Assembly: GCA_963555825.3 (NCBI GenBank)
Contig: CAUVXB020000002.1
Span: 3,360,001 to 3,424,000 of the forward strand
Length of the DNA: 64,000 bases
Source: Alphaproteobacteria bacterium
GTDB taxonomy: Bacteria > Pseudomonadota > Alphaproteobacteria > JAAXGF01
Direction: 5' to 3'
Positions 1 to 64,000 of this stretch are shown piece after piece. How positions within the stretch are numbered: the first letter of the stretch is position 1; every line of letters starts with the position of its first letter. The position numbers and the translations under genes are program-made. Below the pieces are notes generated by a model. That model saw only the letters and a list, made by a program, of their open reading frames with translations. It was not told where the DNA came from and did not search any database.

Positions 1-178
1 TGCTCGAACATTACGGCGTCCAGGGCCTGCCGGCGCGGGTCCGGCGCCCGCGCGACAAGGGACTCGTCGAACAAGGAGTGCTTCACGTTGAGCGTAGGGT
101 CCTGGCGCCGCTGCGCAACCATGTCTTCCATGATTTGGCGTCGCTGAACCGCGCGACCGCCGCCCGGGTCCGGAAGAT
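1..178 (+). pseudogene. istA: IS21-family IstA transposase internal fragment (runs off window start)
   Basis: Frame 3 reads LEHYGVQGLPARVRRPRDKGLVEQGVLHVERRVLAPLRN, the IstA HYG..PAR...RDK..VE region; cut by GAGCTAT at 179. Confidence 0.7.
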
Positions 179-999
179 GAGCTATAGCTGAATCTTGACG
201 GGGCGGTAAAAAGTCGATTCCTCATGAGAGTCGGCTGGATTATAATTGTGCATGTTTACTTTACGCGACCGACGGACTGGGGAATTGTTTGATCGCTGGT
301 CCGATTTCGGGGACAAACGTCGGCGCCTGATGGAGCAATCCTGGGCCGGGGTTTTTCGGAACCATCTGCTTGTCGAACTTCCGGTTGACGATCTTTGCCG
401 TCACCTTGATGAACGCATGGGCCGACCATCGAAGGATCTACACGTTGTCATCGGGGTCTTGCTTTTGCAGCAGCTGCACGATCTGAGCGATGCAGAGACC
501 GTCGAGGCCCTGGCCTTCAATATGGCGTGGCACTATGCCTTGGACGTGCGCAGCGAAGCGGACAGCTATTTCTGTGAGAAAACCCTGCGCAACTATCGCC
601 GTCTGTTTATCGAACAAGGTCTCGATGAATTGCTGTTCCGGTGTTTGACGGATCGGCTGGTGCAGGGGTTCTCTGTCGATACCAGCCACCAACGCATGGA
701 TTCGACGGCCCTTCGTTCGGCAATGCGGGCGCTGACACGACTTGGTATCGTTGTTGAGAGCATCTCGAAGTTTGCCCGTGAGCTTGAGCGATATCATCCC
801 GGTCTGCACGAGCAGATCAGCAAGGAGGTGATCCGCCGCTATGTCGATCGCGAGGGTAATGGCGCGTTCGCGAATACGGCGCCGAGTGTTTCAAAACGGC
901 GCCTCGGCGAAGCGGGTCAGTATCTCCTAGCCCTGAGTCGGACCCGATTTCCTTGGACACAGAATTGGCTTAATCGAAGTGTCCAAGGAGGACCGGAAC

Positions 1000-1410
1000 A
1001 TGACCGACAATTTTGAGAACAAAGTTGCTGTTGATGGGCCTGTGGTAAACGAGGGCGAGCTTGGCTCGTCCACGTTTTCCCCGGGCCAGGTTTCGCCGGC
1101 AGGCCCGCTGGGACTTGGCCAGCGGTGGACGGTGACGCGCAAGCGTGAGGTTGCCCTGCGGCTTTTGCGTGGCGAGCCGGTGGAACTTTTGTCGCGGCAG
1201 TTGGGCGTGGAGATTTTCCGGCTCGAGCAGTGGCGTGAGAAGGCGATCGCCGGGATCGATGCCTCGCTCAAGGAACGCAAGGGCGATCCGGTGAAGGCGG
1301 AACTGGACATCGCCATGAAGCGGATCGGGGAGTTGATCATGCAGGTGGAACTGCTGGAGGCCAAGACGGAGACGTCCGGCCCTTTGGGGCGGCGGAGGTC
1401 GCGACGATGA
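1000..1410 (+). CDS. IS OrfA, HTH DNA-binding protein
   Basis: AGGAGG RBS before ATG 1000; RWTVTRKREVALRLLRGE..LSRQLGV HTH; ATGA overlap with OrfB. Confidence 0.8.
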   Translation: MTDNFENKVAVDGPVVNEGELGSSTFSPGQVSPAGPLGLGQRWTVTRKREVALRLLRGEPVELLSRQLGVEIFRLEQWREKAIAGIDASLKERKGDPVKAELDIAMKRIGELIMQVELLEAKTETSGPLGRRRSRR

Positions 1411-2318
1411 GTGCCGCCACCTCTCCCGGCACGGGTTTGGCCTACGGCCTCCAGCGGGTCTGTGCGGCCTGGGGTTTTGCCCGTTCCTCGTTCTACGCCA
1501 TGAAATCCCGGCAGCAGGCCACCGCTGAGCGCCCACCAGCAAAGCGCCGGGGACCGAAGCCCTCGATCTCGGACGAGGCTCTGCTGGTGGCCATCGAGGC
1601 CGACCTGGAGGCATCCCCCTGGGAGGGCGAGGGGCACCGCAAGGTCTGGGCTCGGCTTCGGGTCTGTCGTGGCATCCGTGTTTCCCGCAAGCGGGTGCTC
1701 CGGGTGATGCGCGAGAACAACCTGCTCTCGCCCCATCGCTGCCGCCGCCGTGGCGGAAATCCCCATGTCGGTGAGATCATCACCCATGCCCCCAACCTCA
1801 TGTGGGGCACGGACGGCGTTCGGGTGTTCACGGTGGACGACGGCTGGGGCTGGATATTCACCGCCATCGAGCATTGGAACGCCGAGTGCGTCGGCTGGCA
1901 TGTGTGCAAGCGAGGCGACCGCTTCGCCGCCCTTCAGCCGATCTCCATGGGGCTTGCGAGGCTGTATGCCTCGACCTCCGCCGGTGCGGCGCGGGGGCTG
2001 GCCTTGCGGATGGATCACGGCTCCCAGTATCTGTCGGACCACTTCACCAACCAGATCAAGTTCTGGGGCATCCAGCCGTCCTACGCCTTCGTCGAACAGC
2101 CCCAGACCAACGGCGTCGCCGAGAGGTTCAATCGCACGCTCAAGGAACAGATCATCCATGGCCGCATCTACCGCAACATCGCGGAGCTGCGGAACGCCGT
2201 CCGCGGGTTCGTCGAACAGTACAATGCCCAGTGGATCGTGGAGAAGAACGGCTACCTGAGCCCCGCTCAAGCTCGTCAGGCGTGGCACACCGCGATGTCA
2301 CTCAGGCCCGCCGCATGA
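1407..2318 (+). CDS. IS OrfB, rve/DDE transposase
   Basis: WGTD, MDHGSQY and NGVAERFNRTLKE DDE motifs. Confidence 0.9.
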   Translation: MSAATSPGTGLAYGLQRVCAAWGFARSSFYAMKSRQQATAERPPAKRRGPKPSISDEALLVAIEADLEASPWEGEGHRKVWARLRVCRGIRVSRKRVLRVMRENNLLSPHRCRRRGGNPHVGEIITHAPNLMWGTDGVRVFTVDDGWGWIFTAIEHWNAECVGWHVCKRGDRFAALQPISMGLARLYASTSAGAARGLALRMDHGSQYLSDHFTNQIKFWGIQPSYAFVEQPQTNGVAERFNRTLKEQIIHGRIYRNIAELRNAVRGFVEQYNAQWIVEKNGYLSPAQARQAWHTAMSLRPAA

Positions 2319-3449
2319 GACAAACTTGTGTCCAAGGAACCGGGTGCGATACAGTATCTCCTAGCCCTGGTGCTGCAATTCCGTGACACGGCGGCGGCAA
2401 AGCTTTTCAGTTTTGCGATCCTGGAGAGGGTTCTGCGCGATCAGTTCGAGATCGTTGATGATGAGTATGGCGATCGTGACGCAACGCGCGCCGCGATTCG
2501 AGATCCAAAGGATGTGCCGTGCGATACCGTCGGCAATCCGGCCGACCCGGACGCGAGCTACAACGCGCACAAGGGTCAAGGATACATGGCGCAGATCGTC
2601 GAAACCTATTGTGAAGATGACAGTAACGAGGCGGTTGCCGCGACACCGGACCTCATCACCCACGTGGAGGTCCACAAGATGACGGTGCATGACGGCCATC
2701 GCTTGGCCGATGCGCTGGATGATCTGAGCGAGCGCGCGCTGACGCCGGCGGTGATGCTGGGTGATTCACATTACGGTTCCAGTGACAACATGGCTCTGAC
2801 GCGCGAACAGAACATCAATCTCGTGGCGCCCGCACGACCGCCGAAAGGCGCCGTCTCGGGACGGTTGACGTTGGAGGATTTCACTCTCAACGAAGAAGGC
2901 TTGGTCTTGCGCTGTCCCAATAACGTCGAACCGGTTTCAGCCTCGCTCGCCAAAGCCAAGCTGCAGGCCCGTTTCGACCTCTCCATCTGCCAAAAATGTC
3001 CCGATATACTGCGATGTCCCGTGCAGGCGGCCAAGCGTGACGGCCAATTTTCCCGCTTTCAATATACCCCGGCCAGGGCTGCCAACCAAAAGCGCCGGCT
3101 TTATGAACAAAGCGATGCCTTCCGCAACGTCTACAGATGGCGGGCCGGCATAGAAGCGACCATGTCGCGATTAAAGTACCAGATGAACCTGGCTCACCTA
3201 CGCATTCGCGGCATGCCGGCCATGCGCTACGTGGTCAATCTGCGTGCCCTCGGCCTCAATATCCGACGCTGCGCGGCAATCGCACCATAAAAAACGAAGC
3301 CAAGGAGAAGCCAAGGGTAGGTAATATCAGGTTTTATCCACCAGCAACGCGGAGACAGGCAAATATTCTTCACCGAACCGCAAAGACCTGTACAAGCACG
3401 CCATCGGCCAACAACTTTTTACCGCCCCGTCAACTTTTGACAATAGCTC

Positions 3450-4762
3450 CGCAGTCGAGCTGTCCACTTATCCGCAGAGCGCCGGCCGGTCGCGTCGAAG
3501 CGGATCACGCGGCCCGCCTTTCGCTGCTTTCGATCGGCGTGCCGTCTTTCTTGTAGCGGGCCAGGCAGCGCTGGCCATGGAAGACGGCAAGGTCGCCGTC
3601 GGGATATTCGTGCACACTCACTTTGGCCTTGACGTAGTGGTGGCGATGGCGGCCTGCCGGGATCTGCAGGCTCAAGTTCTTGTAGCGCACCGTGTTGTCA
3701 TTGCCGACCACACGGTCCTCCTGCACACAGAGGATGTCCGCCAGGTTGCCGGCGAACGGCACGAAGGCGGAGCCTGTGTCCTCGGCCGGCCGGGCGAAGC
3801 GGGCATTGTGGGCCGGCAGGAAGTCCTCTTTCAGGAACCGGTTGGCGGCCGCCATATCGGTGATGCCGGCGAGCTCGAGTTCCTGCGGCAGGCGTTTCTG
3901 CAGGGTGCCGAACATGCGCTCCGAGCGGCCCCGGGCCTCCGGCGAATAGGCCGGGATCAGCTCAATACCGAGTTGCTGCAGGGCACGTCCGACCTGGGTT
4001 GGATTGTCCTTGTCGACCTTGCCGCCGGCCTCCGGCGTGTGCCAATAGTGCGAGGCCCGGTCTGCATAAAGCGAGCAGAACAGCCCCATGGCCGACCCCA
4101 CCTCCAGCAGCGCCACAAAGCTCGACATGGTGCCCTCCTCGGCGACGAAGAAGGCGGAATAGATCTCCGAAGTGGCATCGTCCATGGTCACGATCAGGTC
4201 CCAGTACTGACCCGGCACCCATTGGTGCGCGGAGCCGTCCTGGTGCAACATCATGCCGACCATCGGCCGGCGCGGCCGCTTGCGGCGGTGCACGCCGCGC
4301 CGCGGCGCCGGCGCGATCCGGCCGTGCGCCTGGAGCGTCAGCCGCACCCAGTTGTAACTGCGCGTGACGTCGTGCTTTGCAACCAGCTTCTCCCAGAAGT
4401 GCCAGGCGGTGAAATGCCGGTACCTGGTATCGAACAGATCCAACAGTGCCACCACCTCGTCGACCCCGGCGCGGCGCGCGGAAACCCGACCCAGGCGGCG
4501 GTCGTAAAGACCCTCCGCGCCCTCGGCCTCAAAGCGATCGCGCCAGCGTCGGAACGTGCGCTCGGACATGCCCAGGATCTCGGCTGCCTCCAGCTGGCTC
4601 AACTCACCCCTGTAGGTGCGTCCGTAAACCTCATCGAACTTCATCAATCTCAACCCCTGTAACTGCTCTGTCCGGCGCATCAGCTTCGCCACTTTCTGGA
4701 GGAGTTCTAATGCCGGACAGATCATTTGTTACATTGACCGGCCATATCACGTGTTATCGACA
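3450..4762 (-). mobile_element. IS1202-like (ISNCY/IS481-related) IS, right end truncated
   Basis: End GTGTTATCGACA at 4762; homologous to 57124-58513; cut at 3449 by an IS256 outer end. Confidence 0.8.
3505..4680 (-). CDS. IS1202/ISNCY-type DDE transposase
   Basis: N-terminal HTH (LSQLEAAEILGMSERTFRRW), HQDGS, MDDAT, YADR, SPEARGRSERMFGTLQKRL. Confidence 0.88.
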   Translation of the reverse strand: MRRTEQLQGLRLMKFDEVYGRTYRGELSQLEAAEILGMSERTFRRWRDRFEAEGAEGLYDRRLGRVSARRAGVDEVVALLDLFDTRYRHFTAWHFWEKLVAKHDVTRSYNWVRLTLQAHGRIAPAPRRGVHRRKRPRRPMVGMMLHQDGSAHQWVPGQYWDLIVTMDDATSEIYSAFFVAEEGTMSSFVALLEVGSAMGLFCSLYADRASHYWHTPEAGGKVDKDNPTQVGRALQQLGIELIPAYSPEARGRSERMFGTLQKRLPQELELAGITDMAAANRFLKEDFLPAHNARFARPAEDTGSAFVPFAGNLADILCVQEDRVVGNDNTVRYKNLSLQIPAGRHRHHYVKAKVSVHEYPDGDLAVFHGQRCLARYKKDGTPIESSERRAA

Positions 4763-4861
4763 GGAGCCACATCCGGATTCGCGGTGGGACGCCCATAGTG
4801 CTACCATCGTCGGCAACTGGGGAAGTTATCAGCGGAATCCCAGTCAAACTAGGAGGAGGAC

Positions 4862-6422
4862 ATGGTTCACAGACGATACGCACTTCGATCAATCGTCATG
4901 GCGTCGGCCTTTGCCATGGCCGGCATTGGGCTTCAACAAATCACACCGGCTTGGGCGGGGGGCGATAGCGACATCATCGTGGCCGTCACCAAGCTCACGA
5001 CGCACCTCGATCCGATGGGATCGAATTCGAACGTGAATGAACGCGTTTCGAACAACCTCGTCGAGACACTGCTCGAGTATGACGACGACCGGTAAATTGA
5101 AGCCGGGCCTGGCCGAAACCTGGAGCGTTAACGACGACGGCTCGTTGATCGTGAACATCCGCAAAGGGGTGAAATGCCACAATGGCGAGGACTTCAATGC
5201 CGAAGACATCGAGTACATGCTCGGCGCGGCGCGCTACAATGCGGAAGACGCGCCCGGACACGGAAACGCTGTTCAGTATATGGGCTCGATCAAAGAGGTA
5301 AAGGCGGTCAGCAGCCATACCGCTCACATCATCCCGCATGAACCGGACCCGCTCCTCGCACTGCGTTTCGCGAACTGGATGGGCCAAGTCCCTTGCGCAG
5401 ACGCGTACAAGGCCTCGGAGAGTTGGGAACAATGGGGACAGACCGTGGTCGGCACGGGCCCCTACAAGCTCGTCGGGTTCACGGCGGACGAGTTTCAAAA
5501 GTTTGAACGCTTCGATGGTTACTGGGGCGAAAAGGCGCCGCTCAAGTCCTTCACCTTGAGGGTCGTTCCGGAATTGGCGGCACGCGTGGCCGGTCTCTTC
5601 ACCGGTGAATACGACATCATCACCGAGATCGGGCCGGATCAGTTCAAGACGATCGCCGACAATGCCGGGACCGGAATCGCCGGCGGTCCGATCAACAATA
5701 TCCGGATCATCCCCTATGACACGCGCCACCCGGCACTCAGTGATCCGCGCGTTCGCCAAGCCATGAACATGGCGATAGACCGGCAGTTGATCGTCGATAC
5801 GCTTTATAGCGGACGTACGGTGGTTCCGAACGGCATGCAAATGAAGAGCTTCGGGACGATGTACATCGCCGATCATGCCGGCGGCAAATTCGATCCGGAC
5901 GGGGCCAGGGCGCTCTTGAAAGAGGCCGGCTACAATGGCGAGGAGATCTCGTACCGCTACCTCCAGGATTACTACACCAACGAGGTTTCTACCGCCCAGG
6001 TCCTGGCGGCGATGTGGAAGGACGTCGGTCTCAACGTCAAGATCGAGCTGATGGAGAATTGGTCTCAGATCGAGGATGCGACCGCCGACGAAGGACGCGG
6101 CGTCATCAACTGGTCGAGCACCGCCGTTTATCCGGATCCGATCGGCCAGCTGCTTCGGATGTTTGGACCGAACGGGTTTTTCCAGCGCAACGATTTTTGG
6201 AAGAACGCGAGGTTCAACGAGCTGGGTGACGTGCTCATGACCGCAAATCAAGATGCGCGGCACGACGCCATGGCGGAGATGCTGGAAATATTCGAAAAAG
6301 ATCCTCCGGCGACCTATCTGCATGTCTTGCCGATGTATTACGGCAAGCAGGATGCTGTCAGCTGGGAACCGTACGGCACCGCGTTCATGGATTTTCGCGC
6401 GGGCTCTATCAGTATAGACTAG
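4862..6422 (+). pseudogene. Family-5 (DppA/OppA-like) ABC substrate-binding protein, frameshifted near 5085
   Basis: Signal-peptide ORF 4862..5095 (AGGAGG RBS; LDPM..NLVETLL) continues in another frame (TGKLKPGLAETW, VGTGPYKL); break at GACGACGAC. Confidence 0.85.
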
Positions 6423-6546
6423 GAGTCGCAGCACCTTAGGCAAGGCGTGGAGGCGGGACCAAAACCGCCTTCACTGCCTTACCGTCACGAGGCGCCGGAA
6501 GGCAGGCGCCTCGGCGGTTGAGGTCTGGGCAGCACACGGCGGACAG

Positions 6547-7539
6547 ATGCTACGGATCCACGACTTGACGGTTTCGTTCGGAATTCCGCCGACGCTCTTG
6601 CACGTCGTCCATGGCGTCGATCTGGAGGTTGGCGATGGCGAGATTCTCGGACTGGTCGGAGAGAGTGGCAGCGGCAAGAGCCTGACCTGCCTTTCGATCA
6701 TGCAGCTCCTCGGCCCCAACGCCGTGTTGGAGGGCCGCATAGAATTCAACGACCAGGATATGCTTCAACTCGACGAAGCAGGGATCACGCGGATACGCGG
6801 GCGCGAGATCGCAATGATCTTCCAGGACGCCATGGGCTCGCTCAATCCAGTGCAAACCATCGGAAAACAACTCCGCGAGGCGTTGCGGTTGGACGCTGCG
6901 CCCGCTGACGACGCCGCCTCGAACGACGAACGATCGAAGAGCGAATCGATCCGGCTTCTCGGCGAGGTCGGCATCCCCGAACCGGCCGAGCGGCTGCGCG
7001 AGTATCCGCACCAGCTCTCGGGCGGGATGAATCAACGTGCCCTGATCGCCATGATGCTCGCGCGCAATCCGAGCCTGTTGATCGCCGACGAGCCGACGAC
7101 GGCGCTCGATGTGACGATTCAAGCGCAGATCCTTCGTTTGCTCGGGGATCTGAGAGATCACCGCGGCATGTCGATTATTCTGGTCACTCACGATCTCGGC
7201 GTCGTGGCCGAGACCTGCGATCGCGTTGCGGTGATGTATTGCGGCCGCGTCGTCGAAACCGGAACCGTCGATGAGGTGTTCAAGGCACCGCGTCATCCCT
7301 ACACCCTGGGGCTTTTGAATTCGAGGCCACGGATAGATCGGGAGGTGAAAGCGCTGCAGCCGATCGAAGGCGTGGTGCCCTCGCCTTTCGCGATGCCCCC
7401 GGGCTGCGCGTTCCAGCCACGGTGCCCCCGGGCGACAGAGGCTTGCGGCCGCGAACAACCGAGCTTCGAGCGCGATACGATGGGGCATGGATTTATGTGC
7501 TTTCATCCCGCGACGAACAGCGCCGAGCGGTCCGGGTGA
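6547..7539 (+). CDS. Peptide/nickel ABC transporter ATPase (DppD-like)
   Basis: GESGSGKS, LSGGM, LIADEPT, C-terminal Cys cluster. Confidence 0.95.
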   Translation: MLRIHDLTVSFGIPPTLLHVVHGVDLEVGDGEILGLVGESGSGKSLTCLSIMQLLGPNAVLEGRIEFNDQDMLQLDEAGITRIRGREIAMIFQDAMGSLNPVQTIGKQLREALRLDAAPADDAASNDERSKSESIRLLGEVGIPEPAERLREYPHQLSGGMNQRALIAMMLARNPSLLIADEPTTALDVTIQAQILRLLGDLRDHRGMSIILVTHDLGVVAETCDRVAVMYCGRVVETGTVDEVFKAPRHPYTLGLLNSRPRIDREVKALQPIEGVVPSPFAMPPGCAFQPRCPRATEACGREQPSFERDTMGHGFMCFHPATNSAERSG

Positions 7540-8552
7540 CGAGCGTGACGGCCTCTTACATCGCCGATCCGAACGACATGCCGGTCCTCCAGGTCGAGAA
7601 CCTCACGCGTCATTTTAGTGCCGGCCGGCGCAGCCTTTTCGGCGAACGGCAAACCGTGAAGGCCGTGGACGGCATATCCTTCGAGGTGAAGCGGGGCGAA
7701 GTGTTCGGCATCGTGGGGGAGAGCGGATGCGGTAAGTCCACGGCATCCAAGGCCATCCTCAACATTCATCCTCCGCAAGCGGGCCACGTCAGGCTCAACG
7801 GCATCGACCTGACGGCGCTCTCCGAACGAGAATGGCGCGAGATGCGCCAGAGGATTCAGTATGTGTTCCAGGATCCTCTTGGCGCGCTCGATCCGCGTAT
7901 CAAGGTGATCGATCAGGTGATCGAGCCGCTGAAGATTCATCGCATGGGCACGCCATTGGAATGCAAGGAAACGGCCTTCAGGCTGCTTCATTCGGTCGGG
8001 CTGCTCGACGAGCAGCTGGCGAAGTACCCCCATGAGCTCAGCGGCGGCCAGCGCCAGCGTGTCGTGCTCGCCCGCGCGCTCATTCTCGAACCGGAGCTGT
8101 TGATCTGCGACGAACCGATCTCCGCGCTCGACGTCTCGATCCAGGCGCAGGTGGTCACCCTGCTGCAACGCCTGCGCGCCGAGCTTGGCCTAACGATTCT
8201 TTTTATCAGTCACGATCTCAGCATCGTGCGTTACCTCTGTGATCGTGTCGCGGTGATGTATCTCGGGCAGATCGTCGAGATGGCGTCCGTCACGGAGCTC
8301 TTCGAATCCCCCAAACACCCGTATACCCGGGCGCTGATCTCGGCGATCCCGATTCCGGAACCGGGGATGGAGCGTGAGCACATCTTCCTGGAGGGCGAAC
8401 CTCCGAGCCCGATCGATCCGCCGCCGGCCTGCCGGTTTCACGTGCGGTGTCCTTTCAGCGCTCCGTTGTGCGGCCAACGGGCGCCGGAAATGATCACCTA
8501 CCCCGGCGGTCGCATGGTCGCGTGTCACCTGGTCAGCGGGGAGATCGGCTGA
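7536..8552 (+). CDS. Peptide/nickel ABC transporter ATPase (DppF-like)
   Basis: GESGCGKS, LSGGQRQR, ICDEP; GTGA overlap with the upstream gene. Confidence 0.95.
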   Translation: MTSVTASYIADPNDMPVLQVENLTRHFSAGRRSLFGERQTVKAVDGISFEVKRGEVFGIVGESGCGKSTASKAILNIHPPQAGHVRLNGIDLTALSEREWREMRQRIQYVFQDPLGALDPRIKVIDQVIEPLKIHRMGTPLECKETAFRLLHSVGLLDEQLAKYPHELSGGQRQRVVLARALILEPELLICDEPISALDVSIQAQVVTLLQRLRAELGLTILFISHDLSIVRYLCDRVAVMYLGQIVEMASVTELFESPKHPYTRALISAIPIPEPGMEREHIFLEGEPPSPIDPPPACRFHVRCPFSAPLCGQRAPEMITYPGGRMVACHLVSGEIG

Positions 8553-9484
8553 TGTCCCTGGTGTTCTATGCGCAGAAGATTTTCCGCGCACTGCTCACCG
8601 TGTGGGCCGTCGTCACCTTCGTTTTCATAATCCTTCGAATCTCGGGTGATGCGGCGATCGAAATCCTCGGCGTCGACATCGGCCCGGAGGCGATCGAAGC
8701 CTTCAGGCGGCGATGGGGGCTCGATCAACCGATATGGAAGCAATACCTGATCTATTTCGGCAATCTGCTCCAGGGCGATTTCGGCATCTCCTTGGTCGAC
8801 GGGCGGCCCGCATTGGAGGTCGTGCTCGATCGCGTCCCGAAGACCCTGGCCCTCATGGTGCCGACGACCATTCTCACCCTTGGGATCGGTATTCCCGCCG
8901 GCATTTACGCGGCCCTGCACCGCAACAGCTGGATCGACCGTGGCACCATGGCCGTCTCCGTCATGAGTTTCAGCCTGCCAAACTTCGTGGTCGGTATATT
9001 CCTCATCCTGCTGTTCTCGGTGACCTTGAGATTGCTGCCGACCGCGGGGAGCGAGACCTGGCTGCACTACATCATGCCGGTGATCACGATGTCGACCGCC
9101 GACGCGGCCATCTTCGCGCGCTTCAGTCGCTCGGCCATGCTCGAAGTCCTCAACCAGCCTTACATGCGAACCGCACTCGCCAAAGGCATCCCGTGGCCCA
9201 CCGCCGTGCGGCGGCACGCCGTGCCGAACACGGCGATTCCCACGGTCACCATCGCCGGCTTCTTCGTCGGCTCGATGATCGCGGGCGGCGTGATCACCGA
9301 GAACGTGTTCGCCTGGCCGGGTGTCGGGCGCTTGTTGGTTTCCGCCGTCGGCTACCGGGACACGGCGGTGGTCCAAGTCATCATGATCCTGATCGCGGTA
9401 TCGATGGTCACCACGAACCTCGTTATCGACATCATGTACGGCTGGCTCGACCCCAGGGTGCGCAGCCTGAGAACCGGTGATTAG
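8552..9484 (+). CDS. ABC transporter permease (DppB-like)
   Basis: GLDQP..QY, GDFGIS, EAA-like YMRTALAKG, ENVFAWPGVG, DPR end. Confidence 0.93.
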   Translation: MSLVFYAQKIFRALLTVWAVVTFVFIILRISGDAAIEILGVDIGPEAIEAFRRRWGLDQPIWKQYLIYFGNLLQGDFGISLVDGRPALEVVLDRVPKTLALMVPTTILTLGIGIPAGIYAALHRNSWIDRGTMAVSVMSFSLPNFVVGIFLILLFSVTLRLLPTAGSETWLHYIMPVITMSTADAAIFARFSRSAMLEVLNQPYMRTALAKGIPWPTAVRRHAVPNTAIPTVTIAGFFVGSMIAGGVITENVFAWPGVGRLLVSAVGYRDTAVVQVIMILIAVSMVTTNLVIDIMYGWLDPRVRSLRTGD

Positions 9485-9495
9485 GAGGCGCGCGG

Positions 9496-10392
9496 ATGAC
9501 CGAACGGCCTGAAGCGACAGCAAGCGTCGAGATCGCGAAGCGCGGCGGGATCATCCGTTCGATCCGGAACCTTCCGTTCATGGTCGTGCTGTCCGCCATG
9601 TCTCTCTTCGGCCTGATCGTGGTGGCGCTCGGCGCCGACTGGATCGCGCCTTACGACTACCAGGCGATCGACCTACGCGGGCGCCTCGTCCCGCCGTTCT
9701 GGGCCGAAGGCGGCAGCGTGGTACACCTCCTGGGCACTGACGACCTGGGCCGCGACATGCTCAGCCGCCTGATCTCCTCCGTGCGCATGAGCCTGTTCGT
9801 TGCGCTGCTGGGCACGGTGATCGGCGCCATACTCGGCACCACCCTGGGTTTCATGGCGGCCCATTTCCGCGGTTGGGTGGATGACCTGGTGATGGCCGCC
9901 ATCGATTTTCAGGCGGCGCTTCCGTTCATGATCCTGGCGCTTGCGGTCGTGGCGACACTCGGCAACAGCCTCACGCTCTTCATCGGGCTTATGGGGATCT
10001 ACGGCTGGGAACGGTATGCGCGCCTGACGCGCGGTTTGACCCTGTCGGCGGTCACCCACGGATACGCCGTCGCCGTGCGGACACTGGGCGCCGGGCCCCT
10101 GCGGATTTACGGGCGGCACATCCTGCCGAATATAGCCAATGCCTTGATCGTCAACATGACGCTCAACTTCCCGCAGACCATTCTGTTGGAAACATCCCTC
10201 AGCTTCCTCGGCCTCGGCATACAGCCACCGCTGACGAGCCTCGGGAACATGGTGGGATTCGGTCGGGACTACCTGCTGACCGCGTGGTGGATCGCCGTCT
10301 TCCCCGCCCTCGCGATCTTCCTCGCGACGCTTGCAATGAGCATTTTGGGCGATTGGGTCCGCGACCGGCTCGACCCCACATTAAAGGACTAG
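9496..10392 (+). CDS. ABC transporter permease (DppC-like)
   Basis: HLLGTDDLGRD, HILPN, LSFLGLG, GD..RDRLDP. Confidence 0.93.
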   Translation: MTERPEATASVEIAKRGGIIRSIRNLPFMVVLSAMSLFGLIVVALGADWIAPYDYQAIDLRGRLVPPFWAEGGSVVHLLGTDDLGRDMLSRLISSVRMSLFVALLGTVIGAILGTTLGFMAAHFRGWVDDLVMAAIDFQAALPFMILALAVVATLGNSLTLFIGLMGIYGWERYARLTRGLTLSAVTHGYAVAVRTLGAGPLRIYGRHILPNIANALIVNMTLNFPQTILLETSLSFLGLGIQPPLTSLGNMVGFGRDYLLTAWWIAVFPALAIFLATLAMSILGDWVRDRLDPTLKD

Positions 10393-10405
10393 AGTAAATC
10401 CGGGC

Positions 10406-10565
10406 ATGGGATCTCGCCACCTCACTTCCGGTGACAATTTCACCGAGACCTATGTCAACCTGCCCTCGTTGGTGACCGGTTCCACGCCATCGCGGCACGG
10501 AATGATCGCCAACTACTACCTGGATCCGAATGTCGACCCGCGCGAGCGCTTCGAGGGCTCCAGCG
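10406..10565 (+). pseudogene. Alkaline-phosphatase-superfamily (NPP/phosphodiesterase-like) fragment
   Basis: ETYVNLPSLVTG.TPSRHGMIAN nucleophile motif; N-terminal metal-binding DG motif missing; cut by IS6. Confidence 0.55.
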
Positions 10566-11371
10566 GGCGTTGTCACGTTAACCACCGTGTAACCAGCTTG
10601 TGGGCGCCGACGCCGGAGATTATGCAACGGTCGTCACTTGCCGCCACTGTCTCATCGCGTCGCCGCGGAATTGGCGGAGTGTTCGGCGGGAGACCAGATG
10701 GCGTTGGACGTTGAAGAGGTTGTAGACGGTCGCATGGACGGCGAGGAACCGCTGCGCGGACGCGGGCGATTTGAACCGCTGCATCTTTCGCTCTCGTCGT
10801 CGCACCGGCTGATGTGAATTTTCTGCCCGATTGTTCTTTCGCAGGCCTTGCTCATGCTGAGCCGAGAGGGCAAGCAAACGGATCGCGGCGCCGTAGGAGC
10901 GGAGTTTATCGGTTACAATCGTCGCCGGCGCGAAGCCCTGCTTCTTCAAGAGTTTCCGCATCAGCCGAATTGCCGCCCGAGCGTTCCTGCGGGATTGAAC
11001 CAGGAAATCCAGGACTTCGCCCTCACTGTCCACGGCACGCCAGAGATAGAACTGCCTCCCTCGAATTACGACGACCATCTCGTCCAGGTGCCAGCGTTCG
11101 GTCGGTCGTGGCCGCCGACGTTGAATCCGCCGCGCATAGGCCCGACCGAATTTCAAGACCCATCTTCGAACTGTCTCATACGAGATGTCGAGACCACGCT
11201 CGGCAAGCAGGTCCTCAACGTCCCGATAGCTCAGCGTGAAACGGCAATAGAGCCAGACGGCATGCTGGATGATGACCGGTGGAAAGCGGTGACGACGGTA
11301 GGATATCTTGCACATCCAGAGACGCTAAAGCACCGGCCGTGCCGAAGCCACGCTGTTAACGTGACAATGCC
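10566..11371 (-). mobile_element. IS6-family IS, copy 1
   Basis: TIRs GGCGTTGTCACGTTAAC / GTTAACGTGACAATGCC. Confidence 0.92.
10620..11315 (-). CDS. IS6-family transposase
   Basis: LSYRDVEDLL, WHLDE, LWRAVD, TDKLRSY, NNRAENSH. Confidence 0.93.
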   Translation of the reverse strand: MCKISYRRHRFPPVIIQHAVWLYCRFTLSYRDVEDLLAERGLDISYETVRRWVLKFGRAYARRIQRRRPRPTERWHLDEMVVVIRGRQFYLWRAVDSEGEVLDFLVQSRRNARAAIRLMRKLLKKQGFAPATIVTDKLRSYGAAIRLLALSAQHEQGLRKNNRAENSHQPVRRRERKMQRFKSPASAQRFLAVHATVYNLFNVQRHLVSRRTLRQFRGDAMRQWRQVTTVA

Positions 11372-12589
11372 CCTGGCGGCGTTTGGCGAGAGTTTCCTGC
11401 AGGTTCTGCTGCTGGCCAAGGAGTTGAAGCTTGTCAAGGTCGGGCTTGTCAGCGTCGACGGCAGCAAGTTCGAGGCCTCTGCGAGCAAGCACCGTTCGGT
11501 GACTTATGAGCGGGCGGGCGAGCTGATCGATCAGCTCAAGCTGGACATCACGGATCTGATGGAGCGTGCCGCGGCGGCCGACGGCGAGGGTGAGGACGAC
11601 CCCCAGGCGCTGCCCAAGGAGATCGCACGCAGGGAGGCCTTGTGCGATCGGCTGGATGCGGCGTGTCGGCGCCTCGAGGCTCGGGCCAAGGCGCGCGCCG
11701 AGGCCGAGCGGGCGGACTACGAGGCCAAGGTGGCGGCGCGCGAGACGCGCACCGGCCGGGCCAAGGGCAAGCACCCGAAGCCGCCAGACGAGACGCCGCG
11801 CGCCGACGAGCAGAGCAATCTGAGCGATCCAGACAGCCGGCTGATGCGCAAGAGCAAGCAGCACGAGTACCGCCAGGCCTATAACGCTCAAGCCGTGGTG
11901 GATGCCGGGGGCTCTCAGCTGATCGTGGGCGCCCGGGTCACCAACTGCGCCAGCGACCGCAATGAGCTGGTGGCGGACATCGCGGCGATCCCGGCCGTTC
12001 TCGGCCGGCCCGCGACGGTGCTGGCGGACAACGGCTATGCCAACGGCGACGAGGTCGCGGCGCTTGCCGAGAGTGGTATCGAAGCCCTGGTGTCGACAGC
12101 CGCCGAGGGCCGCCGACGGCGCCATGACTTCCGTCCGGCCAAGGCCGAGGCGCCGGTGAAGGAACCCAAGGCCGAATGGCTCCAGGTCATGACGGCGAAA
12201 CTCGCCAGCGAGGACGGCCGTGCGCTGTACCGGCTGCGCCAGCAGACCGTCGAGCCGGTCTACGGCATCATCATGGCGGTGCTCGGCTTCACCGGCTTCT
12301 CGCTGCGCGGCCTCGACAAGATGGCCGGCGAGTGGGACTTGGTGACGCTGGCCTACAACTGCAAGCGCCTGCACAAGCTCAAGCTGGAGATGGCCGTGTG
12401 ACGGCGCTGTTGGCCCGACAGGCCGATCCAAAAGCCCGGCCACAGCCCAGAAGCCTCGGAGATCCGCCGCCCCATCGCTCCGTCCGAACACATCCTCGCG
12501 GTTTCGCCGAACTTCGATCGCGCCTCTGACAGACGACAGCGAAATCACTCAACACCGAAATCCAACGCGCAAGTCCGACACACTGCTAG
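11372..12589 (+). mobile_element. 5'-truncated IS1182-family element (transposase remnant ends 12401)
   Basis: VDGSKFEA, NLSDPDSRLM, YNAQAVVD, LADNGY, RQQTVEPV; end CCGACACACTGCTAG. Confidence 0.85.
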
Positions 12590-12598
12590 CGTCTAGAA

Positions 12599-12706
12599 AT
12601 GCAAAATCCCTTCCGATATTTCAACAGTTCACCCGAGATCATCCGGCTCGCTGTGATGATGTATGTTCGGTTCCCGCTGTCGCTGCGGCAGGTCGAGGAT
12701 CTGCTG
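12599..12706 (+). pseudogene. IS6-family transposase N-terminal scrap
   Basis: Reads MQNPFRYFNSSPEIIRLAVMMYVRFPLSLRQVEDLL. Confidence 0.65.
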
Positions 12707-12815
12707 TCTCAAATCGGCCACATGAAACCGTCCGACCCCAGGGGCCCACTCCAGGGATAGGTCAATATTGCACGCCGATTGACACTTGCAGGCGGAAAGC
12801 AGGCCGTGACGCAAT

Positions 12816-13595
12816 CTATTCGATTGACACGACCGCTGCCGAGCAATCGGCATTGTTAATCGTCGCTATGGCGACACCACCGGACATGCCCCCAAAACCG
12901 TTTTTGGCCCGATATCTCATGATCAACGTGTGCTTTCCCGTTTCGTTGACCGGCGTAATCCGCGTCTCGATGTGTTCGATGCTGTCGGGTTCGCGCATCC
13001 GCTTCTCCACGTATGTTTGGACCTCTCTGTGGGAACCGTCCCAACTGCTGAGGCAGTGAAACCCATTACGCTTCTTTTCTGCTGCTGCTGCTGCTTCGGC
13101 GGCGACCTTCTTGGCCTTGGCGGCTTTCGCGGCGGCCGTCTTTTGTTCTCGGTAATAGGAGATCTTCTCGGCGTACCGATTGTTCTCCGGGTTCAGATTT
13201 TGCAACTCTTTGTACAAGCGGATGTTCTCATCGAATTCAGACGCTAGCACCTTCGCGACCTGAGCCTCAAGTGCATTTATCCTGTTCTGGTAAGCGGCCG
13301 GGTCAATCTCCTTGAGGTTTCTCAGGCGGTAGTCGCCGTAGATTCCTGATCCGATAAACAGGGCCGCCACGATCGTCGCGGCAAGGACCCAAAATAGCCG
13401 TTTCTTCCTTTTGGACCTTTTGAGAGTCACGGCGCCTTTTTCCTCGGCGAGCCTCGCCGCCTCCGCCGCCTGTCTGTTCCGCTCTCTAACCGCCTCCGCC
13501 CAGCCCGCACCTAATGGTTCGCCACACACCGGGCACTGGTGCGCGTTCTCTGACGTCTGGTTGCCGCAAGTTGGACAAGCTTCAAGATTTGCCAA
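12816..13595 (-). CDS. Zinc-ribbon membrane protein of unknown function
   Basis: CPTC..CPVC N-terminus, one TM (LFWVLAATIVAALFIG), Ala/Lys-rich linker, C-terminal GFHCLSSWDGSH...YRAKNGFGG domain. Confidence 0.8.
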   Translation of the reverse strand: MANLEACPTCGNQTSENAHQCPVCGEPLGAGWAEAVRERNRQAAEAARLAEEKGAVTLKRSKRKKRLFWVLAATIVAALFIGSGIYGDYRLRNLKEIDPAAYQNRINALEAQVAKVLASEFDENIRLYKELQNLNPENNRYAEKISYYREQKTAAAKAAKAKKVAAEAAAAAEKKRNGFHCLSSWDGSHREVQTYVEKRMREPDSIEHIETRITPVNETGKHTLIMRYRAKNGFGGMSGGVAIATINNADCSAAVVSIE

Positions 13596-13626
13596 GGTTA
13601 GCTCTCACAAAACCCAAACTATAGAT

Positions 13627-14209
13627 CCGACATTCCCCAGATAGCCTCCAGGTTCGCCGAAATCGTACTACCGTGCCACCGTCGAGGGAATGGAATTATT
13701 TCCGCTGCCACCCGATGACCTGATTTCGCGATTTTCCTGTTTCCGGAAGCCCATTTGTCCATATTTTCCGGCATCCAGACGCACCTCCCGTGTCGCTTTC
13801 TCCGTGCCGTCAATTTCCTCGGCCTACGCCGGAACGGGTCTTCGTCGTAGATCATCAATCAGGCCCAAGATTTTCTGGAACAAGCTCCTCGGCACCGCCA
13901 CCTCGGCCAATTGGAACGTGACGTACCGGCCATGGCGGACAACTTTGGCCCCGATCTTGACCAGCTTCTCTCGTAGCGTGGTCAGAGAACAATGCTCCAC
14001 TTCCTTCGGCAAGGCCAACGTCCGCATGAAGTTGGCGAGATTGTAAGCCAGGGCGTGAAGCTGGAGCCGAACCTTGTTGTCGCGGAACTTGCGGCACGAC
14101 AGCCGCGTCCATTTGATCGCGTTCTTGCCTTCCTTGATGTACTGCTCCGCTTTGCTTCGCTGATTGTAGAAGGCCACCACCCGCTCGGCGAGGCGCGACA
14201 GGTTGGTGA
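13627..14209 (-). mobile_element. IS1380-family 3' remnant
   Basis: End CCGACATTCCCCAGAT; FYNQR..AEQYIKEGK, near-identical to the C-terminus of 38413..39762. Confidence 0.85.
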
Positions 14210-15015
14210 GGCGTTGTCACGTTAACCGCCATTTGGCCAGCTTGTGGGCGCCGACGCCGGAGATTATGCAACGGTCGTCACTTGCCGCCACTGTCTCATC
14301 GCGTCGCCGCGGAATTGGCGGAGTGTTCGGCGGGAGACCAGATGGCGTTGGACGTTGAAGAGGTTGTAGACGGTCGCATGGACGACGAGGAACCGCTGCG
14401 CGGACGCGGGCGATTTGAACCGCTGCATCTTTCGCTCTCGTCGTCGCACCGGCTGATGTGAATTTTCTGCCCGATTGTTCTTTCGCAGGCCTTGCTCATG
14501 CTGAGCCGAGAGGGCAAGCAAACGGATCGCGGCGCCGTAGGAGCGGAGTTTATCGGTTACAATCGTCGCCGGCGCGAAGCCCTGCTTCTTCAAGAGTTTC
14601 CGCATCAGCCGAATTGCCGCCCGAGCGTTCCTGCGGGATTGAACCAGGAAATCCAGGACTTCGCCCTCACTGTCCACGGCACGCCAGAGATAGAACTGCC
14701 TCCCTCGAATTACGACGACCATCTCGTCCAGGTGCCAGCGTTCGGTCGGTCGTGGCCGCCGACGTTGAATCCGCCGCGCATAGGCCCGACCGAATTTCAA
14801 GACCCATCTTCGAACTGTCTCATACGAGATGTCGAGACCACGCTCGGCAAGCAGGTCCTCAACGTCCCGATAGCTCAGCGTGAAACGGCAATAGAGCCAG
14901 ACGGCATGCTGGATGATGACCGGTGGAAAGCGGTGACGACGGTAGGATATCTTGCACATCCAGAGACGCTAAAGCACCGGCCGTGCCGAAGCCACGCTGT
15001 TAACGTGACAATGCC
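14210..15015 (-). mobile_element. IS6-family IS, copy 2 (transposase 14264..14959)
   Basis: Same TIRs and 231-aa ORF as copy 1 (one amino-acid difference). Confidence 0.92.
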
Positions 15016-15411
15016 CTTGGAAGCTCTGCACCAACATGACGGCGGACGATGTGACGGCAACACTGAAGTTGGCGCTAGAAGCCTCAGGCTGCAATCGCCC
15101 CAATGTCGTCCACAAGCCGAGGCTGCTCAGCGACAACGGCTCGTCCTATATCTCCGGCGATCTGGCTGAATGGCTCGAGGACCACGGTATGGATCACGTT
15201 CGGGGCGCACCGTATCACCCGCAAACCCAGGGCAAGATCGAGCGCTGGCATCAAACGCTGAAGAACCGGATCCTGCTTGAAAATTATTATCTACCCGGCG
15301 ATCTCGAAAACCAGATCAGCGCCTTCGTCGATCACTACAACAACCAACGCTACCACGAGAGCATCGGCAACGTAACTCCAGCCGACGCCTACTTTGGACG
15401 CCACACCGCCA
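15016..15411 (+). pseudogene. IS3/IS481-type integrase-core fragment
   Basis: LLSDNGSSY, PYHPQTQGKIERWHQTLK, YNNQRYHES; cut by IS6 on the left and IS21 on the right. Confidence 0.8.
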
Positions 15412-15531
15412 TCTGAGAACGGCAGAGCAATAATCCCCCACTGAAGCGGCCGGTCGATCCGGCTGCGGCGGACCAAAATGGGACCGCGTATAGCCTTCTG
15501 TCAGGGTTGCTCTGACTGGAAGGCGGGGGGG

Positions 15532-18489
15532 ATGTATCGGGTGGAGTTGTACGCACGGGTTCGGCGGGCGTGTCATGTCGAGGGGATGAGCACCCGCGAG
15601 GCCTCGCGGGTGTTTGGTGTAGACCGCAAGACGGTCCGTAAGATGCTGTCGTTCTCGGTGCCGCCAGGGTATCGCCGAAGCGCGCCGCCGAGGCGGCCAA
15701 AGCTGGGTCCGTTCACGGGAATCATCGATCGGATCTTGGAAGACGATCGGACCAGCCACCGCAAGCAACGGCACACTGCGAAGCGCATCTTCGACCGCCT
15801 CCGGGACGAGTACGGTTTCACGGGCGGCTACACCATCGTGAAGGACTACGTTCGTGAGCAGGGGCTTCGGTCGCGTGAGGTGTTCGTGCCACTCTCCCAT
15901 TCCCCCGGTCACGCCCAGGCGGACTTCGGCGAAGCGATGGCGGTGATCGGCGGCGCGTTACGGAAGATCCACTTCCTTGCCTTCGACCTTCCCCACAGTG
16001 ATGGTTGCTTTGTTGCGGCCTATCCGGCGGAGACGACCGAAGCATTCTGCGATGGCCACAACGCGGCGTTTGCCTTCTTCGGCGGCGTCCCCCGATCCAT
16101 CCTGTACGACAACACCAAGCTGGCGGTTGCCCGGATCCTGGGCGATGGGAAGCGGCAGCGAACGCGCGTCTTCACGGAGCTTCAGTCCCACTATCTGTTC
16201 GAGGACAGGTTCGGCCGGCCGGGCAAGGGCAACGACAAGGGCAAGGTCGAGGGACTGGTCGGCTTCATCCGGCGGAACTTCCTGGTCCCCGTCCCGCGTG
16301 CCGAGAGCTTCGCGGCCCTCAACGATGCTCTCGCCGAACAGTGCCGCCGGCGCCAGGCGGCGCGGCTGCGGGGCCACAAGGAGACCATCGGCGAGCGTCT
16401 CGAGCGGGATCGTCAAGTTCTCTTGCCATTGCCGCCTGCTCCCTATGATGCCTGCGATAAGCGCCCTGGACGGGCGAGTTCGCTGTCGCTGGTGCGTTAC
16501 CGCAGCAACGACTATTCCGTGCCCGTGGCCTACGGCCACCGTGAGGTGCTCATCCGGGGCTACGTCGATGAGGTGGTGATCAGCTGCGGGGCCGAGGTGA
16601 TCGCCCGGCGATGTCCCTATCTCTGTTGAAATTCGTGGGGCAGGCGTCGCTGGTTGATGATGCTATGCTGCCTTCATGATGGTTTCAATGGCACTGTCGG
16701 CCTGAGCCTTTCTCAAGTGTTCCTGGAGAGCATTTCGGAGGATGGGCAGCTGACGATAGGCCTTGAGGCGACGGAAGGTTTTCTGGGCCTCCAGCAGGCC
16801 GGCGGCGGTCCATCTGAGCGCCATCTCGGCGTGTCTCCAGCGTTTGACGTTGCGGGTGACCTGGCGCACCGTGCCGAGCGCGTTCTCGACGATGTTGGTG
16901 CAGGCGAGCGAGCGCCGGAGTTCGTGCGGCAGGCCGAGGCGGATGACGGTGAGGATCTCGTCCAGCCCCTCCAGGATGCTGCCCGAGACGCCCGGTTCCT
17001 CATGCTCCAGACGCCGGGCCAGGTTGCGCAGCAGCCGTTCGGCCTTGTCTGCGTCGTCCTGGTCCCAGGCCTGACGGAGCGCCTTCTTGACGCTCGCATG
17101 CAAATGCAGGGGCAGGCGCTCGATGATGTTACGGCCCTTGTGGACCTGGCAGCGCTGGATGGCGGCGGCCACACCGAAGGTGTTGCGGATCGCTTTGCTG
17201 AGCGCCTTCGCGCCATCGACGATGAACAGCCGGGGCAGCGTCGGATCGAGCCCCCTGGCGAGGAGATTGTCGAGCAAGGCCTGGACGACGACAGTGTTCT
17301 CCGTCGCCCCCTCGACCACGGCCAGGACATGCTTGTCGCCGTTGCCATCGACGCCGATCGCCGCCACCAAGACATGGTCGCCGACATGCAGACCGTCGAT
17401 CTGGATGACCAGCAGGTCGAGCTCCGAGAGGTCCGAGGCGAGCCAGGCCTTCATCTTCTTGCGCGACAGCGCCACAAAGCGCCGGGAAACGGCCGACTTC
17501 GAGGTGCCGTCGCCACGCGCTTTCGCCAGGTCGCCCTCGGGCAGACGGACCGCGCGGTGGTACTTGCGGGTCGACACGTTCAGGACCATCAGGTTGAGCG
17601 CCCACTCGAGCAACAGGTTGCCGTCGCGCAGCACCTGCCAGCTCTCCAAACCCACCTCCTTGCCAGCATGGTCGCGAACCCGTGGCCGCTGCACTTTCAC
17701 GCGGCCGCCGTGGTAGCCGATCTCGCTCTGCGTATGGCCCCAGCGATAACCCCGACGGTTCCCATGGCGACGATGTCGGGCCCCGCACACGGTCGTGGCG
17801 TCCTCCTCCATCATCTCGGCCAAGGCCTCGACCCCGGCCAGGAGACAGAACCGATCCACGCTGAGACGGACTGCGTCCATCGCGTCTGCCAGCGGCGGCA
17901 TAGGAAACGAGGTGGCAAGGGCTTTCGGGCTACTGGAACTACGGATATCCTTTCCCATGGTGTCGTTCTCCCTCTTGGGTTTGCAGCACCCGGAGCCTAA
18001 CGGCTCCAGGAGAGCGACACCTACCTCAACTTTTCAACATCGACCGGGACATCTCCGATCGCCCGGCACCGCCGGTCCTACGACAGCGAGGACCTGATCT
18101 TCGACCCGCTGCATTACCTGCCCTTGATCGAGCAGAAGATCGGCGCCCTCGACCAGGCCGCGCCATTGGCGGGCTGGGACCTGCCCGAGGCCTTCATCAC
18201 TCTGCGGCGGCTCCTCGAAGCTCGTATGGGCAAGGCAGGCAAGCGCGAGTACGTCCAGGTGCTCCGTCTACTGGAGACCTTCCGGCTCGAGGAGGTCGAG
18301 GGTGCGGTCGGCGACGCCCTGCGGCTCGGCGCAATCGGCTTTGATGCGGTGAAGCACCTGGTACTGTGCCGCATCGAGCGGCGGCCGCCCAGGCTCAACC
18401 TCGACGTCTATCCGTATCTGCCGCGCGCCCGGGTCGCGATGACGTCCGCCAAGTCGTACATGAGCCTGCTGTCGGGGCTCGGCGCATGA
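15532..18489 (+). pseudogene. istA: IstA transposase split by IS256
   Basis: 15532..16606 plus 18065..18489 equal the intact 499-aa ORF 47154..48653. Confidence 0.9.
16607..18056 (-). mobile_element. IS256-family IS type 1 (transposase 16663..17958), 8-bp TSD
   Basis: TIRs GGCGATGTCCC / GGGACATCTCC; TSD GATCGCCC at 16599-16606 and 18057-18064; QIDG, VDGAKAL, QRCQVHK, TNIVE motifs. Confidence 0.92.
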
Positions 18490-19250
18490 CCGACACACCG
18501 CAAGTGCTGCTCGCCCACCACCTCAAGACGCTGAAGCTGCCGACCTTCCTGCGCGAGTACGACAAGATCGCCCGGCAGTGCGCCTCGGAAGGCGTCGATC
18601 ACGTCCGCTACCTGTTGAGACTCGCCGAGCTCGAGCTGATCGACCGCGAGCGCCGCATGGTCGAGCGGCGCATCAAGGCGGCGCGCTTCCCCGTGGTCAA
18701 GAGCCTCGACAGCTTCGACTTCAAGGTCATCCCCTCGCTCAACAAGGCGCTGGTCCTGGAGCTGGCCCGCTGCGAGTACATCGAGCGCCGCGAGAACCTC
18801 ATCGCGCTCGGCAACAGTGGGACCGGCAAGACCCACATCGCCCTCGGTCTCGGCCTGGCGGCCTGCCAGAAGGGCCTCTCGGTCGGCTTCATCACCGCCG
18901 CCGCGCTGGTCCACGAACTCATCGAGGCCCGCGATGACAAGCAGCTGCTGAGGTTCCAGAAGAAGCTCGCCACCTACAAGCTTCTGATCGTCGACGAACT
19001 CGGCTTCGTGCCGCTGTCGAAGACCGGCGCCGAGCTGTTGTTCGAGGTGTTCAGCCAACGCTACGAGCGGGGCTCGACCCTGGTCACCACCAATCTGCCC
19101 TTCGACGAATGGACCGAGGTGTTCGGCTCCGAGCGCCTCACCGGCGCGCTCCTCGATCGCCTCACCCACCACGTCAACATCCTCGAGATGAACGGTGACA
19201 GCTACAGGCTCAACCAGAGCCGCAGGCGTCAAACCCCGACTGCTAACTGA
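18486..19250 (+). CDS. istB: IstB AAA+ ATPase
   Basis: GNSGTGKT, LIVDELG, TTNLPF, LDRLTHH. Confidence 0.93.
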   Translation: MTDTPQVLLAHHLKTLKLPTFLREYDKIARQCASEGVDHVRYLLRLAELELIDRERRMVERRIKAARFPVVKSLDSFDFKVIPSLNKALVLELARCEYIERRENLIALGNSGTGKTHIALGLGLAACQKGLSVGFITAAALVHELIEARDDKQLLRFQKKLATYKLLIVDELGFVPLSKTGAELLFEVFSQRYERGSTLVTTNLPFDEWTEVFGSERLTGALLDRLTHHVNILEMNGDSYRLNQSRRRQTPTAN

Positions 19251-19441
19251 ACCGACCACCCAGCCCACGCTTGACCCCGTGGGCCCACAGGTCCCTCCCG
19301 CGCGCGCCGCCGCGTCAGCCTGTTGAGGGCACGCCGCGTCGCGCGCGGGGCCCTCCCGTGGACTACGGGGACAAGCCCGCAGCCGCCAAGCGGTCCCTTC
19401 TTACACCGCCGAGGTGGTCCCTTTTTGCTCCGCCATTGACA

Positions 19442-19855
19442 CAGGCAAGCGTTATCAGTTGGCTCAGTCTTTCGGATGCGGCTGTGCGTCAAAAGGCCCG
19501 ACACTTCCGCGGTGTCCTGGCAAAGGCCGAGGGTCAGTTGCCGCCCGATCGGCCAGGCGTGATCCATATTGGTGTTGAAAGCAACGCTGGCGCGAATGTC
19601 GATTCCCTGCGCCACATTCTCAACACTTTCCAGGCCCGCTCCTTCGCGCTACGGAATTCGCGACTGCGGTGGGTCTATGGGAACTATTTTGTGCCTGAGG
19701 CGACCACTCGAAAAGAAGAGAGTTGGGCGATCACAGAGACCATGGTGCCATATAAGATCGGATCCCACAGCACTCGCTGGCCCTTGCCTGGTCACATGCT
19801 GGTTTCACCCGAGGGCGACGGCAGGGAAGGTGTTCATTGGGATCCAGATTCCTAG
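19442..19855 (+). pseudogene. C-terminal remnant of an unknown protein
   Basis: Open frame from the IS21 end to TAG 19855 with protein-like composition; no start codon of its own. Confidence 0.4.
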
Positions 19856-19890
19856 TTACCGTGAAACGCCACGCTGGCTCAGCACGAACT

Positions 19891-21133
19891 GACGCTCTCA
19901 TGTTTGTCAAGCACTCGATGGGGCGGTGAGTACGCGGTAGATCTCGCGGGCCACGTAACGCTTCAGGCCGCGCATGATCTCGCGTTTGGACAGCCCCTCC
20001 AGGGTCCTGCGAGCGACATAGGCTCGGGTCCGCTCGTCGGTTCGCATTCGGCACACGACGACCATGTGCAGGGCGGAGTTGGCTTGGCGGTTGCCTCCGC
20101 GGTTGAGACGGTGGCGTTGCGTCTTCCCACTCGATGCGGGGATCGGGCAGACGCCGCACATCATGGCGAAGCTCGCCTCGGAGCGGAGCCGATCCGGGTT
20201 ATCCCCAACGGCGACCATTACTGCGCCTGCGTTCTCGGTGCCCACGCCTTCGAGCTCAAGCAGACTGGGGGCGAGCTCCTCGACCAAGGGGACGATGAAC
20301 CGGTCGAGTTCAGCGATCTCGTCGTTGATGTCGAGGATTCTGCGGGCGAGGGACTTCAGGGAGAGCTTGGTCGCGACCACCGGGTCTCGATAGCCGACCG
20401 TGTCCGGCCTCCAGGCCGCACAGGTACGCAGGCGCTGCATGCGGGTGAGGTTGCGGACCTGGTCACGCACTTCCTCCGGTGCGGCAACGATGGTGTTGTG
20501 GAGTTGCTGCAGGGCCGCGCGGCGGCACTTGATTGCCGTCTTTCGCGTTGTTCGCAGCACCCGCAGGGCTTCCACGGTGCCGGAACGGTCTTCGGCCACC
20601 TGGACCCGGCGTCTTGTGTGCGCCGCCTCGGCCGCGGAGATCGCATCCAGGGCGTCGTCCTTGCCCTTGGCTCTTCGGCTGGCTGGGTCCGGCCCGGTCA
20701 CCTCGAGCACGGGGATACCCGAGAGTGCCAGGTGCCGGGTGATGCCGGCTCCGTAGGTACCGGTGGATTCCACTCCTACACGAAGCAGCTCGCCATGAGA
20801 GCGGAACCAGCGAAGCATCGCCCGGTAGCCGGCTCGGGTGGTGGAGAACGATTCGGTACCAAGCACCGTTCCGTCGTGGCTCACGACGGCGGCGGTGTGC
20901 AGGTCCTGGTGGGTGTCGACGCCACCGATGATCTGGATGTTGTCGGCTGTTGTAGTCGCCATGTCCGCCCCCTGGTCTATGATGGGTGGAGGGGTTGGCT
21001 CCGAACTCAGCCGATGTCGGACACGACAGTGACGGGGCGCCCAAGGCCGGGCTCTCATCAGGTCACGATGTCGGTCGAGGTCGGAACCTCAACCGGTTGC
21101 CCCCGGGTGGCCGACATGTCCGGGGAATGACAT
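19891..21133 (-). mobile_element. IS110-family element B (complete), inserted at an AG core within the leader of IS110 element A
   Basis: No TIR or TSD; junctions CGACCG-AG-ATGTC and GAGCGTC-AG-TTCGTG in element orientation. Confidence 0.75.
19907..20962 (-). CDS. IS110-family DEDD recombinase
   Basis: GVDTH, GVESTG, KDDALDA (DEDD), SSGK serine motif, GNRQANSAL, LKRYVARE. Confidence 0.93.
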   Translation of the reverse strand: MATTTADNIQIIGGVDTHQDLHTAAVVSHDGTVLGTESFSTTRAGYRAMLRWFRSHGELLRVGVESTGTYGAGITRHLALSGIPVLEVTGPDPASRRAKGKDDALDAISAAEAAHTRRRVQVAEDRSGTVEALRVLRTTRKTAIKCRRAALQQLHNTIVAAPEEVRDQVRNLTRMQRLRTCAAWRPDTVGYRDPVVATKLSLKSLARRILDINDEIAELDRFIVPLVEELAPSLLELEGVGTENAGAVMVAVGDNPDRLRSEASFAMMCGVCPIPASSGKTQRHRLNRGGNRQANSALHMVVVCRMRTDERTRAYVARRTLEGLSKREIMRGLKRYVAREIYRVLTAPSSA

Positions 21134-21249
21134 CTCGGTCGATCTGAGTGTGGGTCAAGCCACCCAAGGGCGGCCGGCCCTATCAGTCTAGATGCGTCTA
21201 TCGCTGTGCGGGTCAGGTCACTCCGAGGGAACCGGCCCGCAGATACTCA
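20963..21249 (-). ncRNA. Candidate IS110 bridge-RNA leaders (B: 20963-21133; A remnant: 21136-21249 plus 19856-19888)
   Basis: Non-coding, multi-hairpin, upstream of an IS110 recombinase, with 8-nt matches to the insertion junctions. Confidence 0.6.
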
Positions 21250-22190
21250 CTATCGCTATGGTGGATCACACCGGCGCCAGGTTGGCGCAGCCCGATAGCA
21301 CGGTTAAGCGCCCTGAGCGGCAGGTCGCTGGTCATGCGAGCGCCCACGGCCCAGCCGATGACGCGCCGGGAGTAGAGGTCGAGCATGACGGCCAGGTACC
21401 GCCAGCCCTGTGCCGTCCAGATATAGCTGATGTCGGCAGCCCATTTCTCGTTGGGTGCCTCGGCGGAGAAGTTCTGGTCGAGAAGGTTCGATGCGACGGC
21501 CTTGTTGTGCTGGCTGTCCGTCGTCTTTTTGAACTTCTGTTTCCGTTTTGGAGACAACCCATTTCCCCGCATCAGCCGAGCCACCCTATGGCGTCCAACC
21601 TCGATCCCATTCTCGGCAAGCTCGTGATGGACCCGCTCTGCACCGTAGCTCTCGCGGCTGCGCCGAAAGGCTGCCCGGACATGGGCGAGTAGAACCATGT
21701 CATCGAGCTGTCGCTGGCTTGGGCCGCGATTGCGCCAAGCGTAGAAGCCTGAGACGCTGACCTGCAGCAGTCTGCACAGGCGGAATATCGGCATCGCCAA
21801 CCCGGCCCTCTCCGCGTCGATGAACCGGAACCTCATCGACTTTCCCTGGCGAAGAAGGCCAGCGCTTTTTTTAGCAGATCACGTTCCTGACGGGCCAGAT
21901 CACGCTCTCGGCGTAGGCGGGTAATCTCCTTCGCTGCATCCTCATGCGGACCGGAAAGCAAATCCTCCTCACGCAATTCTGCGACCCAGCGGCCGAGCGC
22001 GCTGACGCTGATCCCAAGATCTCCTGCTATCTGCCGCTGCCTGCGCCCGCTCGTCTGTAAAAGACGGACGGCTTCTTCCTTGAAGGCCCGATCAAACCGC
22101 CGGCCCTTGTTCCCATTCTGCTTCGACATTTGCACCTCCTGCGATCAAAATCCTATCGCAGGACGTCTCCACTTTCGTCAGCAGGGTCCA
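21250..22190 (-). mobile_element. IS3-family element type B, 5' part (orfA 21833..22135, orfB truncated at HHSD)
   Basis: End TGGACCCTGCTGACG; AAAAAAAG frameshift window; WAADISY, LDLYSRRVIGW. Confidence 0.9.
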
Positions 22191-22262
22191 TACCACCGTT
22201 CCACCGCCAAGGGAACGGTGGTATGATTTCCATGAATTTGAAGGGCATCTGGGGAATGTCGG
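22191..22262 (+). mobile_element. IS1380 right-end scrap
   Basis: Reverse complement of 38216-38281, ending ATCTGGGGAATGTCGG. Confidence 0.7.
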
Positions 22263-22361
22263 ATGAATCCGTAGTTTCCTCCGCACGGCAGGTGATGAAG
22301 CAGAAGATCCGATGCCGTCCGTCAGAAGATCGACAGCAGAGTGTACGGTGTTCCTTTGTTC

Positions 22362-23466
22362 CTTGCCTATCCGGTTTACACCCACACCCACTAGGGCTAG
22401 AATGGGCGCAAACCGGATATAGGGGAGCGCGCCATGGATGTTCTCGACCGCGCCGATCTCCCATTCCCGCATTCGCTACCCGAGTTCCAGCGACTTTTCC
22501 CCGATGATGCGGCCTGCGCCGCCTACCTGGAGAAAGCCCGCTGGGGAGACGGCTTTGCCTGCCCGCACTGCGGCACGGCGGGAGAGCCGTTCCACTTTGA
22601 AAACCGCCCTGGCGTCCTGCGCTGCCGCAAGTGCCGCCAGAACACCGGGCTGACGGTGGGAACAGTGATGGAGCGTAGCCACACTCCGCTGAACGTCTGG
22701 TTCTGGGCCGCTTATCTGGTCGCCAGTCAGACGCCCGGCATGTCCGCCGTGCAGTTTCAGCGGCAACTTGGTCTTTCGCGCTACGAGACGGCCTTTCAAA
22801 TTCTCCACAAGCTCCGCTCGGGCATGGTGCGGCCCAACCAAGACAGGATCGGTGGACAGCCCAAGAACCATGTTGAGGTGGACGAAACCTGGGTTGGCGG
22901 GCGAACGCGTGGGGAAGGCCGTGGTGTTCACCACAAGGTTCTCGTCTCCTGTGCCATCGAGGTGCGTCATCGAAAGCCGGGCACCAAGCTCGACAACCGG
23001 AAAGACGGACGCTATGCCGGACGCGTTCGGCTCGCCGTCGTGCTCGACCGTAGCGCCGAGTCGCTCTGTGGGTTCGTCGAGAGCACCGTCGCGCCGGGAT
23101 CGCTGATCGTTACTGACGATTGGAGCGGCTATGCTGGCCTCGGTAAGCGCGGCTATGAGCACTTCGCTGTTGCCGAGTGTGGTGATCCAGAGGTTGCCGA
23201 GCAATACCTGCCGATCATCCATCTGGTTTTCGCCAACCTGAAGACGTGGCTGATCGGTATCCACCACGGCGTTAGCCACCAGCACCTACAAGCCTACCTC
23301 AACGAGTTCACCTTCCGCTTCAACAGGCGGTTCTACCCGTTCAACGCCTTCCGCTCATTGCTCGGCATCGCGGGCGACACCTCTGCTCCAACCTATGCCG
23401 AGCTTTACTCGGGAGAGTGGCGGCACCCTACATGTAGCGGTCATGGGCGTTAACCGGATAGGCAAG
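22362..23466 (+). mobile_element. IS1595-family IS type 1, copy 1 (transposase 22434..23453), 8-bp TSD
   Basis: TIRs CTTGCCTATCCGGTT; TSD CTTTGTTC; CPHC/CRKC zinc ribbon, VEVDET, TDDW, YLNEF.FRFNRR. Confidence 0.93.
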
Positions 23467-23483
23467 CTTTGTTCATCTAGAAT

Positions 23484-26400
23484 TTGATGATGATGAGAGT
23501 GTCTGATTCTGTGGAAATCTCTGCCGCTAGCATGCGCGCCAGCGATGCCGTGATGGGCGAGGAAGCGGCTCGGCTCATCTGGGATGACGCGCCCAGCGTG
23601 GATGAAATACACGATCCTCGTACGGGTGAATTTGCGGCGGCGGTCATCGATGGATTAACCGCGGCGCTCGCCAGTTCTCCCGGCGCGATCAAAAAGATGA
23701 TGCGCAGCGCCGCTACGGCTGCCGAGGATCTGAATGTCGCTCCGTTCCAGGGGCTAGTCGAAGTCATTCAGATTGCCGACGACGTCTGCGCCGACGAAGT
23801 TCGGTTTACGCTGCGGAAGAAAAACGGCAAGTCGCAACTCTTGGTGGTCCATGATGGTCAGCCGGTCACCTGCCAGCATGTGCTCGCCATGGCCCTTCCG
23901 TTCCTGACGACAAAGACGCACCGGGTCGATCAACGGGGACGGTTCGGGATCGGATTGAAGACGCTCAAGCGGATCGCCGATGCGATCGCCATTCACTCCG
24001 CTCCCTATCATTTTTCAGGCGACCAACTTTCGCTTAAACGGGTCGAGCAGGAGCCCGGCCTGCCGGGCTTCTACAGCCCCGCGAGGGACACGCTCCTAGT
24101 CCTGGATCTGCGCGAGAACTTCGCCGAAGAGGAATTGAGAAGCTGGTTCGAGGCATGGGAAGAAGATGGCCTCATCTTCCTGGGATTCGTCAGCCGGTTC
24201 CGCTGGTGTGCGGTCAAAGGCGAAGCGCTCCTTGACAGAGCGGTTGAGAAGGGCGGCTGGGAGCCGGCCTCGTTCGACCCGTTGCATGAGCCGGTTCTCG
24301 CAATCCGCCACCGCCATGTCCGCGGACGGGACCGCGAATGGCGAGTCTGGAACGCGACAGTTTCCGTTCCAGCTCATCTGAAACCCGCGCACAAGGCAAG
24401 AAGCGAGACCACGGAGATTTCGGTGGCGGTGCCAGATCAGCCGTCGCGAGGTAGTCTGTATATCGGACTCAAGACACGCGTTCCGGTCGCGTTGAACCTC
24501 TCGCTCGACGCCCAGTTCGACCCGAGCACCGCGCGAGAGAAACTTATTCAAAACGACTGGAATAACTGGCTGATAGACCGCTGCGCGGACCTGTTGGGGG
24601 ATGTCGCTGCCGGATTGCTTGTCCATGAACCGGTGACCGCATGGAAGCTCATCCCGCTTCAACGGGAGAAAGTCGGTGACGAGACGGATCGCTGGCTACG
24701 AGGTCATTTCGATGCCGCATTCGAGCGCGTTCGGAATGAGGTCGGTGCGACCGGGTTGGTCGCCGTCGTGCAGGAACATGTTCCGCTGTCCAATCTCGCC
24801 TACGAAGATGAATCGCTAAGTGGACTGCTGGCCGCAGCGGATATCGAATCGCTGGTCCAGGAGAGCCGCGCGCTGCCGACCGATGTTCGGGACGAGAGGG
24901 GCAGATGGCGGGAGGTCCTGCAGGAACTAGAGGTCGCCGCGAAGGTCGAGACAGCCGAACTGCTTGACGGGTTCACGCGTGGCTTGTTCGCAGGAAAGGA
25001 TCCGGTCTGGTGGGTCGAGGCTTCACAGCGCCTCACGGCCAATCATCCTGCCGACGATGAACTTTTCGGCATACCCTACTGGTTGACCGATGACGGCCGA
25101 CCGGTTCCGTGCCAGCGGGAGGCCGATACCGCCCGCCCGCTTGTTGTCGGCGATGCCATTTCGGACTTCTCTGCCCGTTGGAAGCTTCTGGACCGGCTCC
25201 ACGAGGCTTACGGGCGGAGCGTGGCCGGCAAGCAGGCCATCGAATGGCTGGACAAACACGCCGCTTTCACCGCGCATATCGATGCTGCGATCGAACTCGC
25301 CGCCCTTGCAGAGCGCTTCGTAGAGGAACCTGTAGACATCGGGGACGAGGAGCTCAGGGAAATCCGCGACCGCTTCGACGAACTCTCCGACCGGAGCGCA
25401 GCAGAAATCGGCTATAGTGTCGGCGCGGCTCTTTTGCTCGACGGCTATGTTTATATGGGTGGCAAGCGGCAGAAGCGAAAAGTCTCTCCGGTGAACGCCT
25501 ATCTGTGCCGGACGCTGGACAGCGACAATCCGAACTGGCCGACGGCGGCCGGCACGATTCCCGACATAGAATGGGTCGCAGCGCGCTACAACGATCAGCT
25601 CAAGACCGGCGCGACGAGAACCTCACGCCGCCGGGCGGACGGCACGATATCTCGTGGGCCGCGCAAATTCCTGATGCTGCTCGGGGTCGAGTGCACGCCT
25701 CGCCTGGTGAAAACCGACACCATTCGCTGGGGTCGACCGACGCGCGAAAAAGAACTTTGCTCGGCGGGTGCCGAGGAAGTCACGCATGATTTCACGTCAC
25801 CGGACCTGACACGGATCCTGGTGGCGCTGAAAAAGCTCCAGAAGAAGGAAGCCAGGGTCAGAAGTCCAGCCTTGCTTCGCGCACTTTCACGCAACTGGGA
25901 ACGCGTCTACGGTAAAAACAAAAAGGTCCCCTCCCGGCATCATGCCCGCGTCCATAGCTATGACAAGGCGCCCGTCACGGCTGACTGGCTGATCGATCTT
26001 CGCGAAGAGCCGTGGATCGCGGTCGGGCGTGGACAGCCGGTGCCGCCTGCATCGGCCGTCATCAAAACAGCCGAAACGCAGACGCTCTACCCAAGCAGCG
26101 CGTTTGCCGTCGGCGTCGAGCCCGGGGATATCGGGAACGACTTCGCCGCAGCACTCGGATTGATCACCGATGTTCGCCTCAGCGATCTGATCGAACATCT
26201 CGCCAGCATTCGCGACGGAGAGGAGCCCGTCGACGATGGGAATGTTCTTCAGATCTATCGAAACATCGCGAGGATCTGTCCGAAGTCCGCCTCCTGGAAT
26301 ACGCGGATCGGCGACATGACCGTGCAGGCGCTCCGTGCCCGGTTCTCGGAAGGGACGGGCCTGATCCACAGTGGCGGTGGTGTCTGGCACAGACCCGCCA

Positions 26401-29393
26401 ATCTGCTCAAGGGCAAGGACATTTTTCACGACCGGGGCAACTTTGTCCCTGGCGGCCCGGCCTGCTCCGATCTATGGTCGGTTCTGGACGTGCGCGAACC
26501 GTCACTGGACGACTGCATAGGATATTGCCGTTCGCTCGCAGCCCAAGCGTACACGGCATCGATGATCGCCATCCTCATCGACATATTCCGGTACATGGAG
26601 CCTTTGCTGCCTTCGGCCAGCCGTGGTCAGAAGAACCGTTTGAAAGAACTTCCCCTCGTCTGTTCTGAAAGCTGGGAAGTAGAGCGGCCGATCTATTTCG
26701 CAGACGATCCGGAGTTACGAGGCGAGCTTGCGAAGACCCTGCCCGGACGCCGCTTCTGGACGCCGCCATGCGACGTGCGTGACCTACCGAATCTCGTTGA
26801 GATGACCCGGGTAACGAAACTGCATCCTACCTTGCAGGTCGTTGACGACACGGCTCGGGCGCAGGAACAGGGTGAAGCTATGCGCGCCCGGTTCGGGCAG
26901 GCGGTCGAGCATCTGTCCGATGAACTGGCGCGTAACGATCCTGCCACGCGCGCGAAAATTGCGATTAGCTGGGACCAGCTTAAGGTGTATCGCACCCGGT
27001 TCCTTGGACACAAGTTTGTCTCATGCGGCGGGCCTGAGTGACATCGCGGTGTGCCACGCCTGACGAGCTTGAGCGGGGCTCAGGTAGCCGTTCTTCTCCA
27101 CGATCCACTGGGCATTGTACTGTTCGACGAACCCGCGGACGGCGTTCCGCAGCTCCGCGATGTTGCGGTAGATGCGGCCATGGATGATCTGTTCCTTGAG
27201 CGTGCGATTGAACCTCTCGGCGACGCCGTTGGTCTGGGGCTGTTCGACGAAGGCGTAGGACGGCTGGATGCCCCAGAACTTGATCTGGTTGGTGAAGTGG
27301 TCCGACAGATACTGGGAGCCGTGATCCATCCGCAAGGCCAGCCCCCGCGCCGCACCGGCGGAGGTCGAGGCATACAGCCTCGCAAGCCCCATGGAGATCG
27401 GCTGAAGGGCGGCGAAGCGGTCGCCTCGCTTGCACACATGCCAGCCGACGCACTCGGCGTTCCAATGCTCGATGGCGGTGAATATCCAGCCCCAGCCGTC
27501 GTCCACCGTGAACACCCGAACGCCGTCCGTGCCCCACATGAGGTTGGGGGCATGGGTGATGATCTCACCGACATGGGGATTTCCGCCACGGCGGCGGCAG
27601 CGATGGGGCGAGAGCAGGTTGTTCTCGCGCATCACCCGGAGCCCCCGCTTGCGGGAAACACGGATGCCACGACAGACCCGAAGCCGAGCCCAGACCTTGC
27701 GGTGTCCCTCGCCCTCCCAGGGGGATGCCTCCAGGTCGGCCTCGATGGCCACCAGCAGAGCCTCGTCCGAGATCGAGGGCTTCGGTCCCCGGCGCTTTGC
27801 TGGTGGGCGCTCAGCGGTGGCCTGCTGCCGGGATTTCATGGCGTAGAACGAGGAACGGGCAAAACCCCAGGCCGCACAGACCCGCTGGAGGCCGTAGGCC
27901 AAACCCGTGCCGGGAGAGGTGGCGGCACTCATCGCCGCGACCTCCGCCGCCCCAAAGGGCCGGACGTCTCCGTCTTGGCCTCCAGCAGTTCCACCTGCAT
28001 GATCAACTCCCCGATCCGCTTCATGGCGATGTCCAGTTCCGCCTTCACCGGATCGCCCTTGCGTTCCTTGAGCGAGGCATCGATCCCGGCGATCGCCTTC
28101 TCACGCCACTGCTCGAGCCGGAAAATCTCCACGCCCAACTGCCGCGACAAAAGTTCCACCGGCTCGCCACGCAAAAGCCGCAGGGCAACCTCACGCTTGC
28201 GCGTCACCGTCCACCGCTGGCCAAGTCCCAGCGGGCCTGCCGGCGAAACCTGGCCCGGGGAAAACGTGGACGAGCCAAGCTCGCCCTCGTTTACCACAGG
28301 CCCATCAACAGCAACTTTGTTCTCAAAATTGTCGGTCATGTTCCGGTCCTCCTTGGACACTTCGATTAAGCCAATTCTGTGTCCAAGGAAATCGGGTCCG
28401 ACTCAGGACCAGCTTAAGGCTATACCGCTGTTTGTCTATGATCAGCCGATAGCGGTGGAGGCGAAAGACGAAGCGTTATCAGCGAAGCCCGTGCGGATTG
28501 AACGGCGGGCCTTGTTGACCGGCCATCCTGCCGAACTTCACGTCTGGGTGGATGCGCTGCCGAAGCGAGAAAATGGCGGCCGCGCCATTGCGTCCCTTTT
28601 CCCGGCGGATATCAGCCGGAGCATCGAAGCCGAATGGTTCGTCTCCTGGCAGGAGAGCATGGAGTTCAGGACGGAGGGCATTCGCCTCGCTTCTGATGAG
28701 ACCCTGAACGAGGCACTCGAGGAGCAGGCGGAGAAGATCAATACTGCCCCCAAGGTCAGGATAAAGGTGAGCGCCCCCGCAAGTCGGTCCCCGGGCAGCA
28801 AGCCCCGAACCTTGAAGGAGTCCATCGGAGCGATTGCAGGTGCGAAGGTCAATCCCGGCAGTCCGCCCAAGCCTGCCAGGTCAGGTAAGCAACGGCCCTT
28901 GAGCTCTACGGCGCCTGAAGCAAGTCGGCCCTCGTCGACACAGTCGTCCTCGTTCGTCGCCTACACCAATGCGGATCTGGAGCAGCGCGGGTGGGAAATA
29001 CTGGAGCAGGCGCTGAACACCTCTCAAGATGAGCGCCTAGTGGATTTCAGGAAGAGACACGGCGTCGGCGCAGACGGTGCGATCAACTGGAAAACGTTCG
29101 TGGAGCTGAAGGCGACCGGTCGCGGCCCGCAATCCTCGATTGAGATGTCGAATTCGGAATACGAGCGGGCGAAGGAGCGCGGGAAGGACTTTATCCTTGC
29201 CCTCGTTTCCGGGCTTGAGGCGGAACAAACTGACGAGGTTCGTCTGATCATCGATCCCGCCAATTGCGTTTCCACACGTCCGGTCAACGGCATTCGCATG
29301 CTCGGGCTGCTGGAGGCTCCGGCCGTCGTCGTACAGTTTGAGGACGTGGCCGCGGGAAACGTAGACAGAGAGAAGGAAACGCGGCCACGCTAG
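23484..29393 (+). pseudogene. About 1490-aa sacsin-like GHKL ATPase with C-terminal DUF3883/NOV-like nuclease, split by IS
   Basis: EVIQIADD, HDG, GRFGIGLK at the N-terminus; GADG....FVELKA at the C-terminus; frame rejoins (SWDQLK|AIPLF) after removing 26986-28419. Confidence 0.8.
26986..28405 (-). mobile_element. Two-ORF IS3/IS481-like IS, copy 2, 14-bp TSD
   Basis: TSD GGACCAGCTTAAGG at 26972-26985 and 28406-28419; ORFs 27021..27932 and 27929..28360. Confidence 0.92.
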
Positions 29394-29738
29394 CCTGCCG
29401 GCGGCTCTTCGGACGATTCGACCGCCACGGTGAGTGTCACTGGAGGGGACGTATACTCGCAGCATGAAATCGAGATCGACTCACCATCTGACGGTTAGCT
29501 CATTTGGTAAGGTTTTGCTCCGTTCAAGGAGTATGGGGAAAAATCACCACTAATCTACGGACCTCACTGGAGGCCGCAATATGCGAGTACAGGATTGCCC
29601 GTGAAGCCGGAAGAACGTGTGGATTTAGATATCGCAGCAAAATTATTGCAGTCACATGGACTGACACCGAAGCGGTTCACCAAAGCAGAGAGACGAAAAG
29701 GAAAGGGAATTATATACGTGTTTACCCAAGAGGCCGCG

Positions 29739-30080
29739 TCAACGCTGCTTATCTGACCGCCTTGGCAGACTGATACGACTGTAAGTCCGCTCCAATAGGA
29801 CAGCGACGGCATCAACGCCAAGCCATTTCGCCATACCAATTAGTCCAATGATCTCCAAAAGGAAAACTAAAATAGAGGGCACCCAATCCAAGTGCTGGAA
29901 TGCAGCGATATCAATGACAACTATAAGAGCCAAAATCCAGTAGAAGCGTTCCTCCCGGCGGCTGTCTCGTTCGGACTCAATGGCTTTCTCGAGCGCGCCT
30001 GCCCCTTCGTCACTCTTTGTAGCGACTACCGAACGGTAGAACTCTTCATGCAGATTTTTGGGCCGATTTTCGTCGCTCAT
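29739..30080 (-). CDS. Small membrane protein, candidate PanT toxin
   Basis: 113 aa with two hydrophobic segments; overlaps the 3' end of the Panacea gene. Confidence 0.65.
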   Translation of the reverse strand: MSDENRPKNLHEEFYRSVVATKSDEGAGALEKAIESERDSRREERFYWILALIVVIDIAAFQHLDWVPSILVFLLEIIGLIGMAKWLGVDAVAVLLERTYSRISLPRRSDKQR

Positions 30081-30498
30081 ATTCCGCCTTAATAGATTTG
30101 TTTGGGATGACTACTCCTCGCAACCCAGGCACGTAGTGCTCAGCCCAAGCCCCTTCTTCCCAGTGGGTAATTGCGACTAGCTTGCTGGTCCGCTCTCTCC
30201 CCAATCCAGCGACCACATCCGCAAGTAGATTCCCCTCGTAGCTGTCAGAAATATTATCTTCGGACCAAAACACATTCTGCACTGGTCTGCTCCCGAATGC
30301 CTTTACTTTGTGATAAAGGACGGGAACTACGGGGCCAAAATCCCACGCTTCAAAATTCTCGCAGATTAAGGGCTCGTCTCTTTCGCCCAACCGCCACATA
30401 TGAGCGATGTAGAGAAGTTTTTGAATTGCCAAGTTGGAGAATTCCCAGTCTCCAGCTTCGCAGATTTTCCGACCAGCCTGTAGGGCGGTGACTTCCAT
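30046..30498 (-). CDS. Panacea (DUF4065/SocA-like) antitoxin
   Basis: SNLAIQKLLY, FEAWDFGPV...LY, L...TH...AW motifs. Confidence 0.88.
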   Translation of the reverse strand: MEVTALQAGRKICEAGDWEFSNLAIQKLLYIAHMWRLGERDEPLICENFEAWDFGPVVPVLYHKVKAFGSRPVQNVFWSEDNISDSYEGNLLADVVAGLGRERTSKLVAITHWEEGAWAEHYVPGLRGVVIPNKSIKAEYERRKSAQKSA

Positions 30499-30518
30499 GA
30501 TGTGAATTTGATCACATC
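30499..30518. promoter_or_regulatory. Palindromic operator (TGTGA-N6-TCACA) abutting the antitoxin start codon
   Basis: GATGTGA-ATTTGA-TCACATC. Confidence 0.5.
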
Positions 30519-30637
30519 TTCCTTAACGATTCAATACAAATTGTGCCACTGCTCGGCCTACGGCTTTGCCGATATGACCGCCTAGGCGGCAATCCTACCT
30601 TTTGCCTACCTTTTGGTAATTTCCTGCCCGGAACGGC

Positions 30638-30665
30638 TTGACATCATCCTGAATATGGGTAAACT
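30638..30665 (+). promoter_or_regulatory. Putative sigma70 promoter of the IS1595 transposase
   Basis: TTGACA-16 nt-TAAACT, then AAAGGAG RBS before ATG 30690. Confidence 0.5.
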
Positions 30666-30689
30666 GTTTCTATAAAAGGAGACAGAGAA

Positions 30690-31633
30690 ATGGCACACAA
30701 CGCCCCCGGCAGCACTACCGCAAAGGTCTCGCGCTGATCGAGCTCGCGCATATGTTCCCTGATGACACGACAGCCGAGCGCTGGTTTGTCAAAACGCGCT
30801 GGCCGGATGGCGTGCACTGCCCATGCTGTGGCTCACTGAACGTGCAGGAACGCGAAACACGGAAGCCGCAGCCCTATCGTTGCCGGGACTGCCGCAAGGA
30901 TTTCTCGGTCAAGCTCGGTACGCTCATGGAAGGGTCCAAGCTCGGTTTTCAGAAATGGGCCATGGCGATCTATCTGATGATGACGGGCATCAAGGGCACG
31001 TCCAGCATGAAGCTTCACCGCGACTTGGGCATCACACAGAAAACCGCTTGGCACCTAGCGCACCGGATCAGAGAGTCGTGGAGCGACCCGGAGTCGCTCT
31101 TCTCTGGCCCGGTTGAGGTCGACGAAACCTTCATCGGTGGCAAGGAAAAGAACAAGCACGCCAACAAGAAGCTGCACGCGGGCCGTGGTGGCGTCGGCAA
31201 GGCCATCGTCGTCGGAGCCAAGGATCGCGCGACCAACGCAGTGAGCGCCACTGTGGTTGGCAACACGGACGCCAAGACGCTTCAGGGCTTCGTCGGCGAG
31301 CGCGCTGCCAAGGGAGCTACTGTCTATACGGACGATCACGGTGGGTATCAGGGAATGCCGTTTGAGCATGAAACCGTGAAGCACAGCGTCAGCGAGTATG
31401 TGAACGGGATGGCTCACACTCAAGGAATCGAGTCGTTTTGGGCGCTTCTAAAGCGCGGCTATCATGGAACCTACCATCACATGAGCGAGAAGCACCTGGA
31501 TCGCTACGTAAGCGAATTCGCTGGGCGGCACAATGACCGGCGCGCCGATACCATCGAGCAAATGCAGGCGGTGGTTGCCGGGATGGTAGGAAAGCGGCTA
31601 ATGTATCGGGACTTGGTGGCTAACATTCAATAG
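30690..31633 (+). pseudogene. IS1595-family transposase type 2, apparent 1-nt frameshift near 30711
   Basis: ATG 30690 (MAHNAPG) is out of frame with HYRKGLALIELAHMFPDD; CPCC/CRDC, VEVDET, YTDD, HTQGIESFW. Confidence 0.75.
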
Positions 31634-31674
31634 CACTAAATCGGCACTTATCGAAGGCGTGGTGGAGGAAGAAC

Positions 31675-31734
31675 AGGGTGTCGAGGGCGCCTCAACACAC
31701 CACATATAGTGTGTTGAGGCGCCCTCGACACCCT
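31675..31734. repeat. Perfect 26-bp inverted repeat with 8-nt spacer
   Basis: AGGGTGTCGAGGGCGCCTCAACACAC-CACATATA-GTGTGTTGAGGCGCCCTCGACACCCT. Confidence 0.95.
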
Positions 31735-31743
31735 ACATATAGC

Positions 31744-32332
31744 ATGACAGAGCCCGCGCAATTAAACCTCCCGCTTTCGGGCCCCCCCCCCCCCCAGACG
31801 TTCTTCTAAAGCTCGGAACGCCACGAGATATATGGCTTCAGATGAACTCTGGGCTTGTTTCGCGTCTAGTCGAGAATAGGCGCGTTGAGTTCAAGTCGTT
31901 GTCAAGAATCGACTTCAACAGAATCACAGAATATCTAAGCATGTATAGCAACACTTCAGACGGTGGGGTCTTACTGCTTGGTGTTGAAAATGATGGAACC
32001 ATCAGCGGATGCTCAGACCTAGGCGAGGACAGGCTTAATAGTCTAGAAAAAATTCATGTACAGGGGTGTCCTGAGGCTCGACCGGAGTTCAATATGAAAT
32101 TGCTATTCTTGCCTATGCCTTTCATAATCAGACCATTAACGTATCCGAGGCCCAGCGGTTGACTGGGAAAACGTGGGCAACATCAAAGAAAGACCTAGAC
32201 CCCTTGGCAAATCGCGGATTTTTCACTTTTGTCCCAGGAAAGTTTGTGCGGGATGCTACCGCACATTACAGTTTAGCAAAACCTCGAGAGGCATTTGGAA
32301 ATGGGAAGTCGAACATCGGCGATGGGACGTGA
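31744..32332 (+). pseudogene. AlbA_2/Schlafen-domain plus winged-HTH gene, internally deleted and frameshifted
   Basis: ENRRVEFKS, MYSNTSDGGVLLLGVENDGTISG; other-frame C-terminal HTH-like INVSEAQRLTGKTWATSKKDL; C14 tract at 31782-31795. Confidence 0.7.
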
Positions 32333-32389
32333 GCCATCAAAGCGTACTCAAAAGATCGACGTGGCTTCCATAAATGAGGAGAGCCTGAC

Positions 32390-32563
32390 ATGCTCGGCAC
32401 CAAGAACAAGCCCGCACCACGCGGCCGACCAGTAAAGAACATCATGCCTGAGCCGATCCCCGACACGGCGGAGAACATCGCGCGGGCGATCATGCGAGGC
32501 CAACCCAAGAAAGAATGGGATTACATGAAGGCGACGGAGGCACGAGATTCAAAGGAGGGATAA
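32390..32563 (+). CDS. 57-aa small protein at the end of the IS1595 transposon
   Basis: GAGGAG RBS; MLGTKNKPAPRGRPVKNIMPEPIPDTAENIARAIMRGQPKKEWDYMK...; absent from the ORF track. Confidence 0.55.
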   Translation: MLGTKNKPAPRGRPVKNIMPEPIPDTAENIARAIMRGQPKKEWDYMKATEARDSKEG

Positions 32564-33067
32564 TTCGGCTCCTGGGTAAACACGTATATAATTCCCAAAG
32601 GAAAGACCCCTGATTTTCGGGTGATGCGTGGTGAAAATCTCTTGGCATTTTGTGAAGTTAAATCGCCGCAGGACGATTGGCTTGATACACAGCTTGAGGA
32701 AGCCACCAATGGAGAGATTGTCGGGGGGCACCGAAAGGATCCAGTGTTTAATCGCCTGTCACGCATCGTCGAAAAAGCCACATCACAATTTGACGCTGTA
32801 AACGCGAGCCGTGATGTTCCAAACATCCTCATTCTGATCAACCATGACGATATGTCGTATTTCGGAGACTTACGAGAAACGATAAGCGGTATGTTTCATT
32901 CTGAGGATGGTTCGCGGCATCCGACAGTCCTGCCTGTCTCGGAAGGTAAGATCAAAGAGTTGAAAACTCGAATAGATGCGTACTTTTAGTACGACTTTGA
33001 ACCGAGACGCTGTCAACTACGGATGCTGAATGAGTTCTCTGAACACTTTGATGCAATATGTTCAATG

Positions 33068-33177
33068 CGTGCCTATCCGCTTTACGCATACACACACTAG
33101 GGGTAGATTGTGGGCGTAAAATGGCGAGTCAAAGCATCCTACATATAGTAGGTGTCTGCATTAACCGGATAGGCACG
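33068..33177. mobile_element. 110-bp MITE related to IS1595 type 1
   Basis: TIRs CGTGCCTATCCG / CGGATAGGCACG; 8-bp TSD GTTCAATG. Confidence 0.88.
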
Positions 33178-33611
33178 GTTCAATGTTCGAAATAGACAAA
33201 TCTAAAATCGTAAGATGACATGTAAGCTGGGATTCCCGGGATGGCTTCTCCCAACCGCCGGCAATGCTAGCAGAATGGGTATCCCAACCTATTGTACAAG
33301 CTCGCGAAGTGCTTAAGGGATGTAGGTGCGCTACACCCTGCCGCTGACCAAGCCGCAGAAGGCAGGCGTCGATCACGCGCTGGCGCTGATGAAGCTCTCG
33401 GGATACGGCCTGCCCCATCACTTCATGCAGACAGCTGAGGTGACGGTCTCGGGCCGGGAGTGCGCAAGCAGCTCATGAAAAGCGGTGATCCCCGTATGAT
33501 GATGCTTGCGCGACAGCGATCAGTGGGGCTGGTGGCCCACGATTGGGGCTGGCTACCCGCCCGCCGCCTGATCGCTCATCACGCGGCCTCTCGTTGCTGC
33601 CGTCTGATTAG

Positions 33612-36600
33612 CCGGGATTCCCCATATGAAACCCTCCCAGCCCGTTGAGTGTGACTCGAAACCGCTCGACGTTCAATTCGCCTTCGAATGACGGCCATCT
33701 TCGCGCCGATCCGGATGATTGAGGATCAATTGGCGGCGTTGGTGGCGCGGAATGGCATTTTTGCCGACGATCCGGGCGCACCGATCCTGTCGGCGGCGAC
33801 GCGAAGGAACGGGGTGCCGTCGCTCATGCCGGGGCTGGCGGCGGTCTGAGCCGGTCGATACGGCGCAGGATGTCGGCGAATAGGTCACGAGGAATGACAA
33901 CCTCGGCCATCTGGAACGTGACGTAGCGCCCGTGGCGCACGATCTTGAGCTATAACCGAATCTTGTGTACGGCGTTGAAATGAAGGCGGCGTATCCTGGT
34001 GATTGTTGATGTCACCACTTGAGCTAAGCCAAGGAAGGATACGCCATGAAAGAGAATACCGTTGTTGCTTTTCAAAACCCATCTGATTTTCAGAAAGATC
34101 CGTTGACGGAAGTCCTACAAGCTGGAGCTCGCGAGTTGTTGGCCCAAGCCGTTGAGGCCGAGGTCTCCGTGTTTTTGGGTAGCCATGCGGCGCTTGTTGA
34201 CGCCGCCGGCCGCCGCCGGGTTGTCCGCAATGGATATCTGCCGGAACGCTTCATCCAGACCGGGATCGGCCCGGTGAGCGTGCGCCAACCCCGTGTGCGG
34301 GACCGGGGGGACGGCGCCATCCGCTTCACGTCGGCGATCCTGCCGCGCTATCTGCGCCGCGCCAAGAGCCTGGAAGACCTTTTGCCATGGCTGTATCTGA
34401 AGGGCATTTCCACCGGCGACTTCGGGGAAGCCTTGGCGGCGCTCCTGGGGAGCTCCGCGCCGGGGCTTTCGGCCTCCACGATCACCCGGCTGAAAGAGGT
34501 CTGGGGGGTTGAGGCGGAGCGCTGGCAACGGCGCGACCTCACGGCCAAGCGCTACGTCTATTTCTGGGTGGACGGCATCTATTTCAGCGCCCGCATGGAG
34601 GAAGAGAAGCAGTGCATCCTGGTGATCGTCGGGGCCACGGACAAGGGACAGAAGGAACTGATCGCCATCGCCGACGGCTATCGCGAAAGTGAGCAGTCCT
34701 GGCTCGAAGTTCTGCTCGATCTCAAGCGGCGCGGCCTTGAAATGGGTCCGCAACTGGCGCTCGGCGACGGCGCGCTCGGCTTCTGGAAGGCGCTCCGCCA
34801 AGTCTACCCAGGCGCCCGCGAGCAACGCTGCTGGGTTCACAAGACGGGCAACGTCTTGAACAAGCTGCCCAAGGGTCTGCAAAAGAAAGCCAAGGGGCGC
34901 CTGCAAGACATCTGGATGGCCGAAACCAGGAAGGATGCCGAGAGCGCCTTCGACTTCTTCCTGGAAGCCTACGGGCCGAAGTACGACAAGGCCGCGGCCT
35001 GCCTGGCCAAGGACCGCGACGTCCTGCTGACGTTCTACGACTTCCCCGCCGAGCACTGGAAGCATGTACGCACGACCAACCCCATCGAGAGCACGTTCGC
35101 CACGGTTCGTCTGCGCACCTACCGGACCAAGGGCTGCCTGTCGCGCAAGACGGCGATGGCCATGGTCTTCAAACTATGCCAGTGCGCTCAGAGAAAATGG
35201 AGAAAACTCGATGGATCGAACCATCTCGCCGAGATCATTCGCGGCGTCAAATTCGTAGATGGAGAACGCCAGGATCGCGCCGCCGCATGATCAGCCCATA
35301 CACAACTTTTGACAATAGCTCCACGATCTTCGCTCCGATCTTGATGAGCTTCTCTCGCAGGCTGGTCAGTGACCACTGTTCCACGGCATCGGGCAGCGCG
35401 AGGGTGCGCATGAAGTTGCCGAGGTTGTAGGCGAGCGCGTGAAGCTGGAGGCGAACGGCATTGTGGTCGAACCTGCGGCACGACAGGCGTGTCCACCGGA
35501 TCGCGTTTTTGCCCTCCTTGATCCATTGCTCAGCCGTGCCGCGCTGATTATAGAACGCGACCACCCGCTCGGCGGGGCGGCCCAGGTTGGTGACAATGAA
35601 CCCGACCCGCGGGTACAACTCACCCGGATGCCACTCGACCTTGGCGACGACGCGGCGGGGCTTGTCCCAGGTTCCGGCCTGATAACTGAAGCTGGCATGA
35701 TACCGGCGCACGTCCTTGGGCGGCCTGCCGACGGGGCGCTTCAGGAGATGAGCGATGCTCTCTTGCAGCACCTTGTTGGCGGGCAGCCGGATGGCGTAGA
35801 GCATTCCTTCGGCTTCGAGGTAGTCGTAGATCTCCGGTGAGGCGAAGGCCGCATCGCCGCGGAAGTAGAGGCGGATGGCTCGTTCCTTGTAACGTTCGAC
35901 CACTGGTACCAGGACGTCACGCCATCCGTGGGCGCTGTGCACGTTGCCGGGGCGCAGCGCGCAACGCTCCAGGTCGCCGAACTGGTTGAACACGAACAGC
36001 GGGTGATAGCAGGTGCAGCCGAAGTGGCCGTTATAGGCCGTGCCCTCCTGCTCACCGAATGTCGGGCTGACGGAGCTGTCCATTTCGAGCACGACGCGCC
36101 TCGGCGGATCGTGGTCGTGACCCCGGTCGATCCACATCCCCGACAGGTCCGCAAGGGCCGCGAGGTTCTCGTTGTTCGCCAGCAGCTCGGTCTCGAACCG
36201 CCCCATCTGGCTGGTCGGTGCCCCGCCGCGCTCGACCGCCTTGCCGCCGACGATCCAGCGCATCGCGGGATCACGCCCGAGCCGGTCGGCGTCGTTGACA
36301 TCCTCGTAGCCGGCGAGACGGCCATAGACGGACTGGCGAAGGAGACTGACGATGCCGTGCCAGCCGTTCCTGCCCGTACGGCTATCCGCGAGCACGCCGC
36401 CCGCCAGTGCGGTCAGCCCGAGCGCGTCGTCCAGTTCGCGATAAGCGAGCAACCCCGCATCGGAGGTCACCCGCGATCCGTGGAACTCCAGTTTCAGGCG
36501 GCGGCCGAAAAGGGGCCGGAGTGGCCCATGATCCGATTCACCCTCCGGGTTCCGCATCCGAGCCACCCTCCGACACCCTCAAGCCAGTGATTCTTATAGC

Positions 36601-36625
36601 AGAATCGTGCCAATCCGGCATCAGG
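33612..36625 (-). mobile_element. IS1380-family element split by IS256 (transposase about 33824..36566)
   Basis: TSDAGLL, GYEDVND, RGDAAF, AEQWIKEGK; frame rejoins at KIV|RHGRYVTFQ. Confidence 0.88.
33947..35321 (+). mobile_element. IS256-family IS type 2 (transposase 34046..35290), 9-bp TSD
   Basis: TIRs GAGCTATAACCGAATCTTGTGTA / TACACAACTTTTGACAATAGCTC; TSD CACGATCTT; RNGY, WVDG, GDGALG, QRCWVHK, TTNPIES. Confidence 0.94.
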
Positions 36626-36664
36626 CGGTCGTGATCCTCTTCCCCGATCGCGACGTCGCATGTC

Positions 36665-36797
36665 GGTTCGCTTGAGCAGCTGGTGCCCAAGGATCACGTC
36701 CTGGCCCGTGTGGACCGTGTTCTCGATCTGGGCTGGCTGCACGAGGAGGTAGCGGACTGCTATTGTCCGGGCAACGGCCGCCCGGGTATCGGACTAG
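36665..36797 (+). pseudogene. IS1182/IS5 DUF772 N-terminal scrap
   Basis: GSLEQLVPKDHVLARVDRVLDL...YCPGNGRPGI. Confidence 0.65.
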
Positions 36798-36798
36798 T

Positions 36799-38109
36799 CT
36801 ACCTTTGAGTGAGCTTGAACTCGATGCGACGGTTTCGGCGATAAGCTATTTCGTCGCCGCGATCATCGATCGGTTGGAATTCACCAAAGCCGGTCGCAGC
36901 TAATCGGGTGGGCGCGATACCTACGCCTACCAGGAACTCAACAACCGATACCGCGCGGGCGGTTGACAACTCCCAATTCGATGAAAAATGCTCGGTAACG
37001 ATGGGAGCTCGGTCAGTGTGGCCATCAACGCGCAGTATCCAATCGACATCTGCAGGAATAAGCGCCGCTAACTGCTTGATCACGAGGGCGAGTTGGTTGA
37101 GTTTCCGCGTTCCGGATTTGCCGATCCGCGCCGAGCCCGATGCAAATAGTTTTTCGGACTGAAGCACGAAACGATCGCCTACCACGCGTACATCGCTTTG
37201 GTCACCGAGCACGTCCTGCAGACGACCGAAGAACTCTGACCGATACTTTGCGAGTTCCCGCACCCTTCCGGCAAGTGCTGCGTTCAACCGCCGGCCAAGC
37301 TCATCGTTATTTTCTTTCTGGGCAGCCTCGCGAATCCGCGCCTGTGCAAGCGCGGCCTTGAATTCCTTAAGGTCGGCGCGGAGCGCCGCAACTTGATTGC
37401 TGAGGGTCACAATCTCGGCTTGCCGCCGACCGATCTCGCTGGTGCCCAGGTCAATCGCAGCGTGTGCGGATTTTAGATCGGCATTGAGGGCGGAGCGTTC
37501 TCGACGGAGCGCGGACACGGTCTCGGTTAGGGTGTTGCCCTGCCGAGCGAGAGCGTCGCGGACAGCGCGTTCGCTCTCCATCTCAACCGTCAACGCCGCG
37601 AGTTGAAGCTGAAGGTCGTTCAATTGTTGTTTGGTCCGTTGCTTGGCGGATTTGAATTCGTTCTCAAGCGTCGTTCGAGCGCTGGTCATTTTATTGAGCT
37701 GTTGCTTGAGCGCACTGGCCTCGACCACGAGTGCCCCACTGACGCCCCGCTCACTTTTTAGTTCTTCAGTTACTGCAGCGAGTTGCTGCTGCATTTCACG
37801 TGTGGCGGCAAGGGAGGATTTTTCTAGTGTGCGGTGCGCATCGCTGATTTCGCCAAGTTGCCATTGGAGCATAGTGTTCTTTGCTCGTAGCGCTTCGTTT
37901 TGCGCTTCGATCTCGGTAAGGCGGACGATGGCCCGCTCGACTTGGCTCATTAAATATTTCAGCTCCCCCCGCCTCGCGGTTGTGTTTTCGACAACGGCTC
38001 TAGCGCGTTCGATTGGTTCTGAGGCCGTGGGTTTCCCGGCCGTGGGAGGGCCGATGGTGGCCAATAGAACTATGGCAAAGAATTTGAATGCATGCCGGGT
38101 TTGCATCAT
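36799..38109 (-). CDS. Coiled-coil protein with C-terminal OmpA/MotB-like peptidoglycan-binding domain
   Basis: Hydrophobic N-terminus, long heptad region, LF.SGSA, VDGHTD, NWELSTARA, NRRIE. Confidence 0.85.
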   Translation of the reverse strand: MMQTRHAFKFFAIVLLATIGPPTAGKPTASEPIERARAVVENTTARRGELKYLMSQVERAIVRLTEIEAQNEALRAKNTMLQWQLGEISDAHRTLEKSSLAATREMQQQLAAVTEELKSERGVSGALVVEASALKQQLNKMTSARTTLENEFKSAKQRTKQQLNDLQLQLAALTVEMESERAVRDALARQGNTLTETVSALRRERSALNADLKSAHAAIDLGTSEIGRRQAEIVTLSNQVAALRADLKEFKAALAQARIREAAQKENNDELGRRLNAALAGRVRELAKYRSEFFGRLQDVLGDQSDVRVVGDRFVLQSEKLFASGSARIGKSGTRKLNQLALVIKQLAALIPADVDWILRVDGHTDRAPIVTEHFSSNWELSTARAVSVVEFLVGVGIAPTRLAATGFGEFQPIDDRGDEIAYRRNRRIEFKLTQR

Positions 38110-38215
38110 CTGGAATCCACCCCATTCTCTCCGGTTCCTCGAGGGGTCTTGAGATCCTCCCGCTCCTAATTTCCTTGGCTGGGATTTCCCATATAGAACC
38201 CTCCAGACCAGTAGA

Positions 38216-39856
38216 CCGACATTCCCCAGATGCCCTTCAAATTCATGGAAATCATACCACCGTTCCACCACCAAGGGAACGGCATCCCTTCCGCAGCCAT
38301 CCGATGGCTTGATTCTGGAGATTGGTCCTCGTCCGGAAGGCCATTACCCGGATTTTCCGCCATTCAGACAGACCCCTCCTGTCGTTTTCACCTGGCCATC
38401 GATTTTCCCGGCCTACACCGGAACGGGTCTTCGTCGTAGATCATCGATCAGACTCAGGATATTCCGGAACAGTTCCCTCGGCACCGCGACCTCGGCCAAT
38501 TGGAACGTGACGTAGCGGCCATGGCTGACCACCTTGGCGCCGATCTTGACCAGCTTCTCCCGTAGCGTGGTCAGCGACCAGTGCTCGATCTCCTTCGGCA
38601 AGGCCAGCATCCGCATGAAGTTGGCGAGATTGTAGGCCAGGGCATGAAGCTGGAGCCGGACAGCATTGTCGCGGAACTTGCGGCACGACAATCGCGTCCA
38701 TTTGATCGCGTTCTTGCCTTCCTTGATGTATTGCTCCGCCTTGCCCCGCTGATTGTAGAACCAAGTCACCCGCTCGGCGGAACGGGACAAGTTGGTGAGG
38801 ATGAAGCCGACACGGGGAACCAGTTCACCGGGATGCCATTCAACCTTGGCCACGACACGACGCTTTCTGTCCCAACTTCCAGCCCGGTAGCTGAAGCTGG
38901 CGTAATAGCGCCGCACATGGTTGGGCGGACGACCGACGGGGCGGGTCAGCAGGTGGGCAATGCTTTCCTGAAGAATTTGGTTCTTCGGCAACCGGATCGC
39001 GTAGAGAAAACCCTCACTTTCCAGGAACTCGTAGATGTCCGGTGCGGCAAAGGCGGCGTCCCCTCGGAAGTAGCGGCGCAGGTTCCGTTCCCGATAACGC
39101 TCAACGACCGGTTCCAGAACCTCACGCCAACCGTCGGCACTGTGGACATTGCCGGGGCGAAGGGAACACCGCTCCAGATCGCCGAACTGGTTGAACAGGA
39201 ATAGTGGATGGTAGCAGGTGCAGCCGAAGTGACCATTGTACGCCGCTCCCTCTTGTTCGCCATGGGTCGGGCTGACGCTTGAGTCCATGTCGAGGATGAT
39301 CATCTTCGGTGGGCGGCGGTCATGAACCTTGTCGATCCACGCCCCGTTCATCCCAGCCAGGACTTCGATGTTCGCATCGGTCGCCAGAAGCTCCGTCTCG
39401 AACCGCCCCATCTGGCTGGTGGACGCGGCCTGTCTGTCCACGGCCTTGCCACCAACAATCCACCGCATGGCGGGATCACGTCCGAGACGGTCGGCGTCGT
39501 TTACGTCCTCATAACCACCAAGGCGACCAAACACCGACTGACGGAACTGCCCCGTCATGCCGTGCCATCCGTTCTTGCCGGTACGGCTGTCCTGAAAAAT
39601 ATCCCCGGCAACCTCGGTCAGGCCAAGGGCATCATCAAGCTCCCGATAGACCAGCAACCCGCCGTCGGAAGTGATCTGGGAGCCGTGAAATTCGAGCTTC
39701 AGGCGGCGGTCGAAATCGACCCGAAGGCCGTCCCGTTTCGATTCACCCATCGGGTGTGCCATGCAAACCACTCCATCAACGCCTCAACATATTGATTCTT
39801 ATAGCAGAATCTCCATCTCAGGGCATCGAATATCGAGTTCACTTGGGAAATGGGGG
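38216..39856 (-). mobile_element. Intact IS1380-family IS (transposase 38413..39762)
   Basis: Ends CCGACATTCCCCAGAT / ACTTGGGAAATGGGGG; LDMDSS, RGDAAF, EQYIKEGK. Confidence 0.92.
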
Positions 39857-40099
39857 GTAGAATGTCAGGGGAATCGGATAGATGAATTTATCCTGCGATG
39901 AGGCTTTGGGGGAAGTCGTCGCCCCATGTTGCCAGGCTTCGTCTAACACGGAGATTGTCTTTACCGGTAGCGCTGGTCTGCCCCCGTTGAGTAGTCCAGT
40001 CCGATTGTCTGTTGTTAAGCGCGCCTTGTTGACCCCTCGCAATCCAGCGAGATCAATGGATTACCGCGCCGATCGGCACCGAACCCATGCGCCGATCAA

Positions 40100-40350
40100 C
40101 ACCAGTGCGGTCAGCCCGAGCGCATCGTCCAGTTCGCGATAAGCGAGCAACCCCGCATCGGAGGCCCCCCGCGATCCGTGGAACTCCAGTTTCAGGCGGC
40201 GGTCGTAAAGGGGCCGGAGTGGCCCATGATCCGATTCACCCTCTGGGTTCCGCATCCGAGCCACCCTCCGACACCCTCAAGCCAGTGATTCTTATAGCAG
40301 AATCGTGCCAATCATGCATCAGGCGAAGCGGTCGCTTGGGAAATGCGGGG
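40100..40350 (-). mobile_element. IS1380 left-end remnant
   Basis: Near-identical to about 36404-36625, with end CTTGGGAAATGCGGG. Confidence 0.8.
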
Positions 40351-40655
40351 TAAGAGGATAAATTTCGGGATTCTATCGTTGCCCGACGAGTTCCAACAGA
40401 AGGGGGATGTTTCGTGCTCCCAAAAGATTTAGTCGGCTGCGTTAGTAGAATCGGATCGAAATGCTGTGCTTTTCGTAGGTTTTTGTGAGGCCGAGAAAAG
40501 CGTCACGACAGGCGTGTCCCCAAATGAGCGCGGTCGGCAGTTATTTTCCAATGCAGAGTGATGATCCCGCCACCCCCAGCGTCAACATTGAGCCTTTCGA
40601 TCCCAGGCGCTCTGGTCCAGAGACACACCGCACCGTCGATTGCAGATGGAAGCCT

Positions 40656-41831
40656 TCATGGTGCAGGCTCCGGTACGGTGGGCGCTCTGTTCATGATCCT
40701 CGCCATCACTCCGCCGATGCGGTCGGCAGCGGCCTCGACGTCCCGGTCGCTGACGTGCGCGTAGCGCAGCGTCATTTGCACCTGGGCGTGGCCGAGCAGA
40801 CGCGCCACCACCGGCAGCGGAATACCTTGCATCGCCGCCTGACTGGCAAATGTATGTCTGAGATCGTGAAGGCGCACATCCTCGATACCGGCCAGCTTCC
40901 GCACCCTCTTCCACAGGCTGAGATCGACGCGCGCCCGCGCCGGATTCACCGGTGAGGGAAACACCCAGGGGCTTCCCGACCTTGGCTGCTGCTCGATAAT
41001 GGCGCGCGCCTCCGGGCTCAGCAACACTTGTCTCGGGCCGGTCTTGCTGTCCTCGAGCTCAAGGGTGTCGTCCTCAACTTCCCGCCACCGCAGCTTCAAC
41101 ATCTCGCCCGAGCGGCAACCGGTCAGCAACAGCAGGCGAATGATGTCCGCCTGTGCCTTGCATGAAGGCCGTCTGGGTTCGTATCCGTCCAACACTTCAT
41201 GGAGACGGCCGATTTCCTCGCGCGACAGGAAGCGGGTGAGCTTGGGGCGCGGATTCTTCTTTACGCCCCGGGTCGGGTTGGTCTCGATGTGTCCCCGGGA
41301 AATTGCATGGTTCATGATCTGCCGGAACACGAGCAACGCCGAGTTCGCGCCGCCGGGTGCTGTTGCACTGTACCCCTCGAACCATCGGATAACACCTGTC
41401 CTGTCGATCCCGTCGAGCGGCATGGCGCCGAAAACGGGCAGCAGCTGATTGTTCAAGGCCCAGTCTTTTGACGTCTTTGTCGATGGTTTACAGGGCTCAT
41501 ACCACGCCGCTCTCCACGACCCCGCGACAAAGTCCCGGAACAGTGGAGCCTGCGCGTCGTCGGCGCCTTCCGCCCGCCCACCCGACTGCATTATTCCCCA
41601 GACCTCCATGCAGTCGCGCCGGGCCTCGTCGACGCTCCCGAGCGCTACCTGCCCAAGCGTGAACCTCCGGGATTGGCCTTCGGCATAACGATGATACACG
41701 TAGCTCTTGTGCCCCGTCGGCCTGATCCGGACCCCGAACCCCAAGATACGGGTGTCCCAAACCGTGTATTCGACATCCCCGGCTCTGAGCTTGCCGATCC
41801 TCGCATCGGTCAGCTTGATCCTCCTTGCCAT
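40656..41831 (-). CDS. Tyrosine recombinase/integrase with arm-binding N-terminus, intact
   Basis: WD...GFGVR arm domain; TGCR, SKTG, HDLRH, LLGH, RY catalytic residues. Confidence 0.92.
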   Translation of the reverse strand: MARRIKLTDARIGKLRAGDVEYTVWDTRILGFGVRIRPTGHKSYVYHRYAEGQSRRFTLGQVALGSVDEARRDCMEVWGIMQSGGRAEGADDAQAPLFRDFVAGSWRAAWYEPCKPSTKTSKDWALNNQLLPVFGAMPLDGIDRTGVIRWFEGYSATAPGGANSALLVFRQIMNHAISRGHIETNPTRGVKKNPRPKLTRFLSREEIGRLHEVLDGYEPRRPSCKAQADIIRLLLLTGCRSGEMLKLRWREVEDDTLELEDSKTGPRQVLLSPEARAIIEQQPRSGSPWVFPSPVNPARARVDLSLWKRVRKLAGIEDVRLHDLRHTFASQAAMQGIPLPVVARLLGHAQVQMTLRYAHVSDRDVEAAADRIGGVMARIMNRAPTVPEPAP

Positions 41832-41834
41832 GGC

Positions 41835-44113
41835 TCATGCCCTCCGCAGGACCGACGAGACGGCATCGACCGCCTCACGGGCCGCCGCATCGGCGAAGTT
41901 GGTGTATTTGAGCGTGGTTCCCGGATGGTCGTGCCCCAGCAACCGGCCTATGGTCAGCACAGTTTCGCCATGCATGAGGGCAATGCTGGCGTAGGTGTGC
42001 CGCAGATCGTGCGGCCGGACATCCCGAAGGCCGGCTTCCGTCCGCACGTCCTGCCAGAAATCGGTGATTCCCGAGAGATGGTCCAAGTTCCGCCAATGCG
42101 AGGGAAAGACCCATGCGCTTTTCCTCGGCAGCCGGTCCAGGACCTCCCGCGCGGCAGACGACAGCCAGACCGTGCGTGGCCCGCTCTTGCTATCCCGAAG
42201 GAAGAGCTTGCCTTCCCGGTAATCCCGCCATTTAAGGGTCAGAAGTTCGCCCTTGCGGCACCCCGTCAGTAACAGCAGCCGGATAACGGCCGCCTGGAAC
42301 GGACGCGCTTCGTCATACCGGTTCAGAACCTCGACGACGCGGCGGATCTCCTCCGGCGACAGGAAGCGTTCCCGCGCGCGGCGGCGGTAACGCTTGATAC
42401 CTTTGCAAGGGTTGAGTCGGACCCGATTTCCTTGGACACAGAATTGGCTTAATCGAAGTGTCCAAGGAGGACCGGAACATGACCGACAATTTTGAGAACA
42501 AAGTTGCTGTTGATGGGCCTGTGGTAAACGAGGGCGAGCTTGGCTCGTCCACGTTTTCCCCGGGCCAGGTTTCGCCGGCAGGCCCGCTGGGACTTGGCCA
42601 GCGGTGGACGGTGACGCGCAAGCGTGAGGTTGCCCTGCGGCTTTTGCGTGGCGAGCCGGTGGAACTTTTGTCGCGGCAGTTGGGCGTGGAGATTTTCCGG
42701 CTCGAGCAGTGGCGTGAGAAGGCGATCGCCGGGATCGATGCCTCGCTCAAGGAACGCAAGGGCGATCCGGTGAAGGCGGAACTGGACATCGCCATGAAGC
42801 GGATCGGGGAGTTGATCATGCAGGTGGAACTGCTGGAGGCCAAGACGGAGACGTCCGGCCCTTTGGGGCGGCGGAGGTCGCGGCGATGAGTGCCGCCACC
42901 TCTCCCGGCACGGGTTTGGCCTACGGCCTCCAGCGGGTCTGTGCGGCCTGGGGTTTTGCCCGTTCCTCGTTCTACGCCATGAAATCCCGGCAGCAGGCCA
43001 CCGCTGAGCGCCCACCAGCAAAGCGCCGGGGACCGAAGCCCTCGATCTCGGACGAGGCTCTGCTGGTGGCCATCGAGGCCGACCTGGAGGCATCCCCCTG
43101 GGAGGGCGAGGGGCACCGCAAGGTCTGGGCTCGGCTTCGGGTCTGTCGTGGCATCCGTGTTTCCCGCAAGCGGGTGCTCCGGGTGATGCGCGAGAACAAC
43201 CTGCTCTCGCCCCATCGCTGCCGCCGCCGTGGCGGAAATCCCCATGTCGGTGAGATCATCACCCATGCCCCCAACCTCATGTGGGGCACGGACGGCGTTC
43301 GGGTGTTCACGGTGGACGACGGCTGGGGCTGGATATTCACCGCCATCGAGCATTGGAACGCCGAGTGCGTCGGCTGGCATGTGTGCAAGCGAGGCGACCG
43401 CTTCGCCGCCCTTCAGCCGATCTCCATGGGGCTTGCGAGGCTGTATGCCTCGACCTCCGCCGGTGCGGCGCGGGGGCTGGCCTTGCGGATGGATCACGGC
43501 TCCCAGTATCTGTCGGACCACTTCACCAACCAGATCAAGTTCTGGGGCATCCAGCCGTCCTACGCCTTCGTCGAACAGCCCCAGACCAACGGCGTCGCCG
43601 AGAGGTTCAATCGCACGCTCAAGGAACAGATCATCCATGGCCGCATCTACCGCAACATCGCGGAGCTGCGGAACGCCGTCCGCGGGTTCGTCGAACAGTA
43701 CAATGCCCAGTGGATCGTGGAGAAGAACGGCTACCTGAGCCCCGCTCAAGCTCGTCAGGCGTGGCACACCGCGATGTCACTCAGGCCCGCCGCATGAGAC
43801 AAACTTGTGTCCAAGGAACCGGGTGCGATACAACCTTTGCAAGGGTTACTGTCCTCCGGTCGGTATCCGTATACCTCGGCCTGCCGCAGAATGACCGATA
43901 GCACCGGCAGCGAACGGTTAGCCGAGGCCGGTTTCGCGTGAAGGGACTCGAACCATTCCAGCACATCCCGCCGCGTAATGCCGGCGACCGGCCGCCCCTT
44001 GAACCATGGCTGGATATTGTTCTCGTAGTAGTTCAGGTTGACGGCGAGCGTGCGCGGCTTCCAGTGCCTCCGGTAATACGCGAACACCTCCTCGGCGACC
44101 GCCTCGAAAGCGA
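41835..44113 (-). pseudogene. Second tandem tyrosine recombinase, IS-split and 5'-truncated
   Basis: NPCKG|IKRY rejoin across the IS; TGCRKGE, HDLRH, LLGH, KY; cut by the IS256 end at 44114. Confidence 0.85.
42413..43832 (+). mobile_element. Two-ORF IS3/IS481-like IS, copy 3, 14-bp TSD
   Basis: TSD ACCTTTGCAAGGGT at 42399-42412 and 43833-43846. Confidence 0.92.
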
Positions 44114-46201
44114 GAGCTATTGTCAAAAGTTGACGGGGCGGTAAAAAGTTGTTGGCCGATGGCGTGCTTGTACAGGTCTTTGCGGTTCGGTGAAGAATAT
44201 TTGCCTGTCTCCGCGTTGCTGGTGGATAAAACCTGATATTACCTATCCTTGGCTTCTCCTTGGCTTCGTTTTTTATGGTGCGATTGCCGCGCAGCGTCGG
44301 ATATTGAGGCCGAGGGCACGCAGATTGACCACGTAGCGCATGGCCGGCATGCCGCGAATGCGTAGGTGAGCCAGGTTCATCTGGTACTTTAATCGCGACA
44401 TGGTCGCTTCTATGCCGGCCCGCCATCTGTAGACGTCGCGGAAGGCATCGCTTTGTTCATAAAGCCGGCGCTTTTGGTTGGCAGCCCTGGCCGGGGTATA
44501 TTGAAAGCGGGAAAATTGGCCGTCACGCTTGGCCGCCTGCACGGGACATCGCAGTATATCGGGACATTTTTGGCAGATGGAAAGGTCGAAACGGGCCTGC
44601 AGCTTGGCTTTGGCGAGCGAGGCTGAAACCGGTTCGACGTTATTGGGACAGCGCAAGACCAAGCCTTCTTCGTTGAGAGTGAAATCCTCCAACGTCAACC
44701 GTCCCGAGACGGCGCCTTTCGGCGGTCGCGCGGGCGCCACGAGATTGATGTTCTGTTCGCGCGTCAGAGCCATGTTGTCACTGGAACCGTAATGTGAATC
44801 ACCCAGCATCACCGCCGGCGTCAGCGCGCGCTCGCTCAGATCATCCAGCGCATCGGCCAAGCGATGGCCGTCATGCACCGTCATCTTGTGGACCTCCACG
44901 TGGGTGATGAGGTCCGGTGTCGCGGCAACCGCCTCGTTACTGTCATCTTCACAATAGGTTTCGACGATCTGCGCCATGTATCCTTGACCCTTGTGCGCGT
45001 TGTAGCTCGCGTCCGGGTCGGCCGGATTGCCGACGGTATCGCACGGCACATCCTTTGGATCTCGAATCGCGGCGCGCGTTGCGTCACGATCGCCATACTC
45101 ATCATCAACGATCTCGAACTGATCGCGCAGAACCCTCTCCAGGATCGCAAAACTGAAAAGCTTTGCCGCCGCCGTGTCACGGAATTGCAGCACCAGGGCT
45201 AGGAGATACTGACCCGCTTCGCCGAGGCGCCGTTTTGAAACACTCGGCGCCGTATTCGCGAACGCGCCATTACCCTCGCGATCGACATAGCGGCGGATCA
45301 CCTCCTTGCTGATCTGCTCGTGCAGACCGGGATGATATCGCTCAAGCTCACGGGCAAACTTCGAGATGCTCTCAACAACGATACCAAGTCGTGTCAGCGC
45401 CCGCATTGCCGAACGAAGGGCCGTCGAATCCATGCGTTGGTGGCTGGTATCGACAGAGAACCCCTGCACCAGCCGATCCGTCAAACACCGGAACAGCAAT
45501 TCATCGAGACCTTGTTCGATAAACAGACGGCGATAGTTGCGCAGGGTTTTCTCACAGAAATAGCTGTCCGCTTCGCTGCGCACGTCCAAGGCATAGTGCC
45601 ACGCCATATTGAAGGCCAGGGCCTCGACGGTCTCTGCATCGCTCAGATCGTGCAGCTGCTGCAAAAGCAAGACCCCGATGACAACGTGTAGATCCTTCGA
45701 TGGTCGGCCCATGCGTTCATCAAGGTGACGGCAAAGATCGTCAACCGGAAGTTCGACAAGCAGATGGTTCCGAAAAACCCCGGCCCAGGATTGCTCCATC
45801 AGGCGCCGACGTTTGTCCCCGAAATCGGACCAGCGATCAAACAATTCCCCAGTCCGTCGGTCGCGTAAAGTAAACATGCACAATTATAATCCAGCCGACT
45901 CTCATGAGGAATCGACTTTTTACCGCCCCGTCAAAAGTTGTGTATGGGCTGATCATGCGGCGGCGCGATCCTGGCGTTCTCCATCTACGAATTTGACGCC
46001 GCGAATGATCTCGGCGAGATGGTTCGATCCATCGAGTTTTCTCCATTTTCTCTGAGCGCACTGGCATAGTTTGAAGACCATGGCCATCGCCGTCTTGCGC
46101 GACAGGCAGCCCTTGGTCCGGTAGGTGCGCAGACGAACCGTGGCGAACGTGCTCTCGATGGGGTTGGTCGTGCGTACATGCTTCCAGTGCTCGGCGGGGA
46201 A
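44114..46201 (-). mobile_element. IS256 type 2 3' remnant with an IS inserted in its right TIR
   Basis: 45933-46201 matches about 35042-35310; outer TIR part at 44114-44131. Confidence 0.88.
44132..45932 (-). mobile_element. IS1182/IS5-like IS, copy 2, intact (transposase 44273..45877)
   Basis: TIRs as in copy 1; flanking duplication AAAAGTT; GRPS, RMDS, DPDASY, GDSHYG, RAGIEATMS. Confidence 0.9.
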
Positions 46202-48774
46202 TGTCAATGGCGGAGCAAAAAGGGACCACCTCGGCGGTGTAAGAAGGGACCGCTTGGCGGCTGCGGGCTTGTCCCCGTAGTCCACGGGAGGGCCCCGCGC
46301 GCGACGCGGCGTGCCCTCAACAGGCTGACGCGGCGGCGCGCGCGGGAGGGACCTGTGGGCCCACGGGGTCAAGCGTGGGCTGGGTGGTCGGTTCAGTTAG
46401 CAGTCGGGGTTTGACGCCTGCGGCTCTGGTTGAGCCTGTAGCTGTCACCGTTCATCTCGAGGATGTTGACGTGGTGGGTGAGGCGATCGAGGAGCGCGCC
46501 GGTGAGGCGCTCGGAGCCGAACACCTCGGTCCATTCGTCGAAGGGCAGATTGGTGGTGACCAGGGTCGAGCCCCGCTCGTAGCGTTGGCTGAACACCTCG
46601 AACAACAGCTCGGCGCCGGTCTTCGACAGCGGCACGAAGCCGAGTTCGTCGACGATCAGAAGCTTGTAGGTGGCGAGCTTCTTCTGGAACCTCAGCAGCT
46701 GCTTGTCATCGCGGGCCTCGATGAGTTCGTGGACCAGCGCGGCGGCGGTGATGAAGCCGACCGAGAGGCCCTTCTGGCAGGCCGCCAGGCCGAGACCGAG
46801 GGCGATGTGGGTCTTGCCGGTCCCACTGTTGCCGAGCGCGATGAGGTTCTCGCGGCGCTCGATGTACTCGCAGCGGGCCAGCTCCAGGACCAGCGCCTTG
46901 TTGAGCGAGGGGATGACCTTGAAGTCGAAGCTGTCGAGGCTCTTGACCACGGGGAAGCGCGCCGCCTTGATGCGCCGCTCGACCATGCGGCGCTCGCGGT
47001 CGATCAGCTCGAGCTCGGCGAGTCTCAACAGGTAGCGGACGTGATCGACGCCTTCCGAGGCGCACTGCCGGGCGATCTTGTCGTACTCGCGCAGGAAGGT
47101 CGGCAGCTTCAGCGTCTTGAGGTGGTGGGCGAGCAGCACTTGCGGTGTGTCGGTCATGCGCCGAGCCCCGACAGCAGGCTCATGTACGACTTGGCGGACG
47201 TCATCGCGACCCGGGCGCGCGGCAGATACGGATAGACGTCGAGGTTGAGCCTGGGCGGCCGCCGCTCGATGCGGCACAGTACCAGGTGCTTCACCGCATC
47301 AAAGCCGATTGCGCCGAGCCGCAGGGCGTCGCCGACCGCACCCTCGACCTCCTCGAGCCGGAAGGTCTCCAGTAGACGGAGCACCTGGACGTACTCGCGC
47401 TTGCCTGCCTTGCCCATACGAGCTTCGAGGAGCCGCCGCAGAGTGATGAAGGCCTCGGGCAGGTCCCAGCCCGCCAATGGCGCGGCCTGGTCGAGGGCGC
47501 CGATCTTCTGCTCGATCAAGGGCAGGTAATGCAGCGGGTCGAAGATCAGGTCCTCGCTGTCGTAGGACCGGCGGTGCCGGGCGATCACCTCGGCCCCGCA
47601 GCTGATCACCACCTCATCGACGTAGCCCCGGATGAGCACCTCACGGTGGCCGTAGGCCACGGGCACGGAATAGTCGTTGCTGCGGTAACGCACCAGCGAC
47701 AGCGAACTCGCCCGTCCAGGGCGCTTATCGCAGGCATCATAGGGAGCAGGCGGCAATGGCAAGAGAACTTGACGATCCCGCTCGAGACGCTCGCCGATGG
47801 TCTCCTTGTGGCCCCGCAGCCGCGCCGCCTGGCGCCGGCGGCACTGTTCGGCGAGAGCATCGTTGAGGGCCGCGAAGCTCTCGGCACGCGGGACGGGGAC
47901 CAGGAAGTTCCGCCGGATGAAGCCGACCAGTCCCTCGACCTTGCCCTTGTCGTTGCCCTTGCCCGGCCGGCCGAACCTGTCCTCGAACAGATAGTGGGAC
48001 TGAAGCTCCGTGAAGACGCGCGTTCGCTGCCGCTTCCCATCGCCCAGGATCCGGGCAACCGCCAGCTTGGTGTTGTCGTACAGGATGGATCGGGGGACGC
48101 CGCCGAAGAAGGCAAACGCCGCGTTGTGGCCATCGCAGAATGCTTCGGTCGTCTCCGCCGGATAGGCCGCAACAAAGCAACCATCACTGTGGGGAAGGTC
48201 GAAGGCAAGGAAGTGGATCTTCCGTAACGCGCCGCCGATCACCGCCATCGCTTCGCCGAAGTCCGCCTGGGCGTGACCGGGGGAATGGGAGAGTGGCACG
48301 AACACCTCACGCGACCGAAGCCCCTGCTCACGAACGTAGTCCTTCACGATGGTGTAGCCGCCCGTGAAACCGTACTCGTCCCGGAGGCGGTCGAAGATGC
48401 GCTTCGCAGTGTGCCGTTGCTTGCGGTGGCTGGTCCGATCGTCTTCCAAGATCCGATCGATGATTCCCGTGAACGGACCCAGCTTTGGCCGCCTCGGCGG
48501 CGCGCTTCGGCGATACCCTGGCGGCACCGAGAACGACAGCATCTTACGGACCGTCTTGCGGTCTACACCAAACACCCGCGAGGCCTCGCGGGTGCTCATC
48601 CCCTCGACATGACACGCCCGCCGAACCCGTGCGTACAACTCCACCCGATACATCCCCCCCCGCCTTCCAGTCAGAGCAACCCTGACAGAAGGCTATACGC
48701 GGTCCCATTTTGGTCCGCCGCAGCCGGATCGACCGGCCGCTTCAGTGGGGGATTATTGCTCTGCCGTTCTCACA
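46202..48774 (-). mobile_element. IS21 type A, copy 2, intact (istA 47154..48653, istB 46393..47157)
   Basis: TG..CA ends; QADFG, YDN, KGKVE; IstB Walker motifs. Confidence 0.93.
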
Positions 48775-48836
48775 CCGGCAGCGCGTGCTGCTCATAGAAC
48801 GGCAGCACCTTGTCATTGAGCATGTCGGCTGACGTG
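48775..48836 (-). pseudogene. IS481-family transposase scrap
   Basis: Reads TSADMLNDKVLPFYEQHALP. Confidence 0.5.
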
Positions 48837-50962
48837 TGTTGGTAACGACCGTAAATTTCCCATTTGTAACGACCCAAAATTTCTCACTTTGGGCTTGTCG
48901 CTGAAGGCGTATCGGGCCGTTCTGTTGGCTTTGCCAACAGAACGGGATCGGTGCGCGGATGTACAAATGGGAGATCAGGATGTTATTGAAGCACTATCTG
49001 GACCGGGGCGTCTCGAAGGCGGAGCTGTCGAGGCGGTTCGGGGTGAATCGTCGGACGATCCACAATTGGGTCGATACCGGCCAACTGGACCGGGATCTGG
49101 CCGCCGGTGCGCGAGGGTATTCGCCCCGTCCGCCGGTGGCCCACAAGCTGGCCCCCTACAAGGCAATCATCGACGCCCGTCTTGAGGCGTTCCCGAAGCT
49201 GTCGGCGAAGCGGCTTTTCGATGAGGTCCGCGCTGCGGGCTACCCGGGCTGCTACTCTCGCGTGAACGACTACGTGCGTGCGACGCGACCGCGCGAACCG
49301 GTTGAATCGCTGGTCCGGTTCGAGACGCCGGCGGGGCATCAGGGCCAGGTGGACTTCGGTACGTTCACGCTACCCTGGGGCCGGCGCCATGCCCTGGTGA
49401 TCGTCCTCGGCTACTCCCGGCTGCTGTGGCTGCACTTCTATACTCGGCAGACCATGCCGGTCCTGATGGAAGGTCTGGAGAGCGCCTTCGACCGGTTCAG
49501 CGGGGTTCCGGAGGAGCTGCTGTTCGACCAGATGCGCGCCGTGGTGCTGTCCGACGACCGCGGGGCCGGCGGCGGCCTGGTGCTGAACGAGGAGTTCCTG
49601 CGGTTCGCCGCGCACTGGGGGTTCATGCCGCGCTCGTGCCGACCCTATCGGGCCCAGACCAAGGGCAAAGTGGAGCGCCCGATCCGCTACATCCGCGAGA
49701 GCTTCTTCTACGGCCGCTCGTTTGCGAATGACAACGATCTCAACGAGCAGGCCGTGCGCTGGCTGGAGGGCACAGCCAACGTCCGCCGGCATGCCACGAC
49801 CGGGGAGCGTCCTGTCGACCGCTTCGAGCGCGACGAGCGGGCGGTGCTTCTCCCCTTGGCGAACCATCCCTATCGACGTCTCGGCGCCCGGCATGCTCCG
49901 GAGCCCGCGCCGCGGCGACTGCCGGCAACCGTGAAGGTCGAGCGGCGACCGCTTAGTATCTATACGGAGGCGCTGCAATGAACGCTCCGGCGCCGGCCCG
50001 GCGCGACCGGCTGCGGGCAATGCTGGCGGACCTCAAGATGCCGGGCGCGCTGGAGGCCGTCGACGGTATCCTCTCGGACGCCGACGGCGGCACAATCTCG
50101 GCGGCCGAGGCCATCGAGCAGTTGCTGAACGCCCAGATCGTGCTGCGCAACAACCGTCGTCTCCAGACCGCCATGCGCTCCTCGCGGCTGCCGGCTGTGA
50201 AGACGCTCGATCAGTTCGACTTCGCCTTCCAGCCCAGCATCAAGCGCGAGCAGATCGAGAGCTTGCACGAGCTCGGCTTCCTGGACCGCGGCGAGAACGT
50301 GATCCTGCTCGGCCCGCCAGGCGTCGGGAAAACGCACTTGGCGATCAGCCTCGCGATCGCGGCGGCCGAGGCCGGCCGGCGCGTCTACTACGGCACGCTC
50401 GCGGGGCTGATCGAGTCCCTCACCGAGGCCAAGGCCGCCGGCAATCTGACCCGGCGGCTGCGCGTGCTCACCCATCCGGCTCTGCTGGTGGTCGACGAGA
50501 TCGGCTACCTGCCGGTCAACCAGGACGGCGCCGTGCTCTTCTTCCAGCTCATCAACGCCCGGCACGAGAAGGCGTCGACTGTGCTGACGTCGAACAAGGG
50601 TTTCGAGGACTGGGGCGGCGTGCTGGGCGACGAGGTGATGGCGGCGGCTCTCATCGACCGCCTTGTGCACCACTGCCATATCGTCAACATCCGAGGCAAC
50701 AGCTACCGGATGAAGGATCATCAGAACCTGCTGCAGTCCGGCTCGGATCGACGCAGGAAAAGAGCCGCCGAGTGATCGCCGACTCAAACGGAGACAGGAG
50801 CGGTGACACCCGCCCGCTGTGGATAACCGGGTTGTCGCCGCCAGACTCTTGGCGGTCGCTGCGCCAACCCGGTTACCTACAGCTCGACCAAGTCCGTACC
50901 CCCAAACACTGCGTCTGGGGGTACGACCGCACGCCCAAAGTGAGAAATTTTCGATCGACAAA
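48837..50962 (+). mobile_element. IS21 type B (istA 48959..49981, istB 49978..50775), right end cut by IS3
   Basis: TGTTGGTAACGACC..GTAACGACC repeated end; RFETPAG.QGQVDF, TKGKVER; GPPGVGKT. Confidence 0.9.
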
Positions 50963-51897
50963 TGGAGTGCGCCCCTGGACCCGGACAGGTGATGTATAAG
51001 GAGTTGACCGGGGACGCCGGGCTTTCAGAGGATGAAAGCCATGGCAAAGCACCGCACATACAGTATCGAATTCAAGCGGCAGGTGGCGCAGGAGTTTCTC
51101 GCCGGGGAGAGCCTTCACGGGCTCTCCCGGCGCCACGACGTCTCGCGTAACTTGATCCGTGTCTGGGTGGCGAAGCTGGAAGCCGGCACCTACGACGAAG
51201 ATGCCGAGGCTGCCGATCTCCTGCAGGAATACGAGGCGAAAATCGCTGCCCTCGAGCGCCTGGTCGGCCGGCAGGCGCTGGAGATCGAGTTTCTAAAAGG
51301 GGCTCTGAAAAGCGCACCCCGGCCGAGAAGCGCGACTACATCCGTGATTGCCGGCCCGATGGTCTCTCCATCGCCCAAGGATGCCGACTGATGGGCCTGC
51401 CACGCTCGACCTATTACGACGCGCCGGTGGCCACGGCCGACGAGGCCGAGATCGTCGCCCGCATCGAGGCGATCTGTGAGGAGTTCGAAGCCTACGGCTA
51501 TCGCCGTGTCGGTGCCGCGCTGCGCCACCAAGGCATCATCGTCAACAGCAAGAAGGTCCGCCGTCTGATGCGCGAACACGACCTGCAGCCCAGGCGCCGC
51601 AAGCGCTTCGTCGCCACCACTGACAGCGATCATGACGGGCCGATCTTCCCCAACCTTGCCAAGGACGTCACGGCTGACGGGCCGAACCAGCTCTGGGTCG
51701 CCGACATCACCTACGTCGCGATCGCTGTCGGCTTCGTCTATGTCGCGGTCATCCTCGATGCCTGGTCGCGCCGGGTCGTGGGCTATGCGATCAGCCGATC
51801 GATCGATGCGCGTCTCACCATAGCGGCGCTCAAAGCGGCCATTCGATCGCGGCGGCCCCCGGCGGGCTGCATCCACCATTCGGATCGCGGCTCGCAG
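50963..51897 (+). mobile_element. IS3-family type C, 5' part (orfA 51032..51391, orfB to HSDRGSQ)
   Basis: End TGGAGTGCGCCCC; AAAAGGGG frameshift window; WVADITY; cut by IS30. Confidence 0.88.
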
Positions 51898-53369
51898 GGC
51901 GGATTCAACCGGTCGTCGCAACACGTTCAGTTTGACTGGCCTGCAAGCACTGGTCCAGAGCTTCGGCGGGAGTTCTCCATCCGAGGGTCTTGCGGGGCCG
52001 TGTATTGAGCGCGTCAGCAACAACTGCGAGTACGTCCGGACTGTGTACGCTCAGATCGGTTCCTTTCGGGAAGTACTGTCGAAGCAGTCCATTGGTGTTC
52101 TCGTTCGTTCCGCGTTGCCAAGGGCTGTGCGGTTCGCAGAAGTAGACGGGAAGGCCGGTTGCGATCCGCAGATCCGCATGCCTGGCCATCTCTGCTCCCT
52201 GGTCCCAGGTCAGCGAGCGGCGAAGCTGCGCTGGCAATGTCGTGATCGTCCGGGCGATGGCATCGCGAACCGCTTCAGCCCCATGACCGGCAAGCGCAGG
52301 CCCGTTCTTCACGCGCGGGACGGTGCCGTGGCCTTCCATTCGGGGAAGATGCAGCAGCATTGTGAACCGCGTGGTGCGTTCCACCAGAGTGCCGATCGCC
52401 GATCTGCCCAAGCCGATGATCAGGTCACCTTCCCAGTGTCCGGGTACGGCCCGATCAGCTGCTTCCGCCGATCGTTCACTGATCATGATCTCAGGCGTGA
52501 CGAAGGATTTGCCCCGCCGGCGGCTACGTGCCCGAGGCACGCGCAGTGCCCTTCCCGTGCGAAGGCAGGCGGTCAGCTCACGACGGAGTGCGCCGCGGCC
52601 CTGTACGTAGAGCGCCTGATAGATCGCCTCATGACTGATCCGCATCGCTTGATCCTCGGGCCCGTCCCCAGGATAGTCGATCCGAAGACGGTGCGCGATC
52701 TGCTCAGGACTCCAGGCCCTGGCCCATCGCCTGTGCTGCCGCGGCCCATGCCGACGACCGTTCCAGACGACGCGTGGCCCCTCGATCACCGTTCCATCCG
52801 GTGCCGAGATCCGACCCGCAAGCCGATCCTGCACATAGCGCCGCAGCGCCTCATTCGTTGCCAGCTTGGCTGGCTTCGGCCTTTTGGCGGATCGATCAGC
52901 ATGCCACTGCGCCGTCGTTGCTCGGTAGTCCAGGCCACCGCTTCGGGTCGCCGCGTTGCGCCGCACCTCGCGGGAGATCGTCGACGGTGCTCGCTCCAGC
53001 CGGCAAGCAATATGACGTATGCCTCTTCCCTGGGCGCGCAGAAGAGCAATCTCCTCACGTTCCTCGAAAGACAGGTAACGTCCTGACAGCGGCTTGGCCG
53101 ATTGCGATAAATGTGATGGTGGCATGCCGCCCGACCTCCGGAACCACCTCGAGCCTACCGGAGGGGATACACCGGCATCTCGGGCCGCGTCCTCGCTCGA
53201 ACGCCCCGTCGCAATCGCTGCCCAGAACCGAACAAGCTCCTCACGCCGTGCCGAGTCCGGTCGACCTGGCGAATGCAACTTGCTCCGTCCAGACCGATCC
53301 GACCGCCGTCTGCGTACCGTCATAGCAACCTCCTATGCCAGAGTGTTGCGACGACCGATTGAACTCGCC
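51898..53369 (-). mobile_element. IS30-family IS (transposase 51905..53323)
   Basis: TIRs GGCGGATTCAACCGGTCGTCGCAACAC / GTGTTGCGACGACCGATTGAACTCGCC; CAG on both sides; WSPEQIA, GHWEGD, WDQG, NENTNGLLRQYFPK. Confidence 0.93.
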
Positions 53370-53677
53370 CAGTACTGCTCAGACGCATACCAGGCGCGCC
53401 TCGGTGAACTCGGTTTCCTCGCCTCAATGAGCGGTAAGGGAAATTGCTATGATAACGCCGTCGTCGAGACCTTCTTCAAAACCATCAAGTCAGAACTGAT
53501 CTGGAGGACTGTGTTCATGTCAAGAAGCCAAGCTGAAACTGCCATAGCCGGATACATCGATGGGTTCTATAATCCAGTCCGTCGGCACTCGACGCTGGAC
53601 TTCACAAGCCCCGTCAAATTCGAGGCAGAAGCAATGCAAACGGTGTAGGGCGCCTCCACTTTTCCTGGATGGGTCCA
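53370..53677 (+). mobile_element. IS3-family 3' part whose terminus matches type B
   Basis: QYCS...GNCYDNAVVETFF..YNPVRRHS; end TCCACTTTTCCTGGATGGGTCCA pairs with the type B left TIR. Confidence 0.8.
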
Positions 53678-54065
53678 GTCTATGTGGCCTTCTCGGCAGT
53701 GGAGGAGGCTTCGATACCCGACACAACGGTTGGAACAGCATGACGCGGCGAAGAAGGCGGGGGTTCCGGAGTCCCGGAAAGACAAGTAGCCATTAGGTCG
53801 GTTACCGAAGATGCCGTTGGCGGAGATGGCGCGCGAACGGCTGAGTCCTTTGGCTACCTGCCGCCGTCGCCGGCCGTGCGCGGCCGATTTCCGCTGTCCG
53901 GCCGGTGGGCGGCGAGACAGCGAGGGCGCCGAAGCATGCCGATCAGGTGATCGTGAAACTGCTCGACCCCAGCCCTGACGCCGACGGTGGTCGTCAGCCG
54001 TCCACCGCCGATCAGCAGCATGCCGGTACCGAGCAAGACGGAGACCGTACCGGGGTCATTCGTTC

Positions 54066-55170
54066 CTTGCCTATCCGGTTAACGCCCATGACCGCTACAT
54101 GTAGGGTGCCGCCACTCTCCCGAGTAAAGCTCGGCATAGGTTGGAGCAGAGGTGTCGCCCGCGATGCCGAGCAATGAGCGGAAGGCGTTGAACGGGTAGA
54201 ACCGCCTGTTGAAGCGGAAGGTGAACTCGTTGAGGTAGGCTTGTAGGTGCTGGTGGCTAACGCCGTGGTGGATACCGATCAGCCACGTCTTCAGGTTGGC
54301 GAAAACCAGATGGATGATCGGCAGGTATTGCTCGGCAACCTCTGGATCACCACACTCGGCAACAGCGAAGTGCTCATAGCCGCGCTTACCGAGGCCAGCA
54401 TAGCCGCTCCAATCGTCAGTAACGATCAGCGATCCCGGCGCGACGGTGCTCTCGACGAACCCACAGAGCGACTCGGCGCTACGGTCGAGCACGACGGCGA
54501 GCCGAACGCGTCCGGCATAGCGTCCGTCTTTCCGGTTGTCGAGCTTGGTGCCCGGCTTTCGATGACGCACCTCGATGGCACAGGAGACGGGAACCTTGTG
54601 GTGAACACCACGGCCTTCCCCACGCGTTCGCCCGCCAACCCAGGTTTCGTCCACCTCAACATGGTTCTTGGGCTGTCCACCGATCCTGTCTTGGTTGGGC
54701 CGCACCATGCCCGAGCGGAGCTTGTGGAGAATTTGAAAGGCCGTCTCGTAGCGCGAAAGACCAAGTTGCCGCTGAAACTGCACGGCGGACATGCCGGGCG
54801 TCTGACTGGCGACCAGATAAGCGGCCCAGAACCAGACGTTCAGCGGAGTGTGGCTACGCTCCATCACTGTTCCCACCGTCAGCCCGGTGTTCTGGCGGCA
54901 CTTGCGGCAGCGCAGGACGCCAGGGCGGTTTTCAAAGTGGAACGGCTCTCCCGCCGTGCCGCAGTGCGGGCAGGCAAAGCCGTCTCCCCAGCGGGCTTTC
55001 TCCAGGTAGGCGGCGCAGGCCGCATCATCGGGGAAAAGTCGCTGGAACTCGGGTAGCGAATGCGGGAATGGGAGATCGGCGCGGTCGAGAACATCCATGG
55101 CGCGCTCCCCTATATCCGGTTTGCGCCCATTCTAGCCCTAGTGGGTGTGGGTGTAAACCGGATAGGCAAG
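54066..55170 (-). mobile_element. IS1595 type 1, copy 2 (transposase 54079..55098), 8-bp TSD
   Basis: TSD ATTCGTTC at 54058-54065 and 55171-55178. Confidence 0.93.
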
Positions 55171-55177
55171 ATTCGTT

Positions 55178-57043
55178 CTACGGGATGATCAGCACCATCT
55201 TGGCGAAGATGAGATCGGGATCATCGCCGATGAGATGATGGTTCGCCTTCACTATTCTCGTCCACAGGTGGCCATTTCGATAGAAGAATACGGCGATCTT
55301 CGAGAGCGAGTCCCCTTCCTGGACGGTGTAGATGCCCCGCGCATTAGTGAGTCTCGCCACCCCGCTCTGGGCCACTTCGATCGCGAGACGGGCGCTTTCA
55401 AGCTGCTGGCGCTGAGATTCGTTGAGACGACTGACATTGGCGCTTTGCCTCAGCAGCAGATCGTACTCCTGGGTTAGATCCGCCGCCTTGGACCGGGCAT
55501 GCTCAAGGTCTCCGCTCGTCAGCGCGAACTCGCGTTCGAGATCGGTCGCGGTGTCTTCCAGCTTGCTAAGCTCTTCACGAAGCCGATCACTTTCCACGGT
55601 CCTTGTCGACAGCTCTAGCCTGAGACGATCGCCATCCGACGTCGCCTGCGCGAGTGCGTGCTTGAGCTCGTCGTTGCGACGGGTCAACTCCTGATTCTGG
55701 GCTATCGCCTGATTGGTCTGGCTTAGCAATACGGCCAGCTCGTCCTCTTTCGCGCTGAGGGCATGGCGTTGTGTCTGCAGCTGGCGGCTGAGCTCGTCGC
55801 GTTCGCCGAGCACCCTCGATCGCTGCGTCTTTAGCTCGGCCACCTCGGATTCGGATCGTCGAGTCTCGGCAGTGAGCTGCTGGACGGAGCTTCGCGCACT
55901 GCCCAGGTGGTCCTCGAGCTGCGAGTTGAGAGCTTCGAGCTCCATCACTCGAGCGGTGGCCACCCCAAGCGTGGTTTCTAGCTCCTGCATCGACATTTCG
56001 GCAAACTCGAGCGAACGCGATTGTTCCGCCACCGAGGCGTTTCGAGCCGCGAGCAAGGACTGTGTTTCCGCTAGCTCGGAGCGCTGCTGTTCCAATGTCG
56101 AAAGCAGGTTCTCGACGTCCGCCACTTGTCGTCGAGCGTCGGCCCGAGCTTCCGCGAGCTCGGTCTGCAAAGCGGCTGTCGCGGCTTCGAGTGTCTGAAT
56201 CTGACCGCGGGAGACTTCGAGCTCGCTCGCCAGCGACTCGACCGATGCCTTGGCGACGTCGCGCGTGCCGGTGAGCCTCGTCACCTTGGCCTCACGTTCG
56301 CGCAGCTGTGCCTCGAGCTCGGCGAAGGCAAGTCTGAGACCGTCGAGGTCACTCGACATTTGTGCATTCGTTATGTTTTCTTGCTCGAGCTGACGCCGGA
56401 GGACCGAGTTCTTAGCCTCTAACTCGTCGCCTCGCGCCCTCGATGCGCTCAGTTCGCGGTTGAGCGCCTCGGATGCCGACTCGGCCTTGTCGAGCGCCTG
56501 TCGGGCCTGCAGCTGCGCAGCCCCGAGGGATAACAGCATCACAGCCTTCTCTTCGAGCCGCGCCGCGGTGCTTTCGAGATCAGACTCAACGGTCCGCAAA
56601 TCGGTTTGCAGCCGCTCACGATCTGATTCGAGCTCGGTAATCCGGCCGCTTCGAGACTCGGCCACCTCATCGAGCTGTCGCCGGTCTTCTCCAGCACGGG
56701 CAAGCGTTTGCCGGGTCTCGGCAAGGGAAGCTTCGAGCTGTTCAATCTGTTTGCTTTTTTCCGACAGCTGCTGGCCTAGGCTATTGCTTGCGGTGGTGAT
56801 GGTGGCGATCTGAGCGGCCAGACGATCGCGTTCTGCTGCTGCTTGCTCTGCACTTTGACGCGCCCGATCCAGTTTTTCAGACGCCTCCTGCAGCTTGGCG
56901 TCGAACTGCTCTTTCGCCCTCTCGAGCGCTGCTTCCTGTACCGCCACGCCCTGGCTTAGCCGGTAAGCGTGCACAGACATGCCGATGAGCAAGGCCAGGG
57001 TCACAAGTGCTCCAGCTACGGTCCACGATCCGGATTTTTTCAT
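55178..57043 (-). CDS. Membrane-anchored long coiled-coil protein with C-terminal LysM domain
   Basis: N-terminal TM/signal, about 530-aa heptad region, YTVQEGDSLSKIA..Y....W..I..AN...PDLI...L.IP. Confidence 0.88.
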   Translation of the reverse strand: MKKSGSWTVAGALVTLALLIGMSVHAYRLSQGVAVQEAALERAKEQFDAKLQEASEKLDRARQSAEQAAAERDRLAAQIATITTASNSLGQQLSEKSKQIEQLEASLAETRQTLARAGEDRRQLDEVAESRSGRITELESDRERLQTDLRTVESDLESTAARLEEKAVMLLSLGAAQLQARQALDKAESASEALNRELSASRARGDELEAKNSVLRRQLEQENITNAQMSSDLDGLRLAFAELEAQLREREAKVTRLTGTRDVAKASVESLASELEVSRGQIQTLEAATAALQTELAEARADARRQVADVENLLSTLEQQRSELAETQSLLAARNASVAEQSRSLEFAEMSMQELETTLGVATARVMELEALNSQLEDHLGSARSSVQQLTAETRRSESEVAELKTQRSRVLGERDELSRQLQTQRHALSAKEDELAVLLSQTNQAIAQNQELTRRNDELKHALAQATSDGDRLRLELSTRTVESDRLREELSKLEDTATDLEREFALTSGDLEHARSKAADLTQEYDLLLRQSANVSRLNESQRQQLESARLAIEVAQSGVARLTNARGIYTVQEGDSLSKIAVFFYRNGHLWTRIVKANHHLIGDDPDLIFAKMVLIIP

Positions 57044-57123
57044 TGTCGAGGTCCTCGTATGTCACGCTGCGGCTATTGGACCACACGAGATCAATTCACG
57101 TAAATTGCAAAGTTTGCCGGCTC

Positions 57124-58513
57124 TGTCGAGAACATTCTGAGTTGACCGGTTTATGTACCATATGAGTTGACCGCTTCTGTTGCGGTTTCTGGCCCTGTGG
57201 GGAAGTGGTCGGTCGCGGAGCGGCTGTCCACTTGTCCACAGGGCGCCGGTCGGTCGCGTCGAAGCGGGTCACGCGGCCTCGCGGGTTTGGCTGTCGATCG
57301 GTTGGCCATCGGCGTGGTATCGCGCCAGACATCGCGGTCCATGGAAGACGGCCATTGTGCCGTCGGGGTATTCGTGGACGCGGACCCTGGCCTTGACGTA
57401 ATGGCGGCGGTGGCGGCCGGCGGGGATCTGAAGTGCCAGGCGCTTGTAGCGCACCGTGTTGTCGTTTGAGACGGTGCGTTCCTCGTGGATGCAGAGGATG
57501 TCGTCGAGCGCGCCGGTGAAGGGGACGAAGGCAGTGCCCTGGTCCTCGGCCGGGGTCGCGAAGCGGGCGTTGTGTTGTGGCAGGAAGACCTCCTTGAGGA
57601 AGCGGTTGGCCTCGACCATGTCGGTGATGCCGGCGAGCCTGAGTTCCTGGGGCAGGCGCTTCTGCAAGGTGCCGAACATGCGCTCCGAGCGCCCCCTTGC
57701 CTCGGGCGAGTAGGCCGGGATCAACTCGATGCCGAGCTGCGCCAGGGCGCGGCCGACCTGGGTCGGGGTGTCCTTGTCCACCTTGCCGCCGGCCTCGGGC
57801 GTGTTCCAGTAGTGGCTGGCGCGGTCGGCGTAGAGCGAGCAGAACAGGCCCTTGGCCCGGATCGCCTCGGACACCCCCCTGGAAGCTCGACATGGTGCCC
57901 TCTTCGGCGACGAAGAAGGCCGAGTAGATATCGCTGGTCGCATCGTCCATGGTGACGATCAGGTCCCACCATCGACCGGGGACCCACTCGTGGCTCGAGC
58001 CGTCCTGGTGCAACATCATGCCGGGCAGGGCACGGCGCGGCCGCTTGCGCCGGTGCGCCCCACGCCTGGGCCCATGGGCTTGCAAGCTCAGCCGCAGCCA
58101 GTTGTAGCTGCGCTTGAAGCCGTGATCGGCCACCAGCTTCTCGTGGAAGTGCTTGGCCGTGAAGTCCCAGTAGCGGGTGTCGAACAACTCCAGCACCCGC
58201 GCCACCTCGTCCACCGGCGCGCGCCGCGCCGAGAGGCGGCCCAGGCGGCGGTCGTAGAGACCGTCGGCTCCCTCCGCCTCGTAGCGGTCGCGCCAGCGCC
58301 GGAAGGTGCGCTCCGAGACACCCAGAACCTCCGCCGCCTCCGCCTGGCTCAAGCCACCCCGATGGGTGCGCCCGTAAACCTCCTCGAACTTCATCAATCT
58401 CAGTCCCTGTACCTGCTCCGTCCGACGCATCGCCTCCCTCCATGGCTTGGAGGCGTTCTAAAACCGGACAGATCATCTGGTACATAAACCGGACATATCG
58501 CGTGTTACCGACA
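57124..58513 (-). mobile_element. IS1202-like IS with 16-bp TSD; transposase 57269..58430 frameshifted
   Basis: TGTCG..CGACA ends; TSD CAAAGTTTGCCGGCTC at 57108-57123 and 58514-58529; frame break at the C6 run near 57875. Confidence 0.88.
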
Positions 58514-58530
58514 CAAAGTTTGCCGGCTCT

Positions 58531-59157
58531 TGCCGAATCTCACGAAAGTAGCCACCCAATATCAGGCAAAGTAGCCACCGATTCTCACCAAAGTAGCCAC
58601 CCCTTCGGGGCGGGGGATTTTGGTTCGACTCAGTGTGCCGTCCTACGTCTCGGATTTTCGCGAAGTGTCCGAGGGGGATGCGATGGCACGGGGAAGGTTG
58701 GCGATGAGAAAGGTGAAGAAGATTCTTGCGTTTCATTTCGACGAGGGCCGCAGCGCCCGCGCCATCGCGACCCACTGCGGTCTTGCACGGCGCTCGGTGG
58801 CGCAGACCCTGGAGCGGTTCGCCGCCTCCGGGCTGAGCTGGCTGGAGGCCCGCGACCTGGACGAGGAGGTCCTGGAGGCGGCGCTCTATCGGATATCCCG
58901 GGCTTCGGATTGGCCGGAGGTGGACTGGGCGAAGGTCGAGAAAGACCTGTCCGGCCGTGGCATGACGCTGATGCTGCTGTGGGAGGAATGGCGCGAGACG
59001 CATCCCGACAGGATGAGCTATCCGACCTGGTGCCGCCGGTTCCGGGAATGGCGGCCGCGCCGGGACGTGACGATGCGCCAGAACCGCCGTCCCGGCGAGC
59101 GTCTGTTCGTCGATTACGCCGGCATGACGGCTCCACTCCTGGTCGAGGGGGTCGAGC
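58531..59157 (+). mobile_element. IS21 type C left end plus istA N-terminus (from 58683), cut by IS3
   Basis: Three AAAGTAGCCACC repeats; LWEEW, MRQ..RPGERLFVDYAG. Confidence 0.82.
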
Positions 59158-60098
59158 TGGACCCTGCTGACGAAAGTGGAGACGTCCTGCGATAGGATTT
59201 TGATCGCAGGAGGTGCAAATGTCGAAGCAGAATGGGAACAAGGGCCGGCGGTTTGATCGGGCCTTCAAGGAAGAAGCCGTCCGTCTTTTACAGACGAGCG
59301 GGCGCAGGCAGCGGCAGATAGCAGGAGATCTAGGGATCAGTGTCAGCGCGCTCGGACGCTGGGTCACAGAATTGCGTGCGGAGGATTTGCTTTCCGGTCC
59401 GCATGAGGATGCAGCGAAGGAGATTACCCGCCTACGCCGAGAGCGTGATCTGGCCCGTCAGGAACGTGATCTGCTAAAAAAAGCGCTGGCCTTCTTCGCC
59501 AGGGAAAGTCGATGAGGTTCCGGTTCATCGACGCGGAGAGGGCCGGGTTGGCGATGCCGATATTCCGCCTGTGCAGACTGCTGCAGGTCAGCGTCTCAGG
59601 CTTCTACGCTTGGCGCAATCGCGGCCCAAGCCAGCGACAGCTCGATGACATGGTTCTACTCGCCCATGTCCGGGCAGCCTTTCGGCGCAGCCGCGAGAGC
59701 TACGGTGCAGAGCGGGTCCATCACGAGCTTGCCGAGAATGGGATCGAGGTTGGACGCCATAGGGTGGCTCGGCTGATGCGGGGAAATGGGTTGTCTCCAA
59801 AACGGAAACAGAAGTTCAAAAAGACGACGGACAGCCAGCACAACAAGGCCGTCGCATCGAACCTTCTCGACCAGAACTTCTCCGCCGAGGCACCCAACGA
59901 GAAATGGGCTGCCGACATCAGCTATATCTGGACGGCACAGGGCTGGCGGTACCTGGCCGTCATGCTCGACCTCTACTCCCGGCGCGTCATCGGCTGGGCC
60001 GTGGGCGCTCGCATGACCAGCGACCTGCCGCTCAGGGCGCTTAACCGTGCTATCGGGCTGCGCCAACCTGGCGCCGGTGTGATCCACCATAGCGATAG
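59158..60098 (+). mobile_element. IS3 type B 5' part, copy 2 (orfA 59213..59515, orfB to HHSD)
   Basis: Inverted duplicate of 21250-22190 with the same break point. Confidence 0.9.
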
Positions 60099-60486
60099 TG
60101 AGTATCTGCGGGCCGGTTCCCTCGGAGTGACCTGACCCGCACAGCGATAGACGCATCTAGACTGATAGGGCCGGCCGCCCTTGGGTGGCTTGACCCACAC
60201 TCAGATCGACCGAGATGTCATTCCCCGGACATGTCGGCCACCCGGGGGCAACCGGTTGAGGTTCCGACCTCGACCGACATCGTGACCTGATGAGAGCCCG
60301 GCCTTGGGCGCCCCGTCACTGTCGTGTCCGACATCGGCTGAGTTCGGAGCCAACCCCTCCACCCATCATAGACCAGGGGGCGGACATGGCGACTACAACA
60401 GCCGACAACATCCAGATCATCGGTGGCGTCGACACCCACCAGGACCTGCACACCGCCGCCGTCGTGAGCCACGACGGAACGGTGCT
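60099..60486 (+). mobile_element. IS110 A and B leaders plus start of recombinase B (ATG 60386), cut by IS21
   Basis: Inverted duplicate of about 20862-21249. Confidence 0.8.
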
Positions 60487-63020
60487 TGTCAGAACGGCAG
60501 AGCAATAATCCCCCACTGAAGCGGCCGGTCGATCCGGCTGCGGCGGACCAAAATGGGACCGCGTATAGCCTTCTGTCAGGGTTGCTCTGACTGGAAGGCG
60601 GGGGGGATGTATCGGGTGGAGTTGTACGCACGGGTTCGGCGGGCGTGTCATGTCGAGGGGATGAGCACCCGCGAGGCCTCGCGGGTGTTTGGTGTAGACC
60701 GCAAGACGGTCCGTAAGATGCTGTCGTTCTCGGTGCCGCCAGGGTATCGCCGAAGCGCGCCGCCGAGGCGGCCAAAGCTGGGTCCGTTCACGGGAATCAT
60801 CGATCGGATCTTGGAAGACGATCGGACCAGCCACCGCAAGCAACGGCACACTGCGAAGCGCATCTTCGACCGCCTCCGGGACGAGTACGGTTTCACGGGC
60901 GGCTACACCATCGTGAAGGACTACGTTCGTGAGCAGGGGCTTCGGTCGCGTGAGGTGTTCGTGCCACTCTCCCATTCCCCCGGTCACGCCCAGGCGGACT
61001 TCGGCGAAGCGATGGCGGTGATCGGCGGCGCGTTACGGAAGATCCACTTCCTTGCCTTCGACCTTCCCCACAGTGATGGTTGCTTTGTTGCGGCCTATCC
61101 GGCGGAGACGACCGAAGCATTCTGCGATGGCCACAACGCGGCGTTTGCCTTCTTCGGCGGCGTCCCCCGATCCATCCTGTACGACAACACCAAGCTGGCG
61201 GTTGCCCGGATCCTGGGCGATGGGAAGCGGCAGCGAACGCGCGTCTTCACGGAGCTTCAGTCCCACTATCTGTTCGAGGACAGGTTCGGCCGGCCGGGCA
61301 AGGGCAACGACAAGGGCAAGGTCGAGGGACTGGTCGGCTTCATCCGGCGGAACTTCCTGGTCCCCGTCCCGCGTGCCGAGAGCTTCGCGGCCCTCAACGA
61401 TGCTCTCGCCGAACAGTGCCGCCGGCGCCAGGCGGCGCGGCTGCGGGGCCACAAGGAGACCATCGGCGAGCGTCTCGAGCGGGATCGTCAAGTTCTCTTG
61501 CCATTGCCGCCTGCTCCCTATGATGCCTGCGATAAGCGCCCTGGACGGGCGAGTTCGCTGTCGCTGGTGCGTTACCGCAGCAACGACTATTCCGTGCCCG
61601 TGGCCTACGGCCACCGTGAGGTGCTCATCCGGGGCTACGTCGATGAGGTGGTGATCAGCTGCGGGGCCGAGGTGATCGCCCGGCACCGCCGGTCCTACGA
61701 CAGCGAGGACCTGATCTTCGACCCGCTGCATTACCTGCCCTTGATCGAGCAGAAGATCGGCGCCCTCGACCAGGCCGCGCCATTGGCGGGCTGGGACCTG
61801 CCCGAGGCCTTCATCACTCTGCGGCGGCTCCTCGAAGCTCGTATGGGCAAGGCAGGCAAGCGCGAGTACGTCCAGGTGCTCCGTCTACTGGAGACCTTCC
61901 GGCTCGAGGAGGTCGAGGGTGCGGTCGGCGACGCCCTGCGGCTCGGCGCAATCGGCTTTGATGCGGTGAAGCACCTGGTACTGTGCCGCATCGAGCGGCG
62001 GCCGCCCAGGCTCAACCTCGACGTCTATCCGTATCTGCCGCGCGCCCGGGTCGCGATGACGTCCGCCAAGTCGTACATGAGCCTGCTGTCGGGGCTCGGC
62101 GCATGACCGACACACCGCAAGTGCTGCTCGCCCACCACCTCAAGACGCTGAAGCTGCCGACCTTCCTGCGCGAGTACGACAAGATCGCCCGGCAGTGCGC
62201 CTCGGAAGGCGTCGATCACGTCCGCTACCTGTTGAGACTCGCCGAGCTCGAGCTGATCGACCGCGAGCGCCGCATGGTCGAGCGGCGCATCAAGGCGGCG
62301 CGCTTCCCCGTGGTCAAGAGCCTCGACAGCTTCGACTTCAAGGTCATCCCCTCGCTCAACAAGGCGCTGGTCCTGGAGCTGGCCCGCTGCGAGTACATCG
62401 AGCGCCGCGAGAACCTCATCGCGCTCGGCAACAGTGGGACCGGCAAGACCCACATCGCCCTCGGTCTCGGCCTGGCGGCCTGCCAGAAGGGCCTCTCGGT
62501 CGGCTTCATCACCGCCGCCGCGCTGGTCCACGAACTCATCGAGGCCCGCGATGACAAGCAGCTGCTGAGGTTCCAGAAGAAGCTCGCCACCTACAAGCTT
62601 CTGATCGTCGACGAACTCGGCTTCGTGCCGCTGTCGAAGACCGGCGCCGAGCTGTTGTTCGAGGTGTTCAGCCAACGCTACGAGCGGGGCTCGACCCTGG
62701 TCACCACCAATCTGCCCTTCGACGAATGGACCGAGGTGTTCGGCTCCGAGCGCCTCACCGGCGCGCTCCTCGATCGCCTCACCCACCACGTCAACATCCT
62801 CGAGATGAACGGTGACAGCTACAGGCTCAACCAGAGCCGCAGGCGTCAAACCCCGACTGCTAACTGAACCGACCACCCAGCCCACGCTTGACCCCGTGGG
62901 CCCACAGGTCCCTCCCGCGCGCGCCGCCGCGTCAGCCTGTTGAGGGCACGCCGCGTCGCGCGCGGGGCCCTCCCGTGGACTACGGGGACAAGCCCGCAGC
63001 CGCCAAGCGGTCCCTTCTTA
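60487..63020 (+). mobile_element. IS21 type A, copy 3 (istA 60607..62106, istB 62103..62867), right end cut by IS630
   Basis: Same proteins as copy 2. Confidence 0.92.
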
Positions 63021-64000
63021 TACCAGTGAGCGCCTGAATTGACTCTCGGGATATTCATTGATGGCGGATGATGGCGGATTGTGATTCTATGGTCTCCCAC
63101 CAGATGTGGGGGATGTCATGGGATCAGCACTCAAGATACGGGATGATTTGACGCCTTTGGAGCTTCGGCGCTGGGCTCGCGTGGAATCGTACGGTCGAGC
63201 GGCGGCGCGGGCCTATGGGATCGCGAATGCTTTGGAGGAGATGCCCCGGGCTGATGCCGCGCGGCTTGCGGGGATGGATCGCCAAACGCTTCGCGACGCG
63301 GTTGTTCGTTACAATGCAAAGGGATTGGAGGGGCTTCACGACCGTCCAAAGGGCTACTCGCCGCGGCGGCTGACGGCAGACGAGGAAGCGGCGCTGGCGG
63401 CGGTCATCATCGCCGGGCCGGAGCCTGAGCGCGACGGGGTTTGCGCCTGGACCCGGGCCGATCTGTGCCGCTGGCTGGAGGAGCGCTTCGCCAAGACCTA
63501 CCACCCCTCGAGCATGACCCGGGTTCTACGGCGGATGGGATTTTCCCGCCAGAAGGCGCGCCCGAGCCACCCGCGAAGGGACGCCGAAGCGCAGGAGCGC
63601 TTCAAAAAAGGGGGCTTCGCGACATCCTGAAGGCGACCGCCGCGGCGCATCCCGACAAGCGCCTACAGCTGTGGTTTCAGGATGAAGCGCGCGTCGGCAA
63701 CAAGGGCCGGGTGTGTCACCGGTGGTGGCGCAGGGGCGAGCGTGCCCCCGGGACGCGTCAAATCGGCTACCAGTGGGCCTACATCTTCTCCGCCGTGCGC
63801 CCGGACACCGGCGACGACGTCACCCTGGTGATGCCGAGCGTCAACGCCAAGGTCATGGACCTGTTTCTCGCACACTTCGCCGATACCCTGGACCAGGATG
63901 CGCACGCCGTCATGATGTGCGACGGCGCCGGTTGGCACGACGAGCGCGCCCTCACCGTCCCCGACAACGTCACCTTGGCGCTGTTGCCGCCTTACAGTCC
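63021..64000 (+). mobile_element. IS630-family IS (orfA about 63118..63630, orfB in shifted frame), runs off window
   Basis: Inserted after TA; AAAAAAGGGGG slippery site; WFQDEAR, CDGAGWH, LPPYS. Confidence 0.9.

Follow-up and report, generated by a model that had tools for sequence, protein, structure and literature searches.

The stretch of DNA analysed here (the window, 64,000 nucleotides from an Alphaproteobacteria bacterium) contains two copies of an insertion sequence resembling IS1182. Copy 2 interrupts a terminal inverted repeat (TIR) of an IS256-family element, whereas copy 1 (179-3449 with its borders) is enclosed by the outer ends of IS256 TIRs with no IS256 body between them. This arrangement raises two questions: how the element finds the IS256 ends, and whether the enclosed copy is a mobile hybrid or a scar. 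The positions of both copies and of the IS256 element at 33947, and the lack of an IS256 body inside copy 1, were confirmed as given in the first-pass annotation (Table 1).

Table 1. Features of the window around the two IS1182-like copies and the intact reference target.
Feature	Position	Strand	Details
Truncated IS21-family transposase gene fragment, left flank, ending at the hybrid	1-178	+	NF033546 (IS21), E 8e-14
Outer 18 bp (bases 1-18) of a left TIR of IS256-2/IS256-3 type, GAGCTATAGCTGAATCTT	179-196	+	identical to IS256-2/IS256-3 tips
IS1182-like copy 1 (end A to end B)	197-3431	+	ends GACGGGGCGGTAAAAAGT...ACTTTTTACCGCCCCGTC
IS3-family-like element, 1420 bp, TG...CA	934-2353	+	orfA 979-1410, orfB 1407-2318
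Outer 18 bp of the IS256-1 right TIR, AACTTTTGACAATAGCTC (reverse complement GAGCTATTGTCAAAAGTT)	3432-3449	-	
ISNCY-family element, 1313 bp, right flank	3450-4762	-	transposase 3505-4725 on -; NF033594, 341 bits
Intact IS256-1, 1375 bp, unhit reference target	33947-35321	+	transposase 34046-35290; NF033543
IS256-1 right TIR, outer 18 bp, GAGCTATTGTCAAAAGTT	44114-44131	+	last 7 bp AAAAGTT (44125-44131), one TSD copy
IS1182-like copy 2, intact	44132-45932	-	1801 bp; transposase 44273-45883 on -, 536 aa
Inner part of the same IS256-1, after copy 2	45933-46201	-	begins AAAAGTTGTGTATGGG

The element is 1801 bp long and possesses 18-bp perfect TIRs and a single open reading frame (ORF) encoding a DDE transposase of 536 residues, leaving non-coding ends of 49 and 141 bp. 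Three domains of the transposase scored above the Pfam cut-offs, PF05598 (E 2e-12), PF13751 (E 2.4e-13) and PF01609 (E 2.6e-8), in the order typical of the IS1182 family, with DUF772 at the N-terminus and DDE_Tnp_1_6 / DDE_Tnp_1 at the C-terminus. The single ORF, the short TIRs and the presence of a target-site duplication (TSD) are also those of this family. The best NCBIfam model was the IS1182 equivalog NF033551, at 173.3 bits (E 8.5e-51) against a curated cut-off of 270 bits; therefore, we term the element IS1182-like rather than a member of IS1182. Its relatives are labelled merely 'transposase' in the source records. The element belongs to an uncatalogued clade of IS1182-like insertion sequences and is autonomous, with a DDE transposase of its own. 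Judging from the ORF content and the lengths of the ends, it has neither the DEDD recombinase nor the long non-coding end with a guide RNA that characterize the RNA-guided IS1111/IS110 elements. The terminal G...C belong to the element, as they are still present at sites with different neighbouring bases (locus L002, for example). The TSD, previously estimated at 3-9 bp, is exactly 7 bp and is perfect in 28 of the 34 paired copies of the window's genome.

At copy 2, the second copy of the 7-bp repeat AAAAGTT lies at 45933-45939, followed by the body of IS256-1, which there ends at element position 1096. The intact IS256-1 of the window is flanked by the 9-bp TSD CACGATCTT at 33938-33946 and 35322-35330, and its transposase reaches 320 bits on NF033543 (cut-off 150) and an E value of 1.3e-58 on PF00872. 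Two other IS256-family elements, IS256-2 (72% identical) and IS256-3 (84%), are present in the genome. A TSD was found around 13 of the 16 intact IS256-1 copies (9 bp in 12, 8 bp in one), and all five unhit IS256-2 copies have a TSD of 9 bp. TIRs of about 26 bp with duplications of 8-9 bp are as expected for the IS256 family.

A census of the window's genome revealed 74 ends of the IS1182-like element, 36 A ends and 38 B ends. The flanks of 72 of them abut an IS256-family TIR cut exactly after base 18, the exceptions being both ends of one copy, at C1 863122-866356. With these two non-IS256 flanks included, the 74 flanks comprise 40 TIR tips of exactly 18 nt (17 nt in one decayed copy) and 34 inner TIR halves starting with the 7-bp repeat. 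Tips adjoin end A in 19 cases and end B in 21, indicating insertion in both orientations without preference. Full copies have hit four TIR variants (IRL-1, IRR-1, IRL-2 and IRL-3), and a fifth is seen in an old remnant; occupancy is one third to two thirds for three TIR types. About 112 such TIRs exist in 6.04 Mb, so that random insertion at the exact base has a probability of about 2e-5, which excludes chance as the cause of 72 hits in 74. Position-specific targeting of IS256 TIRs, as proposed in the first-pass annotation, is thus borne out: the flanks of genomic copies and homologues, aligned to IS256 TIRs, are not random and keep a fixed register, and the behaviour extends to the whole clade of homologues (see below). 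A sequence common to end B and IRR-1 (AAAAGTTGT) was set aside as too weak, being one base out of register and absent from the IRL targets (GAATCTT). The exceptional copy sits in a look-alike site, GAACTATATCC[GATCATC]T, with no match to an IS256 transposase between 858 and 872 kb.

SNP haplotypes of the 25 full-length copies do not sort by target class: a single haplotype can be found in several TIRs and in both orientations, which argues that most hits are independent events. A different account would hold that true targeting events were few: an IS256 element hit in one TIR would transpose on, its intact TIR serving as the donor end and the 18-bp tip as the recipient, and most hits would be copies of such composites. 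In agreement with this, an 8-9-bp TSD surrounds the whole composite in five of the seven hit IS256-2 composites, and ISCth4, in the accessible part of its description (PMC7780238), can still integrate when one of its TIRs is shortened. The two ends of IS256-2 also differ in the expected manner, IRL-2 being present as 10 tip junctions versus 5 intact copies, and the right TIR, IRR-2 (GAGCTATGTCCGAAAGTTG), being intact in 16 of 16 occurrences. However, a composite TSD is equally expected if IS256 landed first and was hit later, and each target class contains several haplotypes, giving about 18 class-by-haplotype combinations among the 25 copies. We consider it quite unlikely that the hits stem from few events. 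A broader version, in which the clade is a dedicated IS256 hyperparasite spreading by two routes, its own reading of TIR bases 1-19 and carriage by an IS256 hit in one TIR, is likewise unlikely, if a little less so. If it were true, the passenger would reach new sites and hosts, which the ISCth4 junction data would permit, and the imbalance between IRL-2 and IRR-2 would be explained.

Copy 1 differs from the other insertions in having a TIR tip on either side. Its left 18-mer had been taken as a variant, identical in 16 of 18 bases, of the TIR at 33947; instead, it exactly matches the left tips of IS256-2 and IS256-3, and in intact IS256-2 copies this 18-mer is followed by the inner half of the TIR. 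The right tip comes from IS256-1. The two tips thus derive from different elements, and their flanks are unrelated. On the left, the IS21 fragment covers profile positions 210-266 of 294 of NF033546, and a 96% identical paralogue at C2:118099-118904 continues beyond the breakpoint of the hybrid; this continuation was found nowhere else in the genome, and neither the remainder of the IS21 gene that adjoins copy 1 nor a reciprocal recombination product was found. On the right, the junction of IS1182 end, IS256 tip and ISNCY element occurs a second time, at C2:2831905. No TSD surrounds any of the three tip-IS-tip hybrids in the window's genome, in agreement with the earlier observation for copy 1. 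In addition, the IS3-like element, with its 14-bp TSD (920-933 and 2354-2367), splits the copy 1 transposase gene into two pieces (246-1016 and 2328-3290), so that copy 1 is dead.

Based on the two different tips, the lack of a TSD and the unrelated flanks, we interpret copy 1 as the scar of homologous recombination between two copies of the element. One parent would have occupied the left TIR of an IS256-2/3-type element, itself inside an IS21 element, and the other the right TIR of an IS256-1 adjoining an ISNCY element, the DNA between them having presumably been lost or rearranged. The first-pass annotation had also invoked recombination, between insertions in both TIRs; recombination between copies is retained, and the partners are two different IS256 elements rather than the two ends of one. 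IS256 copies with direct-oriented insertions in both TIRs, such as C1 883113-888067, are present as likely precursors.

Its further suggestion, that IS256 transposase moves the hybrid in trans as a functional chimeric transposon, appears very unlikely. Two hybrids do have an IS256-type TSD, that on a Microvirga plasmid (L054; 9 bp, ATGGAGTGG) and that of locus L036 (8 bp, ACGGGCGG), and the Microvirga plasmid carries a second partial copy, 83% identical, with a like junction. However, duplications of 8-9 bp surround only these two of the 13 distinct hybrids from the window's genome and the homologue loci, none of the 13 recurs as the same unit at several sites, and no tip pair was found at different sites. 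In-place deletion between direct copies within one IS256 would retain the TSD of the parent and explains both positive cases. The available part of the ISCth4 study points both ways: a junction with one TIR of 14 bp still integrates, whereas integration is poor with TIRs of less than 25 bp (PMC7780238), and both ends of the hybrid lack bp 19-26.

Homologues with down to about 50% amino-acid identity, from other genomes and metagenomes, have IS256-TIR flanks as in the window's genome. Of 104 distinct flanks from other genomes, 37 share five or more of the seven bases of ATAGCTC at positions 12-18, compared with 0-2 of 104 at seven control offsets. The 64 distinct flanks of metagenome homologues (47-90% identity) comprise 32 tips, 14 inner halves, 2 tandem copies and 16 others, counted end by end, as flank pairings on short-read contigs may be assembly chimeras. 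Elements of the clade assemble as contigs of about 1.8-2.3 kb; targeting of IS256 ends accounts for this size and for the 'broken' look of IS256 ends in annotation. The element is absent from 12 genomes of the host's own family. A search of 40 other genomes gave one match (37% identity), and a plasmid collection gave one record with a match. The TIRs of a 37%-identical homologue (L061) could not be found, leaving its flanks unreadable.

How the TIR is recognized can be judged from sites outside IS256. In record OZ250147.1, which holds at least 21 copies, no IS256 element was seen in the 1.5-kb flanks of all 21 fetched loci, and degenerate look-alike sites were found instead. A profile search with NF033543 gave 0 matches in the assembled part of this metagenome-assembled genome (G041). 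An orientation-free logo of 61 non-IS256 flanks displays R1 (56/61), A2 (58), T6 (55), Y7 (52) and G8 (42), more weakly A12, T13, R14, C16, T17 and C18 (37), and no information past position 18. These positions repeat the TIR-tip motif in weakened form and unchanged register. Of the 115 matches to GAG[CT]TAT-N4-RANNNTY in the window's genome, 113 are IS256 TIRs or their junctions. With just two motif sites outside IS256, exclusive use of TIRs needs no tether. The distribution of the motif and the use of look-alike sites therefore support recognition of a DNA motif, rather than tethering to IS256 transposase.

The first-pass annotation had named targeting via bound IS256 transposase as a possibility. 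In such a model, IS256 transposase on its TIR would recruit the IS1182-like transposase, and protein contact would fix the register. The 72 flanks that are IS256 TIR halves, in a register counted from the TIR tip, would fit such recruitment, and the complete sparing of IRR-2, which conforms to the motif, could mirror protein occupancy. The look-alike insertion in the window's genome, the copies in G041 and the non-IS256 logo speak against it, and we regard tethering as most improbable, although IS256 transposase may act as a helper where it is present. TIRs much like IRR-2 are hit in other genomes. The sparing of IRR-2 therefore indicates that the motif as written is incomplete or that the history of hits is uneven. 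A G at TIR position 8 was rejected as its cause, since TIRs with G8 are hit elsewhere (L036, L040, L041 and L090). Among the almost identical IS256-2 copies, none of the 8 variable columns was informative in dividing hit from unhit lineages. Finally, the idea that the 18-bp segments are outer ends of the element itself, to which the 32 tips versus 14 inner halves on metagenome contigs might point, has virtually no probability. Copy 2 and 27 others like it already refute it: each has a tip on one side and, on the other, the remainder of that TIR continuing into an IS256 body, with 7 bp of IS256 sequence repeated. The 26-bp TIR is uninterrupted in intact IS256 copies, and an excess of tips is expected on short contigs, which break within the repeated IS256 body.

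A DDE transposase that reads a DNA motif, together with copy 1 as a product of recombination between copies, is very likely the overall explanation for the observed site, register, TSD, freedom of orientation, conservation in homologues and use of look-alike sites without IS256. We propose that the transposase selects its target by DNA sequence, through a bipartite site of about 19 bp. The first part would be a near-palindromic core, C-[RANNNTY]-G, around the 7-bp staggered cut, and the second GAG(C/T)TAT, located 11-18 bp from the joint; as the latter could be used on either side, insertion would occur in both orientations. TIR bases 1-19 of one IS256-family subgroup form a perfect match to this site, hence the insertion after base 18 and the duplication of bases 12-18. 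The reader may well be the transposase itself, carried by both protomers of a two-fold transpososome. Each hit probably disables the IS256 end by analogy with ISCth4, whose transposase contacts TIR bp 1-12 and, via a dedicated domain, bp 14-25 according to the accessible part of PMC7780238; an insertion at base 18 would part these contacts. The many near-identical copies thus produced would recombine with one another.

Insertion at a fixed spot in a TIR is known as a kind. IS4321 and IS5075 (IS1111 group, IS110 family) occupy a fixed spot in the 38-bp TIRs of Tn21-family transposons and can cripple the end; their insertions have a single orientation and no classical TSD. Their DEDD recombinase is guided by a non-coding seekRNA or bridge RNA, as described in the accessible parts of PMC11187229 and PMC11208160. 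In contrast, the element described here has a single DDE transposase, a 7-bp TSD, both orientations and an IS256 host. IS231A (IS4 family) is also a DDE element, for which a target consensus with flanking determinants has been described. Its preferred site is the terminal repeat of Tn4430 and its TSD is 10-12 bp, but it belongs to another family and shows a preference, not the near-exclusivity found here. Members of the IS1182 family proper, such as IS1272 and ISPse1, share the DUF772, DDE_Tnp_1 and DDE_Tnp_1_6 domains, the single ORF and the short TIRs. According to the parts of the sources available, IS1272 targets inverted-repeat structures without a TSD (PMC5678879), and ISPse1 is 1653 bp long with a 4-bp TSD (PMC3281130); neither has been reported in IS256 ends. 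ISAjo2 (IS1202 family), inserting beside dif/pdif, similarly keeps a fixed distance to a conserved, multi-copy and functionally constrained DNA site, but it belongs to another IS family and dif/pdif does not form the end of a transposon. No prior report of IS256-TIR targeting by such an element was found in the literature searched.

The clade shows that a plain, single-protein DDE transposase can have near-absolute site choice, with 72 of 74 ends on a site of about 19 bp, and judging by the ORF content it does so without a guide RNA or an accessory protein encoded by the element. The bipartite target offers a testable model of how IS1182/IS5-type enzymes read target DNA. The near-identical copies drive deletions and rearrangements, of which copy 1 is one scar. 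This is a natural case of one insertion sequence living on another: its site is the conserved end of the IS256 family, a target whose use does the host no harm and which the IS256 elements themselves multiply and spread.

The window spans C2:3360001-3424000 of the genome. Copy 2, one of the two copies of the element in the window, is an intact insertion sequence with perfect 18-bp TIRs (GACGGGGCGGTAAAAAGT). Its 536-aa transposase contains DUF772, DDE_Tnp_1 and DDE_Tnp_1_6 domains, and the top NCBIfam model is IS1182 with 173 bits. As this score is below the cut-off of 270, the element is labelled IS1182-like and not a member of IS1182. A search of 7999 candidates yielded 804 related proteins at E<=1e-20, with the public name of just 'transposase'.

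Coordinates of the IS1182-like copies, the reference IS256 element and the IS3-like element in the window
Feature	Position	Strand	Size	Remarks
Copy 2, intact IS1182-like insertion sequence	44132-45932	minus	1801 bp	
Copy 2 transposase ORF, sole ORF	44273-45883	minus	536 aa	
Copy 1, IS1182-like element	197-3431			orientation opposite to copy 2; interrupted by IS3-like element at 934-2353
IS256-1, reference host element	33947-35321		1375 bp	NF033543 320 bits; 9-bp TSD
IS3-like element	934-2353		1420 bp	TG...CA ends; TSD 920-933 and 2354-2367

The entire 6.04-Mb genome was searched for both 30-bp ends of the element with up to two mismatches, revealing 36 A and 38 B ends. Read outwards from the element, 40 flanks correspond to the outer tip of IS256-family TIRs, which is exactly 18 nt long and terminates in ATAGCTC, with a single 17-nt exception in a decayed copy; 34 flanks are inner halves starting with the same 7 bp. 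These two classes also count the copy at C1 863122-866356, neither of whose flanks is IS256. Targeting of IS256 TIRs at a fixed position, as proposed by the first-pass annotation, is therefore general in this genome. Among the 34 paired copies, 28 are simple insertions whose 7-bp TSD is perfect, the others being three tip/tip, two mixed and one decayed; a further six ends are unpaired. The duplication, formerly given as 3-9 bp, is refined to 7 bp, with the terminal G and C belonging to the element; both bases persist where the target bases beside the 7-mer differ (e.g. homologue locus L002). End A carries the tip in 19 cases and end B in 21, so an orientation preference is absent. Full copies are carried by four TIR variants, namely IRL-1, IRR-1, IRL-2 and IRL-3 (left or right TIR of IS256-1 to IS256-3; IS256-2 and IS256-3 are 72% and 84% identical to IS256-1), and a fifth variant was seen as a target in an old remnant.

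The insertion site had been suggested to be chosen via bound IS256 transposase, which is disfavoured by four lines of evidence pointing to recognition of the DNA itself. The copy at C1 863122-866356 has the target GAACTATATCC[GATCATC]T and keeps the 18-nt register, with no IS256 transposase match at 858-872 kb of C1. Scanning other genomes, one per species, gave 53 loci (L001-L053), and OZ250147.1 carries 21 loci, with copies 99% identical and no IS256 in their 1.5-kb flanks; the genome behind it has zero matches to the IS256 transposase model and four perfect motif sites only, one of which is an occupied junction. For 61 flanks from loci lacking IS256, a logo drawn irrespective of orientation revealed strong positions R1 (56/61), A2 (58), T6 (55), Y7 (52) and G8 (42), weaker positions A12, T13, R14, C16, T17 and C18 (37/61), and no signal past position 18. 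Likewise, 37 of 104 distinct flanks from L001-L053 match ATAGCTC at five or more of seven positions in register, against 0-2 of 104 at seven other offsets. Finally, GAG[CT]TAT-N4-RANNNTY occurs 115 times in the window's genome and 113 of the occurrences are IS256 TIRs or their junctions, so the motif by itself predicts the observed distribution; the two non-IS256 matches are without G at position 19. The target is bipartite: the staggered cuts fall in a near-palindromic core, C-[RANNNTY]-G, and GAG(C/T)TAT lies 11-18 bp off on either side. At L045, the outer motif flanks a single 7-bp TSD on both sides.

The 25 full-length copies differ at 43 variable columns. One haplotype is found across several TIR types and orientations, and several haplotypes occur per target class, so most hits are separate insertion events and not duplicates of a few composites. 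IRL-1 was found intact 25 times and as tip junctions 13 times, IRR-1 29 and 14 times, and IRL-2 5 and 10 times. IRR-2 fits the target motif, yet it is untouched in 16 of 16 cases (e.g. the IS256-2 right end at G000:C2:3269990-3270032), with no tip junction, unlike IRL-2 of the same element, of which at least five hits look independent by haplotype and orientation. TIRs resembling IRR-2 do carry insertions in other genomes, and a whole-composite TSD is present in five of seven hit IS256-2 composites. Extra determinants, transposase occupancy or composite spread may underlie this contrast.

Head-to-tail tandems of the IS1182-like element with a spacer of exactly 7 bp were observed at L003:1444-1452, L036:1962-1970, L051:2198-2206 and L091:256-264. 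This spacer has the sequence of the adjoining TSD in L003 and L051, and in L036 that of a 7-mer present at a different TIR of the same genome (L023). Such tandems could arise by re-insertion into the surviving half-site or via a circle or dimer intermediate; L003, L051 and L091 fit re-use of the half-site, because the terminal GA of the element mimics positions 19-20. About 100 bp bounded by both end motifs beside a full copy (L091:156-256) may be a miniature derivative. A 78%-identical homologue has two extra bases (TT, CC; L040:1445, L042:1445) between end A and the TIR 18-mer or inner half, which are absent in a third copy, L041.

Copy 1 is enclosed by tips from the left TIR of an IS256-2/3 element and the right TIR of an IS256-1; the left 18-mer, previously read as a 16/18 variant of IS256-1, is an exact IS256-2/3 tip. 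No TSD was found outside the tips. To the left lies a truncated transposase gene of the IS21 family, of which a 96% paralogue continues past the break, and this continuation was found nowhere else in the genome. To the right lies an ISNCY element of 1313 bp; the three-part junction of IS1182 end, IS256 tip and ISNCY is repeated at C2:2831905. This pattern is the signature of homologous recombination between two element copies, whereby the DNA between them was lost or rearranged. The recombination origin proposed earlier is thus retained, except that each partner occupied a TIR of a separate IS256 element. Likely precursors of hybrids, IS256 with direct-oriented copies in both TIRs, are present (e.g. 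C1 883113-888067), and the mixed copies are explicable only as recombinants.

The IS3-like element inside copy 1 has an orfA of 143 aa with zero Pfam matches and an orfB with rve domains, and scores 156 bits against NCBIfam IS3, slightly below the cut-off of 160. Among its 79 full-length copies in the genome, the target duplication is exactly 14 bp in 46 and 15 bp in 7, much exceeding the 3-5 bp of the IS3 family. The IS load is extreme: three or more kinds of IS256-family element together contribute about 60 copies (those of IS256-1 are mutually 100% identical), alongside about 40 IS1182-like copies, plus IS21 and ISNCY.

No evidence was found for the suggested mobilization of tip/tip hybrids by IS256. 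A TSD surrounds none of the three hybrids in this genome and two of 13 distinct units overall (these three plus L036, L039, L040, L041, L050, L054, L092, L103/104, L106/107 and L121), counts in which flanks on short-read contigs may be mis-paired, and none of the 13 was seen at more than one site. The L054 hybrid on a Microvirga plasmid has a 9-bp TSD (ATGGAGTGG) and the L036 hybrid an 8-bp TSD (ACGGGCGG); in-place deletion between two direct copies inside one IS256 explains both, because it retains the TSD of the parent. For the IS256-family element ISCth4, separate enzyme domains are reported to bind TIR bp 1-12 and 14-25, TIRs below 25 bp integrate poorly, and a junction with one TIR shortened to 14 bp still integrates, but more slowly (PMC7780238). 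By analogy with ISCth4, insertion after base 18 would separate the two binding sites, so IS256 transposase should act poorly on a unit whose two ends are 18-bp tips, and an IS256 with a single hit end might still be mobile.

A set of 57 metagenome contigs carrying homologues at 47-90% amino-acid identity contributed 64 distinct flanks, of which 32 are tips, 14 are inner halves, 2 are tandem and 16 belong to none of these classes; L115 (56% identity) is a clean insertion into an IS256-type TIR with the TSD AACATTT. The element is absent from the 12 same-family genomes searched. The record titles of L001-L053 place copies with 97-99% protein identity in assemblies assigned to different orders, and even to a second phylum (L052, a fragment only), which reflects either very recent horizontal transfer or binning cross-talk between assemblies. 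The 99%-identical copies across orders suggest recent horizontal spread.

IS231A, a DDE element, targets TIRs in the ends of Tn4430. IS4321/IS5075 likewise target TIRs, those of Tn21-type transposons; they are DEDD and RNA-guided, in contrast to the DDE transposase here. IS1272 of the IS1182 family uses inverted-repeat targets and leaves no TSD (PMC5678879), and ISPse1 has a 4-bp TSD (PMC3281130), both differing from the 7-bp TSD of the present element. A full-text literature search, with ISfinder and subscription journals outside its scope, found no earlier description of IS1182-type insertions at the ends of IS256. The targeting described here is well supported by the sequence comparisons.

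Follow-up and report, generated by a model that had tools for sequence, protein, structure and literature searches.

An ISEc21-like IS110-family element at an IS3 catalytic-Asp codon, with a leader that appears to carry two left-target guides

What does a bridge-RNA-like leader with repeated modules record: one insertion sequence, or one RNA-guided element lodged in the guide-RNA gene of another? The question is raised by an IS110-family recombinase gene that lies behind such a leader in a broken IS3-family transposase gene, in the window (a 64,000-nt stretch of contig CAUVXB020000002.1 from an alphaproteobacterial assembly). A sequence-only reading had seen two nested IS110 elements here. We find that positions 19891–21251 (minus strand) are one autonomous ISEc21-like IS110-family insertion sequence. 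As a whole, the locus is best explained, with a probability of about 0.9, by a single IS110 element of the ISEc21 kind that is RNA-guided to IS3 catalytic-Asp codons and carries a two-guide leader (Table 1).

The element, its limits and its target

The recombinase contains PF01548 (DEDD_Tnp_IS110, 3.9e-24) and PF02371 (3e-17), corresponding to a DEDD RuvC-like N-terminal and a C-terminal Tnp domain. It scores 177.3 bits against NF033542 'IS110 family RNA-guided transposase' (cut-off 140) and shares 55% identity over 335 aa with the ISEc21 transposase. A long non-coding region of 288 nt runs from the left end to the recombinase ATG, and neither terminal inverted repeats (ends compared by reading) nor a target-site duplication were found, as is typical of the IS110 group. 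The three profile matches and the 288-nt upstream leader bear out the earlier assignment to the IS110 family with a bridge-RNA-like leader.

The element had been placed at 19856–21260; it is present there, within the narrower limits 19891–21251 including the left AG. Its ends are common to six full genome copies and 33 relatives, and contigs from other samples stop exactly at 19891 and 21252. All six full genome copies share the same left end, and even the one outside IS3 (C1:404198-405569) runs from TGAGTAT to GCGTC as the others do. The truncated plus-strand copy is followed by unrelated sequence from 60489, with a frame from ~60608 whose translation reads as a probable IS21-like istA.

Table 1. 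Features of the element, its truncated second copy and the flanking sequence (window coordinates)
Feature	Position	Strand	Details
Complete IS110-family (ISEc21-like) element	19891..21251	-	1,361 bp including left AG dinucleotide (21250-21251)
Recombinase gene P0001	19907..20962	-	351 aa
Leader (bridge-RNA gene) of complete copy	20962..21249	-	288 nt; same sequence as 60099-60386 (+)
Right end CTTGACAAACATGAGAGCGTC	19891..19911	-	TTGACA 19905-19910 and left-donor site ATGAGAGC; near-invariant in 34 aligned right ends
Right junction AG (19889-19890) and flank neither IS3 nor element	19856..19890	-	flank unique in genome
IS3-family element, left part	21252..22180	-	orfA 21833-22135; orfB 5' part to Asp codon 21252-21254
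Second copy, 5' part only	60097..60488	+	AG, leader and first 102 nt of recombinase gene; BLAST match 60048-60488
Module 1 left-target guide CACAGCGAU-AG	60140..60150 (minus copy 21198-21208)	+	AGC-serine form of His-Ser-Asp codons
Target-binding loop domain	60171..60255	+	closing helix 60171-60189 with 60237-60255; encloses module 2 and right-target guides
Module 2 left-target guide CACUCAGAU-CG	60198..60208 (minus copy 21140-21150)	+	TCA-serine form
Right-target guide UUCCCCG	60221..60227	+	reverse complement of CGGGGAA (IS3 target dinucleotide and right flank)
Left-donor guide AUGAGAGC	60290..60297	+	identical to right-end positions -11 to -4
Right-donor guide UCACUG	60316..60321	+	reverse complement of C-AG-TGA at the putative circle junction

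The interrupted gene is a truncated orfB that retains PF13276 and PF00665 (rve); the outer IS3 end near 22180 was placed by eye against a plus-strand copy at ~59170. With a slash marking the insertion point, the empty site CCATAGCGAT/CGGGGAAGCC was found in sister genomes, and CACCATAGCGAT/CGGGGAAGCCAG is intact at the insertion point in 12 of 14 IS3 copies from two sister genomes and recurs in contigs of four runs from three studies. Comparison of the empty (...AGCGAT/CGGGGAAG...) with the filled site (...AGCGAT-AGTGAGT...GCGTC-CGGGGAAG...) confirms the earlier claim that the target is not duplicated. As with ISEc21, the element enters IS3-family (rve) transposase genes, and does so behind the codon for the second catalytic Asp; most relatives are inserted at HHSD/, NTD/ or HAD/ in rve genes. 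No rve-like frame was found at sites L001, L004, L006 and L009, where the serine-position codons are AGC, AGT, TCA and AGC, respectively; the corresponding codon at C1:404198, which is not in this IS3, is TCA. The empty sites and the rve-gene insertions of relatives thus support the IS3 catalytic-Asp codon region as the target. The AG core that had been suggested holds on the donor side, whereas the IS3 target has CG instead.

Relatives come from assemblies of Alpha- and Gammaproteobacteria, Gemmatimonadota and Actinomycetota and from sponge-associated samples. A metagenome scan with a 17-nt donor-loop motif returned 118 stretches, of which ~45 were family members by eye and the others chance hits; a 27-nt left-end string gave no matches in the same kind of scan. 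The ISEc21 kind is widespread, and relatives are retargeted to several conserved transposase-gene motifs.

Because its right flank is not IS3, the window copy is not a clean insertion. A search of 40 related genomes with this flank produced only one weak 27-nt match; a search of the same genomes for intact IS3 copies likewise gave no useful match, and such copies came only from the two sister genomes, to which individual loci had led. The in-IS3 copies here, or some of them, might be duplicates of one IS3::IS110 composite, or later rearrangements: at least 100 nt of IS3 left flank are identical in five of the six full copies and in the truncated copy, right flanks are unrelated directly after AG in two of those five, and this genome has no intact IS3 copy left. 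We consider such an origin less likely than not, as the non-IS3 copy shows independent insertion, a right-end fragment lies in a different IS3-like gene (C2:2745747, ...GCGTC/CGGGACTCGCAGTAC), and dozens of different rve genes in other genomes were entered at the same codon.

The leader is one unit

In the nested arrangement proposed earlier, an IS110 element B, guided against the leader of an element A, had inserted into the bridge-RNA leader of A, which had lost its recombinase. Several observations invite it: the 8-mer TCGACCGA occurs on either side of the proposed junction, the repeated modules resemble two leaders, and the right flank of the window copy is not IS3. The motifs themselves were all recovered, with the IS3 orfB break AGCGAT-AG/TGAGT at 60091-60103, AGCGATAG at 60143-60150, ACTGATAG at 60161-60168, ACTCA at 60199-60203, TCGACCGAG at 60206-60214, TCGACCGA at 60270-60277 and ATGAGAGC at 60290-60297.

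The distribution of the leader contradicts this arrangement. No copy of B alone, starting at 60215 (ATGTCATTCC), was seen among six full genome copies, 33 full-length relatives and 86 leaders, and the non-IS3 copy C1:404198 includes 'A'. In each of the 33 full-length relatives (nucleotide identity 69-99%, several phyla), the 288-nt leader is present colinearly and in full, with the boundary GAY-AG/TGAGTAT; 60099-60385 is found together in every one. Sufficient upstream sequence was present at 49 loci (40 distinct leaders in the alignment); of these, only L021 has the 'A' part out of place: there an IS256-like element with a 9-bp duplication splits the leader, and the displaced part is found 1.37 kb upstream. 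The rejoined B site has no match with up to three mismatches in the genome and 229 loci (7.1 Mb). Nor was it confirmed that the right flank TTCGTGCTGAGCC is element A resuming: it occurs once in the genome, and the other copies have other right flanks. For TCGACCGA, read earlier as the target guide of B, the proposed target does not exist and the stretches hardly vary in relatives; it is one of three internal leader repeats, in a leader that holds five identical 8-mer pairs against 1.38 in dinucleotide shuffles (45 of 1,000 shuffles reach five).

Folding points in the same direction. Folded as a single sequence, the leader did not outperform its shuffles (z = -1.65), so structure was judged from alignments. 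The outer pairings that RNAalifold proposed for 27 leaders differed in part, and a separate helix set was tested instead. The closing helix (helix 2) has 22 pairs, 11 of them changed on both sides, with 87.5% of cells paired, and for the whole leader structure 0 of 500 shuffles reach the observed support (slid controls, 31-45% paired). The proposed A/B boundary (60214/60215) is spanned by this covariation-supported helix, and the left- and right-target guides for one IS3 site flank it, one per side. Moreover, single-module relatives of the same recombinase lineage (44-47% protein identity) have the left end TGTGAGTAT, which is homologous to the left end of 'A'. Since 'A' and 'B' never occur apart and both move and fold as one, B is no parasite of the guide-RNA gene of A and no recombinase is missing. 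The nested arrangement is thus already contradicted and its probability very small; with it falls the idea that one RNA-guided element was aimed at the guide-RNA gene of another.

Donor and target guides

Covariation was observed for three guides as well as for the closing helix. The proposal that ATGAGAGC is a donor guide proved correct: the 8-mer recurs in the right end (19894-19901, minus-strand reading), and leader and right end covary between subfamilies. The two are identical in four subfamilies with a different sequence in each, AGAAGGGC occurring in both leader and right end of ISEc21, AUAGGAGC in the L043 group and AGUAGGAGC in the L050 group. Within a subfamily this left-donor guide is invariant; it stands 3 nt and the dinucleotide from the crossover. 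For the right-donor guide, compensatory types (UCCCUG/GGA, UUACUG/TAA and UGACUG/TCA; four types in all) were found, with 6/6 pairing in 26 of 27 leaders. Both donor guides match the element's own joined ends, as expected of a bridge RNA.

Other candidates were rejected. ACTCA, noted earlier as the reverse complement of the first bases of 'A', shows no covariation with the left end in the alignment of relatives: it does not follow the left end in L022, L023, L028 or L052 (alignment by eye), and it was dismissed as right-donor guide. Neither module 1 nor module 2 is the left-donor guide, as both vary while the right end is invariant. ACTGATAG was not read as a donor guide, as it lies within a hairpin that varies and the right end holds no match to it.

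By reading, a junction of the two ends through AG would place TTGACA 17 bp from the left-end GAGTAT; both are conserved, and TTGACA is probably the -35 box of a circle-junction promoter. Neither a circle junction nor informative RNA ends were seen in RNA-library contigs (four runs from three studies); such contigs do not reveal transcription, and gaps in their coverage carry no weight.

On the target side, the right-target guide fits the empty site at 7/7, and its loop changes with the target between subfamilies, including ISEc21 and the L043 group; within the subfamily the match is not significant (2053-2103 of 20,000 shuffles do as well, in a test that ignores sequence relatedness). Left-target guides are read in the sense of the left flank and covary with it. 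Module 1 fits the IS3 flank CATAGCGAT at 8/9 and the non-transposase sites L001 and L009 at 9/9; module 2 fits the L006 flank at 9/9 and C1:404198 at 8/9. Against shuffled flanks, again ignoring relatedness, the observed match to the own flank is reached in 17-231 of 20,000 shuffles for module 1 and in 0 of 20,000 for module 2. The leader copy of the IS3 left flank noted earlier (AGCGATAG, within module 1) therefore tracks its own flank above shuffles. Because the scaffolds of the two modules resemble each other within lineages, gene conversion could mimic this covariation.

Possibly new is the extra left-target guide module on the 5' side of the target-binding loop. Across 57 distinct sets of site and guides with two modules, a match at 8 or more of 9 positions is reached by module 1 in 14, by module 2 in 32 and by either in 46, and in two sets neither module reaches 7 of 9. 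Twenty-nine sites belong to elements whose module 1 is of AGN type (AGC, AGT or AGA) and whose module 2 is of TC type; among these, all AGY sites fit module 1 (9/9) and all TCN sites fit module 2 (17/17); two of the three other-codon sites fit module 1 and one fits module 2. One element, L144, has three modules, of Thr, AGC and TCT types. The module 1 scaffold strand pairs with its own closing-helix 3' strand at -26.1 kcal/mol, compared with -23.1 kcal/mol when shuffled (0 of 20,000 shuffles as low). These data suggest that module 1 may function as a guide. We give about even odds to a multiplexed bridge RNA, in which tandem 5' half-loops (two in most members of the subfamily, three in L144) with different left-target guides share one right-target guide, exclusive pairing with the single 3' strand selects the guide, and a single element reads the synonymous or near-synonymous AGY-Ser, TCN-Ser and ACC-Thr spellings of the catalytic His-Ser/Thr-Asp motif in many unrelated transposase genes.

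Alternatively, in a single element all the same, module 1 could be a decaying partial tandem duplication, module 2 alone guiding with serine-codon mismatches tolerated. Module 2 shares an IS621-like internal loop with the right-target guide, and no right-target guide accompanies module 1; of the 57 sets, 40 are matched better by module 2; module 1 is aberrant in some lineages and unlike any observed site in several (e.g. ...AUGUU-AG in L022, L040, L118 and L157); and minimal ISEc21 seekRNAs function without the 5' region, according to the available part of the ISEc21 report (PMC11187229). Against such a relic stand the 14 of 57 sites that match module 1 at 8/9 or better and module 2 with 2-4 mismatches, as well as two unrelated non-transposase sites that match module 1 at 11/11 (ACACAGCGATAG against guide GCACAGCGATAG). 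The Thr-type and Ser-type guides also swap modules by lineage (L017 and L033 versus L022 and L031), and both swapped guides remain matched to real sites. On this evidence a decaying module 1 is possible, at rather less than an even chance.

In the mechanism that we infer for a single two-guide element, including its transcript ends, recombination chemistry and use of module 1, the element would, to judge from IS621 and ISEc21, excise as a circle. Across the joined ends (...TTGACA-N17-GAGTAT...) a promoter would arise, from which a bridge RNA of ~230 nt would be transcribed out of the 288-nt leader and, after it, the recombinase gene. The target-binding loop of this RNA would comprise the module 2 and right-target guides, closed by helix 2, and its donor-binding loop the left- and right-donor guides. 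The target is the coding sequence of His-(Ser or Thr)-Asp / (Arg or Gln)-Gly in rve-type (IS3-family) transposases, where the element enters directly after the second catalytic Asp codon and splits the gene without duplicating the target. The 5' third of the leader ('leader A') is a paralogue of the target-binding loop's 5' half and appears to carry the second guide, module 1. The two 5' halves would compete for the single 3' half, and this competition may let one element address AGY-serine and TCN-serine (in relatives, Thr) spellings of one protein motif. The leader appears to hold interchangeable left-target guides. If functional, they would offer a natural way for one bridge RNA to reach several related targets, and would be relevant to the question of how bridge recombinases cope with target degeneracy, by tolerating or encoding it, and to multiplexed designs.

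Comparison with known systems

Site-specific DEDD insertion sequences that enter other mobile elements, as here, include IS4321/IS5075 of the IS1111 family. These form another branch of the family: their non-coding region lies downstream, their inverted repeats are subterminal, and they target the terminal repeats of Tn21-type transposons rather than a coding motif.

An IS110 element aimed at IS3 catalytic codons has already been published: ISEc21 targets the codons that surround the second D in the DDE motif of IS3 (PMC11187229). The available part of that report describes one target-matching pair and finds a 58-nt seekRNA enough for movement. In ISEc21, as here, the non-coding region lies upstream, the target is not duplicated and the bottom-strand match is 5' of the top-strand match. 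ISEc21 has the same junction form (GCGAT-AG/TAATAAT ... GGGCGTC/CAAGGCAG), a homologous target loop (CACAGCGAU-CG ... CUGCCCUG) and a homologous donor loop. It differs in its recombinase, which is about half identical, and in a reprogrammed donor guide and right end (AGAAGGGC versus AUGAGAGC here). In one ISEc21 copy inspected by eye, the stretch 5' of the target loop has no clear module 1 or second left-target guide.

IS621, as portrayed in the available sections of its reports (PMC11208160, PMC11208158), also has a DEDD/RuvC and Tnp domain recombinase and a 5' leader RNA with two internal loops, in each of which the 5' guide has top-strand sense and the 3' guide is complementary. Its junction promoter has one part in the right end and the other in the left, as the putative promoter here would. 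Rfam holds no family that matches the leader here: none was returned at an E-value of 10 or less across 19700-21400. IS621 recombines at a shared CT core, whereas here a donor AG faces a target CG, CA or AA; its target is a REP sequence, whereas the target here is a protein-coding motif; and the left-donor guide here pairs 5 nt from the crossover. The earlier impression that the layout is unlike that of IS621 holds as far as the difference goes, but its cause is another one: the layout differs because of the extra left-target guide module.

One mobile unit with one leader

The 351-aa protein of the window element carries the IS110 DEDD and Tnp domains and scores above the cut of the NCBI model for IS110-family RNA-guided transposases. 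The sequence-only reading had divided its leader into two nested IS110 leaders, A and B, meeting at 60214^60215 (carets mark junctions; leader positions refer to the plus-strand copy), with B as a parasite of a parasite's guide gene. All motifs listed there were found where they had been placed; the two-element model itself is refuted, as the A and B parts form one unit in genomic copies, relatives and an RNA helix. BLAST of the window genome with the element region returned six full-length copies, a truncated copy and two fragments. Both ends are common to all six full copies, and five have an IS3 left flank. A copy outside IS3 (contig position C1:404198-405569; ...ACCATTCAGAT-AG^TGAGT...GCGTC^CGCGGATC) contains the complete A part, indicating that the mobile unit begins at the left end assigned to A.

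Scanning one genome per species yielded 68 related loci (41-99% protein identity). For all 33 full-length relatives (69-99% nucleotide identity), the alignment starts at the left junction, takes in the complete leader and reaches the right end, and single-module distant relatives of the same recombinase lineage have a homologous left end, TGTGAGTAT. Upstream sequence was long enough at 49 loci (40 distinct leaders in the alignment); among them, the A part is missing in place only in L021, where it is displaced upstream of an inserted 1.37-kb IS256-like element. This insert (L021:925-2290) is a genuine insertion within a bridge-RNA leader, interrupts the closing helix in its 5′ strand and is flanked by a 9-bp duplication, CGCCCCTGG; its 411-aa transposase frame is read, from sequence, as IS256/mutator-like.

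Strands 60171-60189 and 60237-60255 form a long helix around the A/B boundary; across 27 distinct leaders it comprises 22 pairs, 11 of them changed on both sides, with 87.5% of cells paired. Over the complete RNA structure tested, 0 of 500 shuffles were as good, and slid controls were 31-45% paired. The boundary also separates guides for a single IS3 site, and a search of 7.1 Mb, the genome together with 229 loci, gave no match at up to three mismatches for the rejoined target site proposed for B. What resembled two leaders is probably the paralogous first third of a single one.

IS3 target site and junctions

The IS3 orfB frame (rve domain) breaks off at ...CAC CAT AGC GAT AG^TGAGT. No intact copy of this IS3 was found in the window genome, where all six places with orfB up to the Asp codon enter IS110 directly; sister genomes keep intact copies. 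In two sister genomes, 12 of the 14 copies have the uninterrupted, empty site CACCATAGCGAT^CGGGGAAGCCAG here, the remaining two carrying the IS110 element. The empty site is also present among RNA-library contigs, in four runs from three studies; two of these contain the filled right junction GCGTC^CGGGGAAGCC, and in a third the right end is joined to a different IS3-like gene. In relatives, the left flank encodes HHSD, NTD or HAD and the right flank goes on as (R/Q/N)G(S/A)Q(Y/F). Disabling of IS3 transposase genes by an IS110 element is real, and was already known. In this IS3 gene, a second, unrelated insertion sequence (ends GGCGAGTTCAATCGGTCGTCGCAACAC...) follows GGGGAAGCCAG and lies 10 bp downstream of the IS110 site. 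It occurs in 7 of the 12 otherwise uninterrupted sister-genome copies and in the window genome, and possibly represents a further case of site-specific insertion in this motif region. Insertion sequences of IS3, IS110, IS21 and other types form a dense mosaic in the window.

Insertion sequences and their positions (window coordinates unless a contig, C, or related locus, L, is named)
Feature	Position	Strand	Basis
IS110 element	19891 (last C of ...CATGAGAGCGTC) to 21251 (AG before TGAGTAT)	minus	genome BLAST and junction reading
Second IS110 copy, leader and first 102 nt of recombinase gene only	60097-60488	plus	genome BLAST
Second, unrelated insertion sequence in IS3	53340-53370; C1:230100-230133 and 228651; L084, L088, L094, L097, L098, L100, L109		
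IS21-like istA/istB copies beside both IS110 copies	18366-19440; 60489-63000		

Unrelated DNA follows GCGTC-AG immediately in two of the five copies with an IS3 left flank, the window copy (19889-19890) and C2:750318-748907; L002, L011, L017 and L018 have similar AG+T flanks. The right flank of the window copy, TTCGTGCTGAGCC, is unique to that copy and was not found in 40 related genomes. These unrelated flanks suggest one-sided (half-site) recombination or later rearrangement; IS110 half-match recombination is described in preprints (10.64898/2026.08.14.744561; 10.64898/2026.08.31.748434). The left flank of L015 and L016, CATGAGAGCGAAT-AG, is similar to the right end of the element itself (CATGAGAGCGTC-AG), which suggests recombination of the element with a donor-like site.

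Leader anatomy and a possible extra left-target guide

At the joined ends, TTGACA of the right end is followed after 17 bases by the left-end GAGTAT. Both motifs are conserved and would constitute a junction promoter, a feature known in the IS110 family (PMC11208160, PMC11187229). The target-binding loop consists, in order, of a closing helix, GAC, the 5′ guide CACUCAGAU-CG (60198-60208; module 2), a 3-bp hairpin with one compensatory change, the 3′ guide UUCCCCG (60221-60227) and GUC. UUCCCCG and the CGGGGAA of the empty site are exact reverse complements. Within the subfamily, this right-target guide fits no better than shuffled pairings, because GGG is common to all targets. Between subfamilies the target loop tracks the target: ISEc21 has CUGCCCUG for CAAGGCAG, and the L043 group has AUUGCGUU for AA-TGC, in a different IS3 motif (CWD^NA). 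L043, L045, L046 and L053 (44-47% protein identity) have single-module leaders of ~210 nt; L045 and L053 lie at a different conserved IS3 orfB motif (G-D/N-C/S-W/Y-D^N-A) and have TG as donor dinucleotide, L046 has another flank, and the L043 contig stops at the element. Targets differ again in the L050/L051 group.

In the donor-binding loop, the right-donor guide UCACUG (60316-60321) pairs with C-AG-TGA at the joined ends; its sequence tracks that of the left end in L013, L023/L036 and L052/L062. The left-donor guide of this loop, AUGAGAGC (60290-60297), is identical in sequence to right-end positions -11 to -4. This identity recurs with other letters in ISEc21 and the L043 and L050 groups, so the ATGAGAGC match noted earlier is real; the ACTCA and TCGACCGA matches found no support as guides.

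The leader's first third is paralogous to the 5′ half of the target loop, with GGGCCGGUUCCCUCGGAGUGACCUGACCCGCAC-AGCGAU-AG aligning to GGGCCGGCCGCCCUUGGGUGGCUUGACCCACAC-UCAGAU-CG, and contains a further, putative left-target guide (module 1, 60140-60150). Across 27 leaders, in tests that ignore phylogeny, the observed 9-mer match to the left flank was reached by 17-30 of 20000 shuffles for module 1 and by 0 of 20000 for module 2. With metagenome-contig members added (57 distinct two-module site/guide sets), a match of at least 8/9 was seen for module 1 in 14 sets, module 2 in 32 and either in 46; neither reached 7 in two. Module 1 fits 9/9 in L018, L033, L023, L062 and L182, and module 2 in L025, L031, L022 and L052.

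Codon usage was compared at 29 sites of elements with an AGN-type module 1 (AGC, AGT, AGA) and a TC-type module 2. Module 1 fits all nine AGY-serine sites, and module 2 fits all 17 TCN sites; three sites with other codons remain, of which two fit module 1 and one fits module 2. Both site classes hold near-identical copies of the window's element. At L001, L004, L006, L009 and C1:404198, the three 'free' positions are AGC, AGT, TCA, AGC and TCA; no rve-like frame was found at the first four. Three left-target modules stand in tandem in the L144 leader, of the Thr, AGC and TCT types (AACACUGAU-CG, AACAGCGAU-UG, AACUCUGAU-CG); the L144 site (AATACCGAT-TG) matches the first of them. The 3′ strand closing the target loop is also complementary to the module-1 scaffold strand. 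Based on flank tracking, the site-class fit, the L144 modules and this complementarity, we propose that alternative 5′ halves would share one right-target guide. Gene conversion between modules could mimic the guide/flank covariation, and some module-1 sequences appear decayed. The multi-guide leader is a candidate novelty: searches of article text found 'two target-binding loops', 'additional target-binding loop' or 'second LTG' in no paper with 'IS110' or 'bridge RNA'; long seekRNA folds may be shown in supplements.

Comparison with IS621 and ISEc21

The left junction carries the donor's dinucleotide (AG in 55 of 58 distinct sets, TG in three), and the right junction mostly retains the target's (CG, CA, AA and others, sometimes AG). 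Staggered cuts around a shared core, as in the IS621 scheme (PMC11208158), would predict both junction outcomes, whereas only one is seen here; a simple shared-core model does not account for this asymmetry. ISEc21, annotated on an E. coli plasmid, has a transposase 55% identical to the window recombinase, and its plasmid copy has junctions of the same kind (TTCCACAGCGAT-AG^TAATAAT and GGGCGTC^CAAGGCAG). ISEc21 is reported to insert at the codons for the second D in the DDE motif of IS3, requires an upstream non-coding RNA and makes no duplication (Siddiquee et al., PMC11187229); the window element, like it, occupies an IS3 site with no duplication.
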